The position numbers and the translations under genes were made by a program. Below, piece after piece: positions 1 to 54,832 of a stretch of 54,832 nt of DNA. The stretch covers positions 1 through 54,832 of the forward strand of contig SGYR01000004.1 of NCBI GenBank assembly GCA_004213405.1. The letters run 5' to 3'. Numbering within the stretch: position 1 is the first letter of the stretch; the number at the start of each line of letters is the position of its first letter. Source of the stretch: Candidatus Actinomarinales bacterium (GTDB lineage: Bacteria; Actinomycetota; Acidimicrobiia; Actinomarinales; Actinomarinaceae). Below the pieces are notes generated by a model. It worked only from the letters and a program-made list of their open reading frames with translations. It did not search any database and was not told where the DNA came from.

Positions 1-880
1 CAAGAAATACTGATGGTTTAATTGTAGGAAGAGCATCTCTCATGTCTTCTAATACAGGAACTGGAAATATTTGGCCAACTCTGTAAATAGATTGATAGTG
101 GTCACCAGCTCTTGCAGCAATGTGTGCCATTGGTAAGTAAGAGACAATCCTTGGAAAATTGCTTGCAGGAATCATTTGACCAAATAAACTTTCAATTGTC
201 CATAGGACGTTTTTGTGAGAAATCATTACGCCTTTAGGTTTTCCAGTTGTTCCAGATGTAAATATTAAACAAGCTAAAGAGTCTGGAGTAACAGTAGCAA
301 TAGCGGAATCTAATTTTGAGCTGTCTTCTTGATTTAATTCCTTTCCTTTTTCAACTAACTCGTGGTAGCTATGAACATAATCAAGTTCTTTGTTATCTTC
401 ATAACCATCTATAAGCACAATCGCTTCTAATTTTGGACACTGTTCTTTTGCTGCATTTACTTCTGCAAATAATTCAAGATCACCTACAACTGCAACCTTG
501 GCTTCCATGAGGTTTGCTACATATTCAATCTGGGATGATTTTAATTGTTTATATAACGTAGATGGAGTAGCTCCACAGTACACAATTCCTAGATCAGAAA
601 TGTTATGTTCTTTAGTATTGTTAGACATAATAAATGCTGTGTCGCCTGGACCTAGTCCGAGAGACATTAATCCTGCTGCTAAATTTTTTGATACATCTCT
701 ATACTCTGACCAAGATATTGAATCCCAAGCAGAATATTCACTATTAGCTGGAGTATTTAATGCTGGATAGTCCGGATACTCTTCTGCATTTCTATCAATA
801 AAATCTAAAAGTGTTTTTCCATCAACCGATGCTGTAATTAAATTTTCTTGTGATTTCAAATAATCGTGTAACTTAGACAA
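1..880 (-). CDS. fadD: Long-chain fatty-acid--CoA ligase (AMP-dependent synthetase), 5' part only; runs off the left edge
   Basis: Not in the ORF track. Manual translation from TTG at 880 (GGGGGA RBS upstream) gives MSKLHDYLKSQENL..., the AMP-binding motif LIFTSGTTGKPKGVMISH and SYLPMAHI. The frame is open to position 1. Confidence 0.9.
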   Translation of the reverse strand, partial: MSKLHDYLKSQENLITASVDGKTLLDFIDRNAEEYPDYPALNTPANSEYSAWDSISWSEYRDVSKNLAAGLMSLGLGPGDTAFIMSNNTKEHNISDLGIVYCGATPSTLYKQLKSSQIEYVANLMEAKVAVVGDLELFAEVNAAKEQCPKLEAIVLIDGYEDNKELDYVHSYHELVEKGKELNQEDSSKLDSAIATVTPDSLACLIFTSGTTGKPKGVMISHKNVLWTIESLFGQMIPASNFPRIVSYLPMAHIAARAGDHYQSIYRVGQIFPVPVLEDMRDALPTIKPSVFL

Positions 881-950
881 AATATCCCCCTATGAATCTG
901 ATACTCAATTTTAATTTAAAAAAGTTAAATGAGCTATTAAATAATAGGAT

Positions 951-1817
951 TTATCCTTTTACAGACCCTGCAGTTAATCCACCTGTAATTTGCTTCTGAA
1001 AAAAGATAAATAGAACTGCAATCGGTGTTGCCGCTATAACTGATGAAGCAGCGATTACTCCCCAGTCAGCGTTGAAATCGTCTACAAAAACAGTATTAAT
1101 TCCAACTGCAACTGTCCATAAATTTTTATCTTTTAAGAATATAGAGGCAAGAATAAAGTCGGAATAAATCCCTATAAATGTTATAACAAAAATTACAACT
1201 AATATTGGTCTAGAAAGCGGTGCTATTATTCTCCTAAATATTTGGAAATCAGTTGCACCATCTACTTTTGCAGCTTCATCAAGAGAAGGTGATATTGTAT
1301 CCATAAAGCCCTTAATCAACCAGGAATTGAAACCAATTGATCCTCCAAGATAAACCAATATTAAACCTATGTGTGTACCAAGTCCCATAAATGGTGCTAC
1401 ATCACTTATTTGAAAAAATAGTAAATATATTGCAACAAAAGCTAAAAATGATGGAAACATTTGAACAATTACTAGTGTTAACAAACTTGCCCTACGGCCT
1501 TTAAATTTAAGCCTAGAAAAAGCATATGCAGCTAAAGTTCCAAGAAAGACGTTAAAAAATCCAGCAATAATCGCTACTTTATAAGTATTGAAAAGCCATT
1601 TATAATATGGAACCAATGGATCGTTAGAAAGTAACTTGTAATGTTTTAGCGTGAACCCATCTGGAATTAATTTCGAATTAGTTAAATTAGCAAAATCTGC
1701 AACAGAATTTGTAGCAACAAATAAAATTGGATAAACAGCAAAAGTTGTAAATATTAATGCTATTAAATGTCTCCATCCGTATTCTTTTGCCCAATTTAAA
1801 ACTTTAGATGTTGCCAT
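951..1817 (-). CDS. malG: Maltose/maltodextrin ABC transporter permease (MalG type)
   Basis: EAA loop LDEAAKVDGATDFQIF, AAYAFSRLKFKGR and C-terminal GGLTAGSVKG. Start re-called at ATG 1817 (MATSKV) with GGAAAGAG upstream. Confidence 0.9.
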   Translation of the reverse strand: MATSKVLNWAKEYGWRHLIALIFTTFAVYPILFVATNSVADFANLTNSKLIPDGFTLKHYKLLSNDPLVPYYKWLFNTYKVAIIAGFFNVFLGTLAAYAFSRLKFKGRRASLLTLVIVQMFPSFLAFVAIYLLFFQISDVAPFMGLGTHIGLILVYLGGSIGFNSWLIKGFMDTISPSLDEAAKVDGATDFQIFRRIIAPLSRPILVVIFVITFIGIYSDFILASIFLKDKNLWTVAVGINTVFVDDFNADWGVIAASSVIAATPIAVLFIFFQKQITGGLTAGSVKG

Positions 1818-3390
1818 ATACTCTTTCCAATCGCTTTGTATATCTAAATGAAATAGCTGAAATAATAAGAACGAGTGCAAAAATAATAATTGTGACACTA
1901 GAAGCAAGTCCAAATAAATTCCCTCTACCTCCAGAAATTGCCAACTTATAAGTAAAAGAAATTAAGATATCTGTCCAACCTACTGATACGTCACTTCCAA
2001 CAATCGGTGGACCACCTCCCGAAAGAAGAAATATCAAAGTGAAATTATTAAAATTGTACGCAAATGATCCAATAAGTAGAGGTGATATTGAGACCATTAG
2101 TAAAGGAAAGGTTATCCTCCAAAAGGATTGAAGACCATTTGCCCCATCTACTTTTGCTGCTTCAATTAACTCTCTAGGAATAGACTGCAATGCACCAGTG
2201 GTAATCAAGAACATGTAAGGAAAACCAAGCCATGTATTAACTAAAAGAACTGCAGTTCTTGCACTTTCCTTAGTTGTAAGCCATTTAACAGGTTCCATAT
2301 CAATCAAATCGTAAATAGGACCAAGCCATGTATTGATAAGACCATAATCAGGATTTAAAAGTCCTTTCCAAACAAGAGCAGAGACAAATGCTGGAATAGC
2401 ATATGGGAGAATAAAAATTGCTCTATAAATTCTTTGAAATTTTAATCCATCTTTATTCAAAATCATGCTCAAAAATAATCCAACGGCAAAAGATAATAGG
2501 ACAGATAGCAAAGCAAATTGAAATGTCCATTTAGCAACAACATTTAAAGGTCCTCTTATCCTTTGGCTGGAAAATAGTTTTCTGTAATTTTCCCCACCCA
2601 CAAATACTCTCCACCCTGGTTCTATTTCTGTACCTTCACATTCAAAATTATCTTTTACAACCGGACAGATAGTGTTGGTAGCATTGTTTACCAAACTATC
2701 ATTTACATCATCATATGTATAAAGTTGAGAAGTAGATGATAGCCGTCCCGTAGAAGCTCCAAATACAGATATTTTATATAACTGTGCTCGTGTATTTTTA
2801 TCAATTACTAGGGAAAGTTCTTGCAAACTACTTGAATTGGCTACCTGTTCTTTTCCAGTTAGTAAATTAAAACCATCTGGTGGAACAAATTCACCATTAT
2901 TAAAAAGTGATGGTTCGTGTGTTGCTAAAGAAGTAGAAAATATTTCATCATTTGTAACAGCTTTTCCAAAAAGAATATTTTGAACGTCTAAGTAAGCAAC
3001 GTAATAAAAGTTTAAATTACTGTCTTGAAGAATATAAATTTCAAATTCTATACCTTTTTGATCTTCTGGGGTGTAAACCCTATCCTCAAGAACATTAATA
3101 GCTTGCGTTTTGGTTAAAATGTGCCCTGTTGACCAATTAGTAAAAGACACATAAGTATTGTAAACAGCTGGAAATACCACAAAAGATAACATGAATATCA
3201 TCCCAGGAAGTATCCATTTCATTGGTTGAAATTTTTCCGTGAAATATACAAAATTTACTAATAAACCGACAACAACTATCAATGACAAGAAAAACCAAGA
3301 TTCATATGCCAAAGTTAATGGAATAGAATATACAATTAAAGCATTGAATACAGCTAAAAAGATATATCTCAAAATTTTAGAAAGAGTCAT
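1804..3390 (-). CDS. malF: Maltose/maltodextrin ABC transporter permease (MalF type) with a large extracytoplasmic loop
   Basis: EAA loop LIEAAKVDGANGLQSF, LILPYAIPAF-like and FNNFTLIFLL motifs, SFTNWSTGHIL. Start re-called at ATG 3390. Confidence 0.88.
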   Translation of the reverse strand: MTLSKILRYIFLAVFNALIVYSIPLTLAYESWFFLSLIVVVGLLVNFVYFTEKFQPMKWILPGMIFMLSFVVFPAVYNTYVSFTNWSTGHILTKTQAINVLEDRVYTPEDQKGIEFEIYILQDSNLNFYYVAYLDVQNILFGKAVTNDEIFSTSLATHEPSLFNNGEFVPPDGFNLLTGKEQVANSSSLQELSLVIDKNTRAQLYKISVFGASTGRLSSTSQLYTYDDVNDSLVNNATNTICPVVKDNFECEGTEIEPGWRVFVGGENYRKLFSSQRIRGPLNVVAKWTFQFALLSVLLSFAVGLFLSMILNKDGLKFQRIYRAIFILPYAIPAFVSALVWKGLLNPDYGLINTWLGPIYDLIDMEPVKWLTTKESARTAVLLVNTWLGFPYMFLITTGALQSIPRELIEAAKVDGANGLQSFWRITFPLLMVSISPLLIGSFAYNFNNFTLIFLLSGGGPPIVGSDVSVGWTDILISFTYKLAISGGRGNLFGLASSVTIIIFALVLIISAISFRYTKRLERVYGNI

Positions 3391-3406
3391 ACTTAAATAT
3401 ATCATT

Positions 3407-3438
3407 AAAAAAATTGGGGCTCAATAGAGCCCCAATTT
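3407..3438 (-). terminator. Intrinsic terminator-like hairpin between malE and malF
   Basis: Perfect 12-bp stem AAATTGGGGCTC/GAGCCCCAATTT (3411-3438) with a 4-nt loop. On the minus strand it ends in a run of 7 T (3407-3413). Confidence 0.8.
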
Positions 3439-3456
3439 AATATTGATTAATTAAAA

Positions 3457-4749
3457 TTAACCACCTGCAATAGCATTTCTAATTTGCTCTGCTGCTAATT
3501 TAACCGCATCAGATGCATTGCTTATTGTAACGCCAGTTTCTTCATTAGTTCCATATGCTTGAGTTCTAATGACATTTAAGGCGTCAGCCATTGGTCCCCA
3601 TACACTTCCCATTTCTGGAATATTAGGCATAGGAATACCGTTTGAAGCACTTGCTGCAAATTGAGCTGCAATCGGATCTGCTGCTTCAACTATAGCAAAC
3701 AATGATTTTGTTGCTGGTAGTCTAGGATCCGATTCATACATTGCCTGTTGAACTTCAACAGTTGCAAAAAAGTCAAGGATAAAGCTTTGTGCTAACACTT
3801 GCTTTTCACTAAATGATGAAACCATTGCACCTCTTACTCCAACAAATGGAGTCGCTGGATTTCCATCAAATTGTGGAATTAATCCTACACCATAATTTAC
3901 TGCACTAGCATCATTACGTGCCCATGGTCCAGTCATCCAGAATAAAGCACGACCCTCTTGGAAATTAGACAATGCTCCACCGTAATCAGTATTTGTAACC
4001 GTTCCGTTTTTCACAAGTCCATCAAGGTAATCTGCAGAAGCAATAGCCCCAGCGTTGTCTAAACCAACATCTGAAGCATCGAATCCGCCTTCGGAAGCAA
4101 ACACATAACCTCCAGCTGAAGCTACAAATGGGTGGTTGTGATAAGCATCATTTGAAGGTGTTCCAACGCAAAATTCTGTACCTGCAGCATCACAAGCAGC
4201 TTTTGCTTCTTCCCATGTTGTTGGGACAGAATCAACTAAATCTGCGTTGTAATACATTGCGATAGCTTCTGTTGCGTAGGGAAATCCATAAACTTCTCCA
4301 GCATAGCTAAATGCTGTAACTCCTACTTCAAATATGTCTGATGCTACAGACCCTAAATCTAGTGGTGAAACTACACCGTTTGCTGCTAGTTCTCCAACCC
4401 AGTCGTGTGCTCCTAAGAATACATCTGGACCTTCACCTGCTGGGCCAGCAGTCTGAACATCAGTTCTTATTGCACCAAAGTCATAAGCTACTACTTCAAC
4501 ATCAACACCAGCAGCAGCTTCATAAGCCCCAACTAATGGATTTAAAGCCTCCGCGACTTTTTCTTCAGCCCATACCACGATTACTTCTGGTGGTGGTGCT
4601 GTGGTTGCAGGAGCAGCCAATGTTTCTTGAGGTGCTTCAGTGGTATCTGGTGCTTCTGCTGCATCATCTGCAGTATCGCCACCACAAGCCACGGCAACTA
4701 AAGAGAACATCAATAAAAATACGATAAATCGTAATTTATTAGTTTTCAT
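3457..4749 (-). CDS. malE: Maltose/maltodextrin ABC substrate-binding lipoprotein
   Basis: Lipobox AVA-C, an Ala/Pro/Thr/Glu linker, GPDVFLGAHDWVGELAANG and IPMPNIPEMGSVW (MalE signatures). Start re-called at ATG 4749 with a GGGAG RBS. Confidence 0.9.
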   Translation of the reverse strand: MKTNKLRFIVFLLMFSLVAVACGGDTADDAAEAPDTTEAPQETLAAPATTAPPPEVIVVWAEEKVAEALNPLVGAYEAAAGVDVEVVAYDFGAIRTDVQTAGPAGEGPDVFLGAHDWVGELAANGVVSPLDLGSVASDIFEVGVTAFSYAGEVYGFPYATEAIAMYYNADLVDSVPTTWEEAKAACDAAGTEFCVGTPSNDAYHNHPFVASAGGYVFASEGGFDASDVGLDNAGAIASADYLDGLVKNGTVTNTDYGGALSNFQEGRALFWMTGPWARNDASAVNYGVGLIPQFDGNPATPFVGVRGAMVSSFSEKQVLAQSFILDFFATVEVQQAMYESDPRLPATKSLFAIVEAADPIAAQFAASASNGIPMPNIPEMGSVWGPMADALNVIRTQAYGTNEETGVTISNASDAVKLAAEQIRNAIAGG

Positions 4750-4856
4750 ATACTCCCTTTCATATATACGTATATTCACTCTTTACGAATGTCAATGACA
4801 ACTCTAAAGAATAATTAAAATTTTTTCTAGCTAAATAAAAAAAATTGTACAATATT

Positions 4857-6788
4857 TTATTTTTCGTGAAGAATTATGCCTATATTTCCAGCATTTTTTG
4901 TTATTTTGACAGAACCGTCTTCAAGATTTGCTTCACAATCTCCATAGACTACATCGATACTATGTGCATTAGATGGGATAGCTATGTCATTAGTAGATCT
5001 GTCTCTATTTACAATACAAATAAGTGACTCATCTTGTAAAATTCTTCTGAAAATTACAACATCTTCTTTGTAATCTAATAATTCAAATCTTCCATATTTA
5101 AAAATTGGATTAACATTTTTGATTTGCATCATAGTTTTTGTAAATTCAAGAATTTTTTTATTCCACGATTCTTCATTGTGCCAAGGAAATGGTTCTCTGT
5201 TGAAAGGATCATCAGCACCACCTAGGCCAACTTCATCTCCATAGTAAACACCAGCTATGCCTGGAAATGTAGCTTGTAGAAATATTGCTCCAAGTATGCC
5301 ATCTTGATTATTACCACATCGATTTAAAAATCTTTTTACGTCATGCGAACTTAATAAATTCTGGCATGAAGAAAGAGCTTCAAAAGAATACATGGAATAT
5401 AAATTGGCAAGCGAATCAGCAAATTCTTTATTATTGATTCTTTTAGTGGCAAAGAAATCAGTCATAGTTTCTCTAAAAGAGTAATTCATTGTTCCATCAA
5501 ATCTATCTCCTTGGAGCCACTGAGAAGTATCTCCAAATATTTCAGAAATAAGCAGAACGTCTTTCTTAGTTGCATATGCGATATCTCTAAAATCTTTCCA
5601 AAATGAGAAATCTAGTTCTTTTGCTACGTCCATTCTCCATCCATCAATATCAAAATTTTCAATCCAGTGCTTAGTAACATCAAGAGCCCACTGTCTTGCA
5701 CCATCAGATTCAAAATTTACTTTAGGCATATCGGGTACTCCCCACCAAGCTTTAAATGACGGTTCAACTATAGGACCATCATCTTCTCTTATTTCTACTG
5801 GAACCATAGTTTCTTCGAAAGTTTTATCTAAATATTGTTTATACTCTTCTTGATTGCCATCCCAACCTACTTTGTAAGTATTGGCATATAAGTGTGGTCT
5901 GTGGATAAACCTTACTGGATAATCGAATACTGTAAACCAGTCTTTATACTTTGACTTTTCTCCATTCTTAACTAAGTCTTGAAATGCAAAATGTCTTGGG
6001 TGAACATGATTCAATGAACAGTCTAAGATTATTTTCATACTTCTTTTATGACATTCTTCAATTAATTCTCGTAAAGCATCGTCACCACCTAATGTAGGGT
6101 CGACTTTAAAATGATCCCATGCATCGTACTTGTGTGTACTAGATGACAAAAATATTGGATTTAAGTAAATTATATTTACTCCGAGAGACTGGATATGATC
6201 AAGCTTTTGGATTACTCCATATAAGTCTCCGCCTTGAAAATCTAATCTTGTAGGAATTGAACCCCATTCAACAGTATTTTTTGGATTTAGAGAACTGTCA
6301 CCATTAGCAAATCTATCAGGAAATACTTGATACATTACTCCCCCGTATACCCAGTCAGGAATTGTGTGTCTTTGGTATGAGCCAGAATCATATACCCATT
6401 TTTCTGAAGGAGATATGAAATTTGCTATACCACTAGTTCCTAGATAAAGATTAAGCTGTTCATCAGTGCTTGCTGCAAAGCTAAACTTTGCTGTAGGTGA
6501 TCTGAACTGTATCTGAGTGCCCCAAAAAATAAACCTGTCTGTTTCTGCATATTTCCTAAGTTCAATTGGTCTAAAGTCTTCATCTTCTAATAAAATCCAG
6601 AGTTTTGAGATATTTTTTTGAGAGTGAACTCTAACTCTCCCAGTTCCGTCTCTCGAAATAGAAAAGTGTTTTTTATCGTTAAAATCGAATCTAAAATCAT
6701 AATGCCCTAAATGAACATCACCATCAAAAAAATCTATCTTCTGCTTTTCACCAGCATCTACAAATTCGGGACTGTGCTCTTCTACCAT
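4857..6788 (-). CDS. GH13 neopullulanase/cyclomaltodextrinase/maltogenic amylase-like glycosidase, cytoplasmic
   Basis: MYQVFPDRFANGD, GGDLYGVIQKLDHI, GWRMDVAKE (nucleophile), SEIF (acid/base), LSSHD and MPKVN. No signal peptide. Confidence 0.9.
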   Translation of the reverse strand: MVEEHSPEFVDAGEKQKIDFFDGDVHLGHYDFRFDFNDKKHFSISRDGTGRVRVHSQKNISKLWILLEDEDFRPIELRKYAETDRFIFWGTQIQFRSPTAKFSFAASTDEQLNLYLGTSGIANFISPSEKWVYDSGSYQRHTIPDWVYGGVMYQVFPDRFANGDSSLNPKNTVEWGSIPTRLDFQGGDLYGVIQKLDHIQSLGVNIIYLNPIFLSSSTHKYDAWDHFKVDPTLGGDDALRELIEECHKRSMKIILDCSLNHVHPRHFAFQDLVKNGEKSKYKDWFTVFDYPVRFIHRPHLYANTYKVGWDGNQEEYKQYLDKTFEETMVPVEIREDDGPIVEPSFKAWWGVPDMPKVNFESDGARQWALDVTKHWIENFDIDGWRMDVAKELDFSFWKDFRDIAYATKKDVLLISEIFGDTSQWLQGDRFDGTMNYSFRETMTDFFATKRINNKEFADSLANLYSMYSFEALSSCQNLLSSHDVKRFLNRCGNNQDGILGAIFLQATFPGIAGVYYGDEVGLGGADDPFNREPFPWHNEESWNKKILEFTKTMMQIKNVNPIFKYGRFELLDYKEDVVIFRRILQDESLICIVNRDRSTNDIAIPSNAHSIDVVYGDCEANLEDGSVKITKNAGNIGIILHEK

Positions 6789-6830
6789 AAAAATTAATTT
6801 ACTATCAAATAGTCATTATATACTCTATAT

Positions 6831-8378
6831 TTGAAAGATATGGATATTGATAAAAGTAGCGGAATAATATTGCATCCAACTGCGTTGCCAAGCAAATATG
6901 GAATTGGTGATTTTGGTAATACATCGAAAAAATTTATCGACTTTTTAAATGATACTTCAACTAGTATTTGGCAATTATTACCTTTAGGGCTAACTAGTAC
7001 TGATGAATTTTCTCCTTACTCCAGCCCATCTTCAATACTTGGAAATAGATATTTAATTGATGTTGATAAATTTTCTTATGATTACGAAAGTAATATTAAG
7101 CCCCAAACATTTTCAAAAAAATTTGTTGAATATGATAATGTATATAGGTTTAAAGATGAAATCTTTAAAAATATCGCTCAACATATCAATTTAGAAGACC
7201 AAATTTATTCAAATTTTCTTGAAGATGATTTGATAAGAAAGCATATAACTTTCCTAATTTTAAGAGACGTAAATAGAAAGTCATGGAATCTTTGGGATAA
7301 TGAATTTCAAAATTACAACGATAACTTATTCGATAAGTTGCTAAATGAAAACAAGAATTTAGTCAATTTTCATGTTTTAACACAATATGAATTTTTCAAT
7401 CAATGGAAATCATTAAGGCAGTACGCAAATAAAAAAAATGTTAAAATTCTTGGCGATATCCCTATCTATGTAAATCATGATTCAGCTGATGTTTGGTTAA
7501 ATCAAGATATGTTTGAGATTGATGAAAATTATGAGATGGAATATATTTCAGGTGCAGTACCAGATAGTTTTAATTTAGAAGGACAAATCTGGGGTAATAC
7601 TCTGTACAAATGGAACGCTCACAAAGACGATGATTTTAAATATTGGAAAGATAAATTAAATAGATCCCTTGATCTTTACGACTATTTAAGGATTGATCAC
7701 TTTATTGGATTTTTTAAATTCTGGATAATACCAAAGGGCAAATCAGCTTTAGATGGTCATTGGAGACAAGGGCCAAGATTCGATTTTTTTGAATCGATAA
7801 GCAAAGAGGTTGACTTAAAGAAGCTACTAGCTGAAGATCTAGGTGTAATCTTAAAAGAAACAAAAGAAGTTTTAGAAAAATACAATATACCTGGCATGAA
7901 AGTTTTACAACAAAGGATTCCAAGTAATGATGAAAATCTACCATATTTAGGGGACACAGAAATTATCGATAAGAAAACTTTATTCGAAGAGGCCTCAGAT
8001 GATTATTTTGAAGAGACTCATCCAAATGAATGGGATTACAATCTTACAGCATATACAGGAACTCACGATAGTCCTACGATAAAGCAATGGCTAGATGAGG
8101 CTGATGTATCACAATATGAAAATTTTAATAATTATACAAAATCTCTAGTTAATACTTTTGATAATGATGTTTGGAATTTTATAGCATTAGTTTGGGAGTC
8201 AAATTGCCAATTAGCTGTAACAACAATTCAAGATTTATTACAACTTGATTCAAAAGCAAGATTTAATATTCCAGGAACAGCAGAAAAAAATTGGATTTGG
8301 AGACTTGAAGATTTCGATATTCTTGAGGATATAAAAAAAGATTTAAAAAAGCTTAACAAAGCTACTAACAGGGCCTAA
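6831..8378 (+). CDS. malQ: 4-alpha-glucanotransferase (amylomaltase, GH77)
   Basis: GIILHPTALP, WQLLPLG, GDIPIYV, LRIDHFIG, AEDLG, GTHD and RFNIPGT..NWIWR. The start may be ATG 6840. Confidence 0.93.
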   Translation: MKDMDIDKSSGIILHPTALPSKYGIGDFGNTSKKFIDFLNDTSTSIWQLLPLGLTSTDEFSPYSSPSSILGNRYLIDVDKFSYDYESNIKPQTFSKKFVEYDNVYRFKDEIFKNIAQHINLEDQIYSNFLEDDLIRKHITFLILRDVNRKSWNLWDNEFQNYNDNLFDKLLNENKNLVNFHVLTQYEFFNQWKSLRQYANKKNVKILGDIPIYVNHDSADVWLNQDMFEIDENYEMEYISGAVPDSFNLEGQIWGNTLYKWNAHKDDDFKYWKDKLNRSLDLYDYLRIDHFIGFFKFWIIPKGKSALDGHWRQGPRFDFFESISKEVDLKKLLAEDLGVILKETKEVLEKYNIPGMKVLQQRIPSNDENLPYLGDTEIIDKKTLFEEASDDYFEETHPNEWDYNLTAYTGTHDSPTIKQWLDEADVSQYENFNNYTKSLVNTFDNDVWNFIALVWESNCQLAVTTIQDLLQLDSKARFNIPGTAEKNWIWRLEDFDILEDIKKDLKKLNKATNRA

Positions 8379-8662
8379 TTACTATCCTTGACATAATCAA
8401 CCACTAACTGTGCTTGTTCTTCTGTTATCCTTACTGCTGGCATAGATCCTTTTCCATTCAAAATAGTTTGGAGCCAATATGAATCAGGCATAGCTAAAAC
8501 ATCAGCCTTTTTTAAACTTGGGCCAGCTCTACCTGAAAAATCAGCTTGGTGACACGCTGCACACCTTGCAGTATAAATTTCCTCACCAGTAGTAAGTTCA
8601 GTGGTTTCTTGAGCTCCGCATGCAACAAATAAAAAAAGAAAAAGGAAGGAAACTCTTTTCAT
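8375..8662 (-). CDS. Small monoheme cytochrome c, lipoprotein-anchored
   Basis: Lipobox-like FVAC, GEEIY..CAACH heme motif, GPSL and GKGSMP distal Met. Confidence 0.85.
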   Translation of the reverse strand: MKRVSFLFLFLFVACGAQETTELTTGEEIYTARCAACHQADFSGRAGPSLKKADVLAMPDSYWLQTILNGKGSMPAVRITEEQAQLVVDYVKDSN

Positions 8663-8664
8663 TT

Positions 8665-8802
8665 TTATTCTTCTTCAAGTGCAGATTTGAATTCTTTTGT
8701 AGATTTTCCTAATGATTTAGCTAAGCCTGGAAGCCTTTTTGCTCCAAACAGTAGAAGCAATATCGTTAAAATTATTAAAAGTTCTGGTAATCCTAATCTC
8801 AT
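8665..8802 (-). CDS. tatA: Twin-arginine translocase TatA/E subunit (45 aa)
   Basis: Below the ORF-track cutoff. Manual translation: MRLGLPELLIILTILLLLFGAKRLPGLAKSLGKSTKEFKSALEEE. Confidence 0.93.
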   Translation of the reverse strand: MRLGLPELLIILTILLLLFGAKRLPGLAKSLGKSTKEFKSALEEE

Positions 8803-8819
8803 ATGTTTATTTTAATAGT

Positions 8820-9722
8820 CTAAATTTCTTTATTTAAACCTATAAATTTCTTTTCTAATACCCACATACTAATGAATCCAATTACTACAAAAGTAAAAAA
8901 GAAAATCAGATCATTGCTTTGGTTAGCTGTCGGTAAAATTGGAGTTGTATATATTGGTTCATTTGAAGAGTTGTATTCTAAAACTTCATAAAAAGGCCAA
9001 ATTTTTAACAATGAGCCACCAAGAAATCCGATAAGAACACTAATTACAACATCGCTGTATTTTTTAAAAAGGTATGAGAAAACTCTACTGAATGTAACTA
9101 GACCCACTATGCAGCCAGCCAAAAATATTGATATGACAGCAGTATCAAAACTGTTCAAAGCTTTCAATATGAACTCGTACTTTGATAAGAATACAAGAAT
9201 AAAAGAACCACTTATACCCGGAAGAATCATCGCAGAAATTGCAATTGCGCCAGACAGAAATATAAAAAAATTTGTGTTTGGAGTAATCGAAGGTGCCTGT
9301 AGAGCAATATATGATGCAATGGATAGACCAATTACAAATGAAAGCAATACAGCAATACCTATTTTTTGAATTTGGTAAAAAATTAATATGCCGGAAGCAA
9401 TTATTAAACCAAAAAAGAATCCCCAAATTTTAAAAGGATGATCATCTAGTAAATAAACAATAAATCTTGAAAGAACCAAAATTGATGTCAACATTCCAAA
9501 AATCAATGTAATTAAAAAAGTTCCATTTATTTCTCTCCAAAATGCTGGAAATTTAAAGGTCAAGAGTAACTTCAATGTATTTGTATTAATAGATTTTATT
9601 GAATCAATTAACTCTTCATAAATACCCGTTATGAAGGCTATTGTTCCACCAGACACTCCAGGTATAATTTCAGCGATACCCATAAAGACACCTTTAAAGT
9701 ACAAATCAGGTTTAATTTTCAT
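8820..9722 (-). CDS. DUF368 family membrane protein (putative undecaprenyl-phosphate transporter)
   Basis: KGVFMGIAEIIPGVSGGTIAFITGIYEELI and the internal repeat AMILPGISGSFIL. Confidence 0.88.
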   Translation of the reverse strand: MKIKPDLYFKGVFMGIAEIIPGVSGGTIAFITGIYEELIDSIKSINTNTLKLLLTFKFPAFWREINGTFLITLIFGMLTSILVLSRFIVYLLDDHPFKIWGFFFGLIIASGILIFYQIQKIGIAVLLSFVIGLSIASYIALQAPSITPNTNFFIFLSGAIAISAMILPGISGSFILVFLSKYEFILKALNSFDTAVISIFLAGCIVGLVTFSRVFSYLFKKYSDVVISVLIGFLGGSLLKIWPFYEVLEYNSSNEPIYTTPILPTANQSNDLIFFFTFVVIGFISMWVLEKKFIGLNKEI

Positions 9723-9725
9723 AAG

Positions 9726-10874
9726 TTATTTTGTTTGGGTTCTTACTAATCTGAATAAAATTGGTGAAAAGGTTGCTGTTATCACAGCTAAAAGAATTAT
9801 CTGCTGCTCTAATTCTTTTGAAATTAAATCTAGATGAACACCTATTTCTGCCATTGCAATAATAAGACTAAATCTTGCTGATAGTAAAAAACCTCCTGCA
9901 AGCATATCTCTGAATTTTATCTTTGAGAAAACGAGTAGAAGAGAAGGGATGAACTTAACTCCAACTGCAATCAAGAATAAATACCCGACTTCGACAAAAA
10001 ATTGTGTTTCAGAAAAAACACTAATGTCATAATTTAATCCAATGTTTATAAAAAAGATAGGTATTAAAAATCCATAAGAAAATCCTTTTAAGCTGCTTTC
10101 TAAAGTTCCCCTATTCGAAAATGTGAAAGCGAAAATTGTTCCAGCTAAGAATGCACCAAGTATTGGTTCTATATCAAAAAATACTGAAACTCCAACAAGT
10201 ATCAACATAAGGGCTATAGAACTTCTTATTCCCAACTCATCCGGGTCGTTTCCGTCAAACATTCTAGAAAATAGTTGAGGATTCCACCAAGCAACTCTTC
10301 TAATAATTCTTAATAACATGATTACTACTACAAAATAAAGGACGACATTAAGGTTTGAAATAGACAATCCTCCAGCATTTATAAAAGATGCATACACAGT
10401 AGCTGCCAATAAAGTCAATATATCTGCAAGTAAAGCCACCATAAACAAAGTCTGTCCGTATTTTGTTTTAATCGTTCCATCACTTCTCAAAATAGTTATC
10501 ACTATATCAACACTTGTTGTGCACAGAACCAAAGCAAGGAAAATTGGATATCCCAAAGTAGAAATCAAATAGAAAGAAGTTATAACAGTAAGGAGATAGA
10601 TTGACATCGGGAGCGCTAGAGTTCTTAAACCTTTTTCGCGGAAAGTGTCTAACTCAATTTCAAACCCTGACAAAAACATCAATAGTAAAAAGCCAAGTAT
10701 TGCAAGACCAGAAATGAATTCTGATGAATCAACCCATCCTAAGACTGGTCCGACTGTAATCCCATAAGCTATCTCAAGTACAATTCCAGGTATCTTTATT
10801 CTTTGACCCACAAGTGGCAAGATAAATGCACCTAAGGAAATAATGACTAGGGATACTGCTTCAAACTCTTCCAT
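9726..10874 (-). CDS. Cation:proton antiporter (CPA2/NhaP superfamily)
   Basis: About 12 hydrophobic segments, FLMFLSGFEIELD, TSVDIV..IL, ILGAFLAG and FLIPIFFINIGL. Confidence 0.85.
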   Translation of the reverse strand: MEEFEAVSLVIISLGAFILPLVGQRIKIPGIVLEIAYGITVGPVLGWVDSSEFISGLAILGFLLLMFLSGFEIELDTFREKGLRTLALPMSIYLLTVITSFYLISTLGYPIFLALVLCTTSVDIVITILRSDGTIKTKYGQTLFMVALLADILTLLAATVYASFINAGGLSISNLNVVLYFVVVIMLLRIIRRVAWWNPQLFSRMFDGNDPDELGIRSSIALMLILVGVSVFFDIEPILGAFLAGTIFAFTFSNRGTLESSLKGFSYGFLIPIFFINIGLNYDISVFSETQFFVEVGYLFLIAVGVKFIPSLLLVFSKIKFRDMLAGGFLLSARFSLIIAMAEIGVHLDLISKELEQQIILLAVITATFSPILFRLVRTQTK

Positions 10875-10877
10875 AAA

Positions 10878-12281
10878 TTAACTTGGTATGTATAAAACAG
10901 AAGATTTTGAGTTATTAGATATGAATTCTGTTGTTTTCTTACTTTGCCATGATTGGTTTTTCCCATTTCCAATAATTGAAAGGTCAAATTTAGAAGATAA
11001 ATCAGAAAAGATTTTAGCTTCATTTCCCTCATGATTTTCAAAATCTAATTGAACTTCATAAGACAGAGCTAAGTCCTGCATTTTTTCTAAGGAATCGGTG
11101 AGCTTAGCATCATCATCAGATTGCAAAAATTTTGGTTGTGATACATTGACAGCAATCAAAGAAGCGGATAAAGAAGCAGCTAAATCGAATGCTATAGAAT
11201 TTGAAGTGTTTTCACCAAAATCATTATTGACAAGTATTCCAATCGTTTTGTAAGGGTATGTTGATTTTGAAAATAGTACAGGGGTCTTAGTTTTATTAGA
11301 TATGTTTATTAATGATTTAATTTTTGCTTTTGATATTCCTTCTTCGAGAGGATAAAAAATAGTTCCAATAGAGCCTTCCGTAACCATGTTTTCGATATCT
11401 TTATTAGAAATTTTATTTTTTAAAGTCATTTCAAACTCTTGATCTTTCAAAATAGCTTTAAAGGTTTCATCTGTTGACTCAAGATTATTATCAAACAAAT
11501 CTTCTTTGGTTAAAACCATCAAGGAGGTTGCTTTTGAATTTCTAGTGTAAAATTCAGATTCAGATAAATTTTTTAAATTGTCTTTATTTTCCAGAACTAC
11601 AAGAATATTTTTTCCATATTCTAAAGGATATCTTGATTCAGATCCTGAAAATAAATTAATTACATTCGAGAAGGCACCTGATTGTAAAACAATAGTTACA
11701 AGATCACCTGTTTCGATTTCGGTGTCGCCATGTGGAATGATTACCTTTCCTTTTCTTAGTAAAGCTCCAACAATGTAATAATCAGATCCAATTTCTTTTA
11801 ACTTCTTACCTCTAACTGGGCTGTCAGAGCTAATTTCAATTTCTATCGCTTCAGCTCTTCCACCAGCAAATGCTTGTGAAACAACTCTCCTTGGTTCTAA
11901 AATATGTTCAAACCTTCTAGCAAGAAGAATATCTGGCTCTACTACTTCTGCTCCAAGATTTTTGTAACTATCAGCATTTGAAGCTTCATTGACAACTGAA
12001 GATAATCTAAAAATATTATTTTGTTTTGCAATTTTTAATACTTCTAAATTTACTTCATCATTTAATGTAAGCGTTATAACTGCAGTCGTACTTTCTAATC
12101 CTGCTTTTTTTAAAACTAAAGATGAAGTTGCATCTCCCTGTATTTTTTCTATTTGCCTATTTGTACTAAAGTTTCTTAATTTATCTTGATCTAAATCAAT
12201 AACAGATATTGACCATCCAGAACTAATTCTATTTATTAGCTCTTTTGCTTCACCGTGTGCGCCTACAACTATTACTTTCAA
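10878..12281 (-). CDS. RCK (TrkA-N + TrkA-C) regulatory protein with a C-terminal USP-like region
   Basis: IEKIQGDATSSLVLKKAGL, SPVRGKKLKEI and IIPHGDTEIETGDLVTI. The C-terminal ~250 aa resembles tandem USP folds (ends SSVLYIP). Confidence 0.75.
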   Translation of the reverse strand: MKVIVVGAHGEAKELINRISSGWSISVIDLDQDKLRNFSTNRQIEKIQGDATSSLVLKKAGLESTTAVITLTLNDEVNLEVLKIAKQNNIFRLSSVVNEASNADSYKNLGAEVVEPDILLARRFEHILEPRRVVSQAFAGGRAEAIEIEISSDSPVRGKKLKEIGSDYYIVGALLRKGKVIIPHGDTEIETGDLVTIVLQSGAFSNVINLFSGSESRYPLEYGKNILVVLENKDNLKNLSESEFYTRNSKATSLMVLTKEDLFDNNLESTDETFKAILKDQEFEMTLKNKISNKDIENMVTEGSIGTIFYPLEEGISKAKIKSLINISNKTKTPVLFSKSTYPYKTIGILVNNDFGENTSNSIAFDLAASLSASLIAVNVSQPKFLQSDDDAKLTDSLEKMQDLALSYEVQLDFENHEGNEAKIFSDLSSKFDLSIIGNGKNQSWQSKKTTEFISNNSKSSVLYIPS

Positions 12282-12370
12282 GAGTTTATTATCCTATATT
12301 TTCATTTTAGTTAAAGAACTTCTTTGTAAAGCTTTTTATTTAAATAACTATTAAATATGTGCTTTTAAGT

Positions 12371-13462
12371 CTAAACACTGAATAAAAAGTGGATGACGTC
12401 ACCATCTTTAACAATATATTCTTTACCTTCAGATCTTAGCTTGCCTGCTTCTTTTGACCCTTTTTCTCCGTTATTTTGAATATAATCATCAAAGGTTACT
12501 GTTTCTGCTCTGATAAATCCCCTCTCAAAATCAGTGTGTATTTTACCAGCCGCTTTTGGAGCACTATCTCCAACATTTATTGTCCAAGCACGTACCTCTT
12601 TTTCTCCAGCAGTAAAATAAGTCTGTAAACCTAATAATTTGTATCCAGCCCTAGTCAACCTATCAAGGCCAGATTCTTCAAGACCAAGTTCTTTGAGAAA
12701 TTCAATTTTTTCTTCGTTTGTTAATCCAGAAATTTCAGCTTCAAGTTCAGCACATATTGCAACAACTTCTGAACCTTCTTCATTAGCTAAATCATATATT
12801 TGTTTTAAAAATGGATTACTTTCAAATCCATCTTCATTCACATTCGCAACATACAAAACAGGTTTAATTGTTAGAAGTTGAAAACCTTTTAATAGTTTCT
12901 GTTCTTCTTCGTTAAATGAAACTGTTCTTAATGACTTACCTTCCTCAAGAACGGGTAGGATCTTTTCAAGTAAATTTTTTAATGGTAGACCTTCTTTTTG
13001 TCCTGCTTTCGTGCCTTTTACAGCTTTCTGATACAGATTTTCAACTGTGCTTAAATCTGCAAGTACTAACTCTGTATTAATAATCTCTATATCGTCTTTT
13101 GGAGATACCTTTCCTGAGACATGAACGATATCTTCGTTTTCAAAAGCTCGAACAACATGCACGATTGCGTCAGTTTCTCGAATATTAGTTAAAAACTGAT
13201 TACCTAACCCTTCACCTTTAGAAGCTCCTTCAACAAGGCCAGCAATGTCTACAAATTCCATTGAAGTGGGAATAATTTCTTTTGGATTTACAATTTTGGC
13301 TAGTTGACCTAACCGAATGTCATTTACAGGCACAACGCCAATATTTGGTTCAATTGTACAGAAAGGGTAATTTGCAGACTCAATACCAGCCTGTGTTAAA
13401 GCATTAAATAGTGTCGACTTACCTACATTAGGCAGACCTACTATACCGCATTTAAATCCCAT
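12371..13462 (-). CDS. ychF: Redox-regulated ATPase YchF (OBG family)
   Basis: [48 protein letters not shown] and a C-terminal TGS domain. Confidence 0.97.
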
Positions 13463-13627
13463 ATATCATTATCCTTTTTTTTAATACCTTTGTTTTAAAA
13501 GCAAAATACAAATAAATACTTTCAATAAATTAAAGACATATTAAATATAGTGTGTAAATTTATTAAATTTAAGTTTCTATTCCTCATCATTCAATTTATT
13601 TGATTAAAGTTTTATATGAGGGGGAAT

Positions 13628-14932
13628 ATGAACGAAAAAAATAACAAAAGAACCATTTTTGGCTGGTCAATGTATGATTGGGCCAAATCAGCATATGAAA
13701 CTACTACTCTTGGGGCGGTTTTACCTGTTTACTTTGTAAGTGTTGTTGTTCCAGAAGAAGGCTTTGTCTTCAGAGGTAATGTATATACCGGAGCAGAAGT
13801 CTGGGGCTTTGCTATTGGTTCTGCATTATTCATATTTTTTCTCATAATGCCAACAATTGGTGCAATTGCTGATATGTCTGGTAGCAGAATGAAATTTTTC
13901 AAGATATTTGCTTACGGAGGTGCTGTTTTTGCATCTTCATTTTACTTTGCAACATCAGGTGATGTCATATTGACATTAGGAATTTACTTTTTAGCTCAAT
14001 TTGGTGCTACAGGTTCAAATGTTTTTTACGACAGTGTTCTGAAAGATATAACAACTGATGATACTATTGATGCCGTTTCTGCAAGAGGTTATGCACTTGG
14101 TTATCTTGGTGGTGGAACCCAGCTAATTTTATCATTCGCAATAATACTCCTTGGTCCAGACCTACTAGGTATAGATGCTGCTTTAGCTTCAAGAATAGCA
14201 ATTTCGTTAGCTGGTCTGTGGTGGTTTATATTTTCAGTATTTAGTTTTTCAAGAATGAACATAGTCGAGACAAGATCAGGCTCTGAAAAAAGTTCTATAT
14301 CAGAAGCTTATAGTAGGAATTTTAAGACTTTGAAAAAAATTAGAAAATTTCCTTTTTTACTTTACTTTTTGGTTGCCTACATATTTTTCTGGGATGGCTT
14401 ACAGACTTTAATTAATATGTCAGCAGCATTCTTTACAGAAGTTCTGCTTTTAGACCAGACACAAGTACTCATCGTATTCTTAGTTGTTCAGTTTGTTGCC
14501 TACTTTGGTGCAAAACTAGCTGGAAATCTTGCTACTAAAATTGGTCAAAAAAATGTGTTATATTACACAATGTTTTTACTTTTTCTAGTGGGTAATGCTG
14601 GTTACATTGTTCCAGAAAAGCAACTAATCCCTGTAATCATCATGGGCATTATTACAGCTATGGGAATGGGTGGACTTCAGTCTGTCAGTAGAAGTGTTTA
14701 TGCAGCTATGTTGCCAAAGGGTGCTGAGGGAGAATTTATGGGATTCTTTTCAGTCCTCTCTAGATTTTCAGCTATCTGGGGTCCATTAATTTATGCATAT
14801 GTTAGTGCCTCGACTGGAAACCCAAGGCTTTCGCTTCCAGTCATTACATCTTTTTTCTTGATTGGAGCATTGCTTCTTAGAAAAGTAGATATGGACAAGA
14901 GGATTAGCGAAGAGGAGTGGGCTGCTAGTTAG
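13628..14932 (+). CDS. MFS transporter, UMF1/Atg22-like family
   Basis: GWSMYDWA, NVFYDSVL, SARGYALGYLGG, QSVSRSVYAAMLP and EFMGFF. Start re-called at ATG 13628 after GAGGGG. Confidence 0.85.
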   Translation: MNEKNNKRTIFGWSMYDWAKSAYETTTLGAVLPVYFVSVVVPEEGFVFRGNVYTGAEVWGFAIGSALFIFFLIMPTIGAIADMSGSRMKFFKIFAYGGAVFASSFYFATSGDVILTLGIYFLAQFGATGSNVFYDSVLKDITTDDTIDAVSARGYALGYLGGGTQLILSFAIILLGPDLLGIDAALASRIAISLAGLWWFIFSVFSFSRMNIVETRSGSEKSSISEAYSRNFKTLKKIRKFPFLLYFLVAYIFFWDGLQTLINMSAAFFTEVLLLDQTQVLIVFLVVQFVAYFGAKLAGNLATKIGQKNVLYYTMFLLFLVGNAGYIVPEKQLIPVIIMGIITAMGMGGLQSVSRSVYAAMLPKGAEGEFMGFFSVLSRFSAIWGPLIYAYVSASTGNPRLSLPVITSFFLIGALLLRKVDMDKRISEEEWAAS

Positions 14933-15764
14933 TTTGAATTAATCTTGATAGATTAAAAAATAAAGCTGACACTGTAATTGGTCCAACCCCACCAGGAAAT
15001 GGTGCTCGTGAACTAATTACCTCACCTATTTCAAGTGTGTCAATATCTCCATATGTTTTACCATCAACTGAAGATATTCCAATATCAATTATTGTTGCAC
15101 CATTTTTAAAATAAGTACTGTCGTACATTTTTGCTGAACCTATTGCAGAAATAAAAATATCTGCTTCTTTTGTAAATAATTTTTGATTTGTAGTCCTACT
15201 GTGAATGATTGAAATATTAGCATTGTAACTTTTTGATGACAAAATTTTAGCTAATGGCGCTGATACCAGCCTTGACCTTCCAGCAATAACTATGTTCTTA
15301 TCTTCCGTTTGAATATTGTAATAATTTAATAATTCCAATACTGCAAGTGAAGTTGCTGGTATTAACTTGTATGTATCGGAAAACAAACTTCCAAGATTGT
15401 AAGATGTTAATCCATCTACATCAATCTCATGTGGAATACAGTTGATTGCTTCTTCTGGATTAAGATGGCTTGGGAGTGGAAGCTGAATTATCAAGCCATT
15501 AGTAGCTTTTGACTCTTCAGATATAACTTCCTCTAAAGTTTCTTGTGAAGTATCAGTATCTAGTTTTAACCAATTGAATTCTACTCCAAGGTGTACTGCT
15601 TTTTCTTGTTTACGCGTAACGTATAACAAAGAAGCTGGGTTATCTCCCACTGTAATTGCAGTCAGATGAGGTTTCTTATTATCTTTGCTATGTTCTTGAA
15701 AGACATTTTTACTAATTTCATCAAGTTGCTCTGCAACAGGTGCGCCAAATAGTATTTGTTCCAT
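14925..15764 (-). CDS. folD: Bifunctional methylene-THF dehydrogenase/cyclohydrolase
   Basis: VGDNPASLLYVTRK, IIQLPLP, DVDGL, GRS and PFPGGVGPITV. Confidence 0.92.
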   Translation of the reverse strand: MEQILFGAPVAEQLDEISKNVFQEHSKDNKKPHLTAITVGDNPASLLYVTRKQEKAVHLGVEFNWLKLDTDTSQETLEEVISEESKATNGLIIQLPLPSHLNPEEAINCIPHEIDVDGLTSYNLGSLFSDTYKLIPATSLAVLELLNYYNIQTEDKNIVIAGRSRLVSAPLAKILSSKSYNANISIIHSRTTNQKLFTKEADIFISAIGSAKMYDSTYFKNGATIIDIGISSVDGKTYGDIDTLEIGEVISSRAPFPGGVGPITVSALFFNLSRLIQTN

Positions 15765-15832
15765 TTTTAATAGTTTAATAATTATGAAACATACTTACTA
15801 GATAACTTTATTAAAATAGCAATGAGCAAAAT

Positions 15833-17020
15833 ATGGATATTTCAAAATTAGATCAAAAAATTAAGCCTTCTGGAACAATGGCTATTTCAAACAAATCTAG
15901 AGAATTAAAGTCACAAGGCAAACCAGTTATCGGGTTTGGTGCTGGAGAACCAGACTTTCCTTCCCCAGATTATGTAGTAGATGCAGCTATAAAAGCAGCA
16001 GCTGATCCTAAAAATCACAAGTACTCTCCTGCAGCAGGTCTTGAATCACTAAGGCAAATAATTGCAAAAACTACAAAAGATTACTCAGGATTTGAAATAA
16101 ATTCAGATAATGTAATTGTTTCTAATGGTGGAAAGCAATCAATACTAACCGCATTTTTATCTACATTAGATCCTGGAGATGAAGTTATTATACCTGCGCC
16201 TTATTGGACAACTTATCCAGAAGCAGTGAAAATTGCTGGAGGGACTCCTGTTTTTATTGAAACTGAAAAAAGTAATAATTTTAAAGTAACAGTTGAACAA
16301 TTGGAAAAAAATAAAACTAAGAATACAAAAATGTTGGTTTGGTGTTCCCCATCAAACCCTACGGGAGTAGTTTATTCAAAAGAAGAAGCTGAAGAAATTT
16401 ATGAATGGATATTTAAAAACGATTTATGGATTTTGTCTGATGAACTATATGAACATCTAGTGTACGAAGGAGAAACATCTCCCTCACCAGCTATATATGA
16501 TCCAGAATTAAAAAATACAATTATTGTAAACGGTGTTTCAAAATCATATTCAATGACAGGATGGAGAGTTGGTTGGTTAATTGGAAACAAAAGTGTAATA
16601 GGGCTTGGAAAAAAAATACAATCACAGGCTACCTCAAATGTTTCTAATGTGTCCCAATTAGCTGCAGAAGCTGCACTACTTAATGGGCTTGAGGTAACTA
16701 ACGAAATGAAAATAGCCTTTAACAGAAGAAGACTCTTTGCAACAGAAAAAATTAATAGTATTCCAAATCTTAATGTTGTAAATAGCACTGGAGCTTTTTA
16801 TCTATTTGTTGATGTTAGTCACTATTGTTCCGAAAAAAATGGGTTGAATACTTCTGAAGAATTTTGTGATTGGCTCTTAGAGAATTATTTTATAGCGTTT
16901 GTTCCTGGTGAAGTTTTTGGAACTCCAGGATTTATGAGATTATCATATGCTTTAAGCGATGAAGATCTTGATAATGGATTGAGTCGACTAAGTGAAGCTA
17001 TAGATAATTTGAATGAATAA
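15833..17020 (+). CDS. aspC: Class I/II PLP aminotransferase (aspartate aminotransferase type)
   Basis: GAGEPDF, SPSNPTG, SDELYEHL and NGVSKSYSMTGWRVGW (PLP Lys). Confidence 0.88.
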   Translation: MDISKLDQKIKPSGTMAISNKSRELKSQGKPVIGFGAGEPDFPSPDYVVDAAIKAAADPKNHKYSPAAGLESLRQIIAKTTKDYSGFEINSDNVIVSNGGKQSILTAFLSTLDPGDEVIIPAPYWTTYPEAVKIAGGTPVFIETEKSNNFKVTVEQLEKNKTKNTKMLVWCSPSNPTGVVYSKEEAEEIYEWIFKNDLWILSDELYEHLVYEGETSPSPAIYDPELKNTIIVNGVSKSYSMTGWRVGWLIGNKSVIGLGKKIQSQATSNVSNVSQLAAEAALLNGLEVTNEMKIAFNRRRLFATEKINSIPNLNVVNSTGAFYLFVDVSHYCSEKNGLNTSEEFCDWLLENYFIAFVPGEVFGTPGFMRLSYALSDEDLDNGLSRLSEAIDNLNE

Positions 17021-18227
17021 TATAACAAAAAAAAGTCTTTTTTCTTGGCTCCTTTTCGATTTAGCAAATACAGTTTATGCATTCATTATTCCTGGTTTGT
17101 ACTTTTCAGTATGGTTAGTAAGTGAAAAAGGCTGGACAGACCAACAATTAGGATTAGCTACTTCAACAGCAATGGTTATAGTTGCTATTTTAGGACCATG
17201 GATTGGTAGAAAATCAGATAGTTCTGAAGGTAAAAAGAAAATATTATTATTTATGACTCTTATTTGTATTATTTCAACTTTCTTACTTGGCACATTTTCA
17301 GTTGAAGTATCAGTTCTATTATTTGTTTTTTCATTAATTGGGTTTAATTTAGGCTCAGTAGTCTATGACGCATTGCTTGTTTCTGTTAGCAATGAGGAAA
17401 ACAGGGGGAAAATATCTGGTTTAGGAGTAGCCTTCGGATACACAGGTTCATTAATTGGTTTTGGAGTTGCTACTTTATTACAAAATATGGGCTACAGCTA
17501 TGTAGAAATATTTAAATCTGTTGCTTTTTTGTTTTTAATATTTTCACTACCTGCCTTTTTATTTATTGAAGAAAAAATTACATCTAAAGAAAAAGTTAAA
17601 ATTAGCATCTTGAATTCTTTAAATGTTGTTATTAACTCTTGGAAACACTCAACACAATACAATGGGCTTACAAGATTTTTAGTTGGAAGATTTTTTTATG
17701 CCGATGCAATAAATACTTTAATTAGTGGATTGTTAGCAGTTTATCTAGTTGAAGAAGTGGGTCTTACTCCAGCAGACAGTCAAAGTATCCTTGCTTTAGC
17801 TATAGTTGTCTCAATTATAGGTGGGTATACATTTGGAAAAGCTGCTGATAGATTTGGTCCAAGAAGACTTATATTAATTAGTATTGTTTGTTGGATGCTT
17901 TCTTTATCGCTAGCAATTATTGCTACTGAATTTAATCAACTTTGGTTGATATACGTCACAGGTGTTCTTGGAGGTTTTAATATTGGAGGAATTTTTGCTG
18001 TTGATAGAGTCTTTATGACTCGACTTTCTCCTGAAAAACATTTAGGTGAGTTTTATGGTTTATATTCAACAGTTGGAAGATTTGCAACAATTATAGGCCC
18101 AATACTTTGGGGACTAATTGTTAATAGTTTGGGATTAGGAAGGAATGTTGCAATGGGATCTTTAATAGTTCTCTTAGCTATTTCTTACTACATTATCAAT
18201 GGAGTATCAGATAAAGCTGGAAATTAA
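17013..18227 (+). CDS. MFS transporter, UMF1/Atg22-like family (second paralog)
   Basis: SWLLFDLANT, VVYDALL, RGKISGLG and EFYGLYSTVGRF. Confidence 0.85.
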   Translation: MNNITKKSLFSWLLFDLANTVYAFIIPGLYFSVWLVSEKGWTDQQLGLATSTAMVIVAILGPWIGRKSDSSEGKKKILLFMTLICIISTFLLGTFSVEVSVLLFVFSLIGFNLGSVVYDALLVSVSNEENRGKISGLGVAFGYTGSLIGFGVATLLQNMGYSYVEIFKSVAFLFLIFSLPAFLFIEEKITSKEKVKISILNSLNVVINSWKHSTQYNGLTRFLVGRFFYADAINTLISGLLAVYLVEEVGLTPADSQSILALAIVVSIIGGYTFGKAADRFGPRRLILISIVCWMLSLSLAIIATEFNQLWLIYVTGVLGGFNIGGIFAVDRVFMTRLSPEKHLGEFYGLYSTVGRFATIIGPILWGLIVNSLGLGRNVAMGSLIVLLAISYYIINGVSDKAGN

Positions 18228-18565
18228 AAAAAGAAGAACCTTTTTTTCTTGTTAACTTCTTCTAACTGCTGTCTTGTATTTTTAAGTTTCTCTCTAAGAA
18301 AATCTGCTTCAGATTCTGCTTTAGCTGCCCTTTCACGAGCTTCAGCCATTTGTTGGCTTGCCTCATGTAAATTTCCTAATTGATTTAAGACTGTATTCCA
18401 AGCATCAAGAGGAACAAGAAGACTACCTTCTTCAGGAACCTCAATATCTTTTTGTGGATTTTCTGATGGCTTTTCCTCAGAAATACTTTCTTCAGATTTT
18501 TGATCGGTATTTTCTTTTTTTAGAAAATTGTACTTTTCTGCCATCCTGTCTTCGTAACTACTCAT
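18224..18565 (-). CDS. Hypothetical coiled-coil protein with a basic/aromatic C-terminus
   Basis: Its ATG overlaps the upstream gene stop. Heptad-like AEARERAAKAESEADFLREKL; ends KKKRFFFF. Confidence 0.75.
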   Translation of the reverse strand: MSSYEDRMAEKYNFLKKENTDQKSEESISEEKPSENPQKDIEVPEEGSLLVPLDAWNTVLNQLGNLHEASQQMAEARERAAKAESEADFLREKLKNTRQQLEEVNKKKRFFFF

Positions 18566-19499
18566 TAATAAAATCCTCTTTCATAGTATCTAAAGTTGTG
18601 TTTTTAAAAACAAATCCTTTTTCAAGTAATTTTTTAGGTATTGCTCTTATACTATTTAATCCTAATTGCTCACCAAGTTCCCAGCCAACAGCTATACGCA
18701 TAATTATTGGAGGTAATGGAGGAGCAAAATATTTTTTATTCATTGTTTTAGCAATAATTCTTGCAAATTCTTTTTGTTGAAGAGGTTCTGGGGCGGTGCA
18801 ATTGACTGGTCCGCGAATATCCGAATTTTTTAAACAGAAAATATAAGCGGCTACAAGATCATCAACTGATACCCAGGAAAAATATTGTTCTCCTTTTCCA
18901 ATAGGGCCTGATAAATTTAACTTAGAAACCAATGTAAAAATTTGAGTTGCTACATTCCCCTTTCCAAGGACAATACCCGCTCGACACATTACAATTCGTA
19001 CACCAAGCTTACGAATTTCATCTAAAGGTCCCTCCCATGCTTCTTCAACAACAAGTTGTAGATACTGACCCCGATTATAAGAAGTCTCCTCAGTAACTAC
19101 CTCATCTCCATGGTCTCCATATACATCATTTCCAGAAGCAGTTATAAAAATGTTTGGATGATTTTCAGATGATTGATATGCCTGAATAAAGGTCTCAGAT
19201 GCCCATTTTCTTGACCAGTATATTCTTGATTTTCTTTCTTTACTCCACCTTCCACCAGCAAATGGAAGGAATCCAAAAATATCTTTTGGTGCAATACTTT
19301 CACCTGCTAGATGTATGACTGCATCAAGAGATTCAAATTTCTCTTGATCAATTTCTTTTTTAGAAGGTTTCCAATAAATTTCATTTTCATTCTTAGGATC
19401 TCTTCTTACAAATTTGTAAACTTCAAAATCAGATTCATTTAAAGCTTTACAAAGTTTCCTACCTATAAAACCTGATGCACCAGTTACACCTATTTTCAT
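18558..19499 (-). CDS. TIGR01777 family NAD-dependent epimerase-like oxidoreductase
   Basis: GVTGASGFIGRKL, IHLAGESI, RWSKERK..IYWSR, GPVNCTAP and AIPKKLLEKGFVFK. Confidence 0.9.
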   Translation of the reverse strand: MKIGVTGASGFIGRKLCKALNESDFEVYKFVRRDPKNENEIYWKPSKKEIDQEKFESLDAVIHLAGESIAPKDIFGFLPFAGGRWSKERKSRIYWSRKWASETFIQAYQSSENHPNIFITASGNDVYGDHGDEVVTEETSYNRGQYLQLVVEEAWEGPLDEIRKLGVRIVMCRAGIVLGKGNVATQIFTLVSKLNLSGPIGKGEQYFSWVSVDDLVAAYIFCLKNSDIRGPVNCTAPEPLQQKEFARIIAKTMNKKYFAPPLPPIIMRIAVGWELGEQLGLNSIRAIPKKLLEKGFVFKNTTLDTMKEDFINE

Positions 19500-19795
19500 T
19501 CTTCTTCACCGTAAAAAACAAAAAAGTTTTTAAGAGTCTCCTCTACTTCAGATATATCAGATCCTAAATTTCTATTAAAGTTTACAGTTACGATATTAGA
19601 TTGAATAAAAATTGTTTCTATATCATTAGTCTCTTGAAATAACTTTAAAGCTAGCTGACCACTTACATCGGGTATTAACGATGCTTCAGAAATATTATGG
19701 AAAGTCATTCCCTCTTGACCAGAAACAGATCTATTTAAGTCAAAAATAATTGTTTTGTTTAACTTTGTACTCTTTACTTCAATAATTTGCCCCAT
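19496..19795 (-). CDS. Stand-alone Nfu/NifU N-terminal-like domain protein
   Basis: IFDLNRSVSGQEG..F and LALKLF..IETIFIQSNIVTV resemble the Nfu_N fold. No Cys. Confidence 0.55.
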   Translation of the reverse strand: MGQIIEVKSTKLNKTIIFDLNRSVSGQEGMTFHNISEASLIPDVSGQLALKLFQETNDIETIFIQSNIVTVNFNRNLGSDISEVEETLKNFFVFYGEEE

Positions 19796-21192
19796 TACAA
19801 ATCTCCAATTTCGTGAACTCTTATCAAATTAGTTGCCGCCTCAACATTAGGAGGTGTTCCAGCAACAACCACTACTTTATCACCTTTATTATATTTTTTT
19901 TCATTAATTAGAAAGTCGTTTGCAGTTTTCAACATCTCTGAAAAATGCTCTTCTCGTTGAATAAGAAATTGGTCTACACCCCAAAGTAAATTCATTTGGT
20001 TCATAGTTTTTTTCTTAGTTGTAAAGGTAATAATTTTTGCTTTTGGCCTAAAGTTAGAAATTAGGAGAGGGGTTCTGCCTGTTTCTGTGAAAGCAATGAT
20101 CGAAGTAGCTTCTATTTCATTTGCCACCTGAACTGCAGCCCTAGCTAGAGTGGTAGTTATTGAGTCTTCCTTCGAATCTTCTTTTGAAAGCAATGAAGAT
20201 GTGTCATTTCTAGAATCTGTTTCTTTACAAATTATAGACATAACTTCAACTACTCTATTTGGATTATCTCCGATAGATGTTTCTGCCGACAGCATCACAG
20301 CATCTGAACCCTCAAGTATTGCATTGGTAATATCAGTAACCTCAGCTCTAGTAGGTCTATAAGATGTTTTCATTGATTGAAGCATCTCAGTTGCAGTTAT
20401 AGATATTTTTCCTCGTTTGTTAGCAGCATCTAAAATTTGCTTTTGTACAAAGGGAACTTGCTCTAGTGGAAGCTGAACTCCTAGGTCTCCTCTAGCAACC
20501 ATGACTCCATCCGCAACATCTAAGATTTCATCAATGTTATCTAAAGCAGTTTTTAATTCTATTTTAGCTATTACTTTTACATCTTTTGGAATGATTTCTT
20601 TAACAAGATTTATATCACTTGCATTTCTAACAAACGAAACTGCAACAAAATCAACATCATGTTCTGATCCAAATTTGAGATGTTCTTTATCTTTCTCTGT
20701 TATAGCCGAGACTGACAGATTAGAGTCTGGAAATGCTACGCCCTGATTATCTCTAAGCTCTCCACCAATTAAGATAAGTGCTTCCAATTTATCATTTTCT
20801 TTTTCAACTACTTTAAGTACTATTTGTCCATCATCTATAAATACTCTGTCGTCAACATTTACATCTCTTAATAAATTTTCATAATTGATAAAAATAATGT
20901 CATTGTTTGATTCAGTTTCAGTATTTGTTAAGGTCACGTTTTTACTTTTTTCTAAAAAAGTATTCTCAGATGAAATACCAGTTCGTATTTTGGGTCCTTG
21001 AATATCTTGCATTATTGCAACTTGCTTATTAGATTTTCTTGCCCAAGAAATTACATTTTCATGATCTTCAAGTGTGCCATGTGAAAAATTTATTCTTAAG
21101 ACATTAGCTCCAGCATCTATAATCTTCTCAATTTTTGACTCACTTGATAGGCTTGGGCCAACTGTTGCAATAATTTTTGTTTTTCTATCCAT
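19795..21192 (-). CDS. pyk: Pyruvate kinase
   Basis: RKTKIIATVGP, RINFSHG, DIQGPKIR, MVARGDLGV, ATEMLQSM and DAVMLSAETS. Start re-called at ATG 21192. Confidence 0.96.
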   Translation of the reverse strand: MDRKTKIIATVGPSLSSESKIEKIIDAGANVLRINFSHGTLEDHENVISWARKSNKQVAIMQDIQGPKIRTGISSENTFLEKSKNVTLTNTETESNNDIIFINYENLLRDVNVDDRVFIDDGQIVLKVVEKENDKLEALILIGGELRDNQGVAFPDSNLSVSAITEKDKEHLKFGSEHDVDFVAVSFVRNASDINLVKEIIPKDVKVIAKIELKTALDNIDEILDVADGVMVARGDLGVQLPLEQVPFVQKQILDAANKRGKISITATEMLQSMKTSYRPTRAEVTDITNAILEGSDAVMLSAETSIGDNPNRVVEVMSIICKETDSRNDTSSLLSKEDSKEDSITTTLARAAVQVANEIEATSIIAFTETGRTPLLISNFRPKAKIITFTTKKKTMNQMNLLWGVDQFLIQREEHFSEMLKTANDFLINEKKYNKGDKVVVVAGTPPNVEAATNLIRVHEIGDL

Positions 21193-21236
21193 ATTGATTA
21201 AATACTTTAATAGCATGGTATAACAAATTTAAGAAT

Positions 21237-21842
21237 ATGAATAGAAAAAATATTATAGGTATCCCAATAAAAAACCTCGAAGAACCAATGTCTAGACTCG
21301 CTAGCACATTAGATAAAAACCAAAGAATTACCTTACAGATTGGACTTATTAAAAATTTAGCGGAATGTTTTAGAGACAAAGACAATGATATATTTTTAAT
21401 TTCAAATGATTCAGAAATAAAAAGATTAGCAAAGCAACTAAAAATAAATTTTTTCAATACAAAATCAGTTGGTTTGAATAAAGAAGTTATAGAGTTTTCT
21501 AATAATTTTAAAAATTACCATAAATGGATGATATGTCATTCAGATTTACCTTATCTAACAAAACATTTTGCAAAAACAATAAACCAAGAAATTGAAGGAA
21601 GTGAAATTCTAATAGCAAAAAGTAAAGATAGTGGCACTCCATTTATAGCTGGAACTGTTAGCTTTGATGAGTTTAGATTTGGAGTTAAAAGTTTTGATAA
21701 ACATTCAAAATACCTTAAGGAAAATAAGTACGAATATAAACAAATTTTTAACACTGAATTTACTTTTGAACTTGATGATGAAAGTGACTATCAAAAATTT
21801 CTGCTTAACCAACCAAGGTGGTTTAAAAAGCTAACAATTTAG
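21237..21842 (+). CDS. cofC: 2-phospho-L-lactate/phosphoenolpyruvate guanylyltransferase (F420 biosynthesis), divergent
   Basis: IPIK..MSRLASTL, GLN, HSDLP, SGT, FRFGVKSFDKH and ELDDESD match the CofC/FbiD pattern. Confidence 0.75.
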   Translation: MNRKNIIGIPIKNLEEPMSRLASTLDKNQRITLQIGLIKNLAECFRDKDNDIFLISNDSEIKRLAKQLKINFFNTKSVGLNKEVIEFSNNFKNYHKWMICHSDLPYLTKHFAKTINQEIEGSEILIAKSKDSGTPFIAGTVSFDEFRFGVKSFDKHSKYLKENKYEYKQIFNTEFTFELDDESDYQKFLLNQPRWFKKLTI

Positions 21843-21915
21843 CAGCCCCGACCGGATTTGAACCGGCGTTTCTGCCTTGAGAGGGCAGCGTCCTAGGCCT
21901 CTGGACGACGGGGCC
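21843..21915 (-). tRNA. tRNA-Glu (CTC)
   Basis: GGCCCCG/CGGGGCT acceptor stem, CTGCC-CT CTC AA-GGCAG anticodon arm, GGTTCAAATCC T arm. No encoded CCA. Confidence 0.96.
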
Positions 21916-21919
21916 TCTG

Positions 21920-21991
21920 CTCGGGGAGAAGGACTTGAACCCTCAACGATGGGACCAGAACCCATTGTGTTGCCAATTACACCATCCCCGA
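21920..21991 (-). tRNA. tRNA-Gln (CTG)
   Basis: TCGGGGA/TCCCCGA acceptor stem (U1-A72), ATGGG-TT CTG GT-CCCAT anticodon arm, GGTTCAAGTCC T arm. No encoded CCA. Confidence 0.96.
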
Positions 21992-21998
21992 AAGGTAG

Positions 21999-22071
21999 CA
22001 GCCCCGACCGGATTCGAACCGGCGTTTCTGGGTTGAAAACCCAGCGTCCTAGGCCTCTGGACGACGGGGCC
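21999..22071 (-). tRNA. tRNA-Glu (TTC)
   Basis: GGCCCCG/CGGGGCT acceptor stem, CTGGG-TT TTC AA-CCCAG anticodon arm, GGTTCGAATCC T arm. No encoded CCA. Confidence 0.96.
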
Positions 22072-22103
22072 GTATAAATATTAAGAATAAAGTATTTTAA
22101 TTA

Positions 22104-23420
22104 TTAGTTGTTATAATTTTTGATACTTTCTGCCAATCTGGCAATAGTTGTCTCTTTACCAAGTGCAAATATTGACTCAAACAATGGTGGACTAATTTTT
22201 GTACCCGTAACAGCTACTCTTGCTGACTGAAAACCTACTTTAGTTTTTATATCTAATTCTTCTAAAGTCGCTCTCATAGTATCTTCTATAATATTTAAAT
22301 TAAAGTCACCTAATGCAATAAACTTATTTCTAATAGCATCTAAGTATTTTTGAGCCTCCTCAGAATTTACAGAGTCCCAATCTTCCTTATCTACAATAAA
22401 TGGCTCATCAATTAGAAACTGGACTTGGCCAAAAAGATCGTTCATCGTTTCAATTCTTTCTTGTACAGAGGGAAATATTTTTAACAACCTATCTTTTTCT
22501 TCATTAAATAATTCTCTACTAAGTTGATTCTCAATATTTTGCAGTGAATCCTCTTCAAATTTATTTGGTGAAGTTGATCTTATATACTGTCCATTTAACC
22601 AAAGGAGTTTTTTTTCATCAAAAGTAGCTGAATTTGGTAGTACTTTATTTAAATCAAATTTACTGATTGCAAAATCACTATCAAAAAGCTCAATGTCATC
22701 ACCTGGTGACCAGCCAAGTAGACAAAGATAGTTGAACATTGCATCATTTAATATTCCCTTTTGACGAAATGCTTCAACTGATGTATCACCATGTCTTTTA
22801 CTAAGTTTTTTACCGTCAGGACCAAATAATAAAGGTAGATGACAAAAATTTGGTATCACTGCATCTAAGGCTTCCATAATCAATATGTGCTTGGGAGTTG
22901 ATGAAAGTATATCCTCTCCCCTCGCAATTATTGTTATCCCATAATCTATATCATCTACTGTAGAGGCAAGGTGATATGTCGGGGTATTGTCAGATCTTAA
23001 AATGACAAAATCTTCTACATCTGAAGTTTCAAATGACATGTCTCCACGTACAAAATCTTTGAATTCAATTGACCTATCACTAGGGACTTTGAATCTAATT
23101 GCACCATCATCTTTATAAGCAAGGTCTTTTTCTAAGAGTTCATTTGCTACTTCTCTATATCTGTCAAACCGTGAAGATTGTTTGTAATCCCCATGCTCTC
23201 CACCAACTTCAACACCCTCATCCCAATCAAGTCCTAACCATCTTAGGTTTTCTAGAATATCTTTTTGAAACTCTTCAGTGCTACGCTCTATGTCAGTGTC
23301 ATCAATTCTTACAACAAAAGTGCCTCCATTTGCTTTAGCATATAGCCAGTTGAATAATGCAGTCCTAGCGTTTCCTATATGAAGGCTGCCAGTTGGTGAA
23401 GGGGCAATTCTTAATTTCAT
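22104..23420 (-). CDS. gltX: Glutamate--tRNA ligase (short form lacking the Zn-binding insertion)
   Basis: RIAPSPTGSLHIGNARTALFN, RIDDTD, RGED and KKLSKRHG. Confidence 0.96.
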   Translation of the reverse strand: MKLRIAPSPTGSLHIGNARTALFNWLYAKANGGTFVVRIDDTDIERSTEEFQKDILENLRWLGLDWDEGVEVGGEHGDYKQSSRFDRYREVANELLEKDLAYKDDGAIRFKVPSDRSIEFKDFVRGDMSFETSDVEDFVILRSDNTPTYHLASTVDDIDYGITIIARGEDILSSTPKHILIMEALDAVIPNFCHLPLLFGPDGKKLSKRHGDTSVEAFRQKGILNDAMFNYLCLLGWSPGDDIELFDSDFAISKFDLNKVLPNSATFDEKKLLWLNGQYIRSTSPNKFEEDSLQNIENQLSRELFNEEKDRLLKIFPSVQERIETMNDLFGQVQFLIDEPFIVDKEDWDSVNSEEAQKYLDAIRNKFIALGDFNLNIIEDTMRATLEELDIKTKVGFQSARVAVTGTKISPPLFESIFALGKETTIARLAESIKNYNN

Positions 23421-23421
23421 A

Positions 23422-24198
23422 TTATTTAACTGGATTTATCAGTGTGCCAATAGTCTCTATTTCTATTTTGATTTCATCACCTGGCTGAACTTTAGAGACT
23501 CCTTCGGGAGTACCTGTAAGAACAACATCTCCTGGCAAAAGAGTCATAATTGATGAAACAAACTCCAAAATTTCACCAACACTAAAAATCATATCTTTTG
23601 TATTTCCATCTTGTTTTAGCTGATCATTAACAAAGCATTTAATTCCCAACTCTGGATTCTGCTCAAAATTAGTTTGTATTACGGGACCTAAAGGACAAAA
23701 GGTATCAAAACTTTTTGCTCTTGTAAAATTACCATTGAATGTTCCATCTTGTCCCTGTAAAACTCTTTCTGATAAATCGTTAGCAATAGTAAATCCTAGA
23801 ACACTATCCATCCAATTATCCTTAGTAAGATTTTTACTGAGTTTTCCAATTACTACTGCTAATTCAGCCTCATGATCAACATGTTGACCAATTGGTGGAT
23901 ATATTATTGACTCACCAGTGCCAATTACAGATGTTGAAGGTTTATTAAAAAATACTGGATTTTTTGGTGCCGTATAATCATGAACTCCTAACTCAACTGC
24001 ATGTTTTTCATAATTTTTTGCAACAGCTGTAACTTTACTTGGTAAAACTGGTGCTAATAACTGAATTTCATCAATACTATACTTTTCTTCCGTAGGCTCC
24101 CAAACAACAAGGGGTGAGCCTTCGTAGCGAATAATACCTTCGTCGGTAAGTTCACCATAAAAGATTTCGCCTTCAAACTTAGCTCTTACAATCTTCAT
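23422..24198 (-). CDS. Fumarylacetoacetate hydrolase family protein
   Basis: AKNYEKHA, DHEAELAVVIG, RAKSFDTFCPLGP and LLPGDVVLTGTPEGV. Confidence 0.92.
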   Translation of the reverse strand: MKIVRAKFEGEIFYGELTDEGIIRYEGSPLVVWEPTEEKYSIDEIQLLAPVLPSKVTAVAKNYEKHAVELGVHDYTAPKNPVFFNKPSTSVIGTGESIIYPPIGQHVDHEAELAVVIGKLSKNLTKDNWMDSVLGFTIANDLSERVLQGQDGTFNGNFTRAKSFDTFCPLGPVIQTNFEQNPELGIKCFVNDQLKQDGNTKDMIFSVGEILEFVSSIMTLLPGDVVLTGTPEGVSKVQPGDEIKIEIETIGTLINPVK

Positions 24199-24216
24199 TA
24201 TTCAAGTGTAAAAGTT

Positions 24217-24651
24217 TTATAAATTATCAGCGTCAATAGTTGAAAATAATTCAGATAAATGCAAACCTTTTATTGTTTCTTTACCAGCTATTAAGAGATT
24301 TTCTTTAGTCAGTAAACCAAGAGAGGTTTCACTTATCTCTAAAACCTTTAAGACTTTTTCTACGTCACTTTTAGTAGGGCCTCTTCCAGCCAGTGATGCC
24401 TGATAAATTACTAAATTTGAAATAATTTTTGTAATTAACTTTTTCTTATGATGAGAACTCCAAAAATGTTCATATTTTTTTATTAATTTCAAGGCATAAC
24501 CACTATCAGGACTTGGTATTGAGAATGCTTCTTCGTATGGATGTTTTAGTGAACTATTTGAGTCTTTTTTTCCTTGTGATCTTGGAACAGGCAGGTCAGA
24601 TAGTGTCTGTAATTTGTAATTCGTTTCTTCTATATTTGGTTGCTGGCTCAC
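24217..24651 (-). CDS. Hypothetical protein
   Basis: Overlaps the ilvE stop in operon fashion. Contains PSPDSGYALKL and ASLAGRGP segments; no family recognised. Confidence 0.65.
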   Translation of the reverse strand: MSQQPNIEETNYKLQTLSDLPVPRSQGKKDSNSSLKHPYEEAFSIPSPDSGYALKLIKKYEHFWSSHHKKKLITKIISNLVIYQASLAGRGPTKSDVEKVLKVLEISETSLGLLTKENLLIAGKETIKGLHLSELFSTIDADNL

Positions 24652-25565
24652 TTAACTAATGTTAAATAATTATCAGAATTAGCGTCATTTCCATTTACAA
24701 TTTCGAGATATTTTTTTCTAATTGCGTTTGTAACATCTCCAGGTGAACCGTTTCCTATATTGCTATTGTCAACAGATACAACACCAATTACCTCTGTAGC
24801 AGTTCCAGTAAAGAAAAGTTCATCAGCACTTAGTAAGTCCTCTTTAGAAATATTTTGCTCAGTTAATTCAAAATTCAAATTATTAGCTATTTCGATTACT
24901 GTTTTTCTAGTAATTCCACCCAATGCGCCTGTTTCAATAGGAGGTGTGGTTATTTTATTATTCTTAATTAAAAATAAATTCTGTCCACTACCTTCTGCTA
25001 CAACATCGCCATCACCAAACATTATTGCATCATCATATCCATTGTTTACAGCATCAATTTTTGCAAGTGTTGAATTCATATAACCTCCTACTCCTTTTGC
25101 TGTAGGTATAAAACTTTCTGGACTGATTCTTTTCCATTTTGAGATACAGACCTTAACACCGTTGTTTCCAGCTTCGTCTCCAAGGTAAGCTCCCCAACTC
25201 CATGCAGAAATAGAGACACATACAGGTACGTCGCTTGGTAAAAGTCCCATTTCGCCCTCACCGAAAAATACTAAAGGTCTTATGTATGCGGACGTTAGGT
25301 TATTAAGGTGTACAGAATCTTTAATTGCTTGAGTAATTACTTCTTTATCGTATGGGATGTTCATGTTGTATGCTTTTGCAGAATTATATAATCTATCTAC
25401 ATGGTCGTTTAGTCTAAAAATAGAAGTGCCTTTTGGACATTCCCTAGCTCTAATTCCCTCAAAAACACCCGTGCCATAATGCAAGGTATGTGACATGACA
25501 CTAACTGTTGCATCTTCCCAGTTAACAAACTCACCATTCATCCAAATAAGTTTTGACTTTTCCAT
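24648..25565 (-). CDS. ilvE: Branched-chain amino acid aminotransferase
   Basis: LHYGTGVFEGIR, YIRPLVF, AKGVGGY, EGSGQNLF, LGGITR and FFTGTATEV. Start re-called at ATG 25565. Confidence 0.95.
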   Translation of the reverse strand: MEKSKLIWMNGEFVNWEDATVSVMSHTLHYGTGVFEGIRARECPKGTSIFRLNDHVDRLYNSAKAYNMNIPYDKEVITQAIKDSVHLNNLTSAYIRPLVFFGEGEMGLLPSDVPVCVSISAWSWGAYLGDEAGNNGVKVCISKWKRISPESFIPTAKGVGGYMNSTLAKIDAVNNGYDDAIMFGDGDVVAEGSGQNLFLIKNNKITTPPIETGALGGITRKTVIEIANNLNFELTEQNISKEDLLSADELFFTGTATEVIGVVSVDNSNIGNGSPGDVTNAIRKKYLEIVNGNDANSDNYLTLVK

Positions 25566-25627
25566 TATTAATAACAAATAATAGTCCTTTTTATCATTGA
25601 AGCTATAAAAAATACTATTATTCAATT

Positions 25628-26089
25628 GTGAAAAGATTTTTGGCATCAGGATTTGGTGTTGGACTAGTCTGGCAAAATATTTTTGGCAATAAAAAAGGTG
25701 GTGGAACTTTAGCACCTTTAATTTTCACCATTCTGGTTTATTTCTTAAATCTAAACGTACTTGCATTATCAATTGTATTTGTATCATTACTCTTAATTTA
25801 TTTCTATTCTGTGGAAGATCATTATGCTGATGAAGACCCAAGTTGGATCACTTTAGATGAAATTGTTGGAATGAGTTTAGTATCTTTAGCTTCACCCTCA
25901 GAAATGCTACCTCTAATTGCAGGATTTCTAGTGTTTAGAGCAAGTGATATTTTAAAACAACCAAAATTTGTTTCACAGTTAGAGGATTACCCAGGAAAAC
26001 TCGGTGTTCTATATGATGATTTAGGGGCTGGGTTATTAGGTTTACTATCCGCTACGATAGTACACCAAGTTAGCCTTCTAACTCTTTAA
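25628..26089 (+). CDS. pgpA: Phosphatidylglycerophosphatase A family
   Basis: LASGFGVG, GGTL, DPSWITLDEIVG, FRASDILK and GVLYDDLGAG. Confidence 0.85.
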   Translation: MKRFLASGFGVGLVWQNIFGNKKGGGTLAPLIFTILVYFLNLNVLALSIVFVSLLLIYFYSVEDHYADEDPSWITLDEIVGMSLVSLASPSEMLPLIAGFLVFRASDILKQPKFVSQLEDYPGKLGVLYDDLGAGLLGLLSATIVHQVSLLTL

Positions 26090-27515
26090 GCAATAATTCT
26101 TTAGCCATTCCTGGATTAACAGAGCCGTTAGATTGCTTCATAAGTTGCCCAACAAGAAAACCAACTAATTTATCTTCACCTGATTTTATTCTGTCAACTA
26201 TATCTTGATTCTCTTTGATAATCTGATTTATCATTTCTGAGATTTTTTCAGAGTCATTTTCCTGAAATAGATTTTTCTGCTCAGCTACTTTACTTGGAGT
26301 AGTTTCCGTAGTTAAGATTTCATTCAAAATAATTTTTGCAGATGTAAAAGATATTTTATTACTTTTGATTAATTCAATAATTTCTGATAAATAGTTGTCA
26401 TTGAACCATTTTGGAAGAACGTCAATATTTGCTTTTCTCATTTGTCCCTGAAGCTCCCCTGTAATCCAATTGTATGAAGATACCGAGTCTTTTGTTTGGT
26501 CAAAAACTTTAACGTACAATTTTTTAATCCAATCATCGCTTTTACTTAATATATTTGACTGGCTCAAAGAAAGGCCTGTTGTCATTAATTCCTCTCTTTG
26601 AACTTTTGGAAGAAGCGGCATTAGTGTTTCAACTTCTTTAATAAACTCATCACTTAAAAACATATTAGGTAGGTCGGGATCAGAAAAATATCTGTAATCG
26701 GCACTGCCTTCTTTTGACCTCATTGTGCTAGTTATTTCTTTATTTTCGTCCCAATGTCTAGTTTCCTGAACTATTTCAACTCCACCTTCAAGCGCTTTAG
26801 ATTGTCTTTGTATTTCATAATCTATTGCTCTTTCTAATGATCGCAAAGAGTTCATGTTTTTTATCTCTACTTTTGTTCCTAGTTCAGTACTATCTTCAGG
26901 TGCTACTGATATGTTTGCATCAAATCTTAAATTACCCTTCTCTAGACGACCTTCTGATATATTTAAGTCTATTGATAGTTGCCTTAGCTCCTCTATGTAA
27001 GCAACAGCTTGTTTTGATGATGAAATCACTGGTTTAGTAACAATCTCGACTAAAGGTACACCCGAACGATTAAAATCCAGTGCAGTACTAGTGGCGGATT
27101 CAATTCTACCTGATCCACTGTGTGAAGATTTACCTGTATCCTCTTCCATGTGAACTCTTTCAATTTGAATATAATCATTATTTTCACCAATAACTATTTC
27201 TAATTCACCATTAAGTCCAACTGGTAAATCAAATTGAGAGATTTGATAGTTTTTTGGTAAATCGGGGTAAAAATAATTTTTACGATGAAACATACCTTTA
27301 CTTGTTATTTCACAGCCAGTGCTAAGAGCAAGTAATGTAATAAATTCTATAGCTTTTTTGTTTGGCACAGGCAAAGCACCCGGTAAGCCTATGCAGGTTG
27401 GACATAAGCTTATGTTTGGTTCATCCGTATCAACAACTGCGCACCTACAAAACATTTTTGTATTCGTATTTAACTCAATATGAGTTTCAATACCAATTGT
27501 AGGTTTTAAAGACAT
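26070..27515 (-). CDS. gatB: Asp/Glu-tRNA(Asn/Gln) amidotransferase subunit B
   Basis: IGIETHIEL, RKNYFYPDLPKNYQISQ, DFNRSGVPLVEIVT and DYRYFSDPDLP. Start re-called at ATG 27515 (TAATG overlap with gatA). Confidence 0.96.
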   Translation of the reverse strand: MSLKPTIGIETHIELNTNTKMFCRCAVVDTDEPNISLCPTCIGLPGALPVPNKKAIEFITLLALSTGCEITSKGMFHRKNYFYPDLPKNYQISQFDLPVGLNGELEIVIGENNDYIQIERVHMEEDTGKSSHSGSGRIESATSTALDFNRSGVPLVEIVTKPVISSSKQAVAYIEELRQLSIDLNISEGRLEKGNLRFDANISVAPEDSTELGTKVEIKNMNSLRSLERAIDYEIQRQSKALEGGVEIVQETRHWDENKEITSTMRSKEGSADYRYFSDPDLPNMFLSDEFIKEVETLMPLLPKVQREELMTTGLSLSQSNILSKSDDWIKKLYVKVFDQTKDSVSSYNWITGELQGQMRKANIDVLPKWFNDNYLSEIIELIKSNKISFTSAKIILNEILTTETTPSKVAEQKNLFQENDSEKISEMINQIIKENQDIVDRIKSGEDKLVGFLVGQLMKQSNGSVNPGMAKELLLKELEG

Positions 27516-28960
27516 TACAACCATCCTTTAGGTTGTCCATCAAACTGAACCTCATTTTCAATTATTTCTGAAAAATCTAGAAGTGAATTATCGGATAATG
27601 GCTTACTCATTACTTGCACTCCAAGAGGTAGTTCATCTTTACTAAGTCCAGTAGGAATACTTATTGCTGGAAGACCAGCCAAATTTGCTGGAATTGTGCA
27701 TAAGTCTGACATGTACATTTCTAATGGATTACTTGTTTTCTCACCAGACTTGAAAGCCTGTGTTGGAGTTGTTGGTGAAATCAAATAATCAACATCTTTA
27801 AATGTTTTAGCAAATTCATCTATCATCTCTTTTCTTGCCTGCAAAGCTTTTCCATAATATTCGTCATAATACCCTGCTGATAGTGCATAGGTTCCTAACA
27901 GAATTCTTCTTTTAACTTCAGCACCAAATCCTTCGGCTCTGGTATTTTCCATCATTTCATAACTAGTGTTTCCATCTACCCTTAATCCATATCTAACGCC
28001 ATCAAATCGAGCAAGGTTAGCTGAGCACTCAGCTGGTGCGATTAAATAATAGATACTGATAGAAAGTTTGATTATTGGTATTGAGATTTCTTTAACTTTG
28101 TAACCTTTAGATTTAAGAATTTCAACGACTTTATTAACTTCATTTTTAGCTTCATCAGAAATGCCATCTTCCATTAATTCTTTTATCACTCCAATTGTCG
28201 CACTGTTATCACTTGGAATATCTAATTGGTTATTAATTACTGAAGTAGCGTCTCGACTATCTTCTCCAGAAATCGAGGAAAAAATGATTCTTGAGTCGTC
28301 TACAGTTTTAGTAATTGGACCAATTTGATCTAAAGAAGATGCGAAAGCCACCAAACCAAATCTTGAAACAGTTCCATAAGTCGGCTTAAAACCTACTAAA
28401 CCACAAAAAGACGCTGGCTGTCTTATTGATCCACCAGTATCACTTCCAAGTGCTGCAATTGATGATCTTGCACCAACAGAAGCGGCAGAACCTCCAGAAG
28501 ACCCTCCAGGAACATAATCTGTATTCCACGGATTTTTAGTAAGGCCAAATGCAGAGTTTTCAGTGGATGAGCCCATCGCAAATTCATCGAGATTTGTTTT
28601 ACCCGTAAACAAAGTATTCTGCTCTTTAAGTTTTTCAATTACTGTTGCGTCATAAGGAGATGTATAGTTTGATAACATTTTCGAAGAGCATGTAGTTTTA
28701 TAATTTTTTATATTGATATTGTCTTTAATTGCAATTGGTATTCCATCTAATAAACTAGCTGATTCACCATTGCTGAACCTTTTGTCAGAATCAGCCGCTT
28801 TTTTTATATTTTCCTCTTCAAAAAGTGTTAGATGTGCATGAAGTGCTGCTTCTGAGTTTGCAGCATTTTCAAATACTTTTGAATACAATTCAGATGGTTT
28901 TAACTCTTTTTTTGTAAACAGTGAGTTTATTTCTCTAATAGATAAATTTGAAGCATCCAT
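27515..28960 (-). CDS. gatA: Amidotransferase subunit A
   Basis: GKTNLDEFAMGSSTENS, PGGSSGGSA, GSDTGGSIRQPA and RRILLGTYALSAGY. Confidence 0.97.
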   Translation of the reverse strand: MDASNLSIREINSLFTKKELKPSELYSKVFENAANSEAALHAHLTLFEEENIKKAADSDKRFSNGESASLLDGIPIAIKDNINIKNYKTTCSSKMLSNYTSPYDATVIEKLKEQNTLFTGKTNLDEFAMGSSTENSAFGLTKNPWNTDYVPGGSSGGSAASVGARSSIAALGSDTGGSIRQPASFCGLVGFKPTYGTVSRFGLVAFASSLDQIGPITKTVDDSRIIFSSISGEDSRDATSVINNQLDIPSDNSATIGVIKELMEDGISDEAKNEVNKVVEILKSKGYKVKEISIPIIKLSISIYYLIAPAECSANLARFDGVRYGLRVDGNTSYEMMENTRAEGFGAEVKRRILLGTYALSAGYYDEYYGKALQARKEMIDEFAKTFKDVDYLISPTTPTQAFKSGEKTSNPLEMYMSDLCTIPANLAGLPAISIPTGLSKDELPLGVQVMSKPLSDNSLLDFSEIIENEVQFDGQPKGWL

Positions 28961-28962
28961 AA

Positions 28963-29253
28963 CTATTCCATCGAAGGTGGAACTACGAACTTTCCATCTT
29001 TAGACTCTGGAGCATTACTAATTGCCTCATCATGAGTCAAGGATTCTACAACTTCATCCTCTTGTAGTTCTAATTCTTTTTCTAAAGGGTGTATAAATAT
29101 TTCTTGTTGCTGAGAGTCCAACTTTAAATCACTTAATGCATTTACATGCTCCAAAATAATACTTAAGTCATTGCTCAGACTGTTTTGTTCTTCTTCAGAT
29201 AAATTAATAGAAGCAAGCTTAGCTATATTTTTAATATTGAACTCATTACTCAC
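28963..29253 (-). CDS. gatC: Amidotransferase subunit C
   Basis: IAKLASINL, REDE-like QEDEV and ALSNAP..GKFVVP; directly upstream of gatA. Confidence 0.9.
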   Translation of the reverse strand: MSNEFNIKNIAKLASINLSEEEQNSLSNDLSIILEHVNALSDLKLDSQQQEIFIHPLEKELELQEDEVVESLTHDEAISNAPESKDGKFVVPPSME

Positions 29254-30293
29254 TTTTTTACTCCTAGATAGCCTGAAAGTAATTCATATGATTCTAATAG
29301 CTGTTTTTTACTAACATGTTCATTCGTTGCATGAGCTAAAAGGGGATCACCTGGTCCAAAATTTACACAAGGAATTTTGTGTTCAAAAAATCTTGCGATA
29401 TCAGTCCATGCTTGCTTTGGCTGAACCACTGCTCCTGTCTTTTTTATAAAATCGCTAATTTTCTCTTCTGATTTATTAGGCATCGCTCCGTCTGAAGTAT
29501 TTAATATTTCTACTTCAACATAATCAGAAAATAAGTTGTTAATGTAACTACCTGCTTCAGATCCATTTAGTTCGGGTGAGTATCTGAAGTTTAAATTTAA
29601 CTTTAATGTTTCTGGAATAACGTTATTAGCAATGCCAGAGGAAATTTTAGTAATTGACATCACTTGTTTAAAATTTAAACCGTCTATTTCAAGTTCTTTA
29701 ATTTCATTATCTTCAACTAACTTAATTACATCTTTAACTTTGTAAATAGGATTGTCTCCAACCCAAGGCCTTGCCGAATGTGCCGCTTTGCCACTTATTG
29801 TTAAAGTAGCATTTAAAGCACCTAAGCAACCTAATTGAATTTCATTGTCAGTTGGTTCCAAAATTATTGCAAAGTCAATATCAAAATCACTTAAAAGCTC
29901 TGGCATAATGATATTTAATCCATTGTCTTCATATGAACTTTCCTCTGCTGTATAAAAGACTCCAACTATTTCGGAAGAATTTTCGAGTAAAGAATGTAAG
30001 ATGACTGCAATGCCACCTTTCATATCAACAGATCCTCTTCCGCCAATTAAATCATCGTTATCAAATTCATATTGTTGATTAGGAACAATAGGAACGGTAT
30101 CAACGTGACCAACTAAAGCAATTTTTTTACTTGATTCACTAGGGACAGCTACTATTCCACCATTATTTCTTTTAATTTCACCTTGAAAATTATTACCTTC
30201 TAAAAATGTTTCAATAAAATCTAGAATATTATCTTCTTTGCCAGTTTCAGATTCAATAGAAATGAGCTTTAAAAAAGTATCAACTAAGTTCAA
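29250..30293 (-). CDS. dapE: Succinyl-diaminopimelate desuccinylase, actinobacterial type (M20)
   Basis: GHVDTVP, GRGSVDMKGG, AEE, HSARPWVGDN, AWTDIARF and NFGPGDPLLAH. Confidence 0.9.
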   Translation of the reverse strand: MNLVDTFLKLISIESETGKEDNILDFIETFLEGNNFQGEIKRNNGGIVAVPSESSKKIALVGHVDTVPIVPNQQYEFDNDDLIGGRGSVDMKGGIAVILHSLLENSSEIVGVFYTAEESSYEDNGLNIIMPELLSDFDIDFAIILEPTDNEIQLGCLGALNATLTISGKAAHSARPWVGDNPIYKVKDVIKLVEDNEIKELEIDGLNFKQVMSITKISSGIANNVIPETLKLNLNFRYSPELNGSEAGSYINNLFSDYVEVEILNTSDGAMPNKSEEKISDFIKKTGAVVQPKQAWTDIARFFEHKIPCVNFGPGDPLLAHATNEHVSKKQLLESYELLSGYLGVKK

Positions 30294-31102
30294 ACTTCAA
30301 CTCCAAAAGTTCTCAATGCATCAGTAAGTGAAGTTTTTTCATCAGTAGATTCTTTTCTTTTTCCAATTACTAAAGCACAAGGAGTATTAAAAACACCACT
30401 TGGAAATTCTTTTGGCCTTGTTCCTGGAATGACAACAGAATTTTCATCGACTACACCCTTAACTTCAACTGGCTCTTTACCTGTAACATCAATAATTGGT
30501 GTAGAGGCAGTAAGAGTAACATTTGCACCTATTACTGCTCCTTTTTTTATTCTGACGCCTTCAACAATAATTGAACGTGAGCCAATAAACGCCCCATCTT
30601 CAACAACCACTGGCATAGCTCCTGCAGGTTCTAGTACCCCACCAATACCAACTCCACCTGAAAGATGAACATTTTTTCCTATTTGAGCACAAGACCCAAC
30701 TGTCGCCCAGGTATCAACCATAGTTCCTGAACCAACATATGCACCAATGTTGACAAAGCCAGGCATGACAACAACTCCTGGTTCACAAAAAGCTCCATAC
30801 CTTACGACTCCAGGAGGGACGACTCTAATGCCAAGTTCTTTGTAATTCTGTTTAGGCTCTAACTTGTCATAATAAATGAGGTCATTTGCACTAATTTCTT
30901 TTAAATTTCTTATAGAAAAAAATAACAAAATGGCATCCCTTACCCATTCGTTTAGAAACCATTCATTATTTTTATGACTTGCTACTCTAATATTTCCTTT
31001 GTCGAGCTCTTGTATTGTAAATTCAATAACTGACAAATCATTTTCAGTTAAGTTATTAGGATCAATATTTATAATCTGCTCTTCTAAATTTTCTATTTTC
31101 AC
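30290..31102 (-). CDS. dapD: Tetrahydrodipicolinate N-succinyltransferase
   Basis: RVVPPG, MPGFVNIGAYV, MVDTWATVGSCAQIGKNVHLSGGVGIGGVLEP. Confidence 0.95.
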   Translation of the reverse strand: MKIENLEEQIINIDPNNLTENDLSVIEFTIQELDKGNIRVASHKNNEWFLNEWVRDAILLFFSIRNLKEISANDLIYYDKLEPKQNYKELGIRVVPPGVVRYGAFCEPGVVVMPGFVNIGAYVGSGTMVDTWATVGSCAQIGKNVHLSGGVGIGGVLEPAGAMPVVVEDGAFIGSRSIIVEGVRIKKGAVIGANVTLTASTPIIDVTGKEPVEVKGVVDENSVVIPGTRPKEFPSGVFNTPCALVIGKRKESTDEKTSLTDALRTFGVEV

Positions 31103-31140
31103 TTTGGTCTCTTTTTATTTATTAGATATCATTTTAATGT

Positions 31141-34669
<3,529 letters not shown>

Positions 34670-34673
<4 letters not shown>

Positions 34674-35815
34674 GACAGTTCCTTTATAGTCTTTTCGACA
34701 ATTTCAGCACACTTTTCACCATCACCCTTTTGTGTATTCCAACCAAAGCTGAATCTAAGATGATTATTAATAACTTGTTCATCAACTTTCATAGCTTCTA
34801 ATACGTGAGATGGTTTCTGTGCACCACTAGCGCATGCTGAGCCCCTTGAGACTCCCATTCCGTTTAAATCTAAAGCTACCATTAATGTTTCTGAATTTAT
34901 ATCTTTGAATTGTATATTAGATATATGACACAATCTCTCTACATTTTCTCCAACTACTCTTAATTCAATATTCTCTTTAAGGTAATTTTCAAATATTGTT
35001 TTTTCGTTTTCAATTAATTCAACATCTTTTTCTAGATTGTTTTGTTGTTCTTTAAGAGCTGCAGCTAATCCAGCAACACCAGAGACGTTAACTGTACCTG
35101 CTCTTCTTTCGAGTTCTTGTTTTCCACCATGTAAGAAGCTAGGAATCTTATATCCAGTCTTTAAAAACATAACTCCAATACCTTTGGGTCCGCCAATTTT
35201 GTGACCTGAAATAGCAGCACTTTCAATTCCAAGATTATGAAAGTTTAATTTTTTGGTAGCAACTGCTTGTACTACATCTGAATGAAATAATGCATTTGGA
35301 TTGATGTCCTTTACTATTTTTGACATTTCTTGAATAGGTTGTACAACTCCTGTTTCGTTATTTGCGTACATTACTGAAGCAACTAGAGTATTCGGATTAA
35401 TCGACTTTTTAAATTCATCAATATTTGTGACTCCTTCACCGTCGCATGAAACAAAATTAACATTAAATCCCTTACTATTTACATTTTCTGCAGAGGCTAG
35501 AACAGCTTCGTGTTCAATCTGAGTCGTTGTAAGCTCAGCTGAAGAGTCTTTGTCTATAAAAGGTGTTTTTATAATCCAATTATCTGCTTCAGTCCCACCA
35601 CTAGTGAACGTTATTTCATTAGGTGCTGCACCAAAACAGCTTGCTATAAATTCCCTTGACTCCTCAAGTATGTTTTTAGCTTTTCGTGACAATGCATGGC
35701 CACCAGAAGAGTTTGCATAAGCATCCATTTCTGTTTTTTTGTATGCTTCAAAAGCCACCTGACGCATTGGAGTGGTTGCTGCGTGATCTAAATATATATA
35801 ATCATTTTTATTCAT
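34670..35815 (-). CDS. iscS: Cysteine desulfurase (class V, NifS/IscS type)
   Basis: YLDHAATTP, FTSGGTEADN, SGHKIGGPKG, RAGTVN and SRGSACASG. Confidence 0.9.
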
Positions 35816-35857
35816 ATATATTTATTTTACTTATGAACTAATATTGTTTAACAAGCA

Positions 35858-36298
35858 ATGAGTAAAAGAATTGAAGTTTCAACAATCATTTACAAGCCTA
35901 TTGAAGTGGTTTGGGATGAAGTAAAAATAATGAAAAATCATGTTAATTGGATGCAAGATGCAGCAAAAATTGACTTTCTCTCTGAAAATGAAGCTGGTAT
36001 TGATACAAAAATGAAAGTTTTGACAAAAGTTGGACCATTCACTTTAAATGATATTATTACCGTAACGACGTGGGAAGAAATGAACAGTATAGGAGTAGTT
36101 CATGAGGGAATTGTTACTGGCGAAGGTGCATTTTATTTAAGTAAAGATGGTGAAAACTCAACAAAATTTCAATGGATTGAAGATTTAAAAGCTCCATATT
36201 ATCTCGGTGGACCAATTGCAGAATTTTTCGGAGGATTTGTCTTAAAATTAATCTGGAAGAAAAATTTGATGAATTTAAAAAATATTTTAGAAAAATGA
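35858..36298 (+). CDS. SRPBCC/START-like domain protein
   Basis: IYKPIEVVWDEV..HVNWMQD, TKVGPF and HEGIVTGEGAF. Confidence 0.7.
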   Translation: MSKRIEVSTIIYKPIEVVWDEVKIMKNHVNWMQDAAKIDFLSENEAGIDTKMKVLTKVGPFTLNDIITVTTWEEMNSIGVVHEGIVTGEGAFYLSKDGENSTKFQWIEDLKAPYYLGGPIAEFFGGFVLKLIWKKNLMNLKNILEK

Positions 36299-36906
36299 GG
36301 AAATTTTTTACAACCCTTTTAGTTCTACTTTTAGTTTCATGTTCAAGTACGGATATTTCTGAAGAAGCAAGTAGTGATGGAAGTCAATCTCAAGAAATAG
36401 TTTTTGAACAAGGATTTGGAAAAAACCCAAGTGAGTATGTTGCTAACTGGAATAAATTAGTTTCTGAAATTGCTAGTGATGAAGAGACTCTTTTTTATTT
36501 TTCAATAGATCCTGACAATGTTCAGTGGGCCTCTACTGATAGAAATATACTTATATACCAATTTGGTCTCAATGAAAACACTCAATCTGCATTTGTATTG
36601 AATATGCTTATTACTGATGACACTGTTGTGGGTGTTGAATTCTTTTCTCCTGTAGCTAATGATGAAGTCACAGCGCAAAGGACTCGTTTGTTCTTTTTAA
36701 TTATTATCGCTTTGTCAGATGAAACACTAGATAAAGACGGCCGAGAGTCTGTTTTATCAAAAGTTGGCCTATATGATGAAGTGGAAAGTCCAAACCAAAT
36801 TGGTGGCGGAGTTACCGTAAATTCGGTTAGATATGTAGTTGAACCACTAGTAGATCGTGGATTGTTAGTGGGAATTAACTTTTACTCAACAGGAGATTCT
36901 GAATAA
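36295..36906 (+). CDS. Hypothetical lipoprotein
   Basis: MRKFF signal with lipobox LVS-C; acidic mature region. Confidence 0.7.
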   Translation: MRKFFTTLLVLLLVSCSSTDISEEASSDGSQSQEIVFEQGFGKNPSEYVANWNKLVSEIASDEETLFYFSIDPDNVQWASTDRNILIYQFGLNENTQSAFVLNMLITDDTVVGVEFFSPVANDEVTAQRTRLFFLIIIALSDETLDKDGRESVLSKVGLYDEVESPNQIGGGVTVNSVRYVVEPLVDRGLLVGINFYSTGDSE

Positions 36907-36907
36907 C

Positions 36908-37180
36908 TTAGCTGGCAATAACTTCTACTACACCAGGTACTTTATCTTTTAATATTCTTTCAATTCCACTTTTTAAAGTTGCAATGGACATTGGACATCC
37001 TTGGCAAGCACCAAGCATTTCTATATTAACGACACCATTCTCAACAGATGCTAATTTAATGTCTCCACCATCTGCCTGTACTGCAGGGCGAATGTATTCG
37101 ATCGTATCATTTAATACCTCCATATCTACTTCAGCATTTGGATCACGATCTTTTACTTCTGGAAAATTTAAATTTGCCAT
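36908..37180 (-). CDS. NifU C-terminal (Nfu-type) Fe-S carrier
   Basis: IRPAVQADGGDI and GACQGCP (CxxC). Confidence 0.9.
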   Translation of the reverse strand: MANLNFPEVKDRDPNAEVDMEVLNDTIEYIRPAVQADGGDIKLASVENGVVNIEMLGACQGCPMSIATLKSGIERILKDKVPGVVEVIAS

Positions 37181-37183
37181 ATG

Positions 37184-38440
37184 TTAATTATATTGTATTT
37201 CACTTCCAACCGAACTCAGTAAATCAACAATATTTTCATACCCTCTCTCAATATGATCAATCCCAGTAATTATAGACTCTCCATCAGCTTGTAAAGCAGC
37301 TATTATCAAACTTGCCCCAGTTCTTATATCAGTTGAGTGGACTGGTGCGCCGGATAGTTCTTTTACTCCTTTTATCATTGCATGTTGCCAACCAGATTGT
37401 ATATCTGCACCCATTCTCTGAACTTCTGGTATCCATTGAAATCTCTGGTCATAAACATTTTCAGTAATTATTGATGTACCACTCGCTTTTAATAGACATG
37501 CCCCAAAAATAGGCTGTAAGTCTGTTGCAACTCCTGGGAAAGGAAGAGTAGAAATTTCAATTGAGGAAATTTCTTTTTCACTATTTATTTCTATAGAATT
37601 TTCATTGATAACTAAATCTGCACCCATTTCTTGAAATTTCTTTAATTCCATGGGTAAACATTCTGGATTAATCCCTTTAATTACACCTGATCCTTGCGTA
37701 GCTAAAAATGCGGCAAGGTAAGTTCCCGCAACAACCCTGTCTCCAATTACTTCATGGCTTGTACTTTTTAGAGAATCGACTCCTTGAATTGTAATTTCAC
37801 TTGTACCTTCACCATCGATTTGGGCACCCATATTTTTAAGCATCTTCACCAAATCAACAACTTCTGGTTCTCTTGCAGCATTTTCAATAATTGTTGTTCC
37901 ATCAGCTAATACAGCTGCCAATATTGTGTTCTCTGTTGCCCCAACTGAAGCATAAGGAAGATTGATTTCGACACCTTTTAGTCCATCGGTTTTTCCAATA
38001 AGCACACCGTGATCTAGTTCAAACTTAGCACCCATTTTCTCTAGTGCCTCAATATGCATTTTGACAGGTCTTGGGCCAAGCTGATCACCACCTGGAAAAG
38101 CAATTTTAGCTTCACCCTTTCTTGCTAATAAAGGGCCTAAGACGATAATTGAAGCTCTCATCTTTTGAACAACTTCATATGGAGCTTCTACTGAAATATC
38201 TGATGGAGAATTAATCTCTAAAGTTTTATCATCAAGTTTTGATGTTATTCCAAGAACATCCAAAACTTCTTGCATGTAATAAACATCTGCAATATTTGGG
38301 ACATTTTCTATTTTATATACACCTTCTGAAAGTATGGGAAGGATCATTTGCTTTAAAACAGCATTTTTTGCACCAGAAACTTTTATGTTTCCTGTTAATT
38401 TTTTACCACCAATTATTTGAATGCTTTTTTCCACTAACAT
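37184..38440 (-). CDS. murA: UDP-N-acetylglucosamine 1-carboxyvinyltransferase
   Basis: SGAKNA, MRASIIVLGPLLAR, SVGATEN, NAAREPE, PFPGVATDLQP and TDIRTGASL. Confidence 0.95.
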   Translation of the reverse strand: MLVEKSIQIIGGKKLTGNIKVSGAKNAVLKQMILPILSEGVYKIENVPNIADVYYMQEVLDVLGITSKLDDKTLEINSPSDISVEAPYEVVQKMRASIIVLGPLLARKGEAKIAFPGGDQLGPRPVKMHIEALEKMGAKFELDHGVLIGKTDGLKGVEINLPYASVGATENTILAAVLADGTTIIENAAREPEVVDLVKMLKNMGAQIDGEGTSEITIQGVDSLKSTSHEVIGDRVVAGTYLAAFLATQGSGVIKGINPECLPMELKKFQEMGADLVINENSIEINSEKEISSIEISTLPFPGVATDLQPIFGACLLKASGTSIITENVYDQRFQWIPEVQRMGADIQSGWQHAMIKGVKELSGAPVHSTDIRTGASLIIAALQADGESIITGIDHIERGYENIVDLLSSVGSEIQYN

Positions 38441-38474
38441 TGATACTACTTAAAAAATAAACGTAATAAAAGAA

Positions 38475-39128
38475 ATGATAGACTCATTAGAAATACTTAA
38501 GGAAAACAATCATATTGATTGTTCAAATAAACTTCTGGATTTAATAAGCTCTGAAATCAATGACTCTGAAAAGTATAGTCTTGGGTTATCGGGTGGAAGC
38601 ACACCTAAGTTTTTTTATGAATTATTTGCTAAAAAATATAAAAATTATTCAAATATTTATCTATGGACTGTTGATGAGAGACATGTAGATATAGATGACG
38701 AAAAATCTAATCAAAGAATGATTAATTCAATTTTCAGCAATTCAAATCTAAATATCATTGAATACTCTTATGAAGAAAATCCTGGCCATTCTGCAAAAAA
38801 CTACACCACTAAAGTTTTTAGCAAATTTGATAAATTTAATGCAGCAATATTAGGAGTTGGAGAAGATGGTCATATTGCGTCGCTATTTCCAGATACAACT
38901 GCTTTAAATGCTGATGAGAAAGGTTTTGTTCATAATGAAGTAAATATTCTCACTAGATGGAGAGTTACTTCTACTTTTGAGCTATTAAAAAATGTCGAAC
39001 ACGTATATTTACTTGTAACAGGTGATAATAAAAAAGGGATTATTGAAAAAATAGGTAAAGAAAATGATTTACCTGTAAATGAATTAATTCGTTTAAGAAA
39101 AAAAACAGTTTTATTGACTGACCAATAA
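38475..39128 (+). CDS. pgl: 6-phosphogluconolactonase
   Basis: LSGGSTP, DERHV..SN and LGVGEDGHIASLFP. Confidence 0.85.
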   Translation: MIDSLEILKENNHIDCSNKLLDLISSEINDSEKYSLGLSGGSTPKFFYELFAKKYKNYSNIYLWTVDERHVDIDDEKSNQRMINSIFSNSNLNIIEYSYEENPGHSAKNYTTKVFSKFDKFNAAILGVGEDGHIASLFPDTTALNADEKGFVHNEVNILTRWRVTSTFELLKNVEHVYLLVTGDNKKGIIEKIGKENDLPVNELIRLRKKTVLLTDQ

Positions 39129-39141
39129 AATTTATTATTTA

Positions 39142-39147
39142 TATAAT
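39142..39147 (+). promoter_or_regulatory. Putative sigma70 -10 box (TATAAT)
   Basis: Exact TATAAT ending 5 nt before the structured leader. A weak -35 candidate CTGACC lies at 39118-39123 (18-nt spacer). Confidence 0.5.
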
Positions 39148-39151
39148 ATTT

Positions 39152-39220
39152 GTAGAGTCATCTTTGTGTCAGTTTGAACCACTACACTAATCCTTCTACC
39201 CTGTTGGATGGTGACTCTAT
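39152..39220 (+). ncRNA. Candidate cis-regulatory 5' leader RNA (three-way junction), family not recognised
   Basis: P1 39152-39162/39210-39220 (11 bp, G-U pairs favour the + strand); P2 GTGT-C-AGT/ACT-ACAC with loop TTGAACC; P3 ATCC/GGAT. P1 pairs with the SD-like GGTGA. Confidence 0.6.
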
Positions 39221-39223
39221 TGT

Positions 39224-40090
39224 TTGAAAAAATATATGAAAATTAAAAATTACCTACAAATGCTTCTGACATCTTCTTTGTGGGGCTCTTCTTTTCTAAT
39301 GATGAAATATGCTTTAGAAGAATTAGACGCTTTTAATATTGCTTTCTACAGAATCCTTATAGGTATGATTTTCATTAATTTAATTGACTTCAAAAAAACT
39401 TCATTTTCATTACGCCAGCATTTTGAGTTAAGTATGGTTGGGTTGCTTTGGATGTCATTTCCTTTTTACCTATTTGCTAAAGCAGAAGAAACTATAACAT
39501 CTAGCCTTGCTGGATTAATTAATGGGTCGACCCCTATTTTTATAAGCCTTGTTGCTGTTTTAGTTTTTAAAAATAAGATCACAAAAAAACAGATTTTATA
39601 TTTAATTACTGGATTTGTAGGAATTTATTTTGTTTCATTTGGTTTTAGTAATGCATTTAGTGAATTAAACCTTGGTGCATTGTTAGCATTATTAGCTTCT
39701 GTAAGTTACGGTTTTGCGGCAAATATAGTGCAGCCTCTCATTAAAGAACACGGATCATTGAAAACATTAAAAATAGCTTTGAGATATGCAACTATAATTT
39801 CACTTGTTTTGTTAGTTGTTAACAGTGGGCCCTCTCTTCCAACTTATAATATTTCTTTATTTCCAATGCTGCTGTTAGGAGTTGGAAGTAGTGGAATCGC
39901 TTTTTTATCTTTTTATAATTTAATTGATGACGTTGGAGCAGTAGGAGGATCAATAACTGTTTATATTATTCCAATATTTTCTACTATTTTTGGATTTACT
40001 TTTCTAAATGAAGCAACTGAAGTAATTCAATTAATTGGAATATTTATTGTAATATTTTCGGCATTTCAATTTTCAAGAATTAAAAATTAA
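39224..40090 (+). CDS. EamA/DMT family transporter
   Basis: LWGSSFLMMK, SSLAGLINGSTPIF, two-repeat architecture and YIIPIFSTIFG..LNE. Start is TTG 39224 or ATG 39236. Confidence 0.9.
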   Translation: MKKYMKIKNYLQMLLTSSLWGSSFLMMKYALEELDAFNIAFYRILIGMIFINLIDFKKTSFSLRQHFELSMVGLLWMSFPFYLFAKAEETITSSLAGLINGSTPIFISLVAVLVFKNKITKKQILYLITGFVGIYFVSFGFSNAFSELNLGALLALLASVSYGFAANIVQPLIKEHGSLKTLKIALRYATIISLVLLVVNSGPSLPTYNISLFPMLLLGVGSSGIAFLSFYNLIDDVGAVGGSITVYIIPIFSTIFGFTFLNEATEVIQLIGIFIVIFSAFQFSRIKN

Positions 40091-40488
40091 TTTTTTGGGG
40101 TTACAAATAACCCTTCAGACACTGCTGCTATTTCGCCGTTGTCTAGAAATAATTCAGCCTTATAAATTGAACCCTTTTCACTAACTGAATCTCTCCATGC
40201 TTTAGCTGTAACTTTCTTATAATCTCCGGTAACTGGTCTTATGTATTTTGCAGTAAAAGTTTTAGTAACAACCATTTCGCCGAGTAAATAACTTAAAGGG
40301 CCCATTGTACAATCCATATAAGCATCAAGAATTCCACCTAAAGTAACATCCATTGGGTTAAAAAATTTCGACAGAACAGGAAAATCACAAATAAGTGATT
40401 CTTCTCGCTCATTAAACTCTACAAAGTTTCCTTCTAATTCAATATATATATTTGGAATTGGTAGGTTGCCCCATGTTTCATCACTCAT
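40087..40488 (-). CDS. PaaI/hotdog-fold thioesterase
   Basis: NPMDVTLGGILDAYMDCTMG and KYIRPV. Confidence 0.8.
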   Translation of the reverse strand: MSDETWGNLPIPNIYIELEGNFVEFNEREESLICDFPVLSKFFNPMDVTLGGILDAYMDCTMGPLSYLLGEMVVTKTFTAKYIRPVTGDYKKVTAKAWRDSVSEKGSIYKAELFLDNGEIAAVSEGLFVTPKN

Positions 40489-40509
40489 AAGTTAAGTATT
40501 TTAGTTTAA

Positions 40510-40541
40510 ATTGGCTACTTTGAATAATCAAAGTAGCCAAT
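40510..40541 (-). terminator. Stem-loop downstream of the deoC-ALDH operon (terminator or stabiliser)
   Basis: Perfect 14-bp inverted repeat ATTGGCTACTTTGA/TCAAAGTAGCCAAT with a 4-nt loop; only a weak U tract. Confidence 0.65.
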
Positions 40542-40587
40542 ACAGGGTATGAGTTATATAACTAATTTAGAATTCAAGTGTGACAGA

Positions 40588-41415
40588 TTATGTACCTTTA
40601 GGGTGCCAAACAGTTTTTGTCTCAAGATAAGGCAATATAGATGATAACCCAGAAATAGAAGGCAAAGAAACTACCCTTTTTACTGAACTAGATGCATTTT
40701 CTTGTATTCTCTTTAATCCATCCTTTTCGATTTCTTTATGTAATGCAACAAGATTTATTTCTACATGTTTACTTACATCATCAAGAATGTTTTCAAATTT
40801 TCCTGTAAGTATATTAAGTGAGCCCGCTGGAAAATCAGAGTTATTAATATCCTCAGCAAATTTTAAAGCTAAGACACTACTTTCCTCTGAGTATGAGATG
40901 ACTGAGCAACCAATAGTTACAGGAGGAAGTAAGCTCAATAAAAGCTCATTTAATGAAACTCTTGAATTACTGAGTGAGAATACTACTCCTATAGGGTTTT
41001 GATGAGAAATATTGAAATACTCTTCAGAAACTGGATTTAAATTTCCAGCTAACTGTTCCCATTTATCTGCTAATCCAGCAAACCAAATAATATTTTCTAT
41101 TGCTAGCTCTATATCTTTATTAGCTTTTTGTTTTGACATTCCATGAGAAATTAATAGTTCGATATAACTTTCTTTATTTCCCTCTATCATCTCCGAGAGT
41201 CTGTAAAGAATTTGCATTCTTGTGTAAGGTGTTAACCCATTCCATTTATTAAATCCAGATTTTGATGATGTGACGGTATCTCTTATATCTTTTCTTGATG
41301 TTAGAGGAAGTTCATAGAATTCATTTTTTAACTCTTTTGTATAAGTTTTTCCAGATTCTGAACGAACATATTTACCATCGACATAATTTTTATACGTTTT
41401 TTTAATATCTATCAT
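40588..41415 (-). CDS. Short ALDH-family protein lacking the catalytic domain
   Basis: KTYKNYVDGKYVRSESG, QILYRLSEMIE, PIGVV, PAGSLNILTG and ETKTVWHP. No ELGG, catalytic Cys loop or EIFGP. Confidence 0.8.
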   Translation of the reverse strand: MIDIKKTYKNYVDGKYVRSESGKTYTKELKNEFYELPLTSRKDIRDTVTSSKSGFNKWNGLTPYTRMQILYRLSEMIEGNKESYIELLISHGMSKQKANKDIELAIENIIWFAGLADKWEQLAGNLNPVSEEYFNISHQNPIGVVFSLSNSRVSLNELLLSLLPPVTIGCSVISYSEESSVLALKFAEDINNSDFPAGSLNILTGKFENILDDVSKHVEINLVALHKEIEKDGLKRIQENASSSVKRVVSLPSISGLSSILPYLETKTVWHPKGT

Positions 41416-42851
41416 GATGATGCCTTTAAATATGAGAGAAGGCCGTGTCTTCCGCCTTCTCTTCCAAATCCTGATTCTTTATATCCCCCAAATGGAGACG
41501 AAGGATCAAACTTGTTGAATGTATTCGCCCAAACAACACCAGCATCGAGCCTATCTGCGGTCCACAATATTTTTGATCCCTTTTCAGTCCACACTCCAGC
41601 TGATAAACCATATTCAGTATTGTTAGCTATTTCAACAGCTTCTTCTGGAGTCCTAAAAGTTAAAGTAGTTAATACTGGGCCAAATATCTCTTCTCTTGCA
41701 ATTGAGTAGGAAGGTTGAACATTTGTAAACAGACTAGGCCTAAACCAGAATCCATTACCTGGCAATTCACATTGAGTTTGAAACAACTCGCCACCATCTT
41801 CTACTCCTTCATTAACTAAACTTGTAATTTTATCTAACTGTTCCTTTGAGTTTATTGCTCCTATGTCAGTGTTTTTATCTAATGGATTTCCAACTCTTAG
41901 TGATTGCATTCTTTTCTCTAATTTTTTAACAAATTGATCGTGTATTGACTCTTGAAGAAGCAGCCTACTTCCAGCACAGCAGACATGACCTTGATTAAAG
42001 AATATACCATTTACTACTCCCTCAACAGCTTGATCGATTGCAGCATCCTCGTAGACAATATTTGCAGCTTTGCCACCTAATTCAAGAGTAAGCCCAACAT
42101 CTCTACCAGCGAGTGATTTCTGTATAAGTTTTCCAACTTGAGTAGATCCAGTAAAAGCAATTTTATTTATATCTTTGTGATTAACTATAAGTGAACCTGT
42201 TGACCCATCTCCTGTAATTATGTTGACAACTCCAGGAGGAAGGCCTGCTTGTTCACAGATTTCAGCGAAAAGTAAGGCGGTTAGTGGAGTGGTTTCTGCA
42301 GGCTTTAACACAACTGTATTTCCAGTAGCTAAAGCAGGTGCAATTTTCCAAGCAAGCATTAATAATGGAAAGTTCCAAGGTATTATTTGACCTACTACCC
42401 CGTATGGTTTCAAGCTTTTTGTTGCCCACGAAAGATCTAATTTGTCTGCCCATCCAGCAAAATAGAAAAAATTAGCTGCAACCTGTGGTAAATCAAAATC
42501 TCTAGACTCCTTGATTGGCTTTCCACCATCAAGAGATTCTAAAACCGCAAATTCTCTTGATCTTTCTTGAATTAACCTAGCTATTTTAAATAGATAACGT
42601 GAGCGTTGATTTGGTGTTAGTTTAGACCAAACTTCCAATCCTACTTTTGCGGACTTTACAGCACTATTAATGTCTTGTTCATTTGATAACGGGACTTTTG
42701 ATAACAATTCTTCAGTTGAAGGTGAAATGGTATTTATATATTTTTTACTCTTTGGTTCTACAAATTTACCACCAATATAATTTGAATACTTTTTTTTAAT
42801 AGACACTATATCTGGTGATTCTATAGATTCTGAGTATTGCCAATCAACCAT
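41412..42851 (-). CDS. NAD-dependent aldehyde dehydrogenase
   Basis: IPWNFPL, LKPAE, FTGSTQVG, LELGGK, FFNQGHVCCAG, EEIFGP and FGGYKESGFGRE. Confidence 0.95.
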   Translation of the reverse strand: MVDWQYSESIESPDIVSIKKKYSNYIGGKFVEPKSKKYINTISPSTEELLSKVPLSNEQDINSAVKSAKVGLEVWSKLTPNQRSRYLFKIARLIQERSREFAVLESLDGGKPIKESRDFDLPQVAANFFYFAGWADKLDLSWATKSLKPYGVVGQIIPWNFPLLMLAWKIAPALATGNTVVLKPAETTPLTALLFAEICEQAGLPPGVVNIITGDGSTGSLIVNHKDINKIAFTGSTQVGKLIQKSLAGRDVGLTLELGGKAANIVYEDAAIDQAVEGVVNGIFFNQGHVCCAGSRLLLQESIHDQFVKKLEKRMQSLRVGNPLDKNTDIGAINSKEQLDKITSLVNEGVEDGGELFQTQCELPGNGFWFRPSLFTNVQPSYSIAREEIFGPVLTTLTFRTPEEAVEIANNTEYGLSAGVWTEKGSKILWTADRLDAGVVWANTFNKFDPSSPFGGYKESGFGREGGRHGLLSYLKASS

Positions 42852-42857
42852 CTTAAA

Positions 42858-43796
42858 TCATCCCCTTGGAAAATAATAGCCAGCTTGATAGGCCCCTGTT
42901 TTTAGTTTTTTTATTTGTTTTAATACATCATCTAGAAGGCTTGATGCCCCAAATCTAAATAACTCTGGATTCAACCAATCAGATCCCATTTCTTCATTTA
43001 TCATTACTAAATATCGAATAGCATCTTTGGCATCTCTAATGCCTCCAGCTACTTTGATACCAGCCTTTACTCCTGTCATAGATTCAAAATCTAATACTGA
43101 CTTAAGCATTACATAACAAGCTTGTCTTGAAGAGCCGATAGACAATTTACCAGTTGATGTTTTTATAAAATCGGAACCAGCAGCTAATGAAATAAGACTA
43201 GCTTTTCTTATGTTTTCATAAGTTTTCAAATCACCTACTTCAAGTATTGTTTTTAAGTGAACATCTTGGCACACCTCTTTTAACGCAACTATTTCGTCAT
43301 ATACTTTTCTATAGTCACCCTCAAGAAAAGCTTTTCTATTAATTACAATATCTATTTCATCTGCTCCAGAATCAATTGCATATTTTGTGTCTAGTAATTT
43401 TGACTCCATAGGCACTTGACCACTTGGAAAATATGAAGATACTGCGGCAACTTTAACATTAGAGTTTTGTACTTTCTCTTTAGCGATAGCAACTAGCGAA
43501 GGATAAACACATACTGCAGCAACACTTGGTACTGAGGTGTCTAAAGGGTTAGGTTTAATTGCTTTTGCAACCATTTGAGATATCTTACCTTCAGTATCTT
43601 CGCCTTCAAGAGTTGTTAGGTCGCACATTGTAACAATCATATTTAGTGCTTCTAATTTTGAATCTTTTTTTATACTTCTTGTTGCTAGTGAGTTTACTCT
43701 TTCATTTAATCCAACGGAATCAATACGTGATTCGTATACCATTTCCAAAACATTGGACCACTGCATTGAAAGATCAGATGTTTTTATATTTCCCAT
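42858..43796 (-). CDS. deoC: Deoxyribose-phosphate aldolase (long actinobacterial form)
   Basis: DLTTLEG, AAVCVYP, GADEIDIVI, LKTILE, FIKTSTGK, KVAGGIR and RFGASSLL. Confidence 0.95.
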   Translation of the reverse strand: MGNIKTSDLSMQWSNVLEMVYESRIDSVGLNERVNSLATRSIKKDSKLEALNMIVTMCDLTTLEGEDTEGKISQMVAKAIKPNPLDTSVPSVAAVCVYPSLVAIAKEKVQNSNVKVAAVSSYFPSGQVPMESKLLDTKYAIDSGADEIDIVINRKAFLEGDYRKVYDEIVALKEVCQDVHLKTILEVGDLKTYENIRKASLISLAAGSDFIKTSTGKLSIGSSRQACYVMLKSVLDFESMTGVKAGIKVAGGIRDAKDAIRYLVMINEEMGSDWLNPELFRFGASSLLDDVLKQIKKLKTGAYQAGYYFPRG

Positions 43797-43837
43797 AATT
43801 TTATGCTAAATGATTATATTTTTTTTAGTAGTACTAA

Positions 43838-46800
43838 TTAATCTAACGCCTTGACACTTTCTGGCTTTAATTGAACAGAGTCTTTTTCCACCTCTGCAAT
43901 GCCGCCGAATACAGCAAACATATTTTCCCAATTATCGAATTTATCTAAAATCTTTTTAGCTGTTTCAGAGTTTGTTTTTTCGATATGAATTTCTAACAAT
44001 GTTTTTAGTTCTAATTTGTCTATGTCAGACATTGTCTTATATTCTGGTGCTGTTTCTGAGATGTATTCTTCAAAGTTCTTTTGTGTTTTTAGGACGATTG
44101 CTTTACCTCCTGTCATTCCAGCAGCAAAATTAAATCCTATGTTTCCAAGAATGACTAAGGTGCCTCCTGTCATGTATTCTGCACCATGAGCACTGCAGCC
44201 TTCAACAACTCCAATTGCGCCACTGTTCCTTACTCCAAATCTTTGACCTACTGTGCCAGCGATAAAAAGTTGTCCTCCCGTAGCACCGTATAGAATTGTA
44301 TTCCCAGCAGCATGATATGCTCCTTGCATTTTTCTTCCTTGTGGAATAATCGTAACGCTTCCACCCCCCATGCCTTTTGCAACATAATCATTGGCATTAC
44401 CAGTTAATTTCAAATTAATACCATCTCTAATGAATGCTCCAAAGCTTTGTCCAGCTGCGCCAGATAAACTTATTGTTGTTGGGTTCTCTGCAAGTTTTGA
44501 AGATAACTTTCTTAATGTAACTTCTCCAGATAATCTAGCACCAATACTTCTATCTTCATTTGAAATAGGATATTGAAGGAATGATTTCTCTCCTCTCTCT
44601 ACAGATCTAATAACTTCAGAAGTAATTCTTCTTGATAAACGACCTTCACTATGCCTGATAAAACCTGGATGTTTTTCTTCTATCGAAAAGTTCATCAATA
44701 TTTTATGAAGGCTTTTAGATAAATCGCTATTTGAAATCTTTAATCCTAAAAGATCTGCTCTACCTAGTAAATCTTCAATATCGCTTACACCAAATTTATC
44801 TAGATACGCCATTACATCATTAGCTATGAATTTAAATAATTGTACAACTTGCTCAGGAGCACCTGGAAATTTAGCTCTTAGATTTTCATCTTGGGTTGCT
44901 ATACCTACAGGGCAGGTATTTTCATGACACTGTCTGACCATTTTGCACCCAAGAGCTAACAAAGGCAGTGTTCCAAATCCAAATCGATCCGCACCCAATA
45001 TAGTTCCGATTATTACATCTTTTGCTGACCTTAGACCACCATCTACTTCAATCAAAACTTTATGTCGCATGTTGTTTTTTACTAGAGCTTGGTGAGTTTC
45101 GCTAAGGCCAAGTTCCCATGGAGATCCAGCGTGCTTAATACTTATCCATGGACTTGCTCCGGTTCCTCCATCACTACCAGCAATTGTAATAATATCCGCA
45201 CCAGCTTTTGCTACTCCTACAGCAATTGTTCCAACTCCTGGCTCTGATACAAGTTTTACCGAAACAGGGTTATCTGGATTGAATGTTTTTAAGTCATAAA
45301 TTAATTGCGCTAAATCTTCAATAGAATATATATCGTGATGTGGAGGCGGAGAAATTAAGGTAACACCTTCAACAGTATGTCGTAATTTTGCAATGTGTTT
45401 ATCTACTTTAAAACCAGGTAGCTGACCCCCTTCACCAGGCTTTGAACCTTGAGCCATTTTAATTTGAAATTCTTCAGCCGAGGCAAGATAGTCAGGAGTA
45501 ACTCCAAACCTTCCGGAAGCAATCTGCTTTATCTTTGAATTCTTTTCGTTATCAAATCTCGCCGGATCCTCTCCACCTTCACCTGAACCTGATTTTCCAC
45601 CAATTTGATTTATTGCAATAGCCAAAGCTTGATGTGCTTCTTCAGAAAGTGCTCCAAGCGACATTGAGCTAACAGTAAATTTCTTATATAAGTCTTTTAA
45701 AGAGTCGTCTTCTAGAACTACATTGTTGTTAGTAGTTTCTGGAAGTGAAAATAAATCTCTTAATTGTACATCATCTCTATCTTCTAGTGTTTCAAGATAG
45801 CTATGCCAGTCTGACAATTCACCAGATCTCACAGCCTTTTGAAGTTTTAATACAGTTTTTGGAGAAGTTACGTGTGTTTCTGCATCTTTTTTGTGCTTAT
45901 AGAAACCACCAATTCCATTAAGAATTTCTGCACGTTCTTCCTGTTGGTATATTCTTAAATTTTTGTTGAAGTGTTCAAACCCATAACCTTCAGTTCTTGT
46001 TTTTGAAAATTTAAACACATTATTAATAATCTCACTATTGAGTCCGATAATTTCAAATAACTCCGAACCTCGATATGACGATATTGTACATATACCCATT
46101 TTTGACATAATTTTTAACAAACCTTTATTCAAAGACTTTCGGTAATTTTCTTGAGCTTGTTCAATAGAAATATTTAGAGTTTCATTTTGAATAGATAATT
46201 CTCGCACTTTCTCTAAAGCTAAATATGGCCAAACAGCAGAGGCCCCATAAGAAATATGACAAGCAACATCGTGAGAATCCCTTATTTCTCCAGAAACTGA
46301 AATTAAAGAGGCTTTAAGTCTTATTCCAGCGTCAATTAAATAGTGGTGTACTTTACCAATAACCATCAATGACGGTACCACAGACTCTCCTGGTTTTATC
46401 CCTCTATCTGAAAATATAATTACTGATTTATTATTCTCTAAAATCTCTGATTTAACTTTTTCACAAATATCATCTAATGATTCTTCTAATGTCTTATTCT
46501 CTTTTATAAATGTCGTAGAAATAACAATTGTCTTATTTTTAAGGCTTTTATTTTCAGTTAAAGAGTCAACTGAAGCACCACTTAATATTGGAGAATCCAA
46601 GGATATTAGATTCGCTTGCTGAGCTGTTTCTTTTAAAATAGATCCTCTCTTACCAAGATATGTTTTTGTAGACATAACAAATCTTTCGCGAATTGGATCA
46701 ATTGGAGGATTTGTAACTTGCGCGAATAATTGATGAAAATACCTTGATAATCTCGGACTGTTTTTACTCATGACTGCCAAGGAAGTATCATTTCCCATTG

Positions 46801-48223
46801 ACCCAGTAGGTATTTCCCCTTTTAGCATAGGTAATAGAATTAACCTTTCTTCCTCTGGTGTGTATTCATAAAAATCTGAGAGACTCTCTACGTCTATTGC
46901 ATTATCTTTTTCCTCATTAAAAGTTTGATCAACTTCAAGTGGTTTTGAGTTCACCCATTCTATATATGGGTTTTTCTCACTAAGCTTTGTAATTACCTGG
47001 CTTTCATCGAGTAGCTCATCATTTTCAATTCTATACCTAATAGTTTGTCCAGGCTCTAATTGGGCTGTTTTATAAGCACCAGCTTCAACTGATGGACAGA
47101 TACCAACTTCTGATGCTGCCAAAACGTATCTATCTGAAACCATCCAACGCATAGGTCTTAATCCACTTCTATCTAAACCAGCAATAATATCTCTACCATC
47201 TGAAGCAACAATTGCTGCAGGCCCATCCCATGGTTCAGTTAAAAATGAATGGTATTGATAGAATGCCTTCTGTTTTTTGGTAAATCGTGGATTGTTTTCC
47301 CACGCTGAAGGGATAAGCATTTCTTGAGAGTGGGCGAGAGTTCTACCAGATCTAACCAATAACTCAATTGCATTGTCGAGTTGTCCTGAGTCAGAAATAG
47401 ATTCATCTATAAAAGGTTTAATTTTCTGAATATCATCTTTCCAATAAGATGATGTAGCATCAACTTCCCTAGCTTTCATCCAGGAATAGTTAGATTGAAT
47501 AGTATTGATTTCGCCATTATGAGCTAGCATTCTAAATGGTTGAGCTTTATCCCAAGTTGAAGATGTGTTTGTAGAAAATCTTTGATGAAAAATACCAAAT
47601 CTTGTTTTATAAAGGGGATTTCTTAAGTCCCAATAAAAATCTGCAGTTTGCTTTGCGGTAAACAGTCCTTTATAAACTACTGTCTTTGAGGAACAAGAGT
47701 TTATATGAATATTTAGGAAATCTATTTCAGCAATTTTTCGTTCTAAAGTTTTTCTAAATAAATAAAGCTTCTTTTCAAAATCTTTAGGAGATTCATTTTC
47801 CGCACTTACAATTCCTTGATAAATTGATGGCTTTGATTCTCTAGCAAGGTTTCCTAGAATTTGTTTGTCTGTTGGTACTTTTCGCCAATATAAATGTTTA
47901 ATGTTATATTCTTTAAGTTCATTATTTATTAACTCGATTGAGTCATCTATGTTCTTTGGATCAAAAAAACAAGATATAATTCCAATTTTTTTATTTGTAT
48001 CATGTTCTATATTTAATTCAGCTAACTCTGCTCTGATAAGTTCAAATGGAATTTCTGTAAGTACGCCAGCTCCGTCTCCTGTTCCATCAGCAAATTTTGC
48101 ACCTCTATGGTCTAAATTAGCAAGGCACTCTAGAACTTTTAGGGTCATTCCATGTGTTGGGGGAATATTTCTTGAGGCAATAAAGCCTACTCCACATGAA
48201 TCTTTTTCTGAAAAGTCGAACAT
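43838..48223 (-). CDS. gltB: Glutamate synthase large subunit
   Basis: DSCGVGF (N-terminal Cys), HQRFSTNT, HNGEINT, QVTNPPIDP, KMAQGSKPGEGGQLP, the [3Fe-4S] motif CKMVRQCHENTC and GXGXG repeats. Start re-called at ATG 48223. Confidence 0.96.
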   Translation of the reverse strand: MFDFSEKDSCGVGFIASRNIPPTHGMTLKVLECLANLDHRGAKFADGTGDGAGVLTEIPFELIRAELAELNIEHDTNKKIGIISCFFDPKNIDDSIELINNELKEYNIKHLYWRKVPTDKQILGNLARESKPSIYQGIVSAENESPKDFEKKLYLFRKTLERKIAEIDFLNIHINSCSSKTVVYKGLFTAKQTADFYWDLRNPLYKTRFGIFHQRFSTNTSSTWDKAQPFRMLAHNGEINTIQSNYSWMKAREVDATSSYWKDDIQKIKPFIDESISDSGQLDNAIELLVRSGRTLAHSQEMLIPSAWENNPRFTKKQKAFYQYHSFLTEPWDGPAAIVASDGRDIIAGLDRSGLRPMRWMVSDRYVLAASEVGICPSVEAGAYKTAQLEPGQTIRYRIENDELLDESQVITKLSEKNPYIEWVNSKPLEVDQTFNEEKDNAIDVESLSDFYEYTPEEERLILLPMLKGEIPTGSMGNDTSLAVMSKNSPRLSRYFHQLFAQVTNPPIDPIRERFVMSTKTYLGKRGSILKETAQQANLISLDSPILSGASVDSLTENKSLKNKTIVISTTFIKENKTLEESLDDICEKVKSEILENNKSVIIFSDRGIKPGESVVPSLMVIGKVHHYLIDAGIRLKASLISVSGEIRDSHDVACHISYGASAVWPYLALEKVRELSIQNETLNISIEQAQENYRKSLNKGLLKIMSKMGICTISSYRGSELFEIIGLNSEIINNVFKFSKTRTEGYGFEHFNKNLRIYQQEERAEILNGIGGFYKHKKDAETHVTSPKTVLKLQKAVRSGELSDWHSYLETLEDRDDVQLRDLFSLPETTNNNVVLEDDSLKDLYKKFTVSSMSLGALSEEAHQALAIAINQIGGKSGSGEGGEDPARFDNEKNSKIKQIASGRFGVTPDYLASAEEFQIKMAQGSKPGEGGQLPGFKVDKHIAKLRHTVEGVTLISPPPHHDIYSIEDLAQLIYDLKTFNPDNPVSVKLVSEPGVGTIAVGVAKAGADIITIAGSDGGTGASPWISIKHAGSPWELGLSETHQALVKNNMRHKVLIEVDGGLRSAKDVIIGTILGADRFGFGTLPLLALGCKMVRQCHENTCPVGIATQDENLRAKFPGAPEQVVQLFKFIANDVMAYLDKFGVSDIEDLLGRADLLGLKISNSDLSKSLHKILMNFSIEEKHPGFIRHSEGRLSRRITSEVIRSVERGEKSFLQYPISNEDRSIGARLSGEVTLRKLSSKLAENPTTISLSGAAGQSFGAFIRDGINLKLTGNANDYVAKGMGGGSVTIIPQGRKMQGAYHAAGNTILYGATGGQLFIAGTVGQRFGVRNSGAIGVVEGCSAHGAEYMTGGTLVILGNIGFNFAAGMTGGKAIVLKTQKNFEEYISETAPEYKTMSDIDKLELKTLLEIHIEKTNSETAKKILDKFDNWENMFAVFGGIAEVEKDSVQLKPESVKALD

Positions 48224-48263
48224 AGTCCCCCAATAATACTTCAAAACTTAACAATTTAAAAGA

Positions 48264-48323
48264 TGAAAATCAGCCCAATCGTTCAAAAAGGGGGAAACCT
48301 AAATGAGTTGTGGCTGATTTTCA
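48264..48323. other. Intergenic long inverted repeat / structured element between amt and gltB
   Basis: Perfect 12-bp arms TGAAAATCAGCC/GGCTGATTTTCA around 36 nt that can pair further (CAA/TTG, TCA/TGA, GG-GAAA-CC). Confidence 0.6.
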
Positions 48324-48330
48324 AATATAT

Positions 48331-49533
48331 TTACTTTTTGAGAATAAAATCTCCGTATGCAGAAGTTCCATGTTCAGAAGCATCTAAACCTGCAATCTCC
48401 TCTTCTGGGGTTACTCTCAAACCTACAATGGAATCTATTGCTTTTAACACGCCATAAGAGGTAATAAAAGCCCATCCTCCTATCGCAGCAATTCCAATTA
48501 ATTGTGGAACAAAAAGTGATGTCCCACCATAAATTAATCCATCTGTAGTATCAAAAATTGCTACTGCAAGAACTCCCCATGCTCCACAAATGCCGTGTAC
48601 AGATATTGCACCTACAGCGTCATCGAGTCCTTTTTTCTCAATAAAGTTAATTGAATAAACTACTAACACTCCAGATGCTAAACCTATTAGGACTGCTCCA
48701 AGATTATTAACATTGGCACATCCAGCTGTGATTCCAACTAATCCTGCTAAAGCACCATTGAGTGTCATACTTACATCTGGTTTTCCAGAAATCATTGAAG
48801 TATACATTGCAGCAATAGAAGCAGCACCAGCTGATAAGGTTGTAGTCACTGCAATAGCAGCAAGGTCAACATCAATAGCAGCTAAAGCTGATCCGACATT
48901 AAACCCGTACCATCCAAACCATAAGATAAATACACCTAATGCACCTGCAACCATAGAGCTTCCTGGTAGAGGTAACGGTGTTCCGTTATCATCATATTTA
49001 CCTATACGAGGACCTACAATCATTACTCCAGCTAGGGCAGCAAATCCACCTACCATGTGAACAACGCCTGAACCTGCAAAGTCAATGAAGCCTAAGTCGC
49101 CAAGCCAACCTTGTCCACTCCATACCCAGTGTGTAACTATTGGATAAATTACACCACAAATAAATGGTTGGAATAAAAGATAAGCACTAAATTTTGTTCT
49201 TTCAGCTACTGCACCTGAAACAATAGTTGCAGCTGTAGCTGCAAAAACTACTTGGAAGAAATAGGTACTAGCTTGACCTTCAAGAAAGAAATCTCCATAT
49301 GCAATGAAGCCTCCTAGGGTTGTACCTCCATACGCAAAAGCAAAACCAAATGCCCAGTACGTAATTGCACCAACTGAAAAATCCATAAAGTTTTTCATAA
49401 CAATGTTTACTGAGTTTTTAGATCTTGTGAAGCCTGTCTCAACTAACATGAAGCCAGGTTGCATAAACATAACCAAAATACCGGCTATGAGAACCCACAG
49501 ACTGTCTACTGAATTTATAATCATTGATTCCAT
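48331..49533 (-). CDS. amt: Ammonium transporter
   Basis: MQPGFMLVETG, SGAVAER, DFAGSGVVH, WFGWYGFN, NGALAGLVGIT, DDAVGAISVHG and EEIAGLDASEHG. Confidence 0.96.
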   Translation of the reverse strand: MESMIINSVDSLWVLIAGILVMFMQPGFMLVETGFTRSKNSVNIVMKNFMDFSVGAITYWAFGFAFAYGGTTLGGFIAYGDFFLEGQASTYFFQVVFAATAATIVSGAVAERTKFSAYLLFQPFICGVIYPIVTHWVWSGQGWLGDLGFIDFAGSGVVHMVGGFAALAGVMIVGPRIGKYDDNGTPLPLPGSSMVAGALGVFILWFGWYGFNVGSALAAIDVDLAAIAVTTTLSAGAASIAAMYTSMISGKPDVSMTLNGALAGLVGITAGCANVNNLGAVLIGLASGVLVVYSINFIEKKGLDDAVGAISVHGICGAWGVLAVAIFDTTDGLIYGGTSLFVPQLIGIAAIGGWAFITSYGVLKAIDSIVGLRVTPEEEIAGLDASEHGTSAYGDFILKK

Positions 49534-49583
49534 ATATCTCCTTCTTTCAAAAACTCAATTTAATATCGGGACATAGTTAATAG

Positions 49584-49632
49584 TTAACAAAAAAGTTAAA
49601 TGATTATTACTGAAATGTTTCTTATATGTTTC
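49584..49632 (-). promoter_or_regulatory. GlnR-box-like pentamer array upstream of amt
   Basis: The minus strand reads GAAAC-n6-GAAAC-n6-GTAAT-n6-TTAAC-n6-GTTAA (11-bp period). Confidence 0.45.
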
Positions 49633-49686
49633 GAAAATTGAAATTATTTTCAAATGAATGATCCTAAAAAAGGCTATTCTTATTGC

Positions 49687-51303
49687 ATGTCCAAAAATAT
49701 TTTAGTTTCTGTAGCTTGGCCATATGCAAGCGGATCCAGACATTTAGGTCATATTGGTGGTGCGTACTTGCCTGCAGATATTTTTGCGAGATACAACAGA
49801 ATGATAGGTAATAATGTAATCATGGTATCTGGTAGTGATGTCCATGGAACGCCCATAACAGTTAGAGCTGATGATGAAGGTGTAGAACCAATTGAAATAG
49901 TAAAAAGATACCATGCTGAATTTCTAAGCTATTGGGAAAAACTAAATATTCAATGGGACAATTACACAACAACTATGACCGATAACCACAAAGAGGTCAC
50001 TCAAGAAATGTTTTTAAAAATTAAAGAAAATGGATTCATTGAAAAAAATAAAAGTATTCAAGCATTTGATCCAAAAGAAAATAAGTTTCTACCAGATAGA
50101 TATGTTGAAGGTGAATGCCCAAAATGTAATTACCTTGAAGCTAGAGGTGACCAATGCGATAGTTGTGGAATAACATTAGATCCAGAAGAATTAATCAATC
50201 CAAAAAGTAAAATTAATGGAAATCCTGCAGAATTTAAGGAAACAGAACATTATTTCTTAAAATTAAGTGCTTTAAACGACAAACTCGCAGATTGGCTTAA
50301 TACTAAAAAAGGTTGGAGACCACATGTTATTAACTTTTCAAAATCTTTTGTTGATGAAGGCTTGCAGGATAGGGCAATTACCAGGGATTTAGATTGGGGT
50401 ATAGAGATACCAGATAATGAACTTGGAGATGGAAAAAAGATTTATGTATGGTTTGAAGCTGTAATAGGTTACTTATCTGCTTCGAAAGAGTGGGCAATTA
50501 ACAATGGCACCCCAGAGGCTTGGAAAGATTTCTGGCTAGATAAAAATGCAGAGTCTTATTATTTTGTTGGCAAAGATAATGTACCTTTTCATGCAATAAT
50601 TTGGCCAGCAATGCTTTTTGCTTATGGGGATTTAAACTTACCTACTAATGTTCCAGCAAATCAATACATTTTAATAAAAGGAGAAAAGGCATCTGCTAGT
50701 AGAGGCGTTGGGAAAACCCTCAATGATTATCTTGATGAATGGAATCCTGATTCGTTAAGATATTCTCTTGCAAGTATTCTCCCAGAACAGAATGATTCAG
50801 AGATTTCTGAAGACGAAATGATAAGAAGAAATAACGAAGAACTTGTGGCAGCATGGGGAAATCTTGTTCAAAGAGTCTTTTCACAGTACATAAATAATTT
50901 TGATGATCTAGACACAACTTTTGAGTATGAAAAAATAGATGAAGACCTTTTGGAAGGTGCAAAAAACTGTTTTATAACAACAGGTGAAATGATTGAAAAA
51001 GTAGAACTTAAATCTTCACTTCAAAATGTCATGGCATATGTGAATTCTATCAATGCTTATTTAAATGAGACAGAACCGTGGAAAGTTATAAAAAAAGATA
51101 AAAAAAGAGCCAGTGCAATCTTGCATTGCGCAATTACATCTATTGATGCTTGTGCAACTATGTTTACCCCTTTTATGCCTACAACTTCAAAAATAGTTAG
51201 TGATGCTATTCAAAAGGAAAACCAAAATAGTTGGGGAATAAATGAAATAAAAAAAGGTGCCCCTTTAAAAAATATAGGACACCTTTTCAAAAAATTTGAT
51301 TAG
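49687..51303 (+). CDS. metG: Methionine--tRNA ligase (no C-terminal tRNA-binding appendix)
   Basis: AWPYASGSRHLGH, CPKC..CDSC knuckle, YVWFEA, GKDNVPFH and KASAS. Start re-called at ATG 49687. Confidence 0.95.
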   Translation: MSKNILVSVAWPYASGSRHLGHIGGAYLPADIFARYNRMIGNNVIMVSGSDVHGTPITVRADDEGVEPIEIVKRYHAEFLSYWEKLNIQWDNYTTTMTDNHKEVTQEMFLKIKENGFIEKNKSIQAFDPKENKFLPDRYVEGECPKCNYLEARGDQCDSCGITLDPEELINPKSKINGNPAEFKETEHYFLKLSALNDKLADWLNTKKGWRPHVINFSKSFVDEGLQDRAITRDLDWGIEIPDNELGDGKKIYVWFEAVIGYLSASKEWAINNGTPEAWKDFWLDKNAESYYFVGKDNVPFHAIIWPAMLFAYGDLNLPTNVPANQYILIKGEKASASRGVGKTLNDYLDEWNPDSLRYSLASILPEQNDSEISEDEMIRRNNEELVAAWGNLVQRVFSQYINNFDDLDTTFEYEKIDEDLLEGAKNCFITTGEMIEKVELKSSLQNVMAYVNSINAYLNETEPWKVIKKDKKRASAILHCAITSIDACATMFTPFMPTTSKIVSDAIQKENQNSWGINEIKKGAPLKNIGHLFKKFD

Positions 51304-51686
51304 CTTTTTGTAGCCTGAAATACCTCATCTATTTCGTTAATCAAACCTAAAAGTTCTTCACCAACAGCTGGATCTTCTGTTTTTTTAGCCTCACCAGCTT
51401 TTTTTGTTGCATTCCAAAAAAGATCATGAACATTTGGAAATTTTTCTAAATGTTCTGGCTTAAAGTAGTCTGTCCAAAGAACCCATAGGTCTTTTTTGAC
51501 TTCTTCTGCCATATCTTCTTTTATTGTGATACATCTTTGTTTAAAAGCTGGATCATCAGATTCTTGATATTTTTTAGATGCATTAACGACTGATTCTGCA
51601 TTAATTCTTGCTTGAGCTGGATCATAAACTCCACAAGGCAAATCGCAATGCGCATATGCTACGTTTTTCGGTTTAAATAAATTCAT
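51300..51686 (-). CDS. sodN: Nickel superoxide dismutase precursor
   Basis: A 12-aa leader, then the Ni-hook HCDLPCGVYDP, then LWVLWTDYFK. Confidence 0.97.
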   Translation of the reverse strand: MNLFKPKNVAYAHCDLPCGVYDPAQARINAESVVNASKKYQESDDPAFKQRCITIKEDMAEEVKKDLWVLWTDYFKPEHLEKFPNVHDLFWNATKKAGEAKKTEDPAVGEELLGLINEIDEVFQATKS

Positions 51687-51726
51687 AAATCTCCTTTTTT
51701 ATATATTATAATTTGATAAGAACCTT

Positions 51727-52227
51727 ATGTTTAAAACAGCTGGAAGATTAATTAATTTTAGAACACTATTTCTTGTCGTTTTATATGTATTTCTCAAAAG
51801 TGATAAGAAAAATATAACAACCTATGAAATCAAAGAAGAAAGTATGAGTCCTGCATTACTGCCAGAGGACTATGTTGTTGCTATTAAAAACAAAGATAAA
51901 TTAAATCGTGGTGATATTGTAATTTTTAAAAATCATGAAAAAAATATTGATGTTGTAAAAAGAGTAATTGGCTTACCAGGCGAAACTGTGAGTTCTGAAA
52001 ACGGTAAAGTTTTGATAAATAATTCAGAGATAGATGACATCTGGGCTAAAACTGTCACAGACGATTTTATTCAACAAACACTCGGTGAGGACGAAGTATT
52101 TGTTCTTGGTGACCAAAGAAGACTTTCCTCAAGCGACTCGAGAACATTGGGTCCGGTTTCGGCAACTGAATGTTTAAAAATAAAATATAGATACTGGCCC
52201 TATCAAAGGTTTAAAGCATATGAGTAA
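51727..52227 (+). CDS. sodX: S26 peptidase, probable SodN maturation protease
   Basis: ESMSPAL (Ser), KRVIGLPG (Lys) and GDQR..SSDSR; divergent from sodN. A generic LepB role is not excluded. Confidence 0.7.
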   Translation: MFKTAGRLINFRTLFLVVLYVFLKSDKKNITTYEIKEESMSPALLPEDYVVAIKNKDKLNRGDIVIFKNHEKNIDVVKRVIGLPGETVSSENGKVLINNSEIDDIWAKTVTDDFIQQTLGEDEVFVLGDQRRLSSSDSRTLGPVSATECLKIKYRYWPYQRFKAYE

Positions 52228-52411
52228 TGCACTTTATTGTAGTTGGTGCAAAAATGAGATGGCTTATATTCATGGTCATGCTGCATGTATAAGTAGTGGC
52301 TGTGCAATGTTTGGATTAAATCAAGCTGAGTGTTGTTCTGGTGAAAGTGCAGAATTTTGCTCAGGAACTCAGCAAAATGAAATTGCATTATCCCCGCAAA
52401 GATTACAATAA
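52220..52411 (+). CDS. Small Cys/His-rich protein (putative metal-binding)
   Basis: Its ATG overlaps the peptidase stop. CxxC-x7-HxH-x2-C-x4-C-x9-CC-x7-C; 7 Cys in 63 aa. Confidence 0.7.
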   Translation: MSNALYCSWCKNEMAYIHGHAACISSGCAMFGLNQAECCSGESAEFCSGTQQNEIALSPQRLQ

Positions 52412-52428
52412 ATTAATAGGGAATACTT

Positions 52429-54279
52429 ATGGAAATTGAGAACAAAACAGTTGAGTCTATTCCAGCAATAACAATTAGATTTGCTGGTGACTCTGGTGAC
52501 GGTATGCAGCTAGTAGGTACAAGATTTACCGATACTTCTGCTGTGTTTGGAAATGACTTAGCAACGCTTCCTGCATTCCCAGCTGAAATAAGAGCACCTC
52601 AAGGAACTATTGCAGGAGTTTCTTCTTTTCAAGTTCAAATAGCAGATTTTGATATTTTAACTCCTGGTGATAATCCTGATGTTTTAGTTGCGATGAACCC
52701 TGCTGCTCTGAAAGCACATCTACACGATCTAGCTCCAAATGGAATGCTCATTTTAAATGAGGATGCTTTTGAAGAAAAAAATATTACAAAAGCAGGATAT
52801 AAAGTAGATCCAAGAGAATCTGGTGAACTAGACGGTTATAGAGTGTTTCAAGTCCCAATGGAAAAACTTACTAAAGAGGCCTTAGAGGAATTTGATTTAC
52901 CTGGTAGAGCAGTTTTAAGATCTAAAAACATGATTGCTCTTGGCTTGATATCATGGACATTTAATAGGCCCCTGGAAGATACCGAAAATTGGATCAATGA
53001 TAAATTTAGTAAACTTCCAGAGATTGCAAAGGCAAATATCAAAGCATTAAAAACTGGTTACAACTTTGGTATAACTGTTGAGGCATTTCATCATACCTAC
53101 GTTGTTGAAAAAGCTTCTCTTCCTCCAGGTGAATACACAAATATAAATGGAAATATAGGTTTGAGCTGGGGTTTAATTGCTGCTGCAAAGAAAGCAAATC
53201 TAGATTTATTTTATGGTAGCTATCCAATCACACCTGCATCAGATATTTTGCATGAACTCTCAAAACATAAAAACTTTAATGTCATTACTTTTCAAGCGGA
53301 AGATGAAATCGCAGCTGCGGCTGCCTCTGTTGGTGCCTCATTTACAGGAAAGCTTGCAGTTACTGGTACAAGTGGTCCAGGACTAGCTCTTAAAAGTGAA
53401 ACGATTTCATTGGCATTATCTGCAGAACTTCCATTAGTCATTGTGAACGTACAGAGAGGTGGGCCATCTACTGGACTTCCAACAAAACCTGAACAATCAG
53501 ACTTAATGTTTGCATTATATGGAAGACATGGTGAGTCACCTCTTCCAGTTGTAGCTGCTAAATCTCCTTCTCATGCTTTTTATGCAGCTTATGAAGCCTC
53601 CAGAATTGCTTTAAAATATATGACTCCAGTGATTTTATTATCTGACAACTATGTTGCAACTGGTTCTGAACCATGGAACCTGCCAAATACTGAAGAACTA
53701 AATGAATTGGAGACAAATATTATTACAAAATTAAATACAGAAGATGGGTTTTTGCCATTCTTAAGAAATGTTGATACATTTGCTAGGCCATGGGCACTAC
53801 CAGGAACTCCAGGTCTTGAATACAGAGTTGGTGGCCTTGAGAAAGAAGAGGGAACAGGAAATGTTTCTTATGACGCTGCAAACCACCAATACATGACAGA
53901 TATGAGAGCATGGAAAATCTCTAACATAGCAAATGATATTGATAAGTTAGAAATTCATGGTGATGAATCAGCTGATACATTAGTACTTGGTTGGGGTTCA
54001 ACTTATGGAGGAATTACACAAGCTGTCAATAGATTGAATGAAAAAGGTGTCAAGGTTGCAAGTGCGCATTTTGTTCACCTTAATCCTTTCCCAGATAACA
54101 CACTTGAAATCATATCAAAATTTAAGCAGGTAATCATTCCTGAATTAAATACTGGTCAACTACTTAAACTAGTAAGAGAGGCTTTTTTAGTTGATGCACG
54201 AGGAATTAATAAAGTTTCTGGTGAGACTTTTACAGCTCAGGAGCTTACTGATAAAATTGAGGAAATGATAAATGAGTAA
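52429..54279 (+). CDS. korA: 2-oxoacid:ferredoxin oxidoreductase alpha subunit (gamma-alpha fusion)
   Basis: RFAGDSGDGMQL, FPAEIRAP, YPITPASDILH, QAEDEI and QRGGPSTGLPTK. Confidence 0.93.
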   Translation: MEIENKTVESIPAITIRFAGDSGDGMQLVGTRFTDTSAVFGNDLATLPAFPAEIRAPQGTIAGVSSFQVQIADFDILTPGDNPDVLVAMNPAALKAHLHDLAPNGMLILNEDAFEEKNITKAGYKVDPRESGELDGYRVFQVPMEKLTKEALEEFDLPGRAVLRSKNMIALGLISWTFNRPLEDTENWINDKFSKLPEIAKANIKALKTGYNFGITVEAFHHTYVVEKASLPPGEYTNINGNIGLSWGLIAAAKKANLDLFYGSYPITPASDILHELSKHKNFNVITFQAEDEIAAAAASVGASFTGKLAVTGTSGPGLALKSETISLALSAELPLVIVNVQRGGPSTGLPTKPEQSDLMFALYGRHGESPLPVVAAKSPSHAFYAAYEASRIALKYMTPVILLSDNYVATGSEPWNLPNTEELNELETNIITKLNTEDGFLPFLRNVDTFARPWALPGTPGLEYRVGGLEKEEGTGNVSYDAANHQYMTDMRAWKISNIANDIDKLEIHGDESADTLVLGWGSTYGGITQAVNRLNEKGVKVASAHFVHLNPFPDNTLEIISKFKQVIIPELNTGQLLKLVREAFLVDARGINKVSGETFTAQELTDKIEEMINE

Positions 54280-54832
54280 AGTACCAGTTACCTATAAAAG
54301 AACGGACATGCAAAGTGACCAAGAGGTTAAATGGTGTCCTGGTTGTGGTGACTACACTATCCTTGCGTCAGTTCAGAACTTCATGGCTGAGATGGGTATT
54401 TCAAAAGAAAAAATAGTTTTTGTTTCTGGAATTGGTTGCGCAGCAAGGTTCCCATATTACATGAATACATACGGTGTTCACTCAATTCATGGTAGAGCAC
54501 CTGCAGTTGCTACTGGCGTATCAGTATCAAATCCAGATTTATCTGTGTGGGTAGTCTCTGGTGATGGTGACTCGCTATCTATTGGAGGAAACCATTTGAT
54601 TCATGCACTTCGAAAGAATGTAAACATTAAAATTCTTATGTTCAATAATCAGATTTATGGATTAACCAAAGGCCAGTACTCACCTACTAGCGAGGAAGGT
54701 AAGAAGACTAAGTCATCTCCATTTGGTTCTGTAGAGATGCCACTTAATCCAATGAGTCTTGCAATAGGTGCAGAAGCATCTTTTGTTGCAAGGTCCATTG
54801 ATATGGATAGAGATCTTACTGCAGGAATTTTA
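54272..54832 (+). CDS. korB: 2-oxoacid:ferredoxin oxidoreductase beta subunit, truncated by the right edge
   Basis: Not in the ORF track. Manual translation from ATG 54272: WCPGCGDY, SGIGC, HSIHGRA, GDGDSLSIGGNH and NNQIYGLTKGQYSPT. Confidence 0.93.
   Translation, partial: MSKVPVTYKRTDMQSDQEVKWCPGCGDYTILASVQNFMAEMGISKEKIVFVSGIGCAARFPYYMNTYGVHSIHGRAPAVATGVSVSNPDLSVWVVSGDGDSLSIGGNHLIHALRKNVNIKILMFNNQIYGLTKGQYSPTSEEGKKTKSSPFGSVEMPLNPMSLAIGAEASFVARSIDMDRDLTAGIL

Follow-up and report, generated by a model that had tools for sequence, protein, structure and literature searches.

The window analyzed here is a 54,832-nucleotide stretch of DNA from a Candidatus Actinomarinales bacterium. Between its genes for 6-phosphogluconolactonase (pgl) and an EamA transporter lies a structured RNA of 65 nt (39154-39218, + strand) that forms a three-way junction, and the features of this locus are collected in Table 1. 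The pgl-EamA gap that houses the element is long for this genome, in which intergenic gaps have a median of 20 nt and 56% are shorter than 40 nt (a crude count from open reading frames), and the element itself is richer in GC (42%) than the adjoining 100 nt on each side (18% and 28%). Both features had been pointed out in a preliminary description of the locus, and its positions for TATAAT (39142-39147), GGTGA (39210-39214) and a TTG (39224) are correct in the sequence.

Table 1. Features of the pgl-EamA region, in window coordinates.
Feature	Position	Strand	Basis or remark
pgl (6-phosphogluconolactonase)	38475..39128	+	NCBIfam TIGR01198, E = 9e-35
-10 box TATAAT	39142..39147	+	Alignment of upstream regions on P1; TAnAnT at this place in relatives
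Predicted transcription start, A (first paired base of P1)	39154	+	Predicted from the -10 spacing
P1 5′ strand AGAGUCAUC	39154..39162	+	Pairs with 39210-39218
J1/2 UUU	39163..39165	+	Alignments; 3-5 U in relatives
P2 hairpin GUGU-C-AGU[UUGAACC]ACU-ACAC	39166..39187	+	C39170 bulged, loop 39174-39180
J2/3 UA	39188..39189	+	Alignment
P3 hairpin AUCCUUC[UACCCU]GUUGGAU	39190..39209	+	Loop 39197-39202
P1 3′ strand GGUGACUCU, includes GGUGA	39210..39218	+	Fold, alignment pair counts
U-rich tail AUUGUUUG directly after P1	39219..39226	+	Sequence of distinct variants
EamA/DMT-family transporter gene, start ATG 39236	39236..40090	+	Pfam PF00892, E = 3e-35

Fold and conservation of the element

The minimum free energy fold of the + strand of 39150-39240 is a three-way junction, as the preliminary description had proposed, with an energy of -22.2 kcal/mol and z = -2.9; an equally good fold was obtained in 1 of 200 dinucleotide shuffles. 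The fold of the minus strand of the same segment is unremarkable (z = -0.75). P1 as drawn has 11 bp and includes the two G-U pairs that had been described as possible on the + strand only, G39152-U39220 and U39161-G39211. The element is read from the + strand because such pairs in P1 would become C-A on the opposite strand. With the predicted start at A39154, P1 in the RNA would consist of 9 bp. The bulged C39170 and the UUGAACC loop of P2 were also found as described, and the junction is tight, with UUU in J1/2, UA in J2/3, and zero bases in J3/1.

P3 had to be redrawn. The proposed helix of 4 bp with a 12-nt loop gives way, on the evidence of the relatives, to one of seven positions with the 6-nt loop UACCCU. 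This places U39194 and U39195 opposite U39205 and U39204 in the window as U-U mismatches; L083, the sister genus, and the type B/C relatives have A-U pairs at these positions. RNAalifold favors a 2-bp CC/GG mini-hairpin over the redrawn P3, which is therefore the least certain helix.

Pair counts were made on 51 distinct element sequences. In P1, three pairs are altered on both sides (A-U to G-C or U-A, and U-A to C-G via U-G) and three further pairs switch between G-U and A-U or C-G. All 7 pairs of P2 are invariant in 51 of 51 sequences, and the same set shows no variation in the GAACC of loop L2 or the ACCCU of loop L3. Structural conservation in relatives, which had been set beforehand as a test of the element, was thus found as covariation in P1 together with an invariant P2 and invariant loops. 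The pairing of a conserved domain that shows covariation with invariant unpaired nucleotides, the pattern used as a criterion for riboswitches, is present in the element. Against one set of relatives the element is 75-98% identical, compared with 58-79% for the pgl and EamA DNA, and the neighboring pgl and EamA proteins fall to 41-50% identity among relatives. The conservation and covariation of the element in about 50 species genomes are far beyond chance.

Distribution and comparison with known RNA families

A covariance model was built from the element and used to search the species genomes of the genus, the sister genus, and the rest of the class. The model matches exactly one copy in the window's genome, and the element is present in 49 of 64 Candidatus Actinomarina species genomes at one copy per genome, as well as in one copy in the sole sister-genus genome that was searched with the model. 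A second match in one genome was discarded, as it falls within a coding region. In the 336 other genomes of the class nothing convincing was found with the model, the two weak matches being without P2.

The exact pattern of the invariant core was also searched for in 185,579 species genomes, and only Actinomarina/Actinomarinales records were matched; the two matching records that carry a different taxon label are probably mis-binned. The same pattern matches 105 stretches of metagenome DNA and 0 viral contigs, and the element is found on approximately 100 marine metagenome contigs. The metagenome matches inspected for a chance origin were the six without adjoining pgl or EamA, and these were set aside as tRNA-like or GC-rich chance matches. 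At L120, L124, L179, and L205, the pattern had matched a tRNA-like sequence (...GGTTCGAACCCTGTTGGAGC...) in the tRNA gene cluster of an unrelated organism, a match that arises by chance via the T arm. Taken over these searches, the element is specific to the Candidatus Actinomarinales lineage.

The preliminary description had been unable to assign the element to a known family, and cmscan against Rfam 15 bears this out. At gathering thresholds, three tRNAs were the only matches in the whole window, with none at the element; when the window, sister-genus, and type B elements were searched at E<=10, scattered snoRNA and lncRNA noise was obtained, none of it recurring. No tRNA was found at the element with ARAGORN or the Rfam tRNA model (RF00005). 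The literature yielded no described RNA motif for Actinomarina, EamA, or pgl, and no known riboswitches were found upstream of distant EamA homologs. A search by exact protein match returned a single genome record and no transcript assemblies. The structured RNA is real, read from the + strand, under strong conservation, and specific to its lineage, and Rfam does not contain it.

Three known families share some of its features. The purine riboswitch aptamers (RF00167 and variants) are also approximately 70 nt long, with a closing P1, two hairpins of about 7 bp, conserved loops of 6-7 nt, and a place in the leader of a transporter gene. The element differs from them in its junction strands of 3, 2, and 0 nt, which are too short for a purine-like pocket, and matches them neither in sequence nor by cmscan. 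The HMP-PP (thiS) riboswitch, a terminator-embedded aptamer, has a closing stem followed by a U-rich tract, as the element does, so that in both cases sensing and termination could use one stem. However, the thiS element is a simple hairpin, whereas the element is a three-way junction with no Rfam match, and its U-tract is absent in a third of the variants. The third family, 6C RNA (RF01066), is likewise a small actinobacterial RNA with runs of C in conserved hairpin loops; it has two hairpins with loops of at least six C, in contrast to UUGAACC and UACCCU within a three-way junction, and there is again no cmscan match.

Promoter, downstream signals and neighboring genes

The upstream regions of 66 distinct instances were aligned on P1. 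A TAnAnT hexamer is present in every lineage (TATAAT, TATACT, TATAGT, TAGAGT, TAGACT/TAAACT, or TAGAAT) at 6 nt ahead of the first paired P1 base. It is followed by six bases and then a purine in 62 of the 66 distinct upstream sequences, while the remaining spacer diverges. The promoter consensus scan returned CTGACC-18-TATAAT, with 10 of 12 positions matching. The distance from the -10 box to the start could be calibrated because leaderless genes with TANNNT at 6 nt are common in the window's genome. Applied to TATAAT at 39142-39147, this spacing would place the transcription start at A39154, and in each lineage the foot of P1 moves together with the predicted start position. In the survey of this genome, 56 of 313 well-placed genes have TANNNT exactly 6 nt upstream of the start codon, against a background of approximately 10, and an SD-like motif was found at only 26% of the same 313 start codons. 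Leaderless transcription seems to be one of the main ways in which this genome is expressed.

On the downstream side, P1 is followed by a U-rich tail in many variants. In 38 of 59 distinct variants, the 10 nt after CUC, where the core of the P1 3′ strand ends, include at least 6 U. The window's own count is 6 U and some relatives reach U8-U9, and no such tract occurs in type B/C, the L116 group, or the sister genus. This tail could be the U-tract of a terminator. The consensus scan does not call P1 with its tail, since what the stem encloses is a junction and not a small loop. No enrichment of hairpin-plus-U terminators was seen within the window, and no expression platform common to all lineages was found. 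The clearest terminator-like feature of the window lies at 3411-3438; it is a palindromic hairpin with 12 perfect base pairs (AAATTGGGGCTC...GAGCCCCAATTT) and T-runs on the minus strand at its flanks, and has the look of a bidirectional terminator.

The preliminary description had placed the EamA start at TTG 39224 and its SD sequence within P1, and had read the element as a translational switch. This part of the proposal did not survive the comparison with relatives. The N-termini of the orthologs, which align at MKIKNYLQ, fix the start at ATG 39236, and the TTG is not conserved. Clear AAGGA-type ribosome-binding sites in the relatives lie outside P1, 10-30 nt downstream of it, and GGUGA is conserved because it is part of a P1 strand. 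Other candidates for a translational platform were tried and rejected. The P3 5′ strand (AUCCUUCU), considered as an anti-SD sequence, complements AGAAGGA-type sites in several lineages and is absent in types B/C. Pairing of poly-U with the ribosome-binding site, in the manner of a fourU element, is found in type D only. A 12-codon open reading frame (MVTLLFEKIYEN, followed by a stop codon) at ATG 39207 (39207-39245) starts in the P3/P1 junction and is not conserved; it overlaps the EamA start, is absent in type B/C, and is probably meaningless. The EamA leaders of types II and III (L072, L071, L084, and similar) contain a conserved upstream open reading frame of approximately 9 codons (MLSFKACEF or MLGSLSCAN, then a stop), which is preceded by an AAGGAA ribosome-binding site in the type II leaders and not in the type B (type III) leaders. 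Its end overlaps the EamA start codon (GTG or ATG) in a different frame, an arrangement that suggests translational coupling. The type I EamA allele of the window is without this reading frame.

Across approximately 150 loci located by tblastn, the element follows the pgl stop codon by 22-45 nt in every true instance found. In the genus, the gene order is invariant where the element is present: pgl, promoter, element, and EamA 16-60 nt further on, all on the same strand. The EamA genes that follow the element fall into three allele types with a mutual identity of about 50%. In the window, the stretch from the element to ATG 39236 contains no -10 box or ribosome-binding site, and because it has no promoter or ribosome-binding site of its own, the window's EamA must use transcripts that carry the element. 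In the window's genus, the lack of an EamA promoter thus puts the element in the position of the 5′ leader of the EamA mRNA, in keeping with what had been proposed from the window. The proposal does not extend to the sister genus, which has the element with no EamA downstream.

In several divergent species of the sister genus, pgl and a TAGAAT box are retained along with the element, whose core is unchanged. The gene that follows, approximately 95 nt downstream of the element, encodes an alpha/beta hydrolase and has its own conserved TATAAT 7-8 nt ahead of the ATG. The operon that begins there encodes the alpha/beta hydrolase, a thiolase, a family III CoA-transferase, and a MaoC-like hydratase (L065, 2094-3026; L203, 8011-12030). 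The EamA ortholog of the sister genus is located elsewhere, 8 nt after a P450-like gene (L227), and is without the element. From these arrangements, the tie between the element and EamA is not universal.

The opposite situation is seen in a clade of at least six species in which pgl-EamA is kept and the element is absent, leaving a CTATAT -10-like box and a leader of approximately 20 nt. In our reading of the alignments, the CTATAT box resembles the box upstream of the type D element. That this clade keeps pgl-EamA and the box without the element speaks for a promoter that serves EamA and for an element that can be dispensed with. The pgl-EamA spacer of these species (L012, L016, and L223-L226) has a conserved sequence of its own, CTCCTATATGTCTTAATAAGTTATGCTTAGCCAAG, ahead of the ATG, which is probably a promoter with a short leader.

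A comparison with a close metagenome relative (L121, flanks approximately 95% identical) showed 93-99% identity through pgl and the element. Identity drops to 50-70% exactly at the 3′ end of the element and recovers near 41300, about 2 kb further on. The divergent segment (39220-41300) spans EamA, a hotdog thioesterase gene, and part of an ALDH-like gene. Genomes with pgl approximately 90% identical have EamA alleles that are only about 50% identical, and 39220-41300 is thus a replaceable, hypervariable segment. As the identity break at its 3′ end shows, the element passes down together with pgl, and EamA alleles are exchanged.

Possible roles of the element

The explanation that we rank first, tentatively and with a probability of roughly 0.4, is that the element is a cis-acting leader or attenuator of EamA with a putative ligand. 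The element would be transcribed from its own conserved promoter, and the RNA would begin with the first paired P1 nucleotide. P2, L2, and L3, all invariant, would make up a putative binding site for a small molecule or factor, and formation of the closing stem P1, behind which about two thirds of the variants have a U-rich tail, would decide whether RNA polymerase reads through into EamA, or whether ribosomes load. Both termination at P1 and any ligand are proposed here. The + strand fold, the covariation, the conservation, the promoter, the adjacency to EamA, and the U-rich tail all support a cis-acting leader, and so does the clade that lost the element, where the -10-like box would drive EamA via a short leader. 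The same explanation is weakened by the sister genus, which keeps the promoter and element ahead of another operon with its own TATAAT, by the lack of a platform common to all lineages or of an enrichment in terminators, and by a stable P1 of 9-11 bp, which is unusual for a ligand-dependent P1.

A close rival that is nearly as likely is a stand-alone small RNA. In this possible arrangement, an RNA of approximately 65-75 nt would be made from its own promoter, its terminal stem P1 would also end pgl transcription, and the RNA would act in trans via its conserved loops or as a protein partner, with EamA being reached only by read-through. The predicted start falls exactly at the foot of P1, P1 is long and stable, and a U-rich tail follows it in most variants of the genus. 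The core is unchanged in the sister genus, where no EamA lies downstream and the next gene has a promoter 7-8 nt from its ATG. The identity break against the close relative shows inheritance of the element with pgl, and there is no common expression platform. Small RNAs transcribed from a promoter of their own at the 3′ end of the preceding gene, as well as small RNAs derived from riboswitches, have examples in the enterobacteria and Listeria. The element resembles them in having a promoter after or within the end of the upstream gene, in being a short stable RNA, and in a terminal stem that would also end the upstream mRNA. It is unlike them in that the downstream gene relies on read-through and in that no target or chaperone is known. 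Against a stand-alone small RNA, the window's EamA, which is without a promoter or ribosome-binding site of its own, depends on the element transcript, and an entire clade has lost the element yet kept the promoter for EamA. Types B/C, the L116 group, and the sister genus have no U-tract, and neither a target nor a partner is known for the element.

It is somewhat doubtful that the element represents a new riboswitch class confined to Candidatus Actinomarinales, that is, a three-way-junction aptamer which starts at +1, whose closing stem is the terminator, and which controls a DMT/EamA exporter. Such a class would, in the sister genus, control the acyl-CoA-type hydrolase-thiolase-CoA-transferase operon, and its ligand would be a metabolite for which no riboswitch is known so far.

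A passive element that senses nothing, serving as a terminator or insulator of pgl and/or as a 5′ stem that shields the EamA mRNA, is improbable. Its invariable place 22-45 nt behind pgl and the stable stem with a U-rich tail in many variants are consistent with such a role, and a fully paired 5′ end would protect the RNA. Terminators and stabilizers, however, need neither invariant loops nor an invariant P2, and these are maintained here between proteins that are 41-50% identical; with the promoter located upstream of the structure, the element's own transcripts would also be terminated at once.

A degenerate tRNA-like sequence or a DNA-level recombination site at the edge of a replaceable gene cassette is most improbable. 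The divergent 2-kb segment does begin exactly at the 3′ end of the element, no linker separates P3 from P1, which is also the case for a T arm, and the search pattern also matched real tRNA-like sequences elsewhere. However, ARAGORN and the Rfam tRNA model find nothing, and the element has three arms only, with none of the features of a T loop or an anticodon loop. The covarying G-U pairs speak for RNA and not DNA, no integrase is nearby, and each genome has one copy. Recombination inside a highly conserved stretch is also the simpler explanation of the breakpoint.

Candidatus Actinomarina are among the smallest and most abundant free-living actinobacteria of the surface ocean; they are uncultured and have very few regulators. 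The element is very likely important to these cells because it is kept more strictly than the neighboring genes in a streamlined genome. As an RNA of 65 nt with defined helices and invariant loops, it offers a precise and cheap target for experiments. If it proves to be a small RNA, the lineage would have its first described example. A riboswitch, on the other hand, would indicate a metabolite that is both sensed and exported by these bacteria, and would add a new aptamer fold.
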